A stretch of DNA of 64,000 nt from an uncultured Gemmatimonadales bacterium (lineage in GTDB: Bacteria > Gemmatimonadota > Gemmatimonadetes > Gemmatimonadales > GWC2-71-9), in NCBI GenBank assembly GCA_963825055.1, contig CAWGSK010000034.1, positions 96,001 through 160,000 on the forward strand, in the 5' to 3' direction. The position numbers and the translations under genes are program-made. Every line of letters starts with the position of its first letter. Positions within the stretch are counted from its first letter, which is position 1. The notes under the pieces were generated by a model, which worked only from the letters and a program-made list of their open reading frames with translations, ran no database searches and was not told where the DNA came from. Shown here piece after piece: positions 1-64,000 of this stretch.

Positions 1-2651
1 ACCTGACCGAACTCTACGGGGCCCTGAAGCGGCGCGCCGCCCACTGGCGGGCGGACCGCCCAGCCGTTCCCCGGCGCAAGGCCATTCTTTCGACCACCGG
101 CGGGGTCTGTCCGCGTGACGGCTCAGCACTCCGGTTCGATCCACGTGCCGGTGGCGCCCATGTGTGTCCGGTGTGCCACGAGCGCGTGAGCGACCAGCGG
201 CACGAGGACTGGTGGGTCCGCTTCCAGCATCTGTGGATGGCCGAGCGGACCGCCGAACAGGCCGCAGTGGGTGCCATCGGGGAGGACCGGGAAGCACTCG
301 CCGCCGCGCGGGAGGTACTGGAAGAGTACGCCGGGGTGTACCATGCCCTTCCCAACCGGGACAACGTCCTCGGCCCGACCCGCCTGTTCTTCTCGACCTA
401 TCTCGAGTCCATCTGGCTCGGTAACTATCTCTCGGCGGCAGTCCTGCTCCGCGAAATGGACGCGCTGGATGACGCGGCATCCGATGCCGTGAGCGGTGTG
501 GCCGATGCCGCGGCGCACCTGATCGGGGAGTTCAACGAGGGGCTCTCCAACCGGCAGACGTGGCACGCCGCCGCGCTGACCGCGGTGGCCGCCTGGTTCG
601 GCGACGAGGACCTGGCCCGCGATGCGATCGAATCACGAACGGGACTGATCGGCCACCTGCTGGAGGGTTTCGGCGACGACGGCCTGTGGTACGAAGGGGA
701 GAACTACCACCTCTTCGCGCTGCGTGGGCTCCTCACCGGCCTCTCCTGGGCCCGGTACATGGGCGCGGACATCATGGAGGACGCGGACCTCGCCGCCCAT
801 GTTCATCTCGCCTTGCGCGCCCCGATGCTGACCGCACTTCCTGACCTGACCTTCCCCGCGCGGAAGGATGCCCGCTTCGGTGTTTCCCTCGCCCAGCCGA
901 TGTACGCCGAACTCTGGGAAACCGGGCGGGCGTGGAGCCGCGACGAGGAGCGGGAACGGCTCGAGCGGTGGCTGGTGTCGCTCTACGGGGCGCCCGCGCC
1001 GGGTCCGGCGACATTCGACTCCTGGCTGCACGAGGCGGGTGAGGAGGGCGCCGGCAAGGGGCGGACGGGCCTTTCCTGGTGGATGCTGCTCGAAATGCTG
1101 CCGGATCCTCCCGGTGGGGAGCCGTGGGAAGGGGAGACGGTGCTCCTTCCTTCACAGGGGTTCGCGATCCTGCGCGAGGGGCAGCGATATGCCGGCATCG
1201 AGGCCGGACCGACCGGCGGGGGCCACGGCCACCCCGACCGGCTGAACCTGATCGTGCATGCGGCCGGCCGGTACTGGCTGCCGGACCTGGGGACCGGCTC
1301 CTATGTGAGCCCGGATCTCTTCTGGTATCGTTCGAGCCTGTCCCACAACGCGCCCCGGCTCGATGGCCGCTCACAGGAATCCGGCCGGGCGAGTTGCGAG
1401 ATGTTCGACATGCAGGATGGGTGGAGCTGGGTGCGGGGACGTTTCGGCGAGATGACCCGTACGGTGATCGCAGCCCCTGAGTACCTGCTCGATATCGTCG
1501 AACTGGCCGCGGAACTCCCGCATGTCCTGGAGCTGCCATGGCACCTGATGGGAGACGTCACGGCGCCGGGCAGCAGGGGGCCGGCGGAGATCAACAGTGA
1601 GTTTGCCCGCGATGCCGAGCGACTCGTTGGTGGAGAGGCGGGTGGAGGGGTCAGGCTCGACGCCGAAGCGGATGGGGCACACGCCCGTCTCATCCTGTCC
1701 GGCGGTGAAGTGCTTCGGGCGGTGGGGCCGGGCATCCCGGGGGGGCCGCCGGCCCCGTTCTTCGTGCAGCGCGGGGAGGGGCGCCATGTCCGCTTCGTCA
1801 ACGTGATCGGGCTGGATCCGGCACAGCCGGTCGCCGCGCTCCGCACCGATGGTGACGTGGTGGAGGTGGACCTGCCTTCGGGCACGGACCGGCATGCCCC
1901 GCAGGCCCTGGGCTGGCAGGTCTCCCGCGCGAATAAGACATGGCGGCTCGGTGGTCCGCTTCCGGACCAGGGCCCGATCCAGACGCTCTTCTCGCGTACC
2001 GTCACGCAGGTCAGCGAGGCGCAGGTTCCATGGGTGAGCGATCCGCCGCCGCTCGATGGAACCATGGAGGGCTTTCCGGGCACCGTACGGATTGCGCTGG
2101 ATCATGACGACCAGTACCGCCGCACGGAGGATCCGTGGGAAGGGCCCGGGGAGTTCTCCGCGGGCGCGGAACTGGCATGGAACGAAGGGGGCCTGTACGC
2201 GGCCGTTGATGTCCGGAAGCCGGAACTGGTTTTCCGCCCCCCCGACGACACCCCGCTCGGGCTGGACAATGAAACGGACGATATCAACAGTGACGGGCTG
2301 CAGGTGTACGTGACCATCGACGACATCACGCGCGGGTGGCTGGTCGTGCCCGACGTGTCAGCGGACAGCCTCCGGGTCCAGCCGGTCTCCGGCATGGACA
2401 CGCCCGGCGTCTCGCTCGAGGGCCGGTGGTCCGCGACGGATGTTGGCTATCGTGTCACGATGGCCCTCCGCCCGGAGGATATCGAGTTCGGGCATGGCGA
2501 GCGGCTCGGGTTCGAACTGGTGGTGAACGAAATGCGTGAGGGGCGGGCGCGGCGGGCCGGACAGCTCGTCTGGACCGGTCGTGGCGGATGGGCCTACCTG
2601 CGCGGGGATCGTGAGGATCCGGCCAACTTCGGGACGCTCGAGCTGGTATGA
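1..2651 (+). CDS. Heparinase II/III family (polysaccharide-lyase-like) protein with C-terminal CBM9/DOMON-like domain; 5' end lies upstream of the window
   Basis: Frame is open from base 3 (LTELYGALKRR...). Motifs SNRQTWH, DGLWYEGENYH, GGHGHPDRL and YRSSLSHN are typical of heparinase II/III-type lyases. Confidence 0.8.
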   Translation, partial: LTELYGALKRRAAHWRADRPAVPRRKAILSTTGGVCPRDGSALRFDPRAGGAHVCPVCHERVSDQRHEDWWVRFQHLWMAERTAEQAAVGAIGEDREALAAAREVLEEYAGVYHALPNRDNVLGPTRLFFSTYLESIWLGNYLSAAVLLREMDALDDAASDAVSGVADAAAHLIGEFNEGLSNRQTWHAAALTAVAAWFGDEDLARDAIESRTGLIGHLLEGFGDDGLWYEGENYHLFALRGLLTGLSWARYMGADIMEDADLAAHVHLALRAPMLTALPDLTFPARKDARFGVSLAQPMYAELWETGRAWSRDEERERLERWLVSLYGAPAPGPATFDSWLHEAGEEGAGKGRTGLSWWMLLEMLPDPPGGEPWEGETVLLPSQGFAILREGQRYAGIEAGPTGGGHGHPDRLNLIVHAAGRYWLPDLGTGSYVSPDLFWYRSSLSHNAPRLDGRSQESGRASCEMFDMQDGWSWVRGRFGEMTRTVIAAPEYLLDIVELAAELPHVLELPWHLMGDVTAPGSRGPAEINSEFARDAERLVGGEAGGGVRLDAEADGAHARLILSGGEVLRAVGPGIPGGPPAPFFVQRGEGRHVRFVNVIGLDPAQPVAALRTDGDVVEVDLPSGTDRHAPQALGWQVSRANKTWRLGGPLPDQGPIQTLFSRTVTQVSEAQVPWVSDPPPLDGTMEGFPGTVRIALDHDDQYRRTEDPWEGPGEFSAGAELAWNEGGLYAAVDVRKPELVFRPPDDTPLGLDNETDDINSDGLQVYVTIDDITRGWLVVPDVSADSLRVQPVSGMDTPGVSLEGRWSATDVGYRVTMALRPEDIEFGHGERLGFELVVNEMREGRARRAGQLVWTGRGGWAYLRGDREDPANFGTLELV

Positions 2652-3847
2652 ACCGCCCCGATGATCCCGCGGTTGCCGGTTTTACCTCCACGGGGAGCAA
2701 GCACCCACGGCTCCTCTACGGTGTCGAACCGATGGTCGCGGTGGAGGACGGGCTGCCGGTCCGGGTGGCGCGAGCCCGGGGTGCCATGGTGACCGACAAC
2801 GAGGGCCGGGAATACCTCGACTTCATCATGGCGCTGGGTGCGGTGGCCCTGGGGTACGGGCATCCGGACGTGACCCGCGCGGCAGTGCGCGCCGTGGAGG
2901 AGGGTGGAGTGGGACCGCTGGCCCCCGTGCTCGAGGAGCAGGTGGCCGCACGGCTGGTCACGCTGTTGCCACCGGTCGAGCGGGTGCGGTTCCTCAAGAC
3001 CGGGGCGGAGGCGGTGGCGGCCGCGGTGCGGCTCGCGCGCGCCTGCACTGGGCGGGATCTGGTCATCGGGTGTGGCTATCACGGATGGCTCGACTGGTGC
3101 AGCGACGGTCCGGGCGTGCCCAGTGCCACCCGATCCCTGTTCACGCGGATCCCCTTCAACGACCCGCAGTCCGCCCGGGAGGCCATCCGCGCCGCCGGTG
3201 ACCGGCTCGCCTGCGTCGTCCTCGAACCGGTGGTGGAAGCCTGGCCCGACCCGGAGTGGCTGCGTATCGTGCGGGAGGAGACCGCGCGGACAGGCGCGCT
3301 TCTCGTGCTGGACGAAATCAAGACGGCGTTCCGGGTGCACCGGGGCGGGGCAGCCGGGCGGTTCGGGATTCCGGCGGACCTGGTCGTGGTGGGCAAGGCG
3401 CTGGCGAACGGCTTCCCGCTCGCGGCAGTGGGGGGGCGCGCTTCGGTCATGGAAGCCGTGGGCCGGGCATGGATTTCATCCACGCTGGCCACGGAATGGG
3501 TTTCCCTGGCCGCCGCCCTCGCGACGCTTGATGTCATGGCATCGGTGGACCTTCCCGCCGCCCTCGAGCGCTCCGGCCAGGCCTGGTGCGACGGCCTGGC
3601 GTCCCGGGCCGGCAGCGGACCGCTGGCGTCCGTGCGCGGGGTTCCGGCGATGTCCCTGTGTGTGTGGGCGACTGTCGAGTCCGGGAACCGGGTGGTCCGC
3701 GCCGCCGCCCGCCATGGCCTGCTGCTCAAGCGCGATGCCTACAACTTCACCTCGCTCGCGCATGGGATGGACGAGGTGACACGGGCCCTGTCTCTGTTCG
3801 ACCTGGCGCTCGAGGATGCAGGGAGGGAGCGGACCAGTGCTGGTTGA
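2648..3847 (+). CDS. Class III PLP-dependent aminotransferase (glutamate-1-semialdehyde aminomutase-like)
   Basis: EYLDF..ALG..ALGYGHP, KTGAEA, GYHGW, DEIKTAFR and PLP-lysine VGKALANG; ATGA overlap with the upstream gene. Confidence 0.85.
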   Translation: MNRPDDPAVAGFTSTGSKHPRLLYGVEPMVAVEDGLPVRVARARGAMVTDNEGREYLDFIMALGAVALGYGHPDVTRAAVRAVEEGGVGPLAPVLEEQVAARLVTLLPPVERVRFLKTGAEAVAAAVRLARACTGRDLVIGCGYHGWLDWCSDGPGVPSATRSLFTRIPFNDPQSAREAIRAAGDRLACVVLEPVVEAWPDPEWLRIVREETARTGALLVLDEIKTAFRVHRGGAAGRFGIPADLVVVGKALANGFPLAAVGGRASVMEAVGRAWISSTLATEWVSLAAALATLDVMASVDLPAALERSGQAWCDGLASRAGSGPLASVRGVPAMSLCVWATVESGNRVVRAAARHGLLLKRDAYNFTSLAHGMDEVTRALSLFDLALEDAGRERTSAG

Positions 3848-4646
3848 CGTCCACGCCCATTTCTGGCACGACCGCTCGCCGCGCGCCGACTGGCAGGAAG
3901 TGAACGCCAGCCGGCTTCGCTGGGGCGAGCGTATCGGGATCACCTGGCACGTGGCCTCGATCCTCGGCAGCTGGGGACGGGACTCCCCCACGTACTTCCC
4001 ATCCCCCGCGGACGTCTCCCACGGCAATGCCGTGATGCGGCAACTGGCCGCCGCGCACCCCGGGCAGGTGCTCGGGTACGTTACAGTCAACCCGAATTAC
4101 CCCGAGCATGCGCGGGACGAAGTGCGGGCTGGTGTCGAGGGTGGCATGGTCGGTATCAAGCTCGCCGCGAGCCGCCGCGTAACGGATCCGCTCGTGGACG
4201 GTATTGCGGGCCTGGCCCGCGAGCACGGCCTGCCGGTGCTCCAGCACATCTGGCAGCATCGCCGGCGCGACTGGCCCGGGCAGGAGGCATCGGACGGCGC
4301 CGAGCTGGCCGTCCTCGCTGGTCGGCACCCCGACGTTGCCTTCATCCTCGCGCACCTGGGTGGGGGAGGCGACTGGCTGCACACGCTGCATGCCGTGCGA
4401 CGGGTCGACAACGTATTCATCGACCTCTCCGGCAGCGGCGCGGACGGCGGAATGCTCGAGGCGGCGATCGATGCCGCGGGCGCGGGCCGCCTGCTGTGGG
4501 GCTGCGATCTCACCATCTGCACCGGCCTTGCCAAACTCCGCCGGCTGGAGGGCCTGCTCGATCCCGAATCGTTCGAGGGTGTCCGCTGGCGGAATGCGGC
4601 GGCGATTTTCCCTGAAGGAGCCTTCAGCGGCGGAGCCCGGCGATGA
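3837..4646 (+). CDS. Amidohydrolase family (Amidohydro_2-like) protein
   Basis: DVHAH metal motif, LAHLGG, LLWGCD; GTG at 3837 follows GGGAGG. Confidence 0.8.
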   Translation: MLVDVHAHFWHDRSPRADWQEVNASRLRWGERIGITWHVASILGSWGRDSPTYFPSPADVSHGNAVMRQLAAAHPGQVLGYVTVNPNYPEHARDEVRAGVEGGMVGIKLAASRRVTDPLVDGIAGLAREHGLPVLQHIWQHRRRDWPGQEASDGAELAVLAGRHPDVAFILAHLGGGGDWLHTLHAVRRVDNVFIDLSGSGADGGMLEAAIDAAGAGRLLWGCDLTICTGLAKLRRLEGLLDPESFEGVRWRNAAAIFPEGAFSGGARR

Positions 4647-5443
4647 GCCTGGTCGACGTGAATGCATTCATCGGGGCGTACCCGTGGCGACGCGTGCCCG
4701 GGACGGCGCCTGCCGACCTGCTCGCAGCGATGGACCGGACGGGGATCGACCAGGCCTGGGTAAGCCACCTGCCCGGTGTGTTCTGGCGTGACCCGATGGA
4801 GGGGAACGGCTTCCTGTTCGACCTCGCCCGCGCGGAACCACGCTTCTCGGCAGTGCCCGCGATCCACCCCGGCCTGGCCGGCTGGCGCGACGCGCTGCGC
4901 GTGGCCCGTGAGTCCGGCGCTCCCGCCGTGCGATGTGACCCTGCCTTCCACGCCCTGGCGCCGGCCGGGACGGAGATGCACGAACTGGCCCGCGCCTGCG
5001 GCGATGCGGGGATGCTCCTCATGATGGCCGTGCGGCTCGAGGACGCCCGACAGCGCCATCCGCGCGACACGGCCCCGGAACTCTCCGGTGCCGACCTGCG
5101 TGGCCTGCTGCGCTGCGATGACCGGCTGCGCCTGCTCGTTACGCACGCCGACCGGGCTCTCATCCATGAGGTCCATTTCGGCAGCACCACGACCGAAGCG
5201 TCGCGCGTGTGGTGGGACATCTCGTGGCTCTGGGGCCCTCCCGAGGAGCATCTGGCACGGCTGGTGCATGAGATCGGGACGGACCGCCTGGTGTTCGGCA
5301 CCGGACAGCCCCTGCGCCTTCCGGAATCGGGGGTAGCCCGGCTGGAGCTGACCGACCTGGACGACGTGGCCGTGAGCGCCATCGGCTCGGGCAACGCCCG
5401 GGCCGCCGCCGGGATTTCCTCCGCCAGGACTGGACGGCAGTGA
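4643..5443 (+). CDS. Amidohydrolase-fold protein with degenerate metal site
   Basis: DVNAFIG at the HxH position, RLVFGTGQP; ATGA overlap with the preceding gene. Confidence 0.7.
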   Translation: MSLVDVNAFIGAYPWRRVPGTAPADLLAAMDRTGIDQAWVSHLPGVFWRDPMEGNGFLFDLARAEPRFSAVPAIHPGLAGWRDALRVARESGAPAVRCDPAFHALAPAGTEMHELARACGDAGMLLMMAVRLEDARQRHPRDTAPELSGADLRGLLRCDDRLRLLVTHADRALIHEVHFGSTTTEASRVWWDISWLWGPPEEHLARLVHEIGTDRLVFGTGQPLRLPESGVARLELTDLDDVAVSAIGSGNARAAAGISSARTGRQ

Positions 5444-6918
5444 AACGACTCTCCCTGATCATCGCTGCGCTCCTCGCCCTCGGGTCCGCTCGCCTCCCCG
5501 GGCAGGCCCAGCCCATCGCGATCACCCACGTGACCCTCATCGACGCGACCGGCGCCCCGCCGCTGCCGGACCGGACCGTGGTCGTCCGGGACGGCAGGAT
5601 CGTCGCCGTGGAGCCCTCGAGCATCTTCCACGTGCCTGATGGCGCCACCGTGGTGGATGGGACCGGGCGATACCTGATTCCGGGCCTGTGGGACATGCAT
5701 GTGCACATGTCGACGGGATCCCTGCCGCCATATTCGGCCGGGCCGGAGCGCGTTGTCGACAACTGGCGGTATTTCTTCCCGCTGCTCGTCGCACACGGGG
5801 TCACCGGCGTCAGGGACATGTCGGGCGATCTCGACCTGCTCGTCTCCTGGCGGGAGGCCGTGCGCGGGGGTGAGCGGATTGGTCCACGCATGGTGGTAAC
5901 GGGGTGGAAGCTGGGGGATCACCAGCCGGTCGTCGCGGGCGCCCCGTATCCGGTTGAGACCGCCGCGGATGTGGTCGCCTCGGTCCGGCTGCTCAAGCAG
6001 CACGGGGCGGACTTCGTGAAGGTCGACTGGTTCGAACCGTCGCTGTATCCGGCCCTGCAGGATGCCACGCGGCGTGCCGGGTTGCGGTTCGTCGGTCATG
6101 TGTCGCCCGGTATCAACGCCGGTGTGGCGGCGCGGCTGGGCCAGCACAGCATCGAGCACCTCGATGGAATCCAACTCGCCGTCTCGTCCAATGAGGCGGC
6201 CCTTCGGCGGGAGTACGTCGACGGCCCGGGCTGGTGGCGGCGGTACCTCATCCGGATGCACCTCTCCAGCCGGGACCGCTGGCTGCTCGACTGGCAGCGG
6301 CGCCTCAACGGCACGCTGGACACTGCCAGGCTCCGCGCGCTGCTCGGCACGTTCCGGGCGGCCGGCACCTGGGTGGTACCCACCCTCACGGAGCTCCGGG
6401 ACATCAAGTCGCTTCCGGCGCCCGCACCGGACTCCGCCGCCCGGGCGCCCTATACGCCGCCGCCGCGGGCAGTCCGGCAGCAGACCTACTTCGCGCTGGA
6501 CTCAGCCGTAGCATCCGCAACCTTCGCCGAGGAAGTCCGCCTGGTTGGCGCGATACATGAAGCCGGCGTACCGATGCTCGCGGGTACCGACACACCAGGG
6601 CTGCGCCGGCTGCCCGGGTTCAGCCTCGCCGACGAACTGGAACTCCTGGTGCAGGCAGGCTTCACCCCCATGGAGGCGCTCCAGTCGGCCACCGTCGAGC
6701 CGGCCCGCTTCCTTGGCGCCCTCGATTCGATGGGAACCGTCGCGACGGGGAAGGTGGCGGACCTGGTACTGCTCGATGCCGATCCGCTGAAGGACATCGC
6801 CAACGTCGGCTCGGTGCATGCGGTGATCCTGCAGGGGCGGTTGTTCGACCGGAACGCCCTCGACGCCATGCTTGCCGGCGTGCGGACGCTCGTGGAGGGC
6901 TGGCGCGGGGCGCGCTGA
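5440..6918 (+). CDS. Secreted amidohydrolase family protein
   Basis: Signal peptide; PGLWDMHVH, SIEH, AGTD, GKVADLVLLDADPL. Confidence 0.85.
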   Translation: MKRLSLIIAALLALGSARLPGQAQPIAITHVTLIDATGAPPLPDRTVVVRDGRIVAVEPSSIFHVPDGATVVDGTGRYLIPGLWDMHVHMSTGSLPPYSAGPERVVDNWRYFFPLLVAHGVTGVRDMSGDLDLLVSWREAVRGGERIGPRMVVTGWKLGDHQPVVAGAPYPVETAADVVASVRLLKQHGADFVKVDWFEPSLYPALQDATRRAGLRFVGHVSPGINAGVAARLGQHSIEHLDGIQLAVSSNEAALRREYVDGPGWWRRYLIRMHLSSRDRWLLDWQRRLNGTLDTARLRALLGTFRAAGTWVVPTLTELRDIKSLPAPAPDSAARAPYTPPPRAVRQQTYFALDSAVASATFAEEVRLVGAIHEAGVPMLAGTDTPGLRRLPGFSLADELELLVQAGFTPMEALQSATVEPARFLGALDSMGTVATGKVADLVLLDADPLKDIANVGSVHAVILQGRLFDRNALDAMLAGVRTLVEGWRGAR

Positions 6919-7014
6919 GCGGATAGTGCGGATGAGTTGACAGGAGGCGATGGGTTCCGCATTGTCCCGGAAGTGGTCTCCCCCGTCTCCCGGGGCCCTT
7001 CCGAGGAGGAATCC

Positions 7015-8541
7015 ATGCGTTCCCGTCTCTTCCTTGGAGTCCTGATCGTGGTGGCGCCGGCCGCCCTGCCCGCCCAGGACTCCACTCTGGTCACCGCTGT
7101 CGTCGAGGCCCAGCCCTTCTCCTACAGTACTCCGGAGTGCGGCATCAAGGGCGGCCATTACCGCGTCAACAGCGCGGCTACCTACCTCAAGACCGCCATC
7201 TCGAACGAAGCCAACCGCGGGCGGCTCCTGCACGACGCCCGGAAGGCAATTCTCGACGCGATGCGGGAGAACAACCAGGGTGACAACCCGGCCGCCTGGT
7301 ATTACCTCGGCCGCGTCTCCCTGTACGAGGGAGACGTGATCGGGGCCGACACGGCGCTGGCCCGGGCGGAGGAACTGGCCCCCCAGTGTGTCGACGAGAT
7401 CCGTGGCTTCCGGGAGAGTACGGGACAGGCGCTTCTCCAGGCCGGGAGCGTGGCCATGGAGTCTGACAAGGCCCGCGCCGCCCGGGCATTCCAGCTGGCC
7501 GCCCGTATCAATCCCAGGGACGCCCGGACGTGGTATGTCGTCGGTGGTGCGATCGAGGCCGCCGGGCAGGCGGACAGCGCCATCCCCTATTACAAGAAGG
7601 CGTGGGAGGTCTCGCCCGGCCCCGCCGACCAGTATGGAAAGCTGGGCCTGACCCGGGTTGCGGGGCTGTATGATGCCGCCGGGAACGTCGACAGTGCCGT
7701 CGCCTACTACATGGTCATCGTCGACAAGGTCACGAATGATCGCGACGCGCAGAGCCGGGCCGCGCTTGCCGCAGGCCGCGCCCTCTATGGCGCGCAGCGC
7801 TATCCCGATGCAATCAAGGTCTTCCGTCGGCAGCTCCAGGCCAGTCCGGACGATGCGGATACGAAGCGGTTCCTTGCCATCACCTATGATGCCAATAACC
7901 AGCCGGACAGCGCACAGGCCCTGCGGGCACAACTGGGCATGAGTTCGGGCGTGTCCGCCACGGATACGACCGGAGCAGTGTTCCTCATCAACCGGGGGGC
8001 GCAGAAATACAAGGCGGGCGACAAGGAGGCCGCCGCGGCGGATTTCCAGAAAGGCCTGCAACGCGAGCCTGGAAACCGTACGGCCCTGCGGAACCTGCTC
8101 AGTACCTGGAATGAGTTGAAGAACGGGCAGGGCCTGGTGGAAACAGCGAGCGCACTCCTCGAGCGGGAACCGCTGAGCGAGATGGCCCGCCGGTACCAGA
8201 TCCAGGGCTATATCTACCTGAACGACCGGGACGCCGGGGGCAAGGCGGTGGACGCGCTGGATGCCATGCCCATGACGGTGGACGACATGAAGATGACGTC
8301 CTCCGGTGGTGGGGTGACGCTGGCGGGCGTGGTGAACGGGCGAGACGCGAAGCGCGCGGACAAGACGGCAATTCCGCCCGCCGCCACCTCTCTCGTATTC
8401 GAGTTCCTGAATGCCTCGGGGGAGGTGGTGGCGACGGAGACCGTGTCCATACCGCCCCTGCAGGCCGGCGCCATCCATCCACTGTCGATCACCGCGACCG
8501 GGGCGGGGATCAGCGACTGGCGGTATCGGATCGGGAGCTGA
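7015..8541 (+). CDS. Secreted tetratricopeptide-repeat protein
   Basis: GAGGAGG RBS then ATG 7015; signal peptide; repeated helical A..Y/W..LG motifs; TTGACA at 6937. Confidence 0.75.
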   Translation: MRSRLFLGVLIVVAPAALPAQDSTLVTAVVEAQPFSYSTPECGIKGGHYRVNSAATYLKTAISNEANRGRLLHDARKAILDAMRENNQGDNPAAWYYLGRVSLYEGDVIGADTALARAEELAPQCVDEIRGFRESTGQALLQAGSVAMESDKARAARAFQLAARINPRDARTWYVVGGAIEAAGQADSAIPYYKKAWEVSPGPADQYGKLGLTRVAGLYDAAGNVDSAVAYYMVIVDKVTNDRDAQSRAALAAGRALYGAQRYPDAIKVFRRQLQASPDDADTKRFLAITYDANNQPDSAQALRAQLGMSSGVSATDTTGAVFLINRGAQKYKAGDKEAAAADFQKGLQREPGNRTALRNLLSTWNELKNGQGLVETASALLEREPLSEMARRYQIQGYIYLNDRDAGGKAVDALDAMPMTVDDMKMTSSGGGVTLAGVVNGRDAKRADKTAIPPAATSLVFEFLNASGEVVATETVSIPPLQAGAIHPLSITATGAGISDWRYRIGS

Positions 8542-8546
8542 CCGGG

Positions 8547-9515
8547 CTAGAACCGGTTGAGGACGACATCCTCCGGCGCGTAGCCGACGCCGAGGATGAG
8601 GTCACGCATCTGGTATCCGTTGGCCGTCACCCGGACGGTCTGGGTCCGGCAGTTGTCCACCAGCGACGCGTCGAACTCGAGCCGGTAGGTTCCGTTGCCG
8701 TCGGTGAAGGTGGACCACGGCGTGCCGAGGACCTGCAGGAATGCGTTGGCCACCGGTGTCCTGTGGTCTGACCGGAGTACCCGTCCCGTTGCCACGCCCA
8801 TCTCCACCGCCTCCCCGTCCCGTCGAGGCGGGCGCGGGGTCATCCGGCAGTCGTTCCGCTCCGCCTCGTAGTTCCGCGCCAGTTCCGCCGCCGACCCGAT
8901 CCCGAGCCGGGCGCCGCCGAGGTTGCCCGCTCGAACCCCCGGGCTCCCGAAGAGTCGCCGTGCCTCGGACTCCAGGGTGGGCACCGCGGACCGGGGGGCG
9001 GGAGTGCCCGATGCCGTGGTGGCGGTTTCCCCGGGCGAGGCCGGCTCGGGACTCTCGCCCTTCGGTGGTGACAGCGCGGCCTCTCCGGGGGCACTCGGCG
9101 CGTCTTCGGTGACCCGGGGAGCGCGGCTTGCCCGGTTCTCCGGCGCCTGCACGGCGTCCGGGGCCGGGGGCCGGCTGGGAGGAAGCGGTTCCGGCGCAGT
9201 CGTGCGAGGCGCGGGCGGGATGTAGATCATCGAGACTTCACGCGGTTCGGCCGGGGCCGCCCCGGCCGCAGACGGGGCGGCCCGCGTTTCCGGCTCATGG
9301 CGAAAAGCCAGGAGAATGAGCACCACGAGCGCCGTGTGGAGGAGGAAACTCACTGCCGGACCGATCCATTCGTGGCGTCCGCGTACGGGAAAAACGCCGA
9401 TACCCCCGACAGCCGGCCGGGCCGGTGAACGGGGGTCGAATGTCCGGAATCCTGGTGGTGATCTCTTCCGCAATACCACTCCGTGAACTGCAGAGTGCCT
9501 CGTCGCACCCTCCAT
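8547..9515 (-). CDS. TonB-like membrane-anchored Pro-rich protein with C-terminal carboxypeptidase-regulatory-like domain (start uncertain)
   Basis: TM helix VSFLLHTAL, long Pro/Ala linker, C-terminal GRV..PVANA..TFTDGNGTYRL beta-sandwich pattern. Confidence 0.6.
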   Translation of the reverse strand: MEGATRHSAVHGVVLRKRSPPGFRTFDPRSPARPAVGGIGVFPVRGRHEWIGPAVSFLLHTALVVLILLAFRHEPETRAAPSAAGAAPAEPREVSMIYIPPAPRTTAPEPLPPSRPPAPDAVQAPENRASRAPRVTEDAPSAPGEAALSPPKGESPEPASPGETATTASGTPAPRSAVPTLESEARRLFGSPGVRAGNLGGARLGIGSAAELARNYEAERNDCRMTPRPPRRDGEAVEMGVATGRVLRSDHRTPVANAFLQVLGTPWSTFTDGNGTYRLEFDASLVDNCRTQTVRVTANGYQMRDLILGVGYAPEDVVLNRF

Positions 9516-9645
9516 GACTACGTTTCAGGGGCGCGAGCCGTTGGCCGCCTTCGGACCCACATTACGAAGAATGTGTCCCTCGTATCCCCGCGGGTACCCC
9601 ACCGCCCGAATCCGCCCGGCCCAGGCGCCGCCCCAGGGAGTTCCC

Positions 9646-10287
9646 ATGAGACCATTGACCCTGCTGGCCGTTCTCGCCGTCCTGTCGCCCTCGACGGGCC
9701 TGGGCCAGCATCGTATCCGTGCCGGCCTCGGCGTCAGTCTCGACCTCAATACGACCGGAAACCTGGAATTGTTCAGTTCCGCCGCCCCCACGGGACGTTC
9801 CGCGGTGCTCCACTTTCCGATTGAGGTGGGCTCACGCCTCCGGGCCGAGCCGACCCTGGGCTATTTCCGGACCACCGAGGAAACCAGCGACGACGTCGGC
9901 AGCACTTCGGATGCCTTCTCCATCTGGCGGGTTGGGCTCGGCCTGCTGTACCAGTTCCCCATGGATTCCTCAGTCCGCCTTTTCGTCGGCCCCAGGGCCG
10001 GCTTCCGCCGGCTGCGGAGGGATCGCGAGACGTTCTTCGGGGGTGCCGAGCGATTCATCGTCACGAGAACGGACTGGTACGTGACCGCGGCCGGGGGGGG
10101 CGAATATTTCCTCGCGGACCGCTTCAGCCTGGGGGGTGAGGCGCAGTTGACCTGGACCAGTTTCGGCAATGCGGACTTCTCGGTCGACCCGGCGCCGCCG
10201 ACGCCGCTGCCGGCGCAGCGGACGGGAGGCAGCGAGATGGAAACCAACGGCCTGATTACGGTGCGCTGGTATTTCGCGGGTCGGTAG
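9646..10287 (+). CDS. Outer-membrane beta-barrel protein
   Basis: AGGGAG RBS; signal peptide; alternating beta strands, GGEYF..RFSLGGE, C-terminal VRWYF. Confidence 0.7.
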   Translation: MRPLTLLAVLAVLSPSTGLGQHRIRAGLGVSLDLNTTGNLELFSSAAPTGRSAVLHFPIEVGSRLRAEPTLGYFRTTEETSDDVGSTSDAFSIWRVGLGLLYQFPMDSSVRLFVGPRAGFRRLRRDRETFFGGAERFIVTRTDWYVTAAGGGEYFLADRFSLGGEAQLTWTSFGNADFSVDPAPPTPLPAQRTGGSEMETNGLITVRWYFAGR

Positions 10288-11662
10288 CCGGTGTGGGATG
10301 TGTCTGGTCGAAATCAATGACCAGACGCGACAGGTCACGCCCGAAGCGGTGTCGGATGCGCAGGAGGAGCAGGATGGCCACCGTGCCGAGGCCCGCCACC
10401 AGGCCGTACCAGAGGCCGACGGCCCCGAGCGGCGTGCGGAAGCCGAGGAGGAGGCAGAGCGGCATCATCAGGATCCAGAAACCGACAACGTTGATCACCA
10501 TCGGGATCCGGGTGTCGCCGGCACCGCGGAGGATGCCGGCGGAGACCACCTGGAGGCCGTCAAACACCTGGAAGATCCCGGCGATCGGGATGAGCGCGGA
10601 TGCCAGGGCCAGTACCGCGGGCTGGCTCGTATAGACCTTCGCCAGTTCCGACGGAATCGCGATGAACATCAGCGCACTCAGCATCATGAATCCGGTGCCA
10701 CACGCCAGCGCCGCGCCGGCGAAACGCCGGGCCCCCTCCGGGTCGTGCCGTCCGATCGCGTTCCCGACCAGCACGGCCGCCGCGGCCCCGATCCCGAGCG
10801 GTACCATGAAGGTGAACGAGGCGAGGTTGAGCGCGACCTGGTGCCCGGCGAGTTGCTCCGTGCCCAGCCACCCCATCAGCAGGCCGATGATGGCAAACGC
10901 CCCGTACTCCAGCTGGAGCTGCACGCCGATCGGCGCGCCCAGCACGAGCATCCGCCAGAGCGGGGCGGGCTCGAGCACCCGGGGGCGGAACCGGGTGAGG
11001 TGGGCCCGCAGGCTCGGCCACCCGGTGGCCAGCATGCCCAGCGCCATGAACCAGCGGCTGATCGTCGTGGCCCACGCGGCGCCTTCCGCCCCTCCCGCCG
11101 GGAAGCCGAGGTGGCCGAACACGAGCGCCCAGTCCAGGCCGGCGTTGACCAGGTTGGAGGCGATGATCGTGAGGACGATCGGCCGCATGCGGTGCTCAGC
11201 CTGCAGGGTCTGCCGCAGGACGAGGAAGGCCAGGAACGGGAAGATGCCCGGGATGCAGATGCGGTCGTAGAGCGCCGCGATCGGCACCACCTCCGGAGGC
11301 TGGGCAAGCCAGCGCAGCACCGGGCCGGCGGGGAGCATGAGGGCGGTGGCGGGGATGGTCAGGAGCAGGGCGAGCAGGAGGCCGCGCTGGAGGCCGCGGC
11401 TCACGCCGAGCTCGTCGTTGGCACCCACTGCCTGGGCGATGACGGGATCAAGCGCCATGACGACGCCCATGCCGAATACCGATGCCCCGAAGAAGTACAG
11501 GTTTCCCAGTGCCACCGCGGCGAGAGCGACGCCCGAGACGTGGCCGACCATGACCGTATCCACGACGCCCATCGCCATCATGCCGACCTGCACGAAGGCC
11601 ACAGGCGCCGCCAGCTTGACGGTGCGTCGCAGGTCCTCGAGGTTCGGGATGAAAGGGCGCAT
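10256..11662 (-). CDS. MATE family efflux transporter (NorM-like)
   Basis: About 12 TM helices; VDTVMVGH, FQVFDGLQ..GILRGAGDTR motifs. Confidence 0.9.
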   Translation of the reverse strand: MRPFIPNLEDLRRTVKLAAPVAFVQVGMMAMGVVDTVMVGHVSGVALAAVALGNLYFFGASVFGMGVVMALDPVIAQAVGANDELGVSRGLQRGLLLALLLTIPATALMLPAGPVLRWLAQPPEVVPIAALYDRICIPGIFPFLAFLVLRQTLQAEHRMRPIVLTIIASNLVNAGLDWALVFGHLGFPAGGAEGAAWATTISRWFMALGMLATGWPSLRAHLTRFRPRVLEPAPLWRMLVLGAPIGVQLQLEYGAFAIIGLLMGWLGTEQLAGHQVALNLASFTFMVPLGIGAAAAVLVGNAIGRHDPEGARRFAGAALACGTGFMMLSALMFIAIPSELAKVYTSQPAVLALASALIPIAGIFQVFDGLQVVSAGILRGAGDTRIPMVINVVGFWILMMPLCLLLGFRTPLGAVGLWYGLVAGLGTVAILLLLRIRHRFGRDLSRLVIDFDQTHPTPATDPRNTSAP

Positions 11663-11667
11663 AGGTG

Positions 11668-11718
11668 AGGGCGGACAGGGCGGACAGGGCGGACAGGGCG
11701 GTCGATAATAGGGCGGTC
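11668..11718. repeat. 9-bp tandem repeat AGGGCGGAC x3 plus two AGGGCGGTC copies
   Basis: Read directly. Confidence 0.85.
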
Positions 11719-11723
11719 GGAGG

Positions 11724-11758
11724 GAATAGTGAATAGTGACTGGTGATTCGTGGTTAGT
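11724..11758. repeat. Degenerate heptamer repeat (GAATAGT-like) x5
   Basis: GAATAGT GAATAGT GACTGGT GATTCGT GGTTAGT. Confidence 0.65.
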
Positions 11759-11780
11759 GCCTGGGCGGAGAGTACCTTCG

Positions 11781-11836
11781 CGATACCCGATACCCGATAC
11801 CCGATACCCGATACCCGATACCCGATACCCGATACC
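11781..11836. repeat. Perfect heptamer tandem repeat CGATACC x8
   Basis: Read directly; ends 11 nt before the amidase ATG. Confidence 0.95.
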
Positions 11837-11847
11837 CCGAGCTCCCC

Positions 11848-13439
11848 ATGTCCACGCTCCCCCGCCGCGACTTCCTCCAGCTCACCGCTGCCATCGGCGC
11901 GGCGGCGGCGATGCCCGCAGTCCGTCGGCCCATCCGCCGGCCCGATGCAGGGTTCGATGAGGTCTCCGTCCGCGAGTTCCAGCGGCGGATGGCCGCCGGC
12001 GAGCTGACCTCGGCTGCCCTGACCGCGCACTACCTGCAGCGGATCTCGGCGCTCGATCGTACCGGCCCGGCGCTCCACAGTGTCCTCGAGGTCAATCCCG
12101 ACGCGGCGTCGCTCGCGCGCGCGCTGGACCGGGAGCGCGCGGCAGGGAAGGTGCGTGGGCCCATGCATGGGATTCCGGTACTGATCAAGGACAACATTGA
12201 CACCGGGGACCGGATGCAGACCACGGCCGGGTCGTTTGCCCTCGACGGGCATCCTGCTCGCGCCGATGCGTCGCTCGTGGCCCGTCTCCGCGAGGCCGGG
12301 GCGGTCATCCTGGGCAAGACCAATCTCAGTGAATGGGCCAATTTCCGCTCCAGCCACTCCAGCAGTGGATGGAGCGGGCGCGGTGGCCAGTGCCGGAACC
12401 CCTACGTGCTCGACCGGAATCCCTGCGGTTCCAGCAGCGGATCGGGGGTGGCCGTGTCCGCCAACCTCTGTGCCGTCGCCGTGGGGACGGAGACGGACGG
12501 GTCTGTCGTGTGCCCGGCGAACGCCAACGGGATCGTCGGCATCAAGCCGACTGTCGGATGGGTAAGCCGCACCGGCGTCATTCCGATCAGCCACAGCCAG
12601 GACACCGCGGGCCCCATGGCGCGCACGGTGGCCGATGCCGCGCTGCTGATCATGGCAATGGCGGGCGGTGACCCCGGGGATCCCGCCACCCGCGAGGCCC
12701 CCGGGCCGATGCCGGACCTCGCGGCCTCCCTCGACCCGCGCGGCCTGACGGGATTGCGGATCGGCGTGGTGCGCCAGGCCTTCGGCTTCGACGACCGGGT
12801 CGACACCATCATGGAGCAGGCGCTCAGGGTCCTGAGTGGCGGCGGCGCCACGCTGGTGGACCCGGTGGAAATGCCGACCTGGGAAAAAGCGGGAGACGAC
12901 GAGTACCAGGTCCTGCTCTACGAGTTCAAGGCCGACCTGAACGCCTACCTGGCGCGGCGCGGTCATCCCGGCGCGCGCACCCTCGGCGACCTCATCAGTT
13001 TCAACGAGGCCAACACTGGTCGTGAAATGCCATGGTTCGGCCAGGAGATTTTCCTCGAGGCCAACGCGAAGGGTCCGTTGAGCGAGGAGGCGTATCGGAC
13101 CGCCCGGGCGAACTGCGTCCGGCTGACCCGGGTCGAGGGGATCGATGCCGCCCTCCGGCAGCACAGCCTCGACCTGCTGGTGGCCCCGACGGGCGGTCCG
13201 GCCTGGGTGACCGACCTGGTCAACGGAGATCATTTTTCCGGAGGGAGTTCTTCCATGCCCGCGATCTCCGGGTACCCGGCGATCACGGTGCCGGCGGGGA
13301 TGATCCATGGGCTGCCCGTGGGCTTGTCGTTCTTCGGGGCGGCCTGGAGCGAGCCGGTGCTGGTGAAGGCGGCCTATGGGTTCGAGCAGGCGTCCCGGGC
13401 CCGGCGGGTGCCGGAGTTCCGCGGGATGGTAGAGGGTAG

Positions 13440-13467
<28 letters not shown>
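11848..13467 (+). CDS. Amidase signature family enzyme with Tat signal peptide (extreme 3' end uncertain)
   Basis: RRDFL Tat motif; IKDN, GKTNLSEWA, GSSSGS, GTETDGS. Confidence 0.9.
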
Positions 13468-15235
<1,768 letters not shown>

Positions 15236-15249
15236 GTTGTCATGGGATA

Positions 15250-15323
15250 TGGGCCCGACAGGATTCGAACCTGTGACCTCTTGCTCCGGAGGCAAGCGCT
15301 CTATCCAACTGAGCTACGGACCC
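15250..15323 (-). tRNA. tRNA-Arg (anticodon CCG)
   Basis: Reverse complement GGGTCCGTAGCTCAGTTGGATAGAGCG CTTGC-CTCCGGA-GCAAG AGGTCACAGGTTCGAATCCTGTCGGGCCCA; no encoded CCA. Confidence 0.95.
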
Positions 15324-15479
15324 TTGCGGGGGGTGGAATGTCGCCACGGCCGGGGGTGGAGTCAACTCTGCCCCACCGGGGGCGCGCGGTACATCCGCCT
15401 TCCTCAGAACTTCAGACTTTCCTCAGGATCGTTCTCCTATCCTGCGGGCATGACGACGCGTCCCCTGTGGGAGGTTCCT

Positions 15480-15881
15480 ATGAAAGTCGCCGATGTGATG
15501 CAGTCCCGGGTGATCTCGGTGGCGCACGACGCCACCCTGGCCGATGCGGTGGTCACACTTGCGGAGGCCCACGTCAGCGGCCTGCCAGTGATCGACCGTC
15601 ATGACCGGCTCGTCGGGGTACTCTCGTCGAGTGACGTGATGGCGGCGCTTGCGGACGACCACGGGCTCGGCCGGGGCCGGGATTACCTCAATGAGACGAC
15701 GGTGCGGGAAGTCATGACCCCGCGACCCGCCACGATCCTGGCCGACGTCGACCTCCGTGAGGCGGCCCAGCAGATGCTGTACCTCGGTGTCCACCGGCTA
15801 TTCGTGGAAGAGGGAGGGGAACTGGCGGGGGTGGTCTCCCAGACGGACATCGTCAGCGCGGTGGCGACCGGCAGGGCCTGA
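15480..15881 (+). CDS. CBS-domain pair protein
   Basis: GGAGG RBS; MKVADVM, SGLPVID..LVGVLS..D, GVVSQTD. Confidence 0.85.
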   Translation: MKVADVMQSRVISVAHDATLADAVVTLAEAHVSGLPVIDRHDRLVGVLSSSDVMAALADDHGLGRGRDYLNETTVREVMTPRPATILADVDLREAAQQMLYLGVHRLFVEEGGELAGVVSQTDIVSAVATGRA

Positions 15882-15927
15882 CATTATATCCTCCGGGGTC
15901 GGCAGCATCTCCTTCCCCGGAGGTTCG

Positions 15928-16600
15928 GTGCGCTCCTCCCTGCGGCAGGCAACCGTCTGCCTGCTCCTTCTCCTTCCGTTGTTTTCAGGATCCAGGGCCC
16001 AGGCCGCGGATCCCGAAGGACCTTCGGGCTACGGGCTTCTCGCGCTCGATGTCCGGGCCCGCCAGGCCATCCAGGCACACCGGACTCCCGCGGGCAACAC
16101 CGTCTCCAGGATATTCCGGGAATACGGCGAGGCGCCGGTCTATGTCACGGTCGTTGTGCTGCTCCTCGCGTCCGGCCGTGTCCTGCGGCGCCGGCGGTTG
16201 ACGCAGGCTGGCCTCCGGCTCGCGGGCGCGCTCCTGCTCGCGGGTCTCATCGCCAATACGGGGAAAGTGGCGCTGGGCCGGGAGCGGCCCTCCCGCTCCG
16301 AGGCGCCTGACGTTTTCCGGCTGTGGAGCAGCCGGGGCTCGTTCCCGTCCGGTCACACCGCTGTGGCGTTTGTGCTGAGCGGGTCGCTGGCCGCGGAGCT
16401 CGCCAATCCGGTCGTCGGCGCGGGACTGTACCTGGTGGCCGCCGGCACGGGCTGGTCGCGCATGAACGACAACGCGCACTGGCTGACGGATGTGGTGGCG
16501 GGGGCGCTGGCGGGGATCCTGTCCGTGATGATCGTGCGGCGGCGCTGGCCCGGGCTCGTCGTGTGCCGGTCGCTCCGGAGGAGCTTCCGGCGGCGGGGTT
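15928..16600 (+). CDS. PAP2 family phosphatase (3' end lost in degraded sequence)
   Basis: K..GRERP, SFPSGH, SRMNDNAHWLTDV catalytic motifs. Confidence 0.8.
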
Positions 16601-16970
16601 GTGAGTGTGATTATAGTGTGGTGATGTGGGTGTTGTGGGTTTGTATTTTGATTATTTGTGTTATTGGTTGGATATATATGATATTGTTTTTGTGGTGTTT
16701 TGTTAGTGTAGTATGGAGTTTGTTTTTTTTTTTTTTTTTGTTTTGTGTGTTATTTGTTTGTTTTTTTGTTTTGTTGTTGTATTTGTTTGTTTTGTTTTGT
16801 GTTTTTTGTGTGTTTGTTTTTTTTTTTTTTGTGTTTTTGTTTTGTTTTTGTTTGTTGTTTTTAGTTTTTTTTTTTTTTTTTTGTGTTTTTGTTTGTTTTG
16901 TTTTTTTTTTTTGTGTTGTTTTTTGTTTTGTTTTTTTTTTTTTTTTGTTTTGTGTAGTCTTCTATTCTTC
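16600..16970. other. T/G-only low-complexity stretch; probable sequencing artefact
   Basis: C and A almost absent; flanking genes degrade into it from both sides. Confidence 0.85.
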
Positions 16971-16999
16971 TGGGGTGAGAGCGATGTCGTCTCGTAGTG

Positions 17000-19900
17000 C
17001 TTCCCGCCGGCGCTTTCGGGGTGCTGGGTGACCTGCCAGCGGCGCCATAGCAGGTAGATGGCGGGTATGACGATGAGTGTGAGTAGAGTTGACGTGAGCA
17101 TCTCGCTGATCATGGGTGAGGCGATCCGTTTCATCACGTCGGCCCGTGCGTGGCTCCAGAGAATGGGCCCAGTCCGCGATGATGGCGATGACAGTCATCA
17201 CTCGGGCCGCAGCCGTTCTAGTCGCTTCCCGGACGCGCGGCGACGTCGGCGTCCACTATCCGCCCTTCCAGGCGCGACGATGGAAGGTCTCATCCAGGTA
17301 GATGAGCATCACGACGCCGGTTTCCGCGGCGACGCCGGCGAGGGCGATGCTCGACGCAGACCGCCACGCTGTATTGTAGCTGAGCGCTCAGAGGAACCAG
17401 ATGCCGCCGACCAGGGAGAACGGCAGGGCCAGCATGACGATGAGAGATTCGGGTACGTTCCGAAGTTCAGATAGAGCAACAGGAAGATGATCTCAGGGTC
17501 ACGGGACGACGATGCGCATCTCTGCGACCCGCTGCATGAATTCGTACTGTCCGCTCCATATGAGGCTGTACCCGGTGGGTAGAGTGAGCCGGCTACGACG
17601 TCCTGGGCCAGGCGCACGTAGCCTCCGATGTCCCCCTCACTGATGTCGACGAAGATCGTCGTGACGGGGAAGGCGTTCTCGTTTTCACGCCATGGGACCG
17701 TGCACGACGCGGACCGTCGCGACCTGGCCCAGGGGGATCTGCCGGCCGCCTATGGCGGGCACCACCACCTCCTTCAGCTTCTCGACGTTGTCACGCAGTT
17801 CGCGCGGGTAACGGACTTGACGGCGTAGCGTTCGCGGCCCTCGACGGTGAATGCGGCACTGATCCCCCCGACGTGGCCATGATCGCATTGTGGATGTCCC
17901 CGACGTTGAGGCCGTAGCGTGCCGCCTCGCTCCGGTTGACGTCGATGTCCACGTAGTAGCCAGACACGCCCCGCTCCGCGAAGGCGCTCCGCGTTCCCGG
18001 AACCTGCTGCATGATGCGCTCGACCTGTTCGCCGAGGGCCTGCAGCGTGTCCAGGTCGGGTCCGAAGATCTTGATGCCGACGCCGTTCGCACCCCGGTGG
18101 CGAGCATGTCGATCCGGCCCTTGATGGGCATGGTCCAGGCGTTGGTGACCCGGCATGCCCACCGACCGGTCCATAACGGACACCAGCCGCTCGTACGTCA
18201 TCCCCGCCCGCCATTGCTTTCGGGCTTGAGGGTGATGGTTGTCTCGTACATGTCGAGTGGGGCGGGATCGTGGCGGTGGAGGCGCGACCGCCTTGCCCAG
18301 GACCCGTTCGACCTCGGGGAACGAGGCGAGGATGCTGTCCTGGTAACGCATGATATCCCGCGCCTGCGCGATGGAAACGCCAGGCACGGTCGTGGGCATG
18401 AAGAGGATGGAGCCCTCATGGAGCGGCGGCATGAACTCGCTTCCAGCCGGCGCCAGGGCAGTGCCGTGACGGCCAGAGCGCGTGGCCACGAGAATGACGC
18501 TCCAGGGACGACGCACTGCCAGGTCGATCACCGGCCGGTAGACGCTGGAGAATCGATTGACCGGATTTCCCCGGCCGGAACCGGCGCGAATGAGGTAGCC
18601 CATCAGCACGGGCACGAGTGTGATGGAGAGAAGAGCGGCGCTGGCCATGGCGAACGTCTTGTGAACGCTAGGGGCTTGAACAGTCGCCCTCCTGCTGCTC
18701 CAGGGAAAACACGGGCAGGAAGCTGAAGGTGATGATCAGGAGCGAGAAGAAGAGCGGCGGCCCGACCTGCTTCGCGCTCCCAGCACGATTCCCATCGTGA
18801 GACATCGGGGGCGGCGCGTTCGAGATGCTTGTGCATGTTCTCGATCATGACGATCGCCGCATCCACCATGGCGCCGATGGCGATCGCAATTCCGCCCAGG
18901 CTCATGATATTGGCATTGACGCCGATGGCATGCATGACCAGGAACGAAATCAGGATGCCAATGGGTAGCGTGATGATGGCCACCAGGGCGGAACGGAAGT
19001 GGAGCAGGAAGAGCACGGCTACGGCGGCGACGATCAGGGATTCTTCTATGAGCTTGTCCCGCAGGGTGGCGATGGCGCGGTGAATCAGGTCGCTCCGGTC
19101 GTAGGCGGTGCGCAGCCGCACGCCGGCCGGCAGGCCCCGCTGGATGTCGGCCAGCCGGGCCTTGACGGCCTCGATCGTCTGGAGTGCATCGGAACCGAAA
19201 CGCATGACCACGATGCCGGCCACACCTCGCCCTTGCCGTCCAGATCCGCCGCGCCCCGCCGGGGCGCGGGTCCCACCTGCACGGTGGCGACGTCCCCGAC
19301 GCGGATCGGCGTGCCGTTCATGGTGGCACCGACCGTTACGTCCTCAATGTCGGAGGTGCCCTCGAGGTATCCGAGGCCGCGGATCATGTACTCCCGGCCG
19401 CCCATCTCCAGCACCCGGGCCCCGATGTCCACGTTGTGAGAGCCGATGGCCTGGGCCACCCGTGTGACGGGGATGCCGAACGCCCGCAGTCGCTCCGGGT
19501 CGACCTCTACCTGGTACTGCTTCTGGAAACCACCGAGGCTGGCCACCTCGGACACGCCGGGCACGGCGGTGAGCTGGTAGCGGATGTACCAGTCCTGCAG
19601 GGTACGGAGCTGGGCGAGATCCAGGCTGTCCGATTCCAGTACGTACTCGAACACCCAGCCCACCCCGGTGGCATCGGGCCCGAGCGCAGGCTCCACACCG
19701 GTCGGGAGCGTCTTGCGGATCCCGTTGAGGTATTCCAGGACCCGGGAGCGGGCCCAGTAGATGTCGGTGCCGTCCTCGAAGATGACGTAGACGAGGCTGA
19801 GCCCGAAGAACGAGTAGCCGCGCACGACACGGGCCCCGGGCACCTTGAGCATCTCGGTGGTGATCGGATAGGTCACCTGGTCCTCCACAATGCCGGGCGC

Positions 19901-20068
19901 CTGCTCGGCAAAGTCGGTCTGGACGATGACCTGCACATCGGAGAGGTCGGGAATGGCGTCGAGCGGGGTGGCGAGCATGGCCCAGATGCCGCCCGCGACG
20001 AGTGCCGCCGTTCCCAGCAGGACGAGGAACCGGTTCCGGAGCGACCAGGCGATGATGGCGTTAATCAT
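17000..20068 (-). CDS. cusA: CusA/CzcA family heavy-metal RND efflux permease, broken by several frameshifts in this sequence
   Basis: [65 protein letters not shown] and [19 protein letters not shown] occur in successive frames over ~3.07 kb; errors increase toward the degraded region. Confidence 0.85.
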
Positions 20069-21287
20069 GGGAGTGCTCTGCCGTGTCGGGGGTCGTGCTG
20101 TCGGGCGCCCCGTGCTGCATCCCCGGCATGACCGAACCGGTGGTGGCCAGGCGTGACTCGGCGTCCACCAGGAAGTTGGCCGAGCCGACGATGACTTCTC
20201 CCTCCTTGAGACCGTCGAGGACCTGCACCCGGTCGCCGGCGCGTGCACCCAGCACGACTTCCCTCGGCGACAGCATGCCGGTGGAGTCCTGGATGAAGAC
20301 CAGGTTGCGCTCACCCGTCACGATGACGGCCGCCATCGGGACTGAGGGGAAACTCCCCCCCAGGTCGGATTCGAAATAGATGGTGGCAAACATGCCGGGC
20401 TTGAGTCGGAGGTCGCGATTCGCGACGGTGACCCGGACCCGGTTGGTGCGGCTTCGCACATCCACGGTGGGATAGACGAAACTCACCCGACCCATCACGT
20501 GTTCGCCGGGATAGGCCGAGACCTCGATGTGGGCCTGCATCCCCTCACGGACGAACTTCAGGTCCTGTTCGAACAGCTCGCCCTCCACCCAGACCTCGTG
20601 CAGATCGGCGATGCGGTAGAGCTTCTCACCCGGCATCACCCGTTGCCCCTCGACCAGGTTCTTCTCCAGCACGATCCCGCTCACCGGAGACACCAGCGTG
20701 AGGGTCTTGGTGACCTCACCGCTCTGCTCCAGCCGGGAGATCTGGCCGGGAGTGATGTCCCACCAGGCCAGGCGGCGGCGGGAGGCCTCCAGTGTGGCCT
20801 GGGCGGCCTGCCACGCCTCGCCGGCGCTGGTGTCGATCGACGATGCGAGGCGCTTCGCGGTCAGGAACTCCTCCTGCGCGGCCACCAGTTCGGGGCTGTA
20901 GAGTGCGAGGAGCGGCTGGCCCCGGCGCACCGTTTCACCGGTGGTGGCGACCATCAGCCGCTCCACGTAGCCCGCCACCTTGGGGGTCACCTCCACCACG
21001 TTCTGCTCCGGCGCCATGATCTCGCCGACCGTGCGCACCGTGCGGGTGAGCGGTTCCCTCCCGACGGTGGTGTAGACCACCCCGAGAGCCTTTTCCTGCT
21101 CGGCGGAGAGGTGGACGGCCTGCCGGAGAGCGGCGCCGGCACTGTCGGTCGCCCCCTGCGTCCCGCCGGCCTGCATGCGGGCGTGCTCTTCCGCGGTCAT
21201 GCCCGCCATCGAAGCCTGCTCTTCCGGCCCGCCACAGGCAGCGACCAGCGTGGCCACCGCCAGGGTGACCATCCAGGTGCGGCTCAT
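20061..21287 (-). CDS. cusB: CusB-like RND periplasmic adaptor subunit
   Basis: LYSPELVAAQEEFL, LYRIADL..VWVE, LKPGMF, NFLVDAESRL; Met/His-rich termini; AAGGAG RBS. Confidence 0.85.
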   Translation of the reverse strand: MSRTWMVTLAVATLVAACGGPEEQASMAGMTAEEHARMQAGGTQGATDSAGAALRQAVHLSAEQEKALGVVYTTVGREPLTRTVRTVGEIMAPEQNVVEVTPKVAGYVERLMVATTGETVRRGQPLLALYSPELVAAQEEFLTAKRLASSIDTSAGEAWQAAQATLEASRRRLAWWDITPGQISRLEQSGEVTKTLTLVSPVSGIVLEKNLVEGQRVMPGEKLYRIADLHEVWVEGELFEQDLKFVREGMQAHIEVSAYPGEHVMGRVSFVYPTVDVRSRTNRVRVTVANRDLRLKPGMFATIYFESDLGGSFPSVPMAAVIVTGERNLVFIQDSTGMLSPREVVLGARAGDRVQVLDGLKEGEVIVGSANFLVDAESRLATTGSVMPGMQHGAPDSTTPDTAEHSHD

Positions 21288-22569
21288 TCGATATCTCCTT
21301 CTCTGCCCAGGAGGGCGCGGATGCGGGCCGTGGCCTGCTGCCACGACGCCGCCAGCCGGACCGACTCGGTCTCGTAGCGGTTCACCGTCATCTCGTTTTC
21401 TATGAGCGTCATGAAGTCCACCTGCCCAACGCGGTAGGCGGAGAGTGCCGATTCGACCGCCGCCCGCGCCTGGGGGATGATGGCGGTTTCATACAGGGCG
21501 TGGAGCGTCCGGGCCCGCTCGGCTTCCGCACGGGCCTCGGTCAGTTGGGCGAACGTCTCGTTGTGGAGGTTCCGCGCCATGGCTTCCTCCCCCTCCTGCA
21601 TCGCGGCCATCTCGCGCCGGAGCGGCAACTGCCGCGAGCCGGCCCAGAGCGGGACGCTGATGCCGACCATGACGCTGACCATGTCGTCGAACTGCGGTCG
21701 CTGGCCGTAGCCCACCGTCACCATGAAGTCGGGGTAGAGTGCCCGGCGTGCGGCGCGGTATCCGGCCTGTGCGGCGTTCACCCGCTCGGCCGCCGCCGCG
21801 AGTGCGGGTCGCTCGCGCACCGCGGTGGCCAGCAGTTCCCCGGCCGGCGGCAGGGCCCCCCCGGGGGCGGGCAGCGCGAGTGCGCCCACCGGCGCGGTGG
21901 CTTCCCGTCCCAGCAGGGCGTTGAGCCGCGCCGCGAGGGCCACGCGCTGCTGCTCGGCCACCGTGATGTCTTCGGTCATCCGCGCCACGGCGACCTGGGC
22001 CTGCAGGACGTCCTGCTGCAGTCCTGCGCCGGTCGCGTACCGGCTCCGCGAAACCTGGAAGAAGTCCCGCAGGAGATCGCGGGTCCTTTCCATGATCAGC
22101 AGGCCGCGGTCCACGAAGGCCAGTTCGTAGTAGGTCTCCGTGACACCTCGGGCGAGCTGGAGGCCGGCCTCGTCCGCGTCCAGGGTGCCGGCACGGGCAA
22201 GGTGCGCCGCCCGTTCCCGGCTGAACCCGAGTTTGCCCGGCCACGGAAGGGACTGGGTCACCTCCAGCCGGTTCATGGTCATGGGCTCGGCCGTGCCGAA
22301 TCCTGTCAGCGGTCGGTTTGCCAGCCCAAGCGTCAGCCTGGATCGGGAAGCGCGCCCGCCTGCGAGACCCGCTCGCCCGCCACCAGGGCGGAACTGCGCG
22401 CGGCGCCGAGGGCGGGGTTGTCCTCCCGGGCGATCCGGAGCGCCTCCGCAAGCCGTAACGTGTCCAGGGCGGGAGCCTGTGCGGCCGAGTCGCCCGGACC
22501 CGCAACCAGCAGGGCCATGGCAACTGACCACGGGCGCGCCAGTGTGGCGCACCAATTGATGATGGACAT
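21284..22569 (-). CDS. TolC/CusC family outer-membrane efflux protein, single frameshift near 22340
   Basis: N-terminal ...QAGALPDP joins RLTLGLAN..QSLPWPGKL in the adjacent frame; C-terminal AYRVGQVDF; GGAGAGG RBS. Confidence 0.8.
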
Positions 22570-22647
22570 ACCTCTCCTGCCTGCGTGTGAGAATTGCAGC
22601 CTGGCGCAACGCGGGGCGATGCGACCAGCACGATCAGGTTGGGGAGG

Positions 22648-22959
22648 TCAGGCCTCGGGAGGTGGGCAGGGGGGTGCGACCGGTTCGGCGGCCCGAAGGG
22701 ACGGCGGCTCGGCTGCGGGTGCCGAAAGGGGGTTGAGCGGAATGTTCGGGATGATACCCGTCTGGATCACGGGTGCCGTATTCACGCAGTGGCTCGGCAT
22801 GAAGCAGCCCGGCGCGGATGGTACAGTGTGGTGGCCGGGTGTGGCGGGCGCGGTTTCATGGCACGGGGTGGATGCCGGGAGCAAGCACGTGGCCGGGAGG
22901 GCCAGCCAGGAAAGCTGGACCACCAGCAGCAGCGTTGCAGCGATCCCGATGCGCTTCAA
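22648..22959 (-). CDS. Small Cys/His-rich protein with hydrophobic N-terminus and poly-Pro C-terminus (DUF2946/CutF-like leader)
   Basis: AAGGA then TTG at 22959; 103 aa ending PVAPPCPPPEA; immediately upstream of the efflux operon. Confidence 0.6.
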   Translation of the reverse strand: MKRIGIAATLLLVVQLSWLALPATCLLPASTPCHETAPATPGHHTVPSAPGCFMPSHCVNTAPVIQTGIIPNIPLNPLSAPAAEPPSLRAAEPVAPPCPPPEA

Positions 22960-23100
22960 GTGAGTGTCCTTTAACCCTGATGGAGGCGAACCGTCTCCGG
23001 ATCCTGTCGCTTCGCCCATGACGAATCTGGCGTTCCCCCGTAATGCCGCTCGTGAAGGCGTCGTGAGGGTTCCTTCACTCTGCCGGCAGAGTCCGGCTCG

Positions 23101-23147
23101 GTATAGGGGTAGGGGGTATAATGGCAGCTCATGCGAGTTCTGCGCAA
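23101..23147 (-). promoter_or_regulatory. Putative promoter (TTGCGC-N18-CATTAT) overlapped by a CsoR/RcnR-type G-tract operator
   Basis: TATA-GGGGTAGGGGG-TATA at 23102-23120, upstream of the metal-efflux cluster. Confidence 0.5.
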
Positions 23148-23308
23148 GGGGACGCCATCGGCTGCGTGGGGATGGCGCTCCTGGCCGGTGATTGCCCAGT
23201 TGCTCCGCCGGGAGCGGCTGTAACTGCGGCGCTGGCCCGAAAGAAAAGCGGCGAAGCCACGGACCTGCCGTGAGTCGCCGCTCATGATCTTCGCCGCTCA
23301 TGATCCCA

Positions 23309-23383
23309 TCGGGGCGCCCGGATTTGAACCGGGGACCTCCTGCTCCCGAAGCAGGCGCGCTAACCGGGCTGCGCTACGCCCCG
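23309..23383 (-). tRNA. tRNA-Pro (anticodon CGG)
   Basis: Reverse complement CGGGGCGTAGCGCAGCCCGGTTAGCGCG CCTGC-TTCGGGA-GCAGG AGGTCCCCGGTTCAAATCCGGGCGCCCCGA. Confidence 0.95.
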
Positions 23384-23571
23384 TCACTGTTCCGCCGGGT
23401 CGGGGCCCGGCGGACGCGGAATATAAGCGGGGGGGACCCGGACGGAACCCCGCCTCCCTGTGCGAGATCGCGCCGGCTGGTCGTCGCCAGCAATAGGGGA
23501 CCCGCCTAGATTACCGGGGTCCGGCGCGCCATCGGCGCGTGCCCCCTTCCGAGATATCCTGGAGGACGTTC

Positions 23572-24219
23572 ATGTCCCACCGGCTCCGACTTGCCGCCCC
23601 GCTGCTCACCGTCGCCGCCCTTCTCGCCGCCTGCGGCGGGGGGACGGATTCCTCCGGCATCAAGTACAAGATCACCGGGCAGGACCTTGCCCCGCGGAAC
23701 GAGCGGTTGCTCGTGTCCCGGGATGGCCAGGACGTCCCGGACGCCACCGTCAAGGTCAACGGGGTGAACCTTGTGTACGCGAATGGTGCCTACACCGGGC
23801 TGCTGCCCTCGGCGCTCTCGGCGAATGCCACCGTGAACCTGAGCGTGGAGATCGGGAACACGGTTATCACCGGCAGGGGGACGATGCCCGACCCGGCCGA
23901 TGTCCAGGAGCCTTCCGGGGATCCGAGCGTCCCTGTGATTGCCTCGGCGCCGATCATCGTGGAATGGGTGGCCCTGCATGACCCGCAGAAGTTCATCCTC
24001 CGGGCCGAGTGCACCACCTGCACCCACACGTACTTCAGTTCCCCCACCGGCAGCATGCGGAGCTTCCCGATCCCGGCCAACACCCTCATGGCCAATCAGA
24101 CCTACCAGTTCACGGTGACATCCTACAACAACGGCACGTTCACCGGCGCCACGGACAATGGTTCCAGCATGAACATCGCAAACACCGGGCAGACCAAGAC
24201 GGTGCCGGTCCAGCCCTGA
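23572..24219 (+). CDS. Hypothetical lipoprotein (Ig/Fn3-like beta-rich)
   Basis: GGAGG RBS; lipobox LAAC; Thr/Asn-rich beta-strand pattern. Confidence 0.7.
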   Translation: MSHRLRLAAPLLTVAALLAACGGGTDSSGIKYKITGQDLAPRNERLLVSRDGQDVPDATVKVNGVNLVYANGAYTGLLPSALSANATVNLSVEIGNTVITGRGTMPDPADVQEPSGDPSVPVIASAPIIVEWVALHDPQKFILRAECTTCTHTYFSSPTGSMRSFPIPANTLMANQTYQFTVTSYNNGTFTGATDNGSSMNIANTGQTKTVPVQP

Positions 24220-24239
24220 TCCACACGTGGTGGATGTCG

Positions 24240-24277
24240 AACGGGGAGGCACGCTCTGGCAGGCGTGCCTCCCCGTT
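24240..24277. terminator. Hairpin between convergent genes (probable bidirectional terminator)
   Basis: 15-bp stem AACGGGGAGGCACGC / GCGTGCCTCCCCGTT. Confidence 0.7.
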
Positions 24278-24293
24278 TCGCGTTGCGCTCCCC

Positions 24294-26825
24294 TCAGAAG
24301 GCGAAGCCGGCCCCCCCGTACACGGCCATGCGCCCCTCGCTCGTGGCCAGACCCACCCGCATCGTGTTCGCCGGATTGAGAAAGGCGAACCACAGCCCTC
24401 CGCCCCAGGCCGTGTGCCAGAGGTCGGATGACTCTCCCCGTACGAAGACGCGCCCGGCGTCGGCCAGGCCGTAGACGCCGAAGGTGCCGGGCAGGATGAC
24501 GAAGAGCCGGCTCAGTTCGAATCGCAACTCGGCGTTGCCGTACAGGGAGGCTTCGCCCGCGTAGCGGTTCCGCTGGGCGAGCCGTGCCGTCTCATCGTCC
24601 CCGATGAAGGCCGCGTCCTGGTACGGCACGTCTCCCCACAGTTTCCTGCCGCCGGCACGGAGCGCGAGCACGGGACGGAGGGGCAGCGCACCCAGGCCAA
24701 GGTAGGTGCTGGCCGCTCCGTGGACCTCTCCGAAAAGGTCACGCACGTCGAGGAGCCCGGGCACCAGGCTCGCTCCGGCGTCCAGCAGAAATCCCTTCCT
24801 GGCGTTGGCCGGGACGTCCCGCGAGTCATACTGGAAACCGGCGTGGAGTCCGGCCTCCGCAAAGTCACCGGTCCCATAGGGCTGCAGCAGGCTGATGAAC
24901 CGCGGCTGGTCGAGGTTGGTGGTGGTGTAGCGGACCATGGGGCCGACCGAGACCCGGCTGCGGTCGCCCATGGGCATCACGAGCGACGCCGAGAGGGAGT
25001 ACTGGCCCTCGCTCACGCGGAAGAACTCGTTGTCCACTCCGCCCGGCGTCTCGTTCCCGAAGCCGTAGAAATACAGCACCTCGATCCCCGAGGCGAGCGC
25101 CTCGACGGTGGTGTACACCCGGCTGTTCTCGCGATGGAATTCACCGAGAAAGTCTGCCCGGAAGGTGGAGGGTTGCGTCGCGTAGCCGGCCCGGATTCGC
25201 ATGCGGTCGGAGAACGGAAGGGTATGGAACCCGTAGCGCGTGCGCTGGACCCCGCCGCCCAGGAAGAGACCGATCCCGGGGCCGCCGGCAAACCAGGCGG
25301 AGGGCTGCCAGCGCGAGCCCCAGTCGCGTGGCGGCAGTTCGGTTTCGGTCTTCTTCGGCGGGGCATGCCAGTCCCGGGTGTCGACGTGGACCGGGCCGGT
25401 GACGGAGTCCCGGATAGAGCCGTAGTAGCGGATGCCGCCCGTGCGCGAGCTGTCGACCAGGACATCCCGGCCGTCGCCTCCCAGGATCCTCAGGCCGATG
25501 CCGGCGCCCTCACCGCTGACCGTGGCCACGTCCCGGCCCCCGTGCAGGAAGATGCGGAGCTCCGAGGTCTCCCGGTTGAGAAACCGTCGCTGATAGTAGG
25601 GTGTCGCAGCGCGGTCCTCCCCCGTGCCGGACCAGATCCGTACCTCGGTCCCGTCGGCGCCGCGCTCCACTTCGAGCGTTTCGTCCGCATCGGTGGCGTG
25701 GATGTCCACCTCGTCCGCCAGGAGCCGGTAGAACCGGTCGGCGGCCTCGCGGAGACCGTCCCGCCGGCGGCGGAGGACGTTCCGGAACGGGATGCCGATG
25801 ATGTTGCGGTAGTGAGTCGGCAGGCGCGCGATGGCGGAGTCGATCACCTGGTCGGTGAGTTGCCAGCCCACGGCGGCCGCCACCGAGTCCCAGGCGGTCC
25901 GGTCCAGCTCCATCAGGATGCGGCGGTCGAGTTCGCGCCCGTTCCAGACCAGCCCGAAGATGCCGGGGTACGAGGATTTGAAGTCCACCAGTTGCGGTAC
26001 GCTCGAGCGTGCGATATCGAGCAGGAGTCCGTTGTACTTGACGAAGGCCTGGTCACGGTCGCGCGGGATGGGCAGCCAGCGGTGCGGCTTTCCGTCGCCG
26101 AAGCGGGCCCAGCGCCACTGGTCGCGATGGCGATCCCAGTCGCCGAGGTAGATGTCCACGAGCCGGGCCCGAAGGAAGGCCCGCGCATCCACGCGGTCGT
26201 CCGGGGACTCCTCCATCTTGTCGAACAATTCGTCGCTGCCGATGACCTTGGCAGCGCCCTTCCAACCCGGCTTCTCGTTGGGCCATTCCTCGATCGTGCC
26301 GAGCATGCCCGCAAACGCCTCGCGGTAGTGGCCCAGCTTCGGGCTGTCCGGCATGACGTACAGTTCAGGGCGCGCGTTGAGTACGCCCGCGGCGTCCATG
26401 ATCGGTCCGGCCATCAGCGCGCCCGCGGGATTCGCGGCACTGATCTGGTCCTGGATAATGTCGTCGGCAATGGTGCCGCGCAGGTCCGGCGGGAGGATGG
26501 TGGACGGGTCCTTGTCCACCGAGCGGAACTTGTATTCCCGGCCGTCCGCTCCGCGGAAGGAGAGGGACGTTGTCTGCTGCCCGCCGCCCAGCTCGAGCGG
26601 TGTCAGGCCGCCGGCGAAGGTATCGAGGTTCAGCACCGGGACCTGGATGGGTGTCGTCCAGAGGTCCCGATACTCCTTGCCGAGGAAGAGCCGGTGCAGG
26701 CCGCCCGCGCCGTAGCCGGCGCCTGCCACCACCGAACGCACGCTGTCCGCGTCCTGCGCGCGCGCTGAAGGCGTGGCCAGGATAAGGAGGAGGATGGCGA
26801 GCGGGAGGCGGGAGTTTCGGGGCAT
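24294..26825 (-). CDS. Omp85 (BamA/TamA-like) barrel protein with large N-terminal kinase-motif domain
   Basis: Signal peptide; C-terminal barrel YDSRD..ARKG, RNRYAG..GNAELR, ADAGRVF, terminal GFAF. Confidence 0.75.
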   Translation of the reverse strand: MPRNSRLPLAILLLILATPSARAQDADSVRSVVAGAGYGAGGLHRLFLGKEYRDLWTTPIQVPVLNLDTFAGGLTPLELGGGQQTTSLSFRGADGREYKFRSVDKDPSTILPPDLRGTIADDIIQDQISAANPAGALMAGPIMDAAGVLNARPELYVMPDSPKLGHYREAFAGMLGTIEEWPNEKPGWKGAAKVIGSDELFDKMEESPDDRVDARAFLRARLVDIYLGDWDRHRDQWRWARFGDGKPHRWLPIPRDRDQAFVKYNGLLLDIARSSVPQLVDFKSSYPGIFGLVWNGRELDRRILMELDRTAWDSVAAAVGWQLTDQVIDSAIARLPTHYRNIIGIPFRNVLRRRRDGLREAADRFYRLLADEVDIHATDADETLEVERGADGTEVRIWSGTGEDRAATPYYQRRFLNRETSELRIFLHGGRDVATVSGEGAGIGLRILGGDGRDVLVDSSRTGGIRYYGSIRDSVTGPVHVDTRDWHAPPKKTETELPPRDWGSRWQPSAWFAGGPGIGLFLGGGVQRTRYGFHTLPFSDRMRIRAGYATQPSTFRADFLGEFHRENSRVYTTVEALASGIEVLYFYGFGNETPGGVDNEFFRVSEGQYSLSASLVMPMGDRSRVSVGPMVRYTTTNLDQPRFISLLQPYGTGDFAEAGLHAGFQYDSRDVPANARKGFLLDAGASLVPGLLDVRDLFGEVHGAASTYLGLGALPLRPVLALRAGGRKLWGDVPYQDAAFIGDDETARLAQRNRYAGEASLYGNAELRFELSRLFVILPGTFGVYGLADAGRVFVRGESSDLWHTAWGGGLWFAFLNPANTMRVGLATSEGRMAVYGGAGFAF

Positions 26826-26894
26826 CGGCACCGGAGATGAGTGGTGTCCGTACGTTATACGGAGAGCCGGGTGGGGAGCAACGCGTGAAAAGCC

Positions 26895-26922
26895 GAACGG
26901 CGCCCCTTTCGGGGCGCCGTTC
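26895..26922 (-). terminator. Terminator of the tRNA operon
   Basis: Stem GAACGGCGCCCC-TTTC-GGGGCGCCGTTC, with T-run on the minus strand. Confidence 0.7.
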
Positions 26923-26939
26923 AGGTCAGGCGAGAGAAA

Positions 26940-27013
26940 TGCGCCCCGAGGGACTCGAACCCCCAACCTTCTGATCCGTAGTCAGATGCTCTATCCAATT
27001 GAGCTAGGAGCGC
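26940..27013 (-). tRNA. tRNA-Arg (anticodon ACG)
   Basis: Cloverleaf; anticodon arm TCTGA-CTACGGA-TCAGA; GGTTCGAGTCC T-arm. Confidence 0.95.
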
Positions 27014-27014
27014 A

Positions 27015-27088
27015 TGGGCGGTACAAGACTCGAACTTGTGGCCTCCACGATGTCAACGTGGCGCTCTAACCAACTGAGCTAACCGCCC
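27015..27088 (-). tRNA. tRNA-Val (anticodon GAC)
   Basis: Anticodon arm CCACG-TTGACAT-CGTGG. Confidence 0.95.
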
Positions 27089-27214
27089 GTCATGCGGTCG
27101 CGGGACCGTGGGTTCGCCTCTGGACAGTCTGAGGGGCCTGTCCGCCTGCTGGCGATCCCGCGGTCCCGCTGGCAGTGCCTGCCGCGCCGTCCGGGCCGCG
27201 TGACCTGCAAGAAG

Positions 27215-27288
27215 TAGCGGGGGTGGGATTTGAACCCACGACCTCCGGGTTATGAGCCCGGCGAGCTACCAGACTGCTCCACCCCGCG
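27215..27288 (-). tRNA. tRNA-Met (CAT), initiator type
   Basis: Unpaired C1 at the acceptor stem; three G-C pairs in anticodon stem CCGGG-CTCATAA-CCCGG. Confidence 0.92.
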
Positions 27289-27312
27289 CCGTTGTGCGTT
27301 GTCCCTGACGAG

Positions 27313-27385
27313 AGCGGGAAACGGGACTCGAACCCGCGACCCCAACCTTGGCAAGGTTGTGCTCTACCAACTGAGCTATTCCCGC
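27313..27385 (-). tRNA. tRNA-Gly (anticodon GCC)
   Basis: GCGGGAATAGCTCAGTTGGTAGAGCA CAACC-TTGCCAA-GGTTG. Confidence 0.95.
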
Positions 27386-27454
27386 AGCGGGACCAATTCT
27401 AGCGTGCCGGGCGCGACGACGCAACCGGCGCCACGGGCCCGACCACCCTCTAAA

Positions 27455-27527
27455 TGGAGGCGAGGGGAATCGAACCCCTGACCTCGTGAATGCCATTCAC
27501 GCGCTCTCCCAACTGAGCTACGCCCCC
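27455..27527 (-). tRNA. tRNA-Ala (anticodon GGC)
   Basis: G3:U70 acceptor stem; CGTGA-ATGGCAT-TCACG. Confidence 0.95.
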
Positions 27528-27571
27528 ATTATATTTTTGCGCCAGGCACCCACGGTGCCGGGCAGCACGAG

Positions 27572-27601
27572 AAGCTAGTCACCGCACCAGAAACGTGTCA
27601 A
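27572..27601 (-). promoter_or_regulatory. Sigma70-type promoter for the tRNA operon
   Basis: TTGACA-N18-TAGCTT on the minus strand. Confidence 0.55.
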
Positions 27602-27643
27602 GCCGCGCGGGGCGGCCGCAGCAGCCCCGGACGGTCACAGGAT

Positions 27644-28642
27644 GTGAAAGTGAACGAGAGATTGCCCCCCGAAACCACCCCGGAACCTGCCGACGCCCCG
27701 GACATGCCGGTTGAGGAGATGACGCTCGAGGAGATCCTCTCGGACCTCACCCCGGCGGCGCCGAAGAAAGGCCCTCGTCGCCGGGAAACGGCCCGGTCGC
27801 TTGGCGTCTATGACGCGGATCGGAACATCCTGGACCAGTATCTTCAGGAGGTGAGCCGGACGCCGCTCCTGACCCGGCCCCAGGAAATGGCGATTGCGCG
27901 CCTCGTGCGGGCGGGAGACGAGGATGCCATGCGGGAGCTGGTGAAGCGGAACCTTCGCTTCGTCATCTCGGTCGCCAAGAAATACCAGAACCGCGGCCTG
28001 CCGCTCACCGACCTGATCGGCGAGGGCAACGTCGGGCTGCTCACCGCGGCACGGAAGTTCGATCCGGACCAGGGAGTCAAGTTCATTTCGTATGCCGTCT
28101 GGTGGATCCGCCAGGCCATCCTCGCGTCGCTTGCCCGCCACGGCCGCACCGTGCGCGTCCCGCTCAACCGCACCGCGGACCTCTCACGCATCACCCGCAC
28201 GTCGGAAGCCCTGCGCCAGGAGCTCGGCCGGGAGCCCACGCCGCAGGAAATCGCGGACGTGGTGAAACTGTCGGTGGACATCGTCCAGTCACTCGCCGCG
28301 CTCAACACGAGCGACGTCCGGCTCGACGCCCCGCTCGATCCGGAGGGCGACCGCTCGATGATCGAGCGATTCGTCGCCGACGCCCAGGGCGACGCCGAGG
28401 ATGAGGCGATGGACCGGTTCCTGACGGACGAGATCAACCAGGCCCTGGCCACGCTCCCGCCCCGGGATGCCCGGGTGCTCCGCCTCTACTTCGGGCTCGA
28501 TGGCGGCAGGGAACACACCCTGGAGGAAATCGGGGGCATGCTCGGTGTGACCCGCGAGCGGGTCCGCCAGCTGCGCGACCGTGCCCTGAGCCGTCTCCGC
28601 GCCGGCGACGTCGGGCGGGCGCTGGCGAGTTTTGCGGCCTAG
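27644..28642 (+). CDS. RpoD/SigA-family sigma factor lacking region 1.1 (group-2-like)
   Basis: YLQEV..PLLT, NLRFVISVAKKY, KFISYAVWWIRQAI, TLEEIG..GVTRERVRQ. Confidence 0.9.
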   Translation: MKVNERLPPETTPEPADAPDMPVEEMTLEEILSDLTPAAPKKGPRRRETARSLGVYDADRNILDQYLQEVSRTPLLTRPQEMAIARLVRAGDEDAMRELVKRNLRFVISVAKKYQNRGLPLTDLIGEGNVGLLTAARKFDPDQGVKFISYAVWWIRQAILASLARHGRTVRVPLNRTADLSRITRTSEALRQELGREPTPQEIADVVKLSVDIVQSLAALNTSDVRLDAPLDPEGDRSMIERFVADAQGDAEDEAMDRFLTDEINQALATLPPRDARVLRLYFGLDGGREHTLEEIGGMLGVTRERVRQLRDRALSRLRAGDVGRALASFAA

Positions 28643-28650
28643 GAAGCGGG

Positions 28651-28742
28651 GATCGGCAGTCGGCAGTCGGGACGGCCGAATTGCCGATTGCCGATTACCG
28701 ATGGCCGATCTCAGTACTCTCTGCTCCCGACTCCCTATTCCC
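28651..28742. repeat. Heptamer repeats: CAGTCGG-type array with inverted TTGCCGA-type array, then TACTCCC-like x4
   Basis: Read directly between the sigma factor and mlaE. Confidence 0.75.
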
Positions 28743-28772
28743 AGTTCGCCGCTCGTCCCGTAACTTATTCCC

Positions 28773-29534
28773 GTGAATCACGCTCTCGCCGCTCGCCCGG
28801 GCAGAGTGTCGGGCCTGGTGACGACCGTTGGTCGGGCCACGGTCGACACCACCCGGGCCGTGCTGGACGTCCGGACCTGGGGCCCGCTCCTGGCCACGCA
28901 GATGCGTCGCCTGGGGGTGGATTCCATCCCCATCGCGCTGTTCATCGCGGTGTTCACCGGGATCGTCCTCTCGCTGCTCGCCAGCTACATCTTCACCGGT
29001 GCCGTGCCGCTCTACTTCGTCGGCGCGCTGGTGGGGAAGACGATCATGATGGAACTGGGCCCCGTGCTGACCGGCCTCGCGCTGGCCGGACGGGTGGGCG
29101 CCAACATCGCCGCCGAAGTGGGCACGATGCGGGTGACCGAGCAAGTGGACGCGCTCGAGACCCTCGCCTACAACCCGCACAGTTACCTCGTGGTCCCCCG
29201 CGTCATCGCGGGCGCGGTGATGTTCCCCATCATCACCGCCTTCGCCATCGGGGCGGGCATCGTCGCCGGGTGGATCACCGCGGTGAACCTGCTGGACCTC
29301 TCCACGCCGGACTTCATCCACGGCCTCCGCATCTTCTACAACTTCAAGGACATCTGGTTCGGCCTGCTGAAGGCCTCCAGCTTCGGCCTCGCGGTGACGC
29401 TCATGGGGTGTATCCAGGGGCTCCGCACCATGCATGGCGCTGAGGGCGTGGGCCGGGCGACGACCCGTGCCGTGGTGCTGGGCTGCGAGGCCATCCTGGT
29501 CCTCGACGCCTTCTGGGCGGTGGCCCTGCTGTGA
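28773..29534 (+). CDS. mlaE: MlaE family ABC permease
   Basis: ELGPVLTGLALAGRVGA..AAEVGTMRVTEQVDAL; GAEGVGRATT. Confidence 0.9.
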   Translation: MNHALAARPGRVSGLVTTVGRATVDTTRAVLDVRTWGPLLATQMRRLGVDSIPIALFIAVFTGIVLSLLASYIFTGAVPLYFVGALVGKTIMMELGPVLTGLALAGRVGANIAAEVGTMRVTEQVDALETLAYNPHSYLVVPRVIAGAVMFPIITAFAIGAGIVAGWITAVNLLDLSTPDFIHGLRIFYNFKDIWFGLLKASSFGLAVTLMGCIQGLRTMHGAEGVGRATTRAVVLGCEAILVLDAFWAVALL

Positions 29535-30298
29535 TCCGGTTCAGGGACGTCCACAAGGGGTTCGGGCCGAAGGTGGTGCTCGACGGCCTCGACCTCGAGA
29601 TCCCGGACGACGGAACCACGGTCATCCTGGGCTACTCGGGCTCGGGCAAGAGTGTCGCGCTCAAGCTGATTACCGGGCTGCTGGAACCCGATGCCGGCCA
29701 GGTGGAGGTGGACGGCGCGGTCGTGCACGACCTCGATCGCGACGACCTCATGGCTCTCCGGGAGACGATCGGGGTCGTGTTCCAGTTCGCGGCCCTCTTC
29801 GATTCCATGACGCTGGACGGCAACCTCCGCCTTGGCCTTGCCCGGCGCCGGCTGGATGACGACGAGATCGAGCGCCGTATCGTCGAGAGCCTGGCACTCG
29901 TGGACCTGGCCGACGCGCGCGAGCGCTATCCGGCCGAGCTCTCCGGCGGCATGCGCAAGCGCGCCGGCATCGCCCGGGCGATCGCGCTCAGGCCCCGCTA
30001 CATTCTGTATGACGAACCCACCACCGGCCTCGACCCGGTGACCGCCGCCGTGATCGACCTCCTCATGCGGCGCACCCAGGAGGAACTCGGCGTTACCGGC
30101 GTGATGGTGACGCACGACCTCCGGAGCGCGTTCACGGTCGGCACCCGGCTGGCCATGCTCTACGAAGGGCGCATCCGGGCAGCCGGCAGTGTCGAGGAGA
30201 TGCAGGCCAGCACGGATCCCGTGGTGCGGCAATTCCTGGAAGGACGGCCCGATGCCGTCCCGGGCAAGGAGGCGGCCATGCCGTCACGCGAGTCATGA
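29531..30298 (+). CDS. mlaF: MlaF family ABC ATPase
   Basis: GYSGSGKS, ALFDSM, LSGGMRKR, YDEPTTGLDP. Confidence 0.9.
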   Translation: MIRFRDVHKGFGPKVVLDGLDLEIPDDGTTVILGYSGSGKSVALKLITGLLEPDAGQVEVDGAVVHDLDRDDLMALRETIGVVFQFAALFDSMTLDGNLRLGLARRRLDDDEIERRIVESLALVDLADARERYPAELSGGMRKRAGIARAIALRPRYILYDEPTTGLDPVTAAVIDLLMRRTQEELGVTGVMVTHDLRSAFTVGTRLAMLYEGRIRAAGSVEEMQASTDPVVRQFLEGRPDAVPGKEAAMPSRES

Positions 30299-31302
30299 AG
30301 CGGGGCAATGAGTTCCTGGTCGGGCTGAGCGTGCTCGCCGCACTCGCGCTCGTCGTGGTGGCCGCGCTGTGGTTGAGCGAGACCAGCCTCGGCAAGGTGG
30401 ACGAACTCCACACCGCGCGGTTCCAGACCGTGGGGGGCCTGAGCGTCGGCGCGCCGGTCACGCTGCGCGGCGTACGCGTCGGGCGGGTGCAGACGATCCG
30501 GCTGACCGACGACGGCTGGGTCGAGGCCGACCTCAAGGTAGGTGCCGAACTCGAACTGCCGCCCCGGCCCGCCGTCATCGCCGCCAGCAGCAGCCTCTTC
30601 GGCGAGTGGGCCGCGTCCGTGGTCAGCATGGACCAGACGCAGGAGGATCCCGCGGTGGAGGCGATGCTGCGCGAGGCGGCACGCCCCGGAGGCCCCGCCT
30701 GGCCCGGCGCGACCCTGCCTGATGTCGGCCAGCTCACCGCGCAGGCCGGCCGGATCGCCGGGGACATTGCCCAGCTGGCAGACCGGGTCGGGAACGCCTT
30801 CGACACCTCCGCCGTGGAGGACCTCCGCGGCGCCATGCGCGACTTCGCTTCCATTGCGCGGCAGCTTCAGGGCTTCACCGAGAGCCAGTCCGCCCGGCTC
30901 GAGAAGATCACCGGCAACCTCGCGTCATCGAGCGACGCCTTCAGCGGCGCCTCGGTCAGCCTGCGCAACACCCTCGCCCGTGTCGACACCGCCACCGGCG
31001 AAGGGCAGCTCGCCGAGATCCTCAACTCCGGGCGCGATGCCACCGTTGACCTCCGGCAGGCCTCGGGCGACATCCGCGAAATCGTGGCCAGCATGCGCAC
31101 GCACGAAGCCAGCCTGATCCGCGTCCTCACGGCCGCGGACTCGCTCATCACCCGGATGCAGTCGGGCGAGGGCACCCTCGGCAAGCTGACCACCGACTCG
31201 ACCCTCTACCGCGAAACCACCGCGGCGGTCATCCAGCTGCGCGTGCTCCTCGAGGACATCAAGGCCAACCCGCGCCGCTACTTCACGTTCTCGGTCTTCT
31301 GA
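30295..31302 (+). CDS. mlaD: MlaD/MCE family protein
   Basis: N-terminal TM helix, GGLSVGAPVTLRGVRVGRV, GTLGKL..LY..DIKANPRRY. Confidence 0.85.
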   Translation: MKRGNEFLVGLSVLAALALVVVAALWLSETSLGKVDELHTARFQTVGGLSVGAPVTLRGVRVGRVQTIRLTDDGWVEADLKVGAELELPPRPAVIAASSSLFGEWAASVVSMDQTQEDPAVEAMLREAARPGGPAWPGATLPDVGQLTAQAGRIAGDIAQLADRVGNAFDTSAVEDLRGAMRDFASIARQLQGFTESQSARLEKITGNLASSSDAFSGASVSLRNTLARVDTATGEGQLAEILNSGRDATVDLRQASGDIREIVASMRTHEASLIRVLTAADSLITRMQSGEGTLGKLTTDSTLYRETTAAVIQLRVLLEDIKANPRRYFTFSVF

Positions 31303-31787
31303 TGACGAAACGCCGTACCCAGCGCGAGGTGAGCGCCGGCGGGATCGTGTTCCGCCGGGGCGAGGACGGGATTACCCGGTTCCTGCTCATCCGGGATTCC
31401 TATGACAACTGGGGGTTCCCCAAGGGGCACCTGGAGGAGGACGAGGCGCCGGTGGACGCCGCGAGGCGGGAAACCGCCGAGGAAACCGGGCTCACCGACC
31501 TGGTCGTGCACGGGCCGATCCGCATCATTGACTGGTACTTCCGGTTCCGGGGCCGGCGGATTCACAAGTACTGCCACTTCTTCCTGCTCGAGAGCCGCTC
31601 GGGCGAGCCTGTGCCCCAGGAGGACGAGGGGATCACGGCGTGCGAGTGGTATCCGTTCGAGGACGCACTGCGCGTGATGAGTTACGATAACGCGCGCGGG
31701 GTGCTGCGGCGGGCCGGGGAGATGGCGCGGACGCTCGTGGCGGTCGGCGCCGGACGTCCGCGGTACCCGGAGGACGCCCGCCGCTAG
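31302..31787 (+). CDS. NUDIX hydrolase (Ap4A-hydrolase-like)
   Basis: WGFPKGHLE..AARRETAEETG Nudix box. Confidence 0.85.
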   Translation: MTKRRTQREVSAGGIVFRRGEDGITRFLLIRDSYDNWGFPKGHLEEDEAPVDAARRETAEETGLTDLVVHGPIRIIDWYFRFRGRRIHKYCHFFLLESRSGEPVPQEDEGITACEWYPFEDALRVMSYDNARGVLRRAGEMARTLVAVGAGRPRYPEDARR

Positions 31788-31798
31788 CCGGCGCTGCC

Positions 31799-32584
31799 AT
31801 GGCCGCCGTCGCCGCCCTCCTCGACCGGCCCGCCCCGCTGACCGCACTCAGGCGCGCGCTGTCCCGCGCCGGCCTGCGCCTCGTTCCCTGCCGCAACACC
31901 GACGCCCTCGAGCGGATGCTGCACCAGCGCCTGGTCGAGGCGATCATCACCGACCCGCCGCCGCTGACCGGGCCGCTGGCGGCCCTGCTCGGACGTTTCC
32001 CCGCCATCCCCGTCATTGCCTCCGCGCCGTTCCGCCCCGCCGACGGCGCCGTCCTGCTGGACTGCCACCGGCGCGGCATGGCCGGCGTGCTGGTGGAAGG
32101 CGTGGATGATGCCGTGGCGGGGGAACTGGTGCGGAGGGTGTCGTTGCGCGGCAACCTCGAGCGCGCGCTGGCGGACGGCCCACGGGTGCTCCGGCTCCGC
32201 GACCCCCTGCAGCGGCGCGTGTGGGAACTCCTGCTCGCCGGCGTCGAGCGTCCCTCCGCCACCGCCACCCTCGCCCGCAGCCTCGGCATCACCCGGGAAC
32301 ACCTCTCCCGCCAGTTCGGTGCCGGTGGCGCGCCCAATCTCAAGCGGGTCGCCGACCTCGTCCGGGTCGCCGCCGCCGCCCTCCTCCTGGCCAACCCGGG
32401 ATATACGCGCACTGACACGGCACAGATCCTCGGCTTCTCGTCAGCCAGTCACCTGAGCGCGACCGCCCGCCGCGTGTCGGGACTGCAGGCCGACACGCTT
32501 GGCGCCGCGGGCCCGCGTGCGGTGCTGCAGGCGTTCGTGAGGGGACGGATGAGGAGCAGGGGGCGTAAGTCGTTGAGTCGGTAA
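31799..32584 (+). CDS. AraC-type HTH regulator with receiver-like N-terminal domain
   Basis: LARSLGITREHLSRQF and TAQILGFSSASHLS helix-turn-helix pair. Confidence 0.7.
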   Translation: MAAVAALLDRPAPLTALRRALSRAGLRLVPCRNTDALERMLHQRLVEAIITDPPPLTGPLAALLGRFPAIPVIASAPFRPADGAVLLDCHRRGMAGVLVEGVDDAVAGELVRRVSLRGNLERALADGPRVLRLRDPLQRRVWELLLAGVERPSATATLARSLGITREHLSRQFGAGGAPNLKRVADLVRVAAAALLLANPGYTRTDTAQILGFSSASHLSATARRVSGLQADTLGAAGPRAVLQAFVRGRMRSRGRKSLSR

Positions 32585-32635
32585 GTCGCATCACCTGCTC
32601 GACGACTCAACCACTCAACCACTCAACTCAACCAT
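32565..32635. repeat. Octamer repeats (GTTGAGTC-like, inverted against CGACTCAA/CCACTCAA) between convergent genes
   Basis: Read directly. Confidence 0.7.
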
Positions 32636-34414
32636 TCACCCGCTCTCCAGCTCCCTCTCATACACCGCAAAAATGTCCTGCCTCCCGATGATCCCGACCA
32701 GCCGGCGCGGGTCCATGGAATCGAGCACGGGTATGATCTGCGCATCGCGCGCGCCGAGTCGCTTGAGGGCGGTGAGGAGGTCATCGTCCAGCGTGACGCC
32801 TTCGAGAGCCGCGCTGGCGAGCTCGCGCATGAGGGTCTGCTGGCTCGCGGCGCTCTCGCTCAGCGCCTTTTTCATGTCGGACCAGGTGAAGATGCCCACC
32901 AGGTGCTGCTCGCCGTCCACGACGGGAAACTCGAGCTGCGCACTCTGGCGCAGGATCGGCAGCGCGCGTTCCAGTGTGTGCATGGCCGACGCGGTGACAG
33001 GATCGCTCCGGTACGCGTCGGCGACGGTCAACCGGCGCAGCACCGCCTCGTCGGTCCCATGGCTGATCCGCTCGCCCCGGCGGGCCAGCCATTCCGAGTA
33101 GATCGACTCCGGGTAGATACGCCGGGATACCACGTAGGCGAGACTGCCGGCCAGCAGGAGCGGCAGGATGAGGCCGTAATCGTTGGTCAGCTCGAGGACG
33201 ATGAAGATCGCGGTGAGCGGGGCGTGGGCCGAGCCGGCGACGACCGACGTCATGCCGACCAGCGCGAACGCCACCGGCTGGATCTGCGCGTCGGGGAACA
33301 GGGCGGCGAGCGCCACCCCGATGGCACCGCCGAACGTACCGCCCACCACGATGGCCGGTGTGAAGACGCCCCCGATGCCCCCGGCGCCCAGCGTCAGCGC
33401 GGTGGCGAGGATCTTGGCGAGGGACAGCGCCAGGAGGACCCCCGCCGTCTGGGTCAGGACCAGGCCCAGCCGGAGCGTCTGGTGACCGTGGCCCCACAGA
33501 CTCGGGTCGAAGAAGGCGCTCATGGCGCCCACCAGCGCCGCCGCGGCGAGGAGCCGGGCCCATCGCGGGAACCGGTTCATGAAGTCGCCGATGCGCCAGA
33601 CACCGCGGCTGTAGATCACGCTGACCAGCCCGCCGAGCAATCCGACGAGGGCATACAACATGAGGTCGCTGTTGGTCCGGATGCCGTATTCGGTCGGGAT
33701 CTGGACGACCTGGTCCGCTCCGAGAAGGTTGCGTGTCACGGCCGCCGCGGAGACCGACGCCACCACCACCGCCGCGAGCGATGACGTCCGGAAGTTCCCG
33801 AGGATCTTTTCCATGGCGAAGAAAATCCCGGCAATCGGCGCCCCGAAGGCACCCGAGATACCGGCGGCCGCACCGCACCCCACCAGGAGACGGAGCCGGT
33901 TCGGACGGAAATTGAACCACTGGCCGGTGACGCTGCCCATGCCGGCCCCGAGCACCGCGACAGGACCCTCGGCGCCCACCGAGCCGCCGGCGGCGATGGT
34001 GATGGCCGCGGCGATGGTCTTCACCGCCACGGGCCAGGCCTTCAGGACGCCGCCGCGCCGCGCGACGGCGTGCATGACGTCCGAGATATTCTCGCCCGGC
34101 GAATCGTGCGCCCCGAAATGGACGAGAACCCGCACCAGCACCAGACCCAGGACGAGTGCCAGTCCCAGGACGACCGGCTGCGGCATCCGGAGCGAGACGC
34201 TGAGCCCGACCACGATCCGGGTAACGAGGTCGATCAGGCGGTAGAATCCGACAATCGAGAGGCCCGCCAGTAGTCCTACGAGGCCGGCGATGAAGAGCAG
34301 GAGGGTATGTTCGCCCACGCCAAGGCGCATGAGCAACTGGATGACTCGGTCGCTCAGGGTGCGGACCTGGGTGGGCACTGCCATGGCAGCAGTACGGAAA
34401 TCTATGCGGTTCAT
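32636..34414 (-). CDS. ClC chloride channel / H+:Cl- antiporter with CBS domains
   Basis: GGSVGAEGP, FGAPIAG, GGVFTP, HAPLTA, SIY and C-terminal CBS pair. Confidence 0.9.
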   Translation of the reverse strand: MNRIDFRTAAMAVPTQVRTLSDRVIQLLMRLGVGEHTLLLFIAGLVGLLAGLSIVGFYRLIDLVTRIVVGLSVSLRMPQPVVLGLALVLGLVLVRVLVHFGAHDSPGENISDVMHAVARRGGVLKAWPVAVKTIAAAITIAAGGSVGAEGPVAVLGAGMGSVTGQWFNFRPNRLRLLVGCGAAAGISGAFGAPIAGIFFAMEKILGNFRTSSLAAVVVASVSAAAVTRNLLGADQVVQIPTEYGIRTNSDLMLYALVGLLGGLVSVIYSRGVWRIGDFMNRFPRWARLLAAAALVGAMSAFFDPSLWGHGHQTLRLGLVLTQTAGVLLALSLAKILATALTLGAGGIGGVFTPAIVVGGTFGGAIGVALAALFPDAQIQPVAFALVGMTSVVAGSAHAPLTAIFIVLELTNDYGLILPLLLAGSLAYVVSRRIYPESIYSEWLARRGERISHGTDEAVLRRLTVADAYRSDPVTASAMHTLERALPILRQSAQLEFPVVDGEQHLVGIFTWSDMKKALSESAASQQTLMRELASAALEGVTLDDDLLTALKRLGARDAQIIPVLDSMDPRRLVGIIGRQDIFAVYERELESG

Positions 34415-34529
34415 TGGTTTAGGCAGCCGGAGCGTTACGGAGTCGCGGGGCCGCAGGGCATGGGGACTCCGCGACTTCTCGGGGTCTGGACCTCTCGACC
34501 TCCCGCTCGCCTGCGGGCGGGAGAGTGTG

Positions 34530-34564
34530 TTGCGCGCGGCCGGGGATTGTGATAATTTTCACAA
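34530..34564 (+). promoter_or_regulatory. atpA promoter (TTGCGC-N17-TAATTT) overlapped by palindrome TTGTGATAATTTTCACAA (Rex/CRP-type)
   Basis: 18-bp palindrome at 34547-34564, one mismatch from the Rex consensus TTGTGAA-N4-TTCACAA. Confidence 0.6.
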
Positions 34565-34607
34565 GCTATAACCTAAAACGGTCTTCCCTGTCACGGTAAT
34601 CACACAC

Positions 34608-38760
<4,153 letters not shown>

Positions 38761-38771
<11 letters not shown>

Positions 38772-39363
38772 TGCCGTTCTCGCCCTCATTCTGGGCACCC
38801 TCGCCGCCGCGCCAGCCGCGGCCCAGACCACCGGTACCCCCATCTTCCTGGCGCCGTACATGGCCGGGCAGCGCTCCGAGCTCTCCGCCTACGTGACGGA
38901 CCCGGGTTCCGGCTTCACGGTCGAGGGGATGTACCGCCTGAACCAGGGGTCGTACGACCTCGGCTTCCGCGCCGGCATCGGCGACTCCGACCCGGGCCCG
39001 ACCGTGTTCCTGGTGGGAATGGACTTCCGGACCACCGTCGTCCGCGCAACCGAGAGCTTTCCCCTCGACGGCGCGCTCACCGTGGGTCTGGGGGCGCAGT
39101 TCTCAGACGGGAACAGCATCGGGTTCGTCCCGGTGGGCATCAGCCTGGGCCGTGAGGTCCAGGTGGAAGGCAGCCACACCAGCTTCACCCCGTACGTCCA
39201 CCCGGTCCTGACGCCGACCTTTGGCGACGGCCCTGACGACGTGGAGTTTGGCCTCGGCCTGGGCGTGAATATCAAGTTCACGCCACGCTTCGAGGTTCGC
39301 GTGGCCGGCGGTATCGGCGACCTGCCCGAAGGCGTGAGCGTCGGGATGGCCTTCCTGTACTAG
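38761..39363 (+). CDS. Hypothetical secreted beta-barrel protein
   Basis: Signal peptide, alternating beta pattern; overlaps atpC. Confidence 0.65.
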
Positions 39364-39383
39364 GCCTGACCCATAAACGCCAC

Positions 39384-39417
39384 GAGGGGCGCACCGCGGT
39401 GCGCCCCTCTGTGCTTT
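39384..39417 (+). terminator. Probable terminator of the atp transcript
   Basis: Stem GAGGGGCGCAC-CGCG-GTGCGCCCCTC then TGTGCTTT. Confidence 0.65.
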
Positions 39418-39528
39418 CGAGCCCTGTCGGCTTCGTTGACGCCCCGGGGACCCGCAAGTAGCTTCCCCCGCGACCCGGCCCCCGCGCCGGGCATCACCAC
39501 TGATGGATCATCCTGTGGAGGCAACATC

Positions 39529-40173
39529 ATGAGGAAGATGCTGGCCCTCGCGGCCGCGCTGACGCTCGCCGCCGGCACCCCGCTCGCGGCCCAGAACCTC
39601 GGCCTGCCCGTGGACAACAGCGGCGTGGGTGGTGGGCTCACCCTCGCCGCCACCGTTGGTTTCCCCAATGAGGATGCGGGGAAGGGCACGGCGTTCGGGC
39701 TCACGGGCAAGCTCGGGCTCGGGCCGCTCGGCGTGACCGCCACCGCCTCCACCTGGAACCCGGACGCGTTCAGCGACAAGGTGAACAGCATTGGTGGCAC
39801 CGCCAACCTCAAGATCTTCGGCGGCCCGCTGATCCCGCTCTCGGTCACGCTGCAGGGCGGGGGAGCCTTCGCCAGCGTCAATGGGACCGACCTCGTGCAC
39901 GTGCCCGTGGGAGTCGGCTTCGCGCTCCGCATCCCGAACCCGGCCATCAGCATCAAGCCGTGGGTTGCGCCCCGCCTGGACTACGTGAAGGCCTCGGGCA
40001 ACGGGAACGACTCGGACGAGACGAACTTCGGCTTCAGCGCCGGCGTCGACCTGAACCTGCTTTCCGGGCTCGGATTTCACGCGGCATACGACTATGTCAA
40101 GGCGGACAACGACCTCACGCCGTCCATCTTCTCCGTCGGCGCACATTACGCGCTGCGGATTCCCGGCCTTTGA
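39529..40173 (+). CDS. Outer-membrane beta-barrel protein
   Basis: Promoter TTGACG-N17-TAGCTT at 39436-39464, GGAGG RBS, signal peptide, beta pattern. Confidence 0.7.
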   Translation: MRKMLALAAALTLAAGTPLAAQNLGLPVDNSGVGGGLTLAATVGFPNEDAGKGTAFGLTGKLGLGPLGVTATASTWNPDAFSDKVNSIGGTANLKIFGGPLIPLSVTLQGGGAFASVNGTDLVHVPVGVGFALRIPNPAISIKPWVAPRLDYVKASGNGNDSDETNFGFSAGVDLNLLSGLGFHAAYDYVKADNDLTPSIFSVGAHYALRIPGL

Positions 40174-40553
40174 GCGCCGGAGCCCTCCGGCGGGCGGCAC
40201 GGCAGCTCGTCGCCGTCGTGCCGCTGGTCCTGGCGCTTACCGGGTGCGCCACCACCATCGACGCGTCACTGCTCGGGGTGCCGGCTACGCTGTCCTCGCC
40301 GGATGCCCAACCCGCCCAGGGAGAGCATTTCGAGATCACGAAGAAGGCGGTCTTTGCCTTCTGGGGCCTCATACCGCTCTCGAAGCCGGATGCGCGGAAG
40401 ATCCTGGCGAGCCAGCTGGTGGGGGGGCAGTCGATTGCGGATGTGAAGGTGCGAATCCGGAGCCGGTGGACGGACATCCTGCTCACGGGCCTCACGCTGG
40501 GTATCCTGGCCCCGCGGTCGGTGACGTATGAAGGTACGGTGGTCGGGCCGTAA
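40170..40553 (+). CDS. Small lipoprotein (Bor/Iss-like)
   Basis: Lipobox LTGC; FWGL..TLGILAPRSVTY pattern; overlaps the previous stop codon. Confidence 0.55.
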   Translation: MSAGALRRAARQLVAVVPLVLALTGCATTIDASLLGVPATLSSPDAQPAQGEHFEITKKAVFAFWGLIPLSKPDARKILASQLVGGQSIADVKVRIRSRWTDILLTGLTLGILAPRSVTYEGTVVGP

Positions 40554-40555
40554 GC

Positions 40556-40631
40556 GGTCGAAGGTCAAAGGTCAAAGGTCGAAGGGTCCATGAGAGTGCC
40601 TTCGACCTTTGACCTTTCACCCTCGACCCGT
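40556..40631. repeat. Inverted pair of heptamer arrays (AAGGTCG/AAGGTCA against reverse complement) between convergent genes
   Basis: GGTCGAAGGTCAAAGGTCAAAGGTCGAAGG ... CCTTCGACCTTTGACCTTTCACCCTCGACC. Confidence 0.85.
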
Positions 40632-40639
40632 TCGGCCCC

Positions 40640-41503
40640 CTACATCCGCGTGCCCCGCCCCAGCACCGTGTCGTCCTGGTCCCGGAAGACAAAGCCAGTG
40701 GCCTTCCCCTCCGACACGTCGAACTCCAGGACGATATCGTTCATGACGTCGAACAGGGCACCGTTCTCCACCGTGGCCGGATAGAACCAGTTCTCATCGA
40801 CATGGATCAACCACATGTGACCGAGCTCGGGCCACGGTGGACCGTCCCAGTCGACCTGAAGCCGGTCGTCCGCGTGATAGATCCGGAAGTGTGAGGTGCG
40901 GGTCGTGTCACGACTGCCGCGCATCTTGTACATGCCCAAGAACGGCGCGGCGCCCTCGGCGGTGACGGTGCTGGGACGGGACTCGGGCACCTTGATCTCG
41001 ATGGGCACCTTCCGGTCAGACCAGTCCATGACGAGTGTCATGCCGTCGGAGCGCACGACGGGGAACGACCACGTCAGGACTTCCGTTGCCGGCGCGTTCC
41101 GGACGTTGAGCGGGTAGCGGATCTGCTCCGGGCGTTCCTCTGGCGGATCGGTGTGAAACCGCCGCGCATCGGGATCGAGGACCATGGTCCACGCGTCCTG
41201 GTTCACCACGATCCACATCGAGTATTTCCCCGCTGGAACCGCGTGACCGTCAAGCGTGATGTCATGGTTCGTCTCGAGGGTCGTGGCCCAGTTGGCGCCG
41301 GGCGTCCAGACCTCGCCCCAGTGCACGATGCCGCCGAAGATCTCCCGCCCCCGCATCCGGGGGCGGGAGTAGTCGACCGTGACCTTGGTGCCATCAACGG
41401 TCTGGCTGACGGACGCCTCCTCACTGGCGTGGATCTGGGCCCGCGCGGGCGCGGCAAGACCGAGCAGCAGCATGCTCACCGCCAGATGGGTGCGGAGCTT
41501 CAT
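40640..41503 (-). CDS. DUF2911 domain secreted protein
   Basis: VDYSRPRMRGREIFG..VWTPGANWAT, VPAGKYS. Confidence 0.85.
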   Translation of the reverse strand: MKLRTHLAVSMLLLGLAAPARAQIHASEEASVSQTVDGTKVTVDYSRPRMRGREIFGGIVHWGEVWTPGANWATTLETNHDITLDGHAVPAGKYSMWIVVNQDAWTMVLDPDARRFHTDPPEERPEQIRYPLNVRNAPATEVLTWSFPVVRSDGMTLVMDWSDRKVPIEIKVPESRPSTVTAEGAAPFLGMYKMRGSRDTTRTSHFRIYHADDRLQVDWDGPPWPELGHMWLIHVDENWFYPATVENGALFDVMNDIVLEFDVSEGKATGFVFRDQDDTVLGRGTRM

Positions 41504-41528
41504 GCAGGTACCTCCGTATGGGGATGAT

Positions 41529-41945
41529 TCAGCCGAATCGAACGTCAATCGCGCGACGGATCTGGTCCAGGGTGCGGCCGGCGTTGTGCAGCCGCCAGGC
41601 GAGTCGTCCCTGGCCCTGGCAGATCTCGCACATCATGGCCATGCCGCCGCTCTCGTAACAGGTCAGAAGGGAATAATACCCCGGCAGGGTGGCACAGCCG
41701 CAGTGGCACCGGATGCCGTCCACGATCTCCGGAATCTGGCGCACCCCGTCATATGCGTCGATCACGTCGGGATGGTCGCGCAGCTGCTCGGCAGTGAGCA
41801 CGCGTGTCGCATCGATGCCCGGACGCGGCTCCGGGTGGTCCGGCCCGGGGGATGCCTGCGCAAGCAGCCGCCGGGGAATGAGCAGCGCCCCGGCAAGGGC
41901 GCTGCTCACGGCAAGGAAATGCCTGCGGGAGGCGGGATCGCTCAT
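41529..41945 (-). CDS. PCYCGC-motif-like Cys-rich protein with Tat signal
   Basis: RRHFL; CHCGC..SLLTCY..CEIC. Confidence 0.75.
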   Translation of the reverse strand: MSDPASRRHFLAVSSALAGALLIPRRLLAQASPGPDHPEPRPGIDATRVLTAEQLRDHPDVIDAYDGVRQIPEIVDGIRCHCGCATLPGYYSLLTCYESGGMAMMCEICQGQGRLAWRLHNAGRTLDQIRRAIDVRFG

Positions 41946-41952
41946 TCCGGGC

Positions 41953-42879
41953 TCACTGATGGACCTTGAGGTCAGGATGGGAGCTCCGCTCGCCGGGCTT
42001 CCGCGCCCGTCCCACCACGATCGAGACATTGTCGCTTCCACCATCGTCCAGAGCGAGCTGCAGCAGGGAATGGCAGATCTGCTCGGAGGAGGTCATGGCA
42101 CGGAGCTGCTGTTCGATCATCGCGTCCGAGACGTGTTTGGTGAGCCCGTCACTGCAGAGGAGGATCACGCAACCGCGCGGCGTGATGTCGAAGCGGCTCA
42201 CCTCCGGCAGGGCCTCGCCCCCACCGATGGCGCTGGACAGCACATGGCGGAAGGGCGAGCCGGCCGCGCGTTCCGGCGGCATGGCGCCGACGTCAATCAG
42301 GTGCTGCGCCACCGTCTGGTCCCGCGTGATCTGCTGGAGGGTGCCGTCATAGTAGTAGTAGCATCGACTGTCCCCGATCTGGACCACGTAGAGATTGGGC
42401 CAGACGGCGATCCCGAGGGTCATGGTGGTGGCCATGCCCTTCGGGTCGCTGCGGGTGCTCGCCGCGGCCCTGACGGTCTCGTGGGCCTCGAGTGCGGCTT
42501 CCTTCAGCGCGGCAAAGAACTCATCCTGGGCCGCCGAACCGGCGGCATGGTAACACCGCATCGTGTTCGCGACGTAGCTCGTGATGGTCTCGGTGGTGAT
42601 GCGGCTGGCCTCGCCGCCGCCTGACCCGCTGCCCACCCCGTCCGCCACAAGCATGATCGTGGCCAGCCGCTCGCCCCGCAGCGGAAGCTCCTCCGGTATG
42701 GGGAGGCTCGTCCCATGGACCACCACCTGCTGGTGCACCGTGCACAGCATGAAGTGATCCTGGTTCTCCTTCCGGACTTTCCCCGGATGCGTGAGACCAA
42801 ACAGGTCGAGCTCGTTGTCCTTTGGTCGCTGCCCGGGCGCCTGAGTGACGCTGACGGTCTGCAGGCCGGTATTCCCCAT
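41953..42879 (-). CDS. PP2C family Ser/Thr protein phosphatase
   Basis: RKENQD, VADGVG, IGDSRCY, LCSDGL, GGSDNVS. Confidence 0.9.
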   Translation of the reverse strand: MGNTGLQTVSVTQAPGQRPKDNELDLFGLTHPGKVRKENQDHFMLCTVHQQVVVHGTSLPIPEELPLRGERLATIMLVADGVGSGSGGGEASRITTETITSYVANTMRCYHAAGSAAQDEFFAALKEAALEAHETVRAAASTRSDPKGMATTMTLGIAVWPNLYVVQIGDSRCYYYYDGTLQQITRDQTVAQHLIDVGAMPPERAAGSPFRHVLSSAIGGGEALPEVSRFDITPRGCVILLCSDGLTKHVSDAMIEQQLRAMTSSEQICHSLLQLALDDGGSDNVSIVVGRARKPGERSSHPDLKVHQ

Positions 42880-42968
42880 GGAACCTCCTCGGCGGGCCGG
42901 CGGAAATGCCGGTCCAAACCTACTCCCTTTCTAGCACGGTGCACCACTTCGTGGCAAGGGCGGAGTGG

Positions 42969-43325
42969 TCAGGCCCCCGCCTGCTCCGGAGCGCCGCCGA
43001 TCCGGCTGGCCAGGGCGCGGGCGGCCTCAGCCAGCCCGACGAGCTCCTCCCGGTCAAGGTCAACCTTGCCACTGGAGAGGTCGTCGTCCAGGAGGCGGAT
43101 CATGTCCCGGGTCCGGCGGATGCGGAATCGTTCGATGAATGCCTGGTAATCGGACGAACTCCTGGCCGAGAGGAGCGCCCAGAGGCGCAGGCGCATCTCG
43201 TCCACCGAGCTCTTGAAATCCTCCATCGCCTCGGTGGCCACCTCGCCGCGGGAAGCCCGTTCCTCGATGGCCATGAGGGTCGCATACAGCCCGGCAATCT
43301 GTTCACTGAAATCCTTGTGGGTCAT
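42969..43325 (-). CDS. Hypothetical helical protein
   Basis: GGAG RBS and genome-typical codon usage; no recognisable motif. Confidence 0.6.
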   Translation of the reverse strand: MTHKDFSEQIAGLYATLMAIEERASRGEVATEAMEDFKSSVDEMRLRLWALLSARSSSDYQAFIERFRIRRTRDMIRLLDDDLSSGKVDLDREELVGLAEAARALASRIGGAPEQAGA

Positions 43326-43483
43326 GGCGTTCTCCGTAAAACCGGCGGGGTGGAGGGACGGGCACCCGCGCAGTGCTGGCGTGGGTGGTCCACTCATGGA
43401 TATCTTGGAATGCAGGGCCGCACAACCTGATCCCGGTCCCCTGCTTCCCCGTACAGCGATTTGTTCATCCTTCCGGGATTCTC

Positions 43484-44956
43484 ATGCGACGGTCCGTCCG
43501 CTGGAGCCTTGCCATCGCTGCCGCCTTTGCCGGCGGCTTTCTCATGCTGTCCATTCCCAGCCTCGAGTCGGACCCCCCACCGGCTCCTCCGCATGGTGGC
43601 CCGTTCGCCTGGAACCGGGACCAGCTCTGGGACTCGCTCGAGGTGCGCTACCGCGCCGCCAGGTCCGCGGGATGCGACGTGACCGGGCCGGCGGCAGACA
43701 GGGCACTCTCCCGGCTGGCAGGGGTGGTCGCCCGCCTGGGCGAGGCTCCCGCAGGGCCGGACTCTCCCTCTCTCGACACGCTTGAAGCCGCCCTGTTCGC
43801 ATCCGCGCCGCTGGTGTCGGCCTGTCCGGGGCGGCTGCAGGAGTATGTCAGGCTCCAGGAGTTGTCGCGCGCGGCCGTGAAGCGGCAGTCTCGCGGCTGG
43901 AACATGGCCCTCCCCCCGGCGCGAGTCCGCGTCTACCGGGCGCTCTATGGGTCCCGTGCCGCCGTGGAAGAGGCCATGCTGCAGCACCCGGACCGGATCG
44001 CCCCGCTGCTCCGCGGGACTGACGAACCCTCCACGACCCCGTCAGCCATGGTGGAAGGGGTCACCATCCACTCGGGGGATATCCTCGTCTCCCGGGGTGG
44101 ATACCCGACGTCCGCGCTGATCGCGCGGGGGAACGACTACCCCGGAAACTTCTCCCATGTGGGCCTGGTCCACGTGGACAGTGCCGGAACGGTGTCGGTC
44201 ATCGAGGCCCACATCGAGCGGGGCGTCGCCGTTGCGACCGCTGAAGAGTACCTGCGTGACCGGAAGCTCCGGCTGATGGTGCTCCGGGTTCGCGCCGACC
44301 TGCCGGCCATCGTCGCCGACCCGATGCTGCCGCATCGAGCCGCTGCCGGCATGCTCGCCCGCGCCCGCGCCTCGACCATCCCGTACGACTTCGCCATGGA
44401 CTACACCGACCCGGGCCGGTTGTTCTGCTCGGAGGTCGCCTCGAGCGCGTATCATGAGCACGGCATCACCCTGTGGACCGGCCTGTCCACCATCTCGGCG
44501 GAAGGTCTCCGCCGGTGGCTGGGCGCGTTCGGCGTCAGCCACTTCGAGACGCAGGAACCCTCGGACCTGGAGTACGATCCGCAACTGGTGGTGGTGGCGG
44601 AGTGGCGCGGGGCCGCTTCGCTGCGACAGGATCACATCGACAATGCGGTGATCGATGCCATGCTGGAAGGCGCCGAACGGGGAGACCGCCTGGGCTATCC
44701 ATGGTACAGCCTGCCGGCTGGTCGGGTGCTCAAGCTCTGGAGCGTGGCGATGGGGTGGGTCGGGCGGACGGGACCCGTTCCGGCCGGGATGTCAGCGGAG
44801 GCGGCCCTGCGCAACCGCTACTTCTCCGAACGGGAGCGCTCGCTCGCCGCGAAGGTGGCCGCCGCCGCGGACTCGGCGGCGGCCGCCGACGGCTACATGC
44901 CGCCGTACTGGACACTGCTGGCTCTTGCCCGGCGCGCCATGGCGGAAGATGGGTGA
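43484..44956 (+). CDS. YiiX/YebB-like permuted NlpC/P60 cysteine hydrolase, membrane-anchored
   Basis: SGDILVSRG, FSHVG, VIEAH, PYDF, LFCSEV (His precedes Cys). Confidence 0.8.
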   Translation: MRRSVRWSLAIAAAFAGGFLMLSIPSLESDPPPAPPHGGPFAWNRDQLWDSLEVRYRAARSAGCDVTGPAADRALSRLAGVVARLGEAPAGPDSPSLDTLEAALFASAPLVSACPGRLQEYVRLQELSRAAVKRQSRGWNMALPPARVRVYRALYGSRAAVEEAMLQHPDRIAPLLRGTDEPSTTPSAMVEGVTIHSGDILVSRGGYPTSALIARGNDYPGNFSHVGLVHVDSAGTVSVIEAHIERGVAVATAEEYLRDRKLRLMVLRVRADLPAIVADPMLPHRAAAGMLARARASTIPYDFAMDYTDPGRLFCSEVASSAYHEHGITLWTGLSTISAEGLRRWLGAFGVSHFETQEPSDLEYDPQLVVVAEWRGAASLRQDHIDNAVIDAMLEGAERGDRLGYPWYSLPAGRVLKLWSVAMGWVGRTGPVPAGMSAEAALRNRYFSERERSLAAKVAAAADSAAAADGYMPPYWTLLALARRAMAEDG

Positions 44957-44960
44957 CCAT

Positions 44961-45230
44961 TCAGGACGGCTCGCGGTCCTCCCTCCTCCCTGACGAGATC
45001 AGCCGTTCCGTAAAGTCCATCCGCTCCCCGATCTCCGCAACCTCCTCCCGAGCGCCCGCCACCTGTTCGCGAATGGCGTCCAACTCCTCCCCCAGGCGGT
45101 CCATGTCGCGCATGCCGGCCTCCAGCCGGCGGATGCGCTGGAACATGGACATTCCGATCCCTACCATGACGCTGGAACCGGTCACGGCGGCGAGGAGGAC
45201 CAGGAGTTGCACCAGCGGATCGAAGGACAT
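44961..45230 (-). CDS. Small membrane-anchored coiled-coil protein
   Basis: TM helix then EIGERMDFTERL coiled coil. Confidence 0.65.
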   Translation of the reverse strand: MSFDPLVQLLVLLAAVTGSSVMVGIGMSMFQRIRRLEAGMRDMDRLGEELDAIREQVAGAREEVAEIGERMDFTERLISSGRREDREPS

Positions 45231-45332
45231 GGGTCTTTCCCGGTGAGAGGTCGCGTAGGCCGGTCGCAGCAGCCTGGCGAATCAAACATCGGGAGTCTAT
45301 ATCCCCGCAAGTGAGAGACGTGGCCGGTCTCC

Positions 45333-46046
45333 TCAGTCGCCAGCGGTCACCAGTATCGACCTCGGCAGGGCGGGCAGGAAGACGTCGATCACCCAGGGGA
45401 CGAGCCGTCCGAAGCCCAGTTCGCGATTGACCACGGCCAGCCGGGTGTTCCACTCGCGATCGTCGGTCGGGATGCGGGTCTGGTCGTCCGTAAAGCAGAG
45501 GTTCACCAGCCACGCGTCCGTGCCGCAGTGCTCGTGCAGGAAATAGACATGGGCGAGGCGGCTGGCATATCCCCAGAGTCGTCCCTCCCACTCCGGGTTG
45601 TCGCCCACACCAAACCACTCACGCGACTCCGCGATGGCGCTGGCGGCGGCCTCCGCGGCCCGGGGGGTCATCTCCGCTGGTGGGCTGTAGATCTCGCCGG
45701 GGTGGCTCCAGCCGCACACGAGGAGGCAGGACGGGGGCCGGTTGCCCCGCTGGAGGATGCCGAGGCCGTCCCAGAGCGATTGTCCGGAGGGCCACCAGCC
45801 CGCCAGGGCTTCCTCCCGGGCGCCGAGTTCGAGGAGCGACATGAAGCCCGGTGTGGGATACTCCCGGAAGTCCTCCCGCTCGAGCGGAGCGAGCCACCGG
45901 ATGGCGGCCCGGGATGGGGAGCAGCCGAGCACGTTCAGTACCTGTCGGGTCAGGTCCGGCGTGCGGCGGTTGACGTAAATCTGTAGCTGCAGCCTGCCGC
46001 CGGCGTAGGCGCGACCATCCTGGTCAGTGCGAAACTCCGGGGGCAC
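45333..46046 (-). CDS. Hypothetical protein, possibly a degenerate PD-(D/E)XK-like fold
   Basis: AAGGAGG RBS then GTG; LQIYVN, WWP..WDGLG, YASRLAHVYFL. Confidence 0.6.
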   Translation of the reverse strand: MPPEFRTDQDGRAYAGGRLQLQIYVNRRTPDLTRQVLNVLGCSPSRAAIRWLAPLEREDFREYPTPGFMSLLELGAREEALAGWWPSGQSLWDGLGILQRGNRPPSCLLVCGWSHPGEIYSPPAEMTPRAAEAAASAIAESREWFGVGDNPEWEGRLWGYASRLAHVYFLHEHCGTDAWLVNLCFTDDQTRIPTDDREWNTRLAVVNRELGFGRLVPWVIDVFLPALPRSILVTAGD

Positions 46047-46158
46047 GGGCGCCTCCTTGGCGAGGTCCGGATTGCAGGGATCCCGGACAAACTCGCGCAG
46101 GAAACTCCCGGGGACCAGCTATCAAGCTTGATAGTGTCCTGCCGGTGCGGGGAAACGG

Positions 46159-46572
46159 TCAGCCGTTCGTCTCGATGCAGCGCTCGACTTCGGCGACCAG
46201 TCGCTCCGGTGGGAACGGCTTGGCAATGATGCCGCAGGGAGCCGCGAGACCCCGTTTTTCCAGGTCGGCTGCTCCGTAGCCGCTCATGAGGAGGACGGGG
46301 ACGTTATCACCGTCACGGGCGAGATGCTCGAGCAGTTCTATCCCGTTGAGCCGCGGCATCACGATGTCCGACACGACCACACGGAGGTCGACCCTCCGGC
46401 TCCTGAGGATCTCGAGTGCGACGGCGCCGTCTTCCGCTTCATGGACTGCGTAACCGGCCTCGCGCAGGACCCGGGCGGCAAATGCCCGTACGACGTCGTC
46501 GTCATCCACGACCAGGACCGGGAGCGGGGAAACCGAGGCGGAATCGGACGGTACGAAGCGTGGCGCGATCAT
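46159..46572 (-). CDS. Single-domain response regulator (receiver)
   Basis: VLVVDDD, SDIVMP, MSGY, AKPF. Confidence 0.9.
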   Translation of the reverse strand: MIAPRFVPSDSASVSPLPVLVVDDDDVVRAFAARVLREAGYAVHEAEDGAVALEILRSRRVDLRVVVSDIVMPRLNGIELLEHLARDGDNVPVLLMSGYGAADLEKRGLAAPCGIIAKPFPPERLVAEVERCIETNG

Positions 46573-46700
46573 GTCATGATCCGGAGGTGCGGAGTGGGTG
46601 TCGGCGCGCTGACTGCTGCCCCTCAGGGGGACCCGGGCGCCGGGGCGATCGATTGATGGACTCTGAAATCTAGCCTGCCGGAGGGCAGGTCACAGGCGGG

Positions 46701-48008
46701 TCAGGCGGGCTGGAGCAGCTCCTCGATCATCACCGCGCTCCTGGCCGCCGCGCCCAGACCGTGCTCGACCACGCCGCGCGCCTTCCGACCCTGTGCCTTG
46801 CGGCGGACCTCGTTGGACATCCATTCGTCCCACATTTTCTGGAGGCTCTCGGCGGCCTCCGTGGCCCCGAATTCAGCCAGAGCTTCCGCGGCTCCCGCTT
46901 CCATCAGCAGGTGGGCATCCCGGCTCTCGGACCATCGGGGGCCAAACACCACGGGAATGCCACAGGCGGCCGGTTCCAGGACCGAGTGCAGCCCGCGGCC
47001 GTGAAAGCCGCCGCCAACGTATGCCAGGGTCGCCACCGGATAGAGCGCGGCAAGCACTCCGACCCGGTCCACCACCACCAGCGAGCCGGGGTCGACCTCG
47101 GGCCATTCGCTGAGCAGGACGGGGCGTGGCAGGCCGTGACGCGCCGCCACCTCTGCAATCCGCGCGAGGTGGGCCGGTGTCGGTTCGTGGGGGACTAGCA
47201 GCAACCGGGCTTCGGGTCGGTGCACTTCGAGCCTGGCGAAGGCCTCAAGCAGGACGTCTTCGTCGCCCGGCCAGGTGGAGCCGGCGACGATCACGGTAGC
47301 CCCGTCGCCCAGCGCGCGGTAGGGGTTGTCTTCCTCGAGAGCCCGGATCTGGTCATTGACGCTGTCATGGCGGGGGTCGCCGGTCATGACGATCACCTCC
47401 GGGCGCACTCCCAGGCGCTCGAGCCGTCGGCCGTCCTCCGGCGAGATGGCCCCGGCCCGGGCGAGAGCTTCGTAGCCCGGGCGCGTCAGCGACCGGGCCG
47501 GCCAGTACAGCCGGCTGCTGCGGGGACGCACTGTACCTGCCACCAGCACGACGGGGATGCCCTTCATGGCCGCCTGGGTGGCCAGCTCCGGCCAGAGATC
47601 CAGCTTGGCGAAGACCAGTGCGGAGGGATGCAATGCCTCGAGCACGGCCTCCATCCGGACGGGGGTATCCCAGGGGAGGTAATCTGATACGTCCACGTCC
47701 AGTGTATGCGCAAACCCCGCGGCCGAGGCGCTGAAATGTGTGTAGGCAAACTGCCAGTCGGGGTGCCGCTGCTGGAGGCGGTGCAACACGGCCGAGGCCT
47801 GGAGACCCTCTCCTACGCTCGAGGCATGAAACCACGCCAGCGGCCGCGCAGGGTCACGAAAGCGCGCTCCCCACGACCGCAGCCGTGCCACTGCTCCGCG
47901 CCGGCCCTGCACACCGGCTTTGACCTTCGGCGAGAGGAGGCCGGCGATCGGCGCGAGACAACTGCCCGCGTGCGCCATGAGCCGATAAGGAAGGCTTGTC
48001 CGTGGCAT
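46701..48008 (-). CDS. waaA: 3-deoxy-D-manno-octulosonic acid (Kdo) transferase
   Basis: WFHASSVGE, YLPWD, AGSTWPGDE, YVGGGF..HSVLEPA. Confidence 0.9.
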   Translation of the reverse strand: MPRTSLPYRLMAHAGSCLAPIAGLLSPKVKAGVQGRRGAVARLRSWGARFRDPARPLAWFHASSVGEGLQASAVLHRLQQRHPDWQFAYTHFSASAAGFAHTLDVDVSDYLPWDTPVRMEAVLEALHPSALVFAKLDLWPELATQAAMKGIPVVLVAGTVRPRSSRLYWPARSLTRPGYEALARAGAISPEDGRRLERLGVRPEVIVMTGDPRHDSVNDQIRALEEDNPYRALGDGATVIVAGSTWPGDEDVLLEAFARLEVHRPEARLLLVPHEPTPAHLARIAEVAARHGLPRPVLLSEWPEVDPGSLVVVDRVGVLAALYPVATLAYVGGGFHGRGLHSVLEPAACGIPVVFGPRWSESRDAHLLMEAGAAEALAEFGATEAAESLQKMWDEWMSNEVRRKAQGRKARGVVEHGLGAAARSAVMIEELLQPA

Positions 48009-48120
48009 GAGGCAAATGTCTCGCGGGCCCGGGCAGAGGGCAAGCCTGTGACAGGCTCTGGCGCCCTCCCGGCCCGCCATTATTCTTCGCCGCCTGACCC
48101 CCCCACCGGGACATCCTCCC

Positions 48121-49678
48121 ATGATGGACACGATCGCGCCGGGGCACGCAGATATGCCCCGGCCGGCACTGGCCGTGCGACTGGTCCTGCTGATTGGCGG
48201 CGCCAGCCTTGGCCTGCATCTGGCCACCGCGCTCGTCACCTCATTCGGAGTTCACCGGGACACGTTCCTGTACTTTGCGATGGGCGACCACGTCCGCCTC
48301 TGGCGGATGGACTTTCCCCCGCTGATTGCAATCCTGGCCAGGATCACCGCGGCCCTCGGGGGCCGGTCGGTCGTCGGCGCCAGTGTGATGCCGGCGCTCG
48401 CCTCGACGGCTCTTATCGTCCTCGCAGCCGTCATCGCGCGGAACCTCGGCGGCAGTCGCCATGCCCAGGCGCTGGCCATGCTCGGCGTGCTGTGCAATCC
48501 TCTGTTCCTGCGGGCCGGCGCGCTCTTCCAGCCTGTCGTTCTCGACCAGCTGTGGTGGACGCTGGCGCTGCTGGGCGTCGTGCTGCTGTGCCGGGACAAC
48601 CATCCGCGATGGTGGCTGCTCATCGGGGTCGCATGCGGTCTTGGTCTGCTGACCAAGTTCAGCATCCTCATTCTGGGCGCCGCCCTGCTTGCCGGCTCGC
48701 TCCTCGCCGTCAGGGGACGGAACCTCCTCACACCCTGGCCCTGGCTCGCCGCGTTGATCGCGGCGGGTGCTCGGCGCGCCGTCGGTCGTCGGTCAGGTGC
48801 GCCTCGGCTGGCCCCTTATGGGTCAGATGCAGGACCTGCGTGAGGCGCAGCTGGCGCATGTCGGCGTGCTGTCCTTCCTCGGCGAGCAGCTGCTCTACGG
48901 CCCGGCGACGCTCCTGGCCCTGGCGGGACTCGTGGCCCTCCTGTCGGCCAGCCGTTTTCGCCGGTTCCGGATGCTCGGGTGGACCTGCCTGGTCGCGCTG
49001 GTCCTCGTGATGTTCGCCCACGGCAAGCCGTACTACATCGGCCCGATCCATCCGGCCCTGATCGCGGCAGGGGCGGTCATCCTGGAAGCGCTGCCGCACT
49101 GGTGGGGCACGGTCGCGCGGGTGGGGGCGCCCGTGCTGCTGGCTGCGTATTTCGCCATCGCGCTTCCGATCAGCCTTCCGATCCTGCCGCCGGAGGCCAC
49201 GGCGCGCTATGCCACGCGAATGGGCGGGAGTGCTGCGGTGACCACGAATCGTGGAACGGTGGGCACGCTCCCCCAGGATTTTGCCGACATGCTCTACTGG
49301 GAAGACAAGGTCGCGGCGTTAAGCAGGGCGTATCACCGGTTACCCGAGGCGACCCGGGACAGCGTTGTCATCTTCGGGGGGAACTACGGGCAGGCCGGTG
49401 CCATCGACTTCTACCGGAGGAGATACGGCCTCCCGCCCGCGGTCAGCGCGGCAGGCAGCTACTGGTTCTTCGGGCCGGGTGGGAAGCCGGGGCAGGTCCT
49501 CCTCGCCCTGGGCGTCGATCCCGAACGGCTGCGGCAGGGGTACGGCGTCGTGACCGTCGTCGAGGTACTCCACTACCCCATGGCGGTGGAGGAGGAGCAG
49601 GAGGTCTTCATTACCCTGGCCCGGCGGCCTCAGCAGACCCTGCAACAGGTCTGGCCTCGGCTCGCGGGAATTCACTGA
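48121..49678 (+). CDS. GT-C fold glycosyltransferase family 39 (ArnT/PMT-like), frameshift near 48765
   Basis: HRD..Y, DFPPL, GLLTKFS, GKPYY, FADM, NYGQAGA; removing one G from GCGGGTG joins the two ORFs. Confidence 0.8.
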
Positions 49679-49687
49679 TCGTGACGG

Positions 49688-49885
49688 CTATTCCTCCGGC
49701 ACCAGTACCCACATGATGATGTATACCAGGAGCCCAGGGAACGCCGCGGACAGGATGGAGACCACCACGTACAGCACCCGCGCCATGGTCGGATCGATGC
49801 CGAAGTAGTGCGCCAGGCCCCCGACGACGCCCGCCACCACACGGTCGTCGCGGGAGCGCCGCAGTGGCCGGGAAAGCTCTGTCAT
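49688..49885 (-). CDS. pspC: PspC domain protein
   Basis: LRRSRDDRVVAGVVGGLAHYFGIDP..YIIMWVLVP. Confidence 0.9.
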   Translation of the reverse strand: MTELSRPLRRSRDDRVVAGVVGGLAHYFGIDPTMARVLYVVVSILSAAFPGLLVYIIMWVLVPEE

Positions 49886-49919
49886 GGTCGTCCCTCCAGC
49901 AGGGGAAGTGTAGACCGGG

Positions 49920-51473
49920 CTACCAGTCGGTCGGCCGGTAGTCCTTCAGGAACTGGCCCCACACATGCGTACCGGTGTTCAGGCCGCTGATGATCGGGTC
50001 CGTGATCCGCGCCGCGCCGTCGACGATGTCCAGGGGCGGGTGGAACCGCTGTTCCACGACCTTCCGCTCGGCGTGCTCTGCCGGGTCCTCGTCGGTCACC
50101 CAGCCGGTGTCCACGCTATTCATGTGGATGCCGTCCGAATGGTAATCCTTTGCCGACGTTCGGGTCATCATGTTCAGCGCAGCTTTCGCCATGTTCGTGT
50201 GCGGGTGCCGGGTGGTCTTGAAGCTCCGGTAGAACTGGCCTTCCATCGCGGAGACGTTCACGATGTGCGCGTCCCGGCTGCCCGGCGCCATCATCAGTGG
50301 CTTGAGACGCGCGTTCAGCACGAACGGCGCGACCGCGTTGATGAGCTGGACCTCGAGGAGTTCCACCGTCGGCACTTCGGCGAGAAGGAGGCGCCAGGAG
50401 TTCCGGTCCCGGAGGTCCACCTGCTGCAGGTCCTGGTCGAGCCTCCCCTCGGGGAACAGCTCGTACCGCGCCTCCCGCTCCTCCGGCAGGAGCGCCACCT
50501 GCGACAGCAGGGCGGCGTGCGTGAGCCCCACCATCACTGCGCCGCGCTCGGGCTTTGACGGCATCCCCGGGTCCTGAAGCAGTCGTTCGCCCCGCACGCC
50601 CTCGTAGCGGCCCACCAGGCGCCGCACTTCCGCCGGCGTCGCGGACAGCGCAGCCGATTCGGCTTCCATCATGTGGCGATAGAAATCCGGTGGCCGGCGG
50701 ACCGTCTGGCAGGCGTTATTGATGATGAGGTCCAGCCGGGAACGGGTGGACAGCATCTCGGCGCAGAAAGCCTCCACGCTGGGCGTGTGGCGGAGGTCGA
50801 GCCCGAAGATCTCCAGGCGGTCTTCCCACTCGTGGAAGTCCGGCTCGGCAGCGTAGCGGATCGCCGCGTCCCGGGGGAACCGGGTGGTCACGATCAGCGC
50901 GGCGCCTGAGCGCAGGAGCTTGAGGCCAGCCTGATAACCGATCTTGACCCGGCCCCCGGTCAGGAGGGCCATACGCCCGCTCAGGTCGGCCAGCTCGGTC
51001 CGCTTGTCCCAGTTCAATGCCGCGCATGCCGGACAGAGCTGGTCGTAGAAGTGGTGCAGCGTCTCGTACGGCTGCTTGCACACGTAGCAGTGGCGTTCCA
51101 CCGGCGGAGGGGCGTCTTCCGGAGTGTGGGCGTCGTGCGGCTCGAAGTCACGGGGAGGAAAGACGTTCGGCGTGGTGAAAACGGTCTGGCGCCTGGTGGT
51201 CCGGATCCCGGTCCGGGCCAGCGTGCGTTCCTCTTTCCGCGTCTTCTCCGCTTTGCGCTGGCGCTTCGTGGCTTTCACGAGGGCCCGCCGGGCCCTCACG
51301 TCGGGAGTGTACACCTCTGCGCATGCCTTCAGCAGCCGGCCGCGATCCTCTTCCGGAATCCCGGCCAGAAGGGTGCGGTCTTCCACGATTGCCTCGAGCA
51401 GGGCAATGGCCGCCTGGACGCGGGCCGGGTCTGTTATCCCGCCGGGAGCGGTGGCGGTGCGAATGTAAGTCAT
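49920..51473 (-). CDS. SDR family oxidoreductase with N-terminal Cys/His zinc-ribbon-like segment
   Basis: [38 protein letters not shown]. Confidence 0.85.
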
Positions 51474-51550
51474 GGGAGAGAGACTAACGGAGCAGGGCGG
51501 GGAACACCACGACCGGCGGGGCGGGCCGGCCGGCCATGGTATGTTGCAGC

Positions 51551-52919
51551 ATGCCCTTACCGCTGCCCCCCATCGCGACCCTGTGCGTCGCACTCCTCGG
51601 GGTCACCGCTCCCCTCGTCGCCCAGCACGGCGACACCGTGCGGCTCGTGCCGGCAGCCTTCCGCCTGCGTTCGGGCGACGTCCCCGTGGACGAGGGTACG
51701 CTCTACGTTCCGGCCAACCGGTCTCGAGCCTCGTCCGGCACGCTGTCTCTCCGGTTCGTGAGGTTTCGATCGACAGGCGCGGCTCCGGCTCCGGCCATCG
51801 TCTTCCTCGCGGGCGGGCCGGGAGACGCCGGCATCCGGGCCTTTCACGGCATACCTGCCGAGTTTCTCGATACGCTGCGCACGCATGGCGACGTGATCGC
51901 CCTGGACCAGCGGGGCACGGGACTCTCCGAACCGCTGGGCCTCCACTGTACCGTGAATGCCTGGTTACCCCTGGACCTTCCCGGTAGTGACTCCCTCTAT
52001 GCACCCATCTTCAGGGAGCGGGTGGCGGGATGCCTGGAGGACGTTCGCGCGCGGGGAGTGGATGTGGCGGGCCTCACCACCCGGGAGAGCGCCGACGACC
52101 TGGCCCTGCTGGACCAGGTACTGGGGTCTCCCGGCCTGGTTCTGTTCGGGGGGAGCTACGGGACCCACCTTGCAATCACCACGGCACGCCGGCATCCCGA
52201 GATTGTCCGGGGTCTCATCCTGGCTGGCGTCGAGGGCCCCGACCAGACGTTCAAGTTGCCCCTGTCCGCCGACAGGGCCCTGGCCCGCTACGATTCAGCC
52301 CACGCCGAAGCCGGGCTGCGGGCCGGGGCCCGGGCGGTGCTCGACACGCTTGCCCTCCGACCGGTGCCGGTGGCGGTGAACGGGGACACCGTGACCGTCG
52401 GTCCGTGGGACCTCCGCCGGATGGTGGCGGATGCCGTGGGCAGCGCCAGGGCGCTCGATACCCTCGCGGAAAGCCTCGCACGCATGCTGCGGGGCGAGTA
52501 TACCGATCTGGCGCGACACGCGTTCCGGTTCCGCCGCAATCCGCGGACCGACCTGCTCAACATTGCCATGGACTGTGCCTCGGGGGCGTCGCCGGGACGG
52601 CTGGAGGCCATCCGGGAGCAGGCCGAAGTCCATCGTCGGGAGTACGATCGACTTTCCGAAGCCCCCCGTCTGCACCGTCGCCGGACTTCCCCGCCTCGAC
52701 AGTACCTTCCGCCAGCCGCTGAAATCAGAGGTCCCCGCCCTGCTGATCAGCGGGAGGCTCGACGGGCGGACGCCGCCGGAGAACGCGATGGAACTGGCGG
52801 CGGGATTGCCGCACGCCCGACTGCTGGTAATTAACGACGCCGCTCATGCTCTCCTCGGCCGGCCCGCCGTCATGAGTGCCGTCGTCGCCTTCCTGCGTGA
52901 GACCCGCCGCCCACCCTGA
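51551..52919 (+). CDS. Secreted alpha/beta hydrolase (TAP-like peptidase), frameshift near 52625
   Basis: GGPG, DQRGTG, GSYG nucleophile; GRLDGRTP and AAH in the second frame. Confidence 0.8.
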
Positions 52920-52933
52920 GTGGTTCAGGACGC

Positions 52934-53374
52934 TCAGGTCGGCCTGAGCACCATGGACGCGACCGCCGACAGAAGCAGCAGGAGGTTGAGCAAGCCGAGC
53001 AGGCCCAGGCGGCGCTGATTCGCCGCAATGGTGCCGTCGTCCGCCTGCCGTGTGACGGCGTCGCCAAGGGCCGCCGACTCCCGGCGGAGGAAGGTCGCGC
53101 CGAAGCCCATTGAGAGGACGAACACCGACAGCCCCCATATCACCCAGAGCGGCATGCCGAGATGTCCCACCAGAATGGCCGCGACGCCGGCAAGAAGCGC
53201 CACGCCGGCGGATGGACCGACGATGCGTGAACCGATAAAATCGCTCTGGCGGACGAGGGCCGGGATCGGCGACCGATCCGTCGAACCCGCGAGGCGGAGG
53301 TTGAGGATGGCGAGGACCCCGACGGAACCCACCCAGAGAGTGATCGCGGTAACGTGCAGGAACTTGAGCGCCAT
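52934..53374 (-). CDS. DUF2269-like four-TM membrane protein
   Basis: LKFLHV..WVG N-terminus, MVLRP C-terminus. Confidence 0.75.
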   Translation of the reverse strand: MALKFLHVTAITLWVGSVGVLAILNLRLAGSTDRSPIPALVRQSDFIGSRIVGPSAGVALLAGVAAILVGHLGMPLWVIWGLSVFVLSMGFGATFLRRESAALGDAVTRQADDGTIAANQRRLGLLGLLNLLLLLSAVASMVLRPT

Positions 53375-53419
53375 AGAGTGACGGCATCGTCATTCCCCAT
53401 TGAATCTGTGCAGATACTG

Positions 53420-53476
53420 GTATGACTTAAAATATAATTGTACTTAAATAATACTAGTCATTGAAATACTTTCAGG
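53420..53476. promoter_or_regulatory. AT-rich divergent promoter/operator region (probable MarR site)
   Basis: Palindrome TGAAA-TAC-TTTCA, ACTTAAA x2, ATGACT/AGTCAT inverted pair. Confidence 0.5.
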
Positions 53477-53494
53477 TGAGGGTAGCTTCAGGGT

Positions 53495-53929
53495 ATGGAC
53501 GACGACCCGTACATCGAGAGCACTCCCGCCGAAGCCTGGCGCCGGATGTTCGACTACCTCATGGCGACCAGCCCCCTGCGGGAAGCCGCCCTCAAGCGGC
53601 AGGGCCTCACACCCAATGATGCCCGCGCCCTGCATTCGCTCGAGGAAGATGCGGGCAGGCCGATGGGGGTCCTCGCGGCGGAGTGGGGGACAGACGCCTC
53701 CAACGCGACCTGGGTGGTGGATCGGCTGGAGGGCAGGGGGCTGGCGGAGCGACGGGCCGATCCGTCCGACCGCCGCGTCAAGCTGGTCGTCCTCACCCCG
53801 GAAGGAGCCAGAGCCCGCAAGGACCTCCTGGAGGAATTTCACCGGGTTCCCGAGGAGATCGCCGCTCTGAACCAGCGAGACCTGAAGGACCTGCTGCGCA
53901 TTCTTCGCCGAATTTCCCCCACGGCTTGA
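53495..53929 (+). CDS. MarR family transcriptional regulator
   Basis: VVDRLE..GL.ER..DPSDRRVK.V.LT..G. Confidence 0.9.
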   Translation: MDDDPYIESTPAEAWRRMFDYLMATSPLREAALKRQGLTPNDARALHSLEEDAGRPMGVLAAEWGTDASNATWVVDRLEGRGLAERRADPSDRRVKLVVLTPEGARARKDLLEEFHRVPEEIAALNQRDLKDLLRILRRISPTA

Positions 53930-53981
53930 CAGAAACCGCTGGAGTGCTAGTATTTTAGCATATTGCTAGAATTTCAGCACT
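53926..53981 (+). promoter_or_regulatory. Promoter (TTGACA-N16-TAGTAT) with overlapping 39-bp imperfect inverted repeat
   Basis: AGTGCT-AGTATTT-TAGCA-TAT-TGCTA-GAATTTC-AGCACT. Confidence 0.55.
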
Positions 53982-53996
53982 AACGCGGAGCGCATC

Positions 53997-55575
53997 ATGT
54001 TCATCCCGGCACTTTCTACCCTTCTCCTGGCGGTGGCGGCAGGGGCGACGTTCTTCGGCGACCCGGCCATGACCCCCGACTTCCACCCGGCATGGTCCGC
54101 CGAGCCTGCCGAGGCGACTGCAGGCCCGATGGAAGATGAGGCCGAGCTCGCCCGTCAGGTGCTGACTGCCGCCCGGGGCACCTCCCCCCTCCTCTGCGCA
54201 ATGGCGGCGCGGATTACGGAATCCCGCTGGGGCTGGGGTGGGTGGACCGCACCTGGAGGCGCCGATTCCATCCCGGCCCTGCAATGGGTCTTCGAGGACG
54301 GCCCCGGTCGCGATGCCGTCCCGGTGCTGGTGAACGGCCTGTCGGACGGGGACCCCTGTGCCCGCCAGATGGCGGCCAGGTTGCTGTCCCGCTCGAGGAC
54401 CGTCGAGGCGGAGGCCGGGTTGCTCAAGGCCCTGGACGCGGCTGTCGCGTCCACGCGGGCCGCCGCTGCCGTGGGGCTCGGGCTCGCGGAGGTTCCTCGC
54501 GCGGTCTCCCCGCTTATCAGCCGGCTCAAGGACGGAGACCCCGGCGTTCGCGCCTCCGCGGCCTGGGCCCTGGGCTCGCTCGACTCACTCCGCGCTGCTG
54601 GCGCGCTTCAGAGCACGTTGCGCGATGATACCCCTGCCGTGCGCGCCGCGGCGTCACGGGCGCTCGGCCGTCTGGAGGATACGACGGCGGTGAAAGCGCT
54701 CGGCGCCCTGCTGCGCTCGGATCCTGACGAGGCGGTACGGGTTGCGGCCGCCGAGGCGCTGGGGAGGATTGAATCGGCGGCGGCGGTGGATGCGCTCCGG
54801 GCTGGCCTGGATGACCGGAGCCCGCGTGTGCGCCGCGCCTCGGCCTGGGCCCTGGGAAACCTGGAGGTCGCCGCCGCGGTCCCGGGGCTGACGAAGGCGA
54901 CCAGGGATGCGGATGAGGGCGTGCGTGAAATGGCGGCGTGGGGGCTGGGGCAGATCGAGGACCGGTCTGCGGTACCGCCACTGGTTGCGGTGCTCGAGGG
55001 CGACGCCTCGGCCGATGTGCGACAGCGCGCGGCCTGGGCCCTGGGCCAGATCGAGGATCAGGGCGCGACCTCGGCGCTCGGCCGCGCGCTGCAGCGGGAT
55101 GATGACGTGGAAACCAGGAAGACCTCGGCCTGGGCCCTGGGGCAGATCGAGGACCGGGCATCGGTAGGCCCGCTCAAGGCCGGGCTCAGGGACGACGACG
55201 CCGGGGTGCGGTCCACGGCCGCCTGGGCGCTGGGCCAGATCGAGAGCCGCGGTGCGACCGAGGCGCTGGGGGCTGCGCTCTCGGATGCCGTGCCCGAGGT
55301 CCGGCAATCTGCCGCCTGGGCGCTGGGGCAGATCGAGGATCCCGCTGCCATGCCCGGCTGCGGGCCGCGATGAAGGACAGGGACGCCAGGGTCAGGAAGG
55401 ATGTCGTGTGGGCGCTCTCGCAGATGAGGACGAGGTCGCGCGTGAACTGCTGGTGGAGGAGTTGAACGACTCGGATCCCGAGGTCCGGCGCGCGGCCGCC
55501 CGCGCCATCGGCGGGCAGTCGGGGGGACCGCGTCCCCGCCCGCGCCCGAAGCCGATGCCGCGACCGTTTCCGTAG
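53997..55575 (+). CDS. Secreted HEAT-repeat (PBS-lyase-like) protein, two apparent indels near 55355 and 55425
   Basis: About 12 VR..AAWALGQIED repeats; the repeat pattern continues in other frames to the stop at 55575. Confidence 0.8.
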
Positions 55576-55634
55576 GAAGGGCGAAGGTCGAAGGGCGAAG
55601 GTCGAAGGTCGAAGGGCGAAGGTCGAAGGTCGAA
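55576..55634. repeat. Heptamer array GAAGG(G/T)C x8
   Basis: Read directly; begins immediately after the stop codon. Confidence 0.95.
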
Positions 55635-55651
55635 TTTTGTCGACCGCCACC

Positions 55652-55993
55652 CTACTCCGGCGACTGCTGGTGGAAGATGAGCTTCCACCGGCCTTCGCGC
55701 CTTGCATAGAGACTGCTGACCAGGGCGGTGTAGCGTTCCCCCTCGCGCTCCGCGGTTCCCCGGTAGGCGAGGATTGCGACGTCGCAAGCCGGATGCGCCA
55801 GCTGGAGATCGTCGATGGTGACTTGTTCCCATCTGCTCCCGCCGGCGATGCCCTCGATGATCTGCTCGCGGTTCAGAATGCCCATCCCCGGAAACACCAT
55901 CAGACAGTCCTCGGCGAGATGCGACCGATAGAAAGCTGCGTCCTCGGTCCAGAACTGTGCCTCCAGGCGTTGCAGCAGATCAGCGTCGGCCAT
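55652..55993 (-). CDS. NTF2-like / DUF4440 protein
   Basis: SSLYARREGRWKLIFHQQS. Confidence 0.8.
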   Translation of the reverse strand: MADADLLQRLEAQFWTEDAAFYRSHLAEDCLMVFPGMGILNREQIIEGIAGGSRWEQVTIDDLQLAHPACDVAILAYRGTAEREGERYTALVSSLYARREGRWKLIFHQQSPE

Positions 55994-56456
55994 CGCGCTT
56001 CACCTTTCGACCCCCGGCCTTCGACTTCCGGTTGCCCACCGCCGGCTTTCCCGCTGCCATCCGGTCCACGCACTGCCCGATCATCCTGCGGAGCACATCC
56101 CGGTCCACATCGTCGAGCCGTTTGAGGTAGAGGCAGGACTTGCCGGTCCGGTGCGGCCCGAGCTGTTTCCGGAGTGCGTCCATCCCGCCGAAGCCGCTGA
56201 TGAGGTACAGGGTGAGTTCCTTCGCCCTGGGCGAGAATCCCACCTGGAACCACTCGCCGCTTCGCCCGCTCGGGGACTCGTAATGCCAGTCGCCGAAGCC
56301 GACGATCGAATCTCCCCACATGCGGGCTGGACAGCCGGTGGAGGCGCGCATCAACTTCGCCACCTCCCGGCACTCGCGACGGCGGTCCGGGTCTTCGATC
56401 GCGTTGATGAACGCCGTGGCGCTCGCGGTGGTCTTTTGCGTCTTGTTGGTGGACAT
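55980..56456 (-). CDS. DUF1801 domain protein
   Basis: MWGDSIVGFG..HY, GFSPR, LGPHRTGKSCLYLKRLDDVD. Confidence 0.88.
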   Translation of the reverse strand: MSTNKTQKTTASATAFINAIEDPDRRRECREVAKLMRASTGCPARMWGDSIVGFGDWHYESPSGRSGEWFQVGFSPRAKELTLYLISGFGGMDALRKQLGPHRTGKSCLYLKRLDDVDRDVLRRMIGQCVDRMAAGKPAVGNRKSKAGGRKVKRDGRR

Positions 56457-56457
56457 T

Positions 56458-56485
56458 GAAGGTCGAAGGTCGAAGGTCGGAGGTC
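56458..56485. repeat. Heptamer array GAAGGTC x4 (last copy variant)
   Basis: Directly upstream of the DUF1801 start codon. Confidence 0.85.
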
Positions 56486-56542
56486 AGAACGCCAGGGCGG
56501 TTCCTGAAAAGCTTGACTCCTTCCGCCGGTTGTCAACCTTTG

Positions 56543-56607
56543 CGACACCCGACACCCGACACCCGACACCCGACACCCGACACCCGACACCCGACACCCG
56601 ACACCCG
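56543..56607. repeat. Perfect heptamer array CGACACC x9
   Basis: Read directly; runs into the ATG at 56608. Confidence 0.95.
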
Positions 56608-57198
56608 ATGAAACCACTCTTCTTCTCCACCCCCGGTCGCTTCCGTGCCTGGCTTCGCCGGCATCATGACTCACATGACGAGCTTCTGGTCGGGTTCTAC
56701 AAGGTCGGCTCCGGCCGTCCCAGCATGACGTGGCCCGAGTCGGTGGACGAGGCACTGTGCTTCGGCTGGATCGACGGGGTGCGCCGGAGCCTGGATGAGG
56801 AGAGCTACACGATTCGATTCACGCCAAGGCGGCCCGGCAGCACCTGGAGCGCGGTGAACATCCGCAAGGTCGAGGCGCTGATCTCGGCGGGGAGGATGGA
56901 GGCGCCGGGGCTCGCGCGCTGGAAGGAGCGGGAGGAAGGGAATTCGAGAATCTACTCCTACGAGCAGCGCCGGGGGGCCACGCTCGAGGGAGATGCGCTC
57001 GAGGCGATCCAGTCCGTCCCGAATGCCTGGGCGTATTTTCAGTCCCAGCCACCCTGGTACCGCCGTACCGCGAGCTTCTGGGTAACGTCTGCCAGGAAAC
57101 CCGAGACACGCCAGCGGCGCCTGGAGACGCTGATCGCGGACTCGGCGGCCGGCCGGCCGATCAAGCCGCTGGCCCGGCCCGCACGCCGGAAGAAATAG
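56608..57198 (+). CDS. YdeI/OmpD-associated (OmdA) family protein
   Basis: FRAWL, VDEALCFGWID, RFTPRR..S.WS..N, SARKPETRQRRL. Confidence 0.9.
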   Translation: MKPLFFSTPGRFRAWLRRHHDSHDELLVGFYKVGSGRPSMTWPESVDEALCFGWIDGVRRSLDEESYTIRFTPRRPGSTWSAVNIRKVEALISAGRMEAPGLARWKEREEGNSRIYSYEQRRGATLEGDALEAIQSVPNAWAYFQSQPPWYRRTASFWVTSARKPETRQRRLETLIADSAAGRPIKPLARPARRKK

Positions 57199-57206
57199 CG
57201 ACCGGA

Positions 57207-57285
57207 CTACTCAACCACTCCACGACTCAACGACTCAACCACTCTACCACTCGACCACTCCGACACCCGACACCCGACACCCGAC
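57207..57285. repeat. Compound array: octamer C(C/G)ACTCAA-like x~7 followed by heptamer CGACACC x3
   Basis: Read directly between convergent genes. Confidence 0.85.
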
Positions 57286-57297
57286 CGTCGACCTCCC

Positions 57298-57843
57298 TCA
57301 CGAACACCCCTCCACGTACTCCACCGCTGGCCGCCTGCCGGCTCTGTAGCGTGTCACGACCGCGCCATCGGTCTCGAACACGAGCGCAAACGTGGTATCG
57401 TCCGGCGCCAGGACCGTGAGGTAGTGCCACTCCGGGCCGCCGTATTTGTGCGGGGTCTGCCGGACGGCGTCTCCGTACAGGTTCCGGATCTGCTCCTCGG
57501 TGTTGCCGAGTCCTGCCCCGTCGACCGTGAGCACGCCGGGAACATCCACGTCCACCCGCTCGACGGTGTCTGCGACGACCATGAGTTCCACGCCGTCGGG
57601 GAATGATGCCGGGTCGACATAGGCGCAGTCGCCGCCCGGGTCATAGGCGGGGGCGAGGCTGTCGTGCAGGGTGGCGTTGAGCTGCCGGACTGTCCACCCG
57701 AAGCGTACCGGGCCGGCCTGGTGCGCGCTGATGACGGGCGCCGCCGGGGGCGTCGCGGCCGATGCCGCCTTGTCGGCGTCCTGGTGCCCGCTGCAGCCGG
57801 GCAGCAGGGCGGGGAGGAGGAGAAGAAGGACGTGTAGACGCAT
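57298..57843 (-). CDS. Hypothetical lipoprotein
   Basis: GGAG RBS; lipobox LPGC; C-terminal YRAG..PAVEYVEGCS. Confidence 0.75.
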   Translation of the reverse strand: MRLHVLLLLLPALLPGCSGHQDADKAASAATPPAAPVISAHQAGPVRFGWTVRQLNATLHDSLAPAYDPGGDCAYVDPASFPDGVELMVVADTVERVDVDVPGVLTVDGAGLGNTEEQIRNLYGDAVRQTPHKYGGPEWHYLTVLAPDDTTFALVFETDGAVVTRYRAGRRPAVEYVEGCS

Positions 57844-57949
57844 GAGTATGGTCTCCGGAATGGCGGCCGGCCCACTTGCGCACCCCGGCCGTGTCGAAGT
57901 AACCTGAACGCTCAGCCCGATGTTCCACCCCAACCGAGGAGGTGATCCA

Positions 57950-58012
57950 TTGTCCAGTGACAGTAGCATTCGAGGCTCGACCAGGGCAAACGATCGCCTG
58001 GCCGGCTGCTAG
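57950..58012 (+). other. Candidate 20-aa small ORF (TTG start; SSDSSIRGSTRANDRLAGC) inside a structured intergenic transcript
   Basis: AGGAGGTGATCCA immediately upstream; promoter-like TTGCGC-N18-TAACCT at 57876-57905; downstream hairpin. Confidence 0.5.
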
Positions 58013-58125
58013 ACACCTCGGAGACGAGTCGGTTGTCCGCCGTAACCAGCGCGGATCGTCTCGAGCTTCGTATGCCAGGATCGCGCCGTCCGACACCATG
58101 TCGGGCGGCGCGTCGTATATAAGAC

Positions 58126-58878
58126 ATGGCCGCCACTCTCCCACCCTACTGGCGCGACACCCGCGCCCCCCGCTACAGCGTCCTCTTCGCGCTGCCGTTG
58201 CTCGCGCTGTACGAGCTGCTCGCCTTCGTTCTCTCGCACGACGCGATCCGCGGGGTCCGGAACGGCGCCGACGTCCTTCTCAAGAGCGTGTTCATCATGG
58301 CCGGGGGAAGGCGCGGTGTGGCGGCCTTCGGTATCCTCCTGGTCGGGACGGCGGTGGTGCTGGTCGTGCGGGACTGGCGCGCCCACGGGCCACCGCGTCC
58401 GGCCCGGTTCGTCGGCATGATGGCCGAGAGCATCGTGTATGGCCTGGCGTTCGGGCTGGTCGCCGGGGTATTGACCAATCTCCTCCTCAACGGCCCCCGC
58501 GCCCTCATGCTGGTCCAGGAGCAGGGCGGCACCGCCATGAGCCGGCTCCCGGTTCCCTCGCAACTCATGGTATCGCTGGGTGCGGGCATTTACGAGGAGC
58601 TGCTCTTCCGGGTCATGCTGGTGGGAGGCCTGGCCTGGCTGGGACGTAAATGGGGGTGGCGTCCGCCGGCGGCGGGCGTCTTCGCCACGCTGGTGGGGGC
58701 GCTCATCTTCTCGGCGTTTCACTACATCGGCCCGTACGGCGATCCGCTCGAGCTCTCCAGCTTCACCTTCCGCGCGATTGCCGGGGTCCTGTTCAGCGGG
58801 CTCTACCTGCTGCGGGGCTTCGGGGTCACGGCATGGACGCACGCGCTATATGACGTGTTCCTGACGCTGGGATTCTAG
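58126..58878 (+). CDS. CPBP (CAAX/Abi) intramembrane metalloprotease
   Basis: EELLFR, FSAFHY, HALYD motifs. Confidence 0.85.
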   Translation: MAATLPPYWRDTRAPRYSVLFALPLLALYELLAFVLSHDAIRGVRNGADVLLKSVFIMAGGRRGVAAFGILLVGTAVVLVVRDWRAHGPPRPARFVGMMAESIVYGLAFGLVAGVLTNLLLNGPRALMLVQEQGGTAMSRLPVPSQLMVSLGAGIYEELLFRVMLVGGLAWLGRKWGWRPPAAGVFATLVGALIFSAFHYIGPYGDPLELSSFTFRAIAGVLFSGLYLLRGFGVTAWTHALYDVFLTLGF

Positions 58879-58882
58879 ATAT

Positions 58883-58950
58883 TCGAAGGTCGAAGGTCGA
58901 AGGTCGAAGTGGTCTCGGAGCGATGCCCCACAGCCCTTCGACTTTCGACC
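58883..58950. repeat. Heptamer array TCGAAGG x4 with two inverted copies, between convergent genes
   Basis: Read directly. Confidence 0.85.
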
Positions 58951-59615
58951 TACTTCGCAGTCTTCGCCGTGTAGATGGAATCCAGGATCCTGGAGAATGG
59001 CTGCACCGGCACGGCCCCCACCAGCAGTCCCCCCTCGATGTAGAACGTCGGCGTGCTGTTGGCGCCGGCCCGGGCTGCTCCCTCGGCGTCCCGCTTCACG
59101 ATGGCCAGGCCCTCGCCATTTTCGAGGCAGGTCCGGAGCGAGGCGCGCGGCAGCTTGATGCTGTCCGCCAGGGACAGCAGGTACGGCGTGGGATCATCGA
59201 GCTTCGCCCAGTCATCCTGGTGCTGGTAGATGAGGTCGTGGATCGGCCAGAACCGGTTCTGCTGCGCCGCGCACATCGCGAATTCGGCAGCGGCCACCGC
59301 ATTGGGGTGCAGCGAGGTGATCGGGAAGTTGACGAACACCCAGCGCACCTTGCCCGTCTCGACAAAACGCTTCTCCAGCGTGGGGAACGTCTCCACCGCG
59401 TGCTGTCGGCAGTACGGGCACTGGAAGTCGCTCATCTCGTAGACCGTGACCGGTGCCGCGGCCGAGCCCTTGGAGCGCTGGTTGAGCATGTTGCCGGTGG
59501 TGTCGAGCGGTGTGACCGGACCGGCGCCGGGGCGGAAGCCACCCACGCGCGGAAGGACAAGCAGCACCGCAGCGAGCGATAACGCACCGGTGAAAAGGAT
59601 TCGACGCATGGACAT
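58950..59615 (-). CDS. DsbA family thioredoxin-fold oxidoreductase
   Basis: SDFQCPYC, HPNA, STPTF. Confidence 0.88.
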   Translation of the reverse strand: MSMRRILFTGALSLAAVLLVLPRVGGFRPGAGPVTPLDTTGNMLNQRSKGSAAAPVTVYEMSDFQCPYCRQHAVETFPTLEKRFVETGKVRWVFVNFPITSLHPNAVAAAEFAMCAAQQNRFWPIHDLIYQHQDDWAKLDDPTPYLLSLADSIKLPRASLRTCLENGEGLAIVKRDAEGAARAGANSTPTFYIEGGLLVGAVPVQPFSRILDSIYTAKTAK

Positions 59616-59671
59616 CCCGACGGAAAGGGTCACCTGCACGACTCAACGACTCAACGATAAACGATTCCCGA

Positions 59672-60418
59672 CTAGTATCTCGGCCTCCGCACCCCGTTCT
59701 CCGGCGTCAGTCGCACCGTGTCCCCGGTAACCGGGACATTCCAGTACCACTCGGCGTTGGGATCGGTTGCGTCCCAGGCGCGGACGTACACCCACCAGGG
59801 GCCACCCTTGAGGTGGAACGTGGCCCAGCCGCGGGCCCCGGTGGTCTGCTGCTCGGGCGTGAGTCCGGCGCGCTTCGCGGCGGCCTCCGTCGCCTGCTCA
59901 TAGCCGCGGAACGTAGTATCTTCCCATCGATCCACGTCACGTCGCAGGCTGTCGATGCGCGGGTTGGCACGGCGGCGGACACGGTCGAGCGTGTCGGTGA
60001 GGGCATGCAGCCGTTCGGCGATCGGCGGGAGCGAGTCATGCAGGGCGGTCACCGTCGCATAGATTTCACGGTACGGGTCGCTGTTGCGTGGCAGTGTGTC
60101 CAGCATGGCGTTGAGCGCGGAGAGTGTGTCCCGCAGCTGGCGCTCCGCCATGGTCACGCGCGCGAACGGGACGAACGCGTCGCGGAAGGCGTGGAAGACT
60201 GAATCGAGTTCCGCCTCGTGCGGGCGAGGCGTCGTGGCACCGGCTTCCATGGCGTCGATGATGCTGTCCCGGTCATACGGGAGCACCACAACTGGCAGGT
60301 CCGCGACGGGGGTCAGCTGGCTGTCCGGATCGGTGACCTGCACCTGCACCGCCAGGTCGCGTTGCGACCCGCAGGCGGCTGCGAGGCCCAGAAGGAGAAC
60401 GGACAGATATCGTGACAC
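59672..60418 (-). CDS. Hypothetical lipoprotein with coiled-coil insert
   Basis: Lipobox LAAAC; C-terminal GPWWVY..EWYWNVPV. Confidence 0.7.
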   Translation of the reverse strand: MSRYLSVLLLGLAAACGSQRDLAVQVQVTDPDSQLTPVADLPVVVLPYDRDSIIDAMEAGATTPRPHEAELDSVFHAFRDAFVPFARVTMAERQLRDTLSALNAMLDTLPRNSDPYREIYATVTALHDSLPPIAERLHALTDTLDRVRRRANPRIDSLRRDVDRWEDTTFRGYEQATEAAAKRAGLTPEQQTTGARGWATFHLKGGPWWVYVRAWDATDPNAEWYWNVPVTGDTVRLTPENGVRRPRY

Positions 60419-61317
60419 GATCGGCTCGCTGGCTGAGGAGAGGGTGCTGGCCGGAATTCGCGAAAGCTATCGGACTGGCCCTCGCGGTACAATTCGCGGC
60501 CCGTGCCCTTCCGGCGCAGCAGGAGGGGATTACCGCGCTTTTCCCGGCGCAGCCCACCGGGTGGGTCACCGATGTGGCGGACATCATCGATCCCGCCAGC
60601 GAGCAGGCCGCCACGAGCATGATCCAGCGGCTGAAGGCGGCCACCGGGGCGGAAATCGCCGTCGTGACCCTTCCGACCATTGGCGACTATGCCCAGTCGG
60701 ACGTGGCCCTCCAGATCGGCCGGGCGTGGGGCGTGGGATCCCGGGCGGCGATCGGCGACCAGCAGCGCAATAACGGCGTGGTGCTGCTCCTGGTCCCCCG
60801 CCAGGGCGGCCGGGCCGGGACCGGGCGACTTTTCATCGCGACGGGCCAGGGTATCGAGGGAATGGTGACGGACGCGATGGCCGGCCGTGTCCGTGACCTG
60901 ATGCGGCCGGAGCTTTCCCGGGAAGCCTACGGCCCCGCCGTGGTGACCGGCGTCAACGCACTGTCGGCACTCATCGCCCGGGGGTATGGCATCAGCGATT
61001 CGGTGCTCCTGGCCGCCGAGCCGCAGGTCCGGCAGCGGGAGCGGGATGGTGGTGGGGCGGGCTGGGTCTTCATTGTGGTCGTAGTCGTGTTCATCATCAT
61101 TTCCGCCATCGGTCGGGGCGGTGGCGGGCGCGGCGGCCGGGGGAGGCGGAGCGGGCTGGGTGGTGCGCTCCCCTGGATCATCCTCGGGAACGTGCTGGGC
61201 AGCAGCGGGCGCGGGGGAGGAGGCTTCGGTGGTGGTGGTTTCGGGGGCGGGGGCGGCTTTGGAGGGTTCGGGGGAGGCGGAGGCTTCAGCGGCGGCGGCG
61301 CCGGGGGGAATTTCTGA
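60412..61317 (+). CDS. TPM domain protein with Gly-rich tail (true start probably downstream of 60412)
   Basis: GWVTDVADII, EIAVVTL, WGVG..NNGVVLL, ATGQGIEG..TD, FGGFGGGGGFSGGGAGGNF. Confidence 0.88.
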   Translation: MTRSARWLRRGCWPEFAKAIGLALAVQFAARALPAQQEGITALFPAQPTGWVTDVADIIDPASEQAATSMIQRLKAATGAEIAVVTLPTIGDYAQSDVALQIGRAWGVGSRAAIGDQQRNNGVVLLLVPRQGGRAGTGRLFIATGQGIEGMVTDAMAGRVRDLMRPELSREAYGPAVVTGVNALSALIARGYGISDSVLLAAEPQVRQRERDGGGAGWVFIVVVVVFIIISAIGRGGGGRGGRGRRSGLGGALPWIILGNVLGSSGRGGGGFGGGGFGGGGGFGGFGGGGGFSGGGAGGNF

Positions 61318-62039
61318 TGCAGGCAGAAGTCGCGAGAATCGTGAATCCATTCCTCAAGGCGGCGGACACCAGGCTGCCGGCCGGGACCGGGATCCTGCTG
61401 TACGGGTCTGCCGCGCGGGGCGAGTACGTGCCCGGGCGTTCGGACGTGAACCTCATGGTGGTGCCACCGAAGGTGGATGCCACCTTCCTGGCCGCCCTGG
61501 CGGACAGCCTGCGGGACTGGGAACTGGAGCGCCAGCCTCCACCGCTGCTGCTGAGCCGGGAAGAGTTGTCGCGCGGCACCGATGTCTTCCCGATCGAAAT
61601 CACCGATATCAAGGTGGCGTACCAGGTGCTGAGGGGTGAGGATCCGGTCGTGGACCTCCGGGTGCGGCCATCCGACCTGCGGCGGGCCCTCGAGGGCGAG
61701 TTGCGCGGGAAACTGCTGCGGCTGCGACAGGCCTACGCGGCCTTCCGCGACAAGCCGGGCATGCTCGGCGTGACGGCCCAGGGCAGCATCCCCGTGATCC
61801 TGGTCCTGTTCCGGGGCGTGCTGTCCCTGCTGGGACGTGAAGTGCCGGACACGGGGGATGCCACCATTCGGGAGGCGACGACGGCACTTGGTGTGGATGG
61901 TGACCTGCTGCGCGACGTCCTGCGCCACCGGGCCGAGGCCGACTGGCCCCTGTCCGCAGAGCAGTTCGAACACTACATGGCCGCTCTCGAGCGGGCCGTG
62001 CGCAAGATCGACGAACTTCAACCCGGAGAATCCTCATGA
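61317..62039 (+). CDS. Pol-beta-like nucleotidyltransferase domain protein
   Basis: LYGSAARG...SDVNLMVV; DVFPIE; helical C-terminal domain. Confidence 0.75.
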   Translation: MQAEVARIVNPFLKAADTRLPAGTGILLYGSAARGEYVPGRSDVNLMVVPPKVDATFLAALADSLRDWELERQPPPLLLSREELSRGTDVFPIEITDIKVAYQVLRGEDPVVDLRVRPSDLRRALEGELRGKLLRLRQAYAAFRDKPGMLGVTAQGSIPVILVLFRGVLSLLGREVPDTGDATIREATTALGVDGDLLRDVLRHRAEADWPLSAEQFEHYMAALERAVRKIDELQPGESS

Positions 62040-62602
62040 GATCCCGCCTGGTCGCGGTTCCACTGCTGCTGGTGACGGCCCTGCTGTCCACGGGCTGCGG
62101 GTATAACCGCATGCAGACCCTCGATGAGCAGGTGAACAAGGCCAAGGGCAACATTCAGGCGCAGCTACAGCGCCGGGCCGACCTCATCCCCAACCTCGTG
62201 AACACGGTGAAGGGCTTCGCCGCGCAGGAACAGCAGGTGTTCACCGCGGTGGCGGATGCCCGCAGCCGCCTGGCCGGCGCGGTGCAGTCCGGCGATGTCG
62301 GGGCGATGGCCCAGGCCAACGCGGCGCTGAGCGCCCCGCTGGGCCGCCTGCTGGCGATTGCGGAGGCCTATCCCGAGCTCAAGAGCAACCAGAACTTCAT
62401 GCAGCTGCAGGACGAGTTGACCGGGACGGAGAACCGGATTTCCGTGGCGAGGCAGGACTACAACACCGCGGTCTCGGAATACAACTCCTATATCCGGCGG
62501 TTCCCGCAGAACCTGACCGCCAAGGTGTTCGGCATGAGCACCCAGAAGGAGTACTTCGAGGCCGAGCCCGGGGCCACGGAGGCACCGAAGGTCCAGTTCT
62601 GA
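62036..62602 (+). CDS. lemA: LemA family protein
   Basis: QRRADLIPNLV.TVKG, EAYPELK, TENRI.VAR..YN. Confidence 0.93.
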   Translation: MRSRLVAVPLLLVTALLSTGCGYNRMQTLDEQVNKAKGNIQAQLQRRADLIPNLVNTVKGFAAQEQQVFTAVADARSRLAGAVQSGDVGAMAQANAALSAPLGRLLAIAEAYPELKSNQNFMQLQDELTGTENRISVARQDYNTAVSEYNSYIRRFPQNLTAKVFGMSTQKEYFEAEPGATEAPKVQF

Positions 62603-62617
62603 CGTGCCTGAGCGCAG

Positions 62618-62650
62618 AAGGCCCCCGCACCGGTCCGGTGCGGGGGCCTT
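62618..62650. terminator. Bidirectional terminator-like hairpin
   Basis: 14-bp stem AAGGCCCCCGCACC / GGTGCGGGGGCCTT. Confidence 0.75.
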
Positions 62651-62668
62651 GTGTTGTGCGGTCGTTGG

Positions 62669-63592
62669 TCAGTCGACGATGGCGTCCGGCAGGATATACC
62701 GCTGGGGGTCCACCGGCCGGCCGTTCAGGATGACCTCATAATGCAGGTGCGGGGAGGTGGCCAGGCCCGTTGCGCCGACCCGGGCGATTTCCTCGCCCCG
62801 CGCCACGTGCTGTCCCTTCCGGACCAGGAGCTTGGAGGCGTGGGCATAGCGGGTGACCAGGCCGTAGCCGTGGTCAACCCGCACCGTGTTGCCGTAGCCG
62901 CTCTCCCAGCCGGCCCAGATCACGCGGCCGGCGGCCGCCGCGTGAATCGGCGAGCCTTTCGGCGCCATGATGTCCATGCCCTCGTGGGGGCGGGCCACGC
63001 CGAGGATGGGATGCATCCGCAGCATGGCGAAGCTGCTGGTGATGTACCCGTCGGTCGGCATGATGCTGGGCATCGCCTTCATCCGCTCGGTGTGGAGCGC
63101 GAGGCTGTCAGCGGCTTCCTCGTAGCTGGCGGCCAGCAGGTTCGCGCGCCGGATCATCGCGTTCAGGTCGACCCGGACGCGGGCCGTATTGTTGGGGAGC
63201 AGTGAATCGCGCCAGCTCCGGGCATTGTTGGCCATCAGCGGACCACCGATGCCGGCCTGCTGGACCGCGGGATCATTCGGCTCGAGGTTCGCGAGGAGAC
63301 GGATCTTCTCGTCGCGACGGGCGATGCGGCCCAGCGTGTCATTGAGCAGCGCCATCCGGGTGTGCAGGATGTCGATTTCGGAGATCAGCGCGGCATTCTC
63401 CCGGCTGAGCCGGTCGGCCGCGTTCAGGTTGGTGGCGCGCGTGAAGGTCGAATAGCCGAAGAGCAGCGCGAACAACACGACGGTGACCACGCTGGCCGCC
63501 ACGAGTTTCACGACGGTCTGCGAGATCTCCAGGACGCGCGAGGTGCCGGACCCGGGGGGCACGAACACCAGTGTCCAGCGACGTTTGGCCAT
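62669..63592 (-). CDS. M23 family metallopeptidase with N-terminal TM and coiled coil
   Basis: HEGMD, YAHAS, TSPHLHYEV; AAGGGG RBS. Confidence 0.92.
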   Translation of the reverse strand: MAKRRWTLVFVPPGSGTSRVLEISQTVVKLVAASVVTVVLFALLFGYSTFTRATNLNAADRLSRENAALISEIDILHTRMALLNDTLGRIARRDEKIRLLANLEPNDPAVQQAGIGGPLMANNARSWRDSLLPNNTARVRVDLNAMIRRANLLAASYEEAADSLALHTERMKAMPSIMPTDGYITSSFAMLRMHPILGVARPHEGMDIMAPKGSPIHAAAAGRVIWAGWESGYGNTVRVDHGYGLVTRYAHASKLLVRKGQHVARGEEIARVGATGLATSPHLHYEVILNGRPVDPQRYILPDAIVD

Positions 63593-63814
63593 GAAATCGA
63601 CTTCCCCTTGCTTAAGCGCACCGACGCAGGTGGTGATGTGGCACCGTTCCCCTGCGAAGTGCGCGACTACAAAAAAACGGTGCGTAACACACCGGATACA
63701 TACAAGAACCGTGCTGAGAGGAACAGCTGAGGCACGAAGAAGGTGGGCGCTGCCCCGGCCGATGTCAACCCTTTCCGGGCACGTGTAAGTGTCCAACTGT
63801 CAAATAGTTGGGGG

Positions 63815-64000
63815 TCAGGGGGCTGGCTTGGGAAAGAGAGTCTCCGGCTTCTGAACGAGTTGCCCGGCTACTGTCGTGTTTGTTGACAGGTCGAACCCTG
63901 CCCCGCTCAGGTCGACATCGAGCCCGAGCGCCCGTCCGAGCTGCGCTGCCTTCTCGGGCATATAGGGGTGGATCATCACGGCCAGACGGTCCAGAGCCCG
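63815..64000 (-). CDS. metG: C-terminus of a class Ia aminoacyl-tRNA synthetase, most likely methionyl-tRNA synthetase (partial)
   Basis: Translation RALDRLAVMIHPYMPEKAAQLGRALG...KPETLFPKPAP* fits the end of the MetRS anticodon-binding domain. Confidence 0.7.
   Translation of the reverse strand, partial: RALDRLAVMIHPYMPEKAAQLGRALGLDVDLSGAGFDLSTNTTVAGQLVQKPETLFPKPAP

What the first reader, a model, noticed from the sequence alone, without database searches (positions are those of the whole stretch)
57876..58070. Unannotated structured transcript with a 13-nt perfect anti-16S sequence and a 20-codon ORF
Seen: promoter-like TTGCGC-N18-TAACCT; then AGGAGGTGATCCA (57937-57949), the exact complement of the conserved 16S 3' end (UGGAUCACCUCCU) and far longer than any other RBS noticed here; then TTG and a 20-aa ORF to TAG at 58012. 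The region can fold back on itself (CCGAGG/CCTCGG over the RBS, TGTC/GACA, TAGCA/TGCTA, CCAGG/CCTGG) and is followed by a GAGACGA/TCGTCTC hairpin. Inference: a dedicated small RNA or micro-protein gene whose over-long SD could trap 30S subunits (ribosome sponge or hibernation-type role) or be gated by the fold. It could also be a leader controlling the downstream CPBP protease, a family that processes small peptides; the peptide ends in Cys.
Basis: partly seen in the sequence, partly recalled or inferred. Interest (0 to 1): 0.8.

Follow-up and report, generated by a model that had tools for sequence, protein, structure and literature searches.

The report
Ribosome-docking mini-mRNA gene (rre type)
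This is a real, separately transcribed small folded RNA whose front end matches the tail of the ribosome's 16S RNA and carries a 20-codon frame; it is a Gemmatimonadota version of the published but still unexplained 'rre' mini-mRNAs of Alphaproteobacteria.

Summary
In detail: AGGAGGTGATCCA (57937-57949) is a perfect 13-nt complement of this genome's 16S 3' end, followed by TTG and a 20-codon frame ending at TAG 58012. It is not chance. The unit is about 205 nt (about 57912-58117) with its own promoter and terminator. It is a single-copy gene found in 86 of 151 genomes of class Gemmatimonadetes with a covariance model and in 109 of 401 with a strict pattern. A long-range helix between ORF codons 9-15 and a 3' box covaries strongly. 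The frame's length and stop are kept, but the peptide sequence is not.

Alphaproteobacterial copies of the same build include rreB of Bradyrhizobium (Hahn et al., PMC5711450) and match Rfam RF01867 (CC2171) below threshold. The window scores only 18 bits there. rreB binds 30S subunits and is weakly translated; its role is unknown.

The downstream CPBP gene follows in only 22 of 55 loci, so the leader idea fails, and the C-terminal Cys is not conserved. This scan has already reported the Gemmatimonadota form in other genomes. Verdict: a new-phylum variant of a known kind. No expression data were found.

The parts
57876..57905 (+). Sigma-70-type promoter: -35 TTGCGC (57876-57881), 18-nt spacer, -10 TAACCT (57900-57905). 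The transcription start is inferred near 57912.
   Evidence: Sequence. The same TTGNNN-N16-19-TANNNT arrangement lies at a fixed distance before the SD in 25 of 55 loci, against 0 of about 275 control windows. The generic consensus scan found nothing. No RNA data are available.
57914..57931 (+). Conserved 5' leader with C-rich anti-SD-like stretches: GCCC at 57915-57918 and ACCCC at 57927-57931. Either can mask GGAGGU.
   Evidence: RNAalifold helix 1 is GCCC paired with G-AGGU, paired in 96.8% of cells but nearly invariant, so there is no covariation. The MFE of the window's own RNA uses ACCCC instead.
57937..57949 (+). Extended Shine-Dalgarno: a 13-nt perfect complement of the 16S rRNA 3' end (UGGAUCACCUCCU).
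   Evidence: Complement length was measured against the genome's own rDNA end: 13 here, 11-18 in Gemmatimonadota-type copies, 17 in most alphaproteobacterial copies.
57950..58012 (+). 20-codon ORF with a TTG start and TAG stop (MSSDSSIRGSTRANDRLAGC).
   Evidence: In 169 unique copies, frame 0 always closes after 13-25 codons and all three stop codons are used, while frame +1 runs 3-232 codons or stays open. Most indels are multiples of three. There is no codon periodicity apart from Ser at codon 2.
57974..57994 (+). 5' strand of the long-range helix inside the ORF. GGCTCGAC (57974-57981) and ACGAT (57990-57994) are separated by the invariant asymmetric loop CAGGGCAA (57982-57989).
   Evidence: RNAalifold and pair counts: 7 of 8 pairs of helix 2 show compensatory changes (for example UA 19 / CG 19), and 0 of 500 shuffles reach the observed scores. 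Repeated on a second set of 41 copies, where 8 of 8 pairs covary.
57992..57998 (+). Invariant GATCGCC, a near copy of the 16S tail (GAUCACC). It could pair with GGTGATC of the SD as an alternative, SD-masking helix.
   Evidence: It is 100% pairable in 38 of 38 sequences, but both sides are invariant, so this is neither supported nor refuted. The motif sits in a different reading frame in long-type and short-type or rreB copies, which points to RNA-level constraint. It was part of the search pattern, so its constancy in pattern-derived loci is by construction.
58055..58067 (+). 3' box ATCGTCTCGAGCT, the 3' strand of the long-range helix.
58082..58120 (+). Terminator-like hairpin CGCGCCGTCCGACA-CCA-TGTCGGGCGGCGCG (58082-58112), followed by TCGTATAT.
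   Evidence: Helix 4 of the alignment has compensatory changes in 10 of 10 pairs. Comparable GC hairpins with T-rich tails lie 140-200 nt after the SD in most loci listed before the script timed out. The generic terminator scan did not call it, because the T run is weak.
58126..58878 (+). Downstream neighbour: a CPBP / Rce1-like membrane protease gene. It is not part of the element.
   Evidence: Pfam PF02517, E 3.7e-11. It follows the element in 22 of 55 unique loci only.

Best explanation
The element is a stand-alone gene for a structured mini-mRNA of about 205 nt, of the rre type ('ribosome-regulated expression').

Its leader carries a 13-nt complement of the free 3' tail of 16S rRNA, so the RNA docks onto 30S subunits much more tightly than an ordinary mRNA. 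This step is inferred from rreB, where it was shown. The docking site is partly masked by C-rich leader sequence and possibly by an internal 16S-tail mimic, GAUCGCC.

The fully paired spacer and the weak TTG start keep translation of the 20-codon frame low. When a ribosome does read the frame, it must melt the covarying long-range helix formed by codons 9-15 and the 3' box. That probably exposes the RNA to decay, as rreB turnover depends on its start codon.

What selection keeps is the RNA architecture and the act of translation (start, length, stop), not the peptide. The physiological output is unknown. The neighbouring CPBP gene is not controlled by it.
For: Shown here:
- The exact 13-nt complement to the genome's own 16S end.
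- A promoter conserved in position and a covarying terminator.
- One copy per genome in every positive genome: 109 of 401 by strict pattern, with 0 hits to the reversed control, and 86 of 151 by covariance model, for example f7 31/32 and f6 31/35.
- A covarying long-range helix overlapping the ORF.
- The window's own RNA folds better than shuffles, z = -3.7, with the same helix.
- The ORF length is always 13-25 codons, the three stop codons interchange, and most indels are in frame.
- There is no amino-acid-level signal beyond Ser2.

Link to the known family:
- Alphaproteobacterial loci found with the same pattern have the same order of parts, and Bradyrhizobium copies encode the 14-aa frame that PMC5711450 describes for rreB (its abstract and section 13).
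- Those loci hit RF01867 at 31-70 bits. The short Gemmatimonadota type hits it at 36.5 bits, E 1.3e-4.
- My Gemmatimonadota model hits the Bradyrhizobium copies at 12-27 bits.

Mechanistic steps (30S binding, weak translation caused by the extended SD and the non-ATG start, start-codon-dependent decay) are taken from PMC5711450 (abstract, sections 13, 18 and 19 read). For this RNA they are inference.
Against: - There is no transcript, ribosome-binding or translation data for any Gemmatimonadota copy, and no RNA run was listed.
- The complement here is 13 nt, not the 16-17 nt used to define rre genes. The start is TTG, not GTG, and lies just outside the complementary stretch.
- The window's element fails Rfam's RF01867 threshold by a wide margin (18.3 against 75 bits, E 0.39).
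- Much of the cross-phylum similarity lies in the SD, which is dictated by 16S rRNA, and in a generic terminator. Convergence rather than common descent is therefore not excluded.
- The alphaproteobacterial loci were picked with a pattern that already fixed the SD, start region and GATCGCC, which inflates.
- Within the window's own family the model finds the element in only 10 of 28 genomes.
- In the window's own clade the element always sits just upstream of the CPBP gene, and its terminator has a poor T run, so some read-through coupling cannot be ruled out.
Confidence: 0.7

Rival explanations
1. It is a cis-acting leader or attenuator. Translation of the 20-codon frame would decide between the long-range helix and the terminator, and so control read-through into the CPBP protease gene.
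For: In the window and 21 further loci of one clade, the CPBP gene follows on the same strand 160-270 nt after the SD. The terminator's T run is weak and ends 13 nt before the CPBP ATG. The ORF overlaps a helix that a ribosome would melt.
Against: In 33 of 55 loci no CPBP follows. The downstream genes differ (PKS, PQQ dehydrogenase, acyl-CoA dehydrogenase, protein kinase and others) or lie on the opposite strand, yet the element keeps its terminator. In two f2 loci the CPBP gene is upstream and divergent. No conserved antiterminator pairing with the terminator stem was seen.
Confidence: 0.07
2. It is a purely non-coding trans-acting small RNA. The SD-like stretch and the frame are not used for translation, and the RNA acts by pairing with mRNAs or binding a protein, for example through the invariant GGGCAA loop.
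For: Conservation is at the nucleotide level with no codon periodicity. The helices covary strongly. Invariant single-stranded motifs are present. RF01867 is catalogued as an sRNA.
Against: The start codon lies 7 nt after GGAGG. The frame always closes after 13-25 codons with interchangeable TAA, TAG and TGA, and most indels are multiples of three. rreB-egfp fusions are translated, weakly (PMC5711450).
Confidence: 0.13
3. It is a micro-protein gene whose 20-aa peptide is the active product, for example a substrate or partner of the neighbouring CPBP protease or DsbA-like protein.
For: The ORF is conserved in length. The N-terminal Met-Ser and the ASDR motif recur. CPBP and DsbA-like genes are neighbours in f1, and one or the other lies nearby in three of the four f2 loci examined.
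Against: The middle of the peptide varies freely and follows the RNA helix. ASDR is fixed at all three codon positions, and the same nucleotides are read in another frame in the short type. The C-terminal Cys is present in 12 of 67 copies. Synthetic RreB and RreR peptides were unstructured (PMC5711450). Neighbours are not conserved across families.
Confidence: 0.08
4. It is a chance SD-like 13-mer in an ordinary intergenic spacer.
For: One other exact 12-mer in the genome lies inside a coding frame, so chance copies exist.
Against: The element is conserved across the class, single-copy, and carries covarying structure.
Confidence: 0.01

Closest known systems
rre small mRNAs: rreB (Bradyrhizobiaceae) and rreR (Rhodobacterales); Hahn et al., RNA Biol 2016/17, 14:1353, PMC5711450
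   Same: A stand-alone small transcript of about 165-205 nt with its own promoter and terminator. An extended SD that pairs with the free 16S tail. A weak non-ATG start. A 14-22-codon frame whose peptide is poorly conserved between clades. GAUCGCC inside the frame, able to pair with the SD. A helix between the frame and a 3' segment ahead of the terminator. A genomic context that varies between lineages.
   Different: The phylum is Gemmatimonadota, whereas the paper reports only Alphaproteobacteria. The complement is 13 nt here (11-18 in the class) against 16-17 nt. The start is TTG, outside the complementary stretch, instead of a GTG whose first base closes it. The long type has an extra invariant GGGCAA loop and a longer variable insert. 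30S binding and weak translation are shown only for rreB.
Rfam RF01867, CC2171 (Caulobacter sRNA). Northern-validated in Methylorubrum extorquens (bioRxiv 10.1101/2022.01.24.477521, passages read).
   Same: The model consensus begins GAAAGGAGGUGAUCCAGUGUCU, that is, the same docking site and start. Alphaproteobacterial loci of this build score 31-70 bits, and the short Gemmatimonadota type scores 36.5 bits.
   Different: The window scores 18.3 bits, E 0.39, against a gathering score of 75. Rfam's long-range helix pairs codons 3-5 with a segment before the terminator, not codons 9-15. The family is catalogued as a non-coding sRNA of unknown function. The Hahn paper does not mention Rfam or CC2171, so the link between rre and RF01867 rests on my.
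Ms_IGR-5 (Rfam RF02471), an actinobacterial sRNA named by earlier reports of this scan as another 16S-tail-complement RNA
   Same: By those reports (not checked here): a stand-alone RNA with a long 16S-tail complement and a mini-ORF.
   Different: No match to RF02471 was listed for the window at E up to 10. No relation was tested beyond that.

Membership tests
rre small mRNAs (Hahn et al. 2016) | Stand-alone small transcript with its own promoter and terminator | tested here: met
   By sequence only. A promoter motif is conserved in position in 25 of 55 loci against 0 of about 275 controls. The terminator hairpin covaries in 10 of 10 pairs. No RNA data exist.
rre small mRNAs (Hahn et al. 2016) | At least 16 nt of perfect complementarity to the 16S rRNA 3' end | tested here: not met
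   13 nt in the window. Gemmatimonadota-type copies have 11-18 nt with a mode of 13-14, measured against this genome's rDNA end.
rre small mRNAs (Hahn et al. 2016) | Small ORF (14-18 codons in rreB/rreR) directly after the extended SD | tested here: met
   20 codons here, and 13-25 codons in all 169 unique copies.
rre small mRNAs (Hahn et al. 2016) | GTG start whose first base is the last base of the complementary stretch | tested here: not met
   The start is TTG at 57950, and the complement ends at 57949. Family f6 copies use GTG.
rre small mRNAs (Hahn et al. 2016) | Strong binding to 30S subunits, weak translation, and start-codon-dependent turnover | not testable with these tools
   Known only for rreB (PMC5711450). 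No RNA run was listed for this sequence.
Rfam RF01867 (CC2171) | Covariance-model score at or above the gathering score of 75 bits | tested here: not met
   18.3 bits, E 0.39, over window 57928-58112. The best Gemmatimonadota locus scored 36.5 bits.
Ribosome-dependent attenuator or leader peptide of the downstream gene | A constant downstream gene in the same orientation | tested here: not met
   A CPBP gene follows in 22 of 55 unique loci. Other loci have unrelated or opposite-strand genes.
Ribosome-dependent attenuator or leader peptide of the downstream gene | An antiterminator alternative that competes with the terminator stem | tested here: inconclusive
   No such conserved pairing appears in the RNAalifold consensus. 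Alternative folds were not searched systematically.
Type I toxin mRNA | Hydrophobic membrane peptide | tested here: not met
   The peptide MSSDSSIRGSTRANDRLAGC is hydrophilic. An antisense RNA was not looked for.
CAAX-type or RiPP precursor processed by the neighbouring CPBP protease | Conserved C-terminal Cys motif and constant linkage to the protease | tested here: not met
   Cys occupies the last codon in 12 of 67 long-type copies. Linkage holds in 22 of 55 loci.

The most novel reading that the evidence does not exclude
The RNA is a free-30S sensor or parking device shared by at least two phyla. A 16S-tail complement and an internal 16S-tail mimic (GAUCGCC) would form a switch that a vacant 30S subunit opens. 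The rare translation event then melts the covarying helix and destroys the RNA, so its level and occupancy would report or buffer the pool of idle small subunits, for example on entry to or exit from dormancy.
Probability: 0.12. Interest if true: 0.8.

Novelty: new variant of a known kind. Interest (0 to 1): 0.42.

Why it matters
rre mini-mRNAs are among the few natural RNAs built to pair with the entire free tail of 16S rRNA, and nobody knows what they are for.

Finding the same architecture as a single-copy gene outside Alphaproteobacteria argues for a basic, translation-linked role rather than a lineage-specific quirk. In class Gemmatimonadetes it is near-universal in several families: 31 of 32, 31 of 35 and 3 of 3 genomes by covariance model.

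The Gemmatimonadota alignment also adds something the published work lacks: a strongly covarying long-range helix that overlaps the reading frame. It shows that selection acts on the RNA fold and on the act of translation, not on the peptide. It also gives clear mutational targets: the SD length, the TTG, the GAUCGCC motif, helix B and the GGGCAA loop.

Practically, the element is missed by Rfam thresholds and by gene callers, so it is unannotated in thousands of genomes.

Tried and rejected
- Rfam at a permissive threshold on 57000-59000 gave no family near its cut-off.
- The generic promoter and terminator scan found nothing in 57300-58700. The promoter and terminator were established by comparison instead.
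- Public sequencing runs: 20 holders were listed and none is on record as RNA, so no RNA holder is listed.
- The terminator-finding script hit the time limit after about 100 of 176 loci. Its partial output was used only as illustration.
- The upstream ATG at 57920, which would give a 30-codon frame, was rejected as the start because it is out of frame or closed in relatives such as L006.
- The SD:GAUCGCC helix can always pair but never varies, so it could not be tested.
- Codon-position entropy gave no coding periodicity.
- Gene neighbourhood gave no constant partner. Membrane proteases (CPBP, M50B-like) and thiol-redox proteins (DsbA-like, redoxin) recur, but in a minority of loci, with different families and orientations.
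- Literature searches for rreB/rreR/Ms_IGR-5, for papers citing the rre paper's title and for Gemmatimonad + Shine-Dalgarno + small RNA found no description of this RNA in Gemmatimonadota and no functional follow-up. The library lacks most subscription journals.
- A look-up of earlier findings by the window's sequence found nothing.

Full report
**What is in the window**

The 282-nt spacer 57844-58125 lies between a lipoprotein-like gene on the minus strand (ATG at 57843) and a CPBP/Rce1-like membrane protease gene on the plus strand (58126-58878; Pfam PF02517).
- TTGCGC-N18-TAACCT at 57876-57905
- AGGAGGTGATCCA at 57937-57949
- TTG at 57950
- a 20-codon frame closed by TAG at 58010-58012

The genome's own rDNA end (locus L002) reads ...GCGGCTGGATCACCTCCTTTCT. 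The 13-mer is therefore an exact complement of the 16S tail.

The exact 12-mer occurs four times in the 3.5-Mb assembly, against none for the reversed control:
- one is the 16S gene itself
- one lies inside a DAHP-synthase-like reading frame
- one (L003) is unexplained
- one is this element

**It is conserved, single-copy and widespread**

BLASTN of the spacer against 40 relatives matched 10 genomes. In each case only the stretch 57907-58017 aligned, that is, leader, SD and ORF.

A strict pattern (GGAGGTGATC-NN-KTGTC-N15-45-GATCGCC) hit 109 of 401 genomes of the phylum. It always hit exactly once per genome and never in the reversed control. There were 0 hits in the 19 genomes of the phylum's other classes.

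I built a covariance model (R1) from 38 diverse copies. It found one match in 86 of 151 genomes of the class:

| Family | Genomes with a match |
|---|---|
| f7 | 31 of 32 |
| f6 | 31 of 35 |
| f8 | 3 of 3 |
| f5 | 3 of 3 |
| f4 | 3 of 4 |
| f1 (the window's own family) | 10 of 28 |
| f2 | 2 of 10 |
| f9 | 1 of 31 |
| f13 | 1 of 4 |

These tallies include two genomes flagged as unpublished (G119 in f8, G082 in f1). Without them the total is 84 of 149. The search used Infernal's stricter filters, and the model was built on the long type, so negatives are 'not found', not 'absent'.

Record titles from the public-genome scan place the carriers in Gemmatimonadales, Gemmatimonadaceae and Longimicrobiales.

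**It is a transcription unit of its own**

In 25 of 55 unique loci a TTGNNN-N16-19-TANNNT motif lies 32-45 nt before GGAGG, while the sequence between the hexamers varies. None of about 275 control windows taken 300-700 nt upstream has such a motif.

Longimicrobiales-type copies instead carry an extra conserved hairpin just upstream. Their promoter was not located.

A GC-rich hairpin with a T-rich tail follows 140-200 nt after the SD in most loci. In the alignment all 10 of its pairs show compensatory changes. In the window it is 58082-58112, followed by TCGTATAT. The predicted RNA is therefore about 205 nt (about 57912-58117) and ends 13 nt before the CPBP ATG.

**RNA structure**

RNAalifold on 38 copies (A1) gives four helices.

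1. Leader GCCC with G-AGGU of the SD. It is paired in 97% of cells but nearly invariant, so it is untested by covariation.
2. ORF codons 9-11 (GGCTCGAC, 57974-57981) with the 3' box (CTCGAGCT, 58060-58067).
3. ACGAT (57990-57994) with ATCGT (58055-58059).
4. The terminator.

Helices 2 and 3 are separated on the 5' strand by an invariant eight-base loop (CAGGGCAA in the window).

Pair counts:
- 94.5% of cells are paired, against 31-53% when partners are slid by 1-3 columns.
- 19 of 28 pairs have compensatory changes.
- 0 of 500 shuffles reach any observed measure.
- In helix 2, 7 of 8 pairs covary (for example UA 19 / CG 19, and GC 17 / AU 16).

A second set of 41 copies from public records gave 95.2% paired, with 8 of 8 covarying pairs in helix 2. 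That alignment is fitted to the model, and some of its species overlap the first set, so it is a partial replicate.

The window's own RNA folds to -91.7 kcal/mol (z = -3.7 against shuffles) with the same long-range helix.

Neither are CCAGG/CCTGG and TAGCA/TGCTA.

**The reading frame**

Across 169 unique copies, frame 0 from the start always closes after 13-25 codons. Frame +1 runs 3-232 codons or stays open.

All three stop codons are used at the same position among near-identical copies. For example, Bradyrhizobium copies with the same ...KRCHLAGIAR end carry TAG, TAA or TGA.

Pattern-match lengths are 58, 61 or 64 nt, with three exceptions (60 nt in two genomes of one genus, 62 nt in one) and a separate 45-nt short type.

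This argues that the frame is read. The start region and GATCGCC were fixed by the search pattern, so their constancy in these loci is partly by construction. The 10 BLAST-found copies all have TTG or GTG at the same place.

The peptide itself is not conserved:
- Among 67 long-type copies there is no third-position periodicity except at Ser codon 2.
- The ASDR motif is fixed at all three codon positions.
- The middle of the peptide follows helix 2.
- The last residue is Cys in 12 of 67 copies.
- The invariant GATCGCC is read as D-R in the long type but as I-A in the short type and in rreB.

The constraint is therefore on the RNA. GAUCGCC differs by one base from the 16S tail (GAUCACC) and can pair with GGUGAUC of the SD in 38 of 38 copies. 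Both sides never vary, so this alternative helix is only a possibility.

**What it is related to**

The public-genome scan with the same pattern also returned many Alphaproteobacteria: Bradyrhizobium, Nitrobacter, Ruegeria, Acidisoma and Methylobacteriaceae.

These loci have the same order of parts:
- GAAAGGAGGTGATCC
- a GTG start
- a 14-25-codon frame containing GATCGCC
- a helix between the frame and a 3' segment
- a terminator

They hit Rfam RF01867 (CC2171, a Caulobacter sRNA) at 31-70 bits, all below the 75-bit gathering score. The short Gemmatimonadota type hits it at 36.5 bits (E 1.3e-4), and other Gemmatimonadota copies at 22-29 bits. The window reaches only 18.3 bits (E 0.39).

Conversely, my model hits the short type at 27-44 bits and the Bradyrhizobium copies at 12-27 bits.

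A note from this scan's earlier reports led me to Hahn et al., RNA Biol 14:1353 (PMC5711450). I read the abstract and sections 13, 18 and 19, and searched the text for Rfam and Caulobacter. The paper describes the following:
- The Bradyrhizobium gene is rreB, a 165-nt mRNA with a 17-nt complement to the 16S end and a 14-codon GTG frame.
- The RNA co-sediments with 30S subunits.
- It is translated weakly because of both the extension and the GTG.
- It is stabilised when the start codon is replaced.
- Its function is unknown.
- Overproduction did not affect growth, so the authors doubted a simple ribosome-sequestering role.

CC2171 was also confirmed by Northern blot in Methylorubrum extorquens, again without a function (bioRxiv 10.1101/2022.01.24.477521, passages read).

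The Hahn paper does not mention Rfam or CC2171. Equating the two rests.

**Membership against likeness**

The element works like an rre gene in every feature that sequence can show. It fails two of the published criteria: the complement is 13 nt rather than at least 16, and the start is TTG outside the complement rather than a GTG that closes it. It also fails Rfam's threshold.

Much of the cross-phylum similarity is imposed by 16S rRNA. The shared GAUCGCC and the frame-to-3' helix favour common descent or transfer, but convergence is not excluded.

**The neighbours**

A CPBP gene follows on the same strand in 22 of 55 unique loci, all from one clade of the window's family, and a DsbA-like gene lies beyond it. 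In 33 loci it does not follow.

Elsewhere the flanking genes are M50B-like peptidase, rotamase, redoxin, VWA, DAP epimerase, PKS, acyl-CoA dehydrogenase, protein kinase and others, often on the opposite strand.

The element is therefore not a CPBP leader. The local linkage looks like inherited gene order. Read-through in this clade remains possible, because the T run is weak.

**Earlier reports of this scan**

The Gemmatimonadota form has already been reported from at least five other genomes, with the same reading. Look-alikes by sequence for this window were not on record. My identification through Rfam and the covariation analysis was made independently of those notes. The rre paper came from them.

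**Verdict**

The CPBP and Cys ideas are not supported.

It is a new-phylum variant of a known but unexplained kind, with good comparative support and no experimental data. No literature in the held library describes it in Gemmatimonadota.

Noticed in passing
window 55576-55634, 56458-56485, 56543-56608, 57209-57285, 58883-58909, 59638-59657: Several intergenic spacers around the element carry short tandem arrays of 7-8-nt units (GAAGGTC x8, CGACACC x9, ACTCAACC x6, TCGAAGG x4). The same GAAGGTC unit recurs at three separate places, and the array at 58883 sits in a hairpin-forming stretch that gave spurious miRNA hits.
   Followed up: partly
L003 (G000:C17:82650-82661, + strand), outside the window: A second 14-nt complement of the 16S end (AAAGGAGGTGATCC) lies in the same genome, in a less GC-rich stretch. 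It has no rre-like frame, GATCGCC or model R1 match. Its nature is unknown.
   Followed up: partly
window 58113-58128: The CPBP gene's ATG at 58126 has no SD. It is preceded by TCGTATATAAGAC directly after the terminator hairpin. A -10-like TATATA a few bases before the ATG would fit a leaderless mRNA, but this is a guess from the sequence only.
   Followed up: no
L047, L049, L053 (M50B-like peptidase upstream); L050, L053 (redoxin downstream); window and 21 other f1 loci (CPBP + DsbA-like): In two orders, non-homologous membrane metalloproteases and thiol-redox proteins recur next to the element, but only in a minority of loci and in different orientations. This is possibly a coincidence.
   Followed up: partly
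L047, L051, L052, L054, L055 (upstream of the leader): Longimicrobiales-type copies carry an extra conserved hairpin (GGACCGCGG...CCGCYGG) directly 5' of the GCCC leader, in place of the f1-type promoter. It may be an added 5' domain of the RNA.
   Followed up: no
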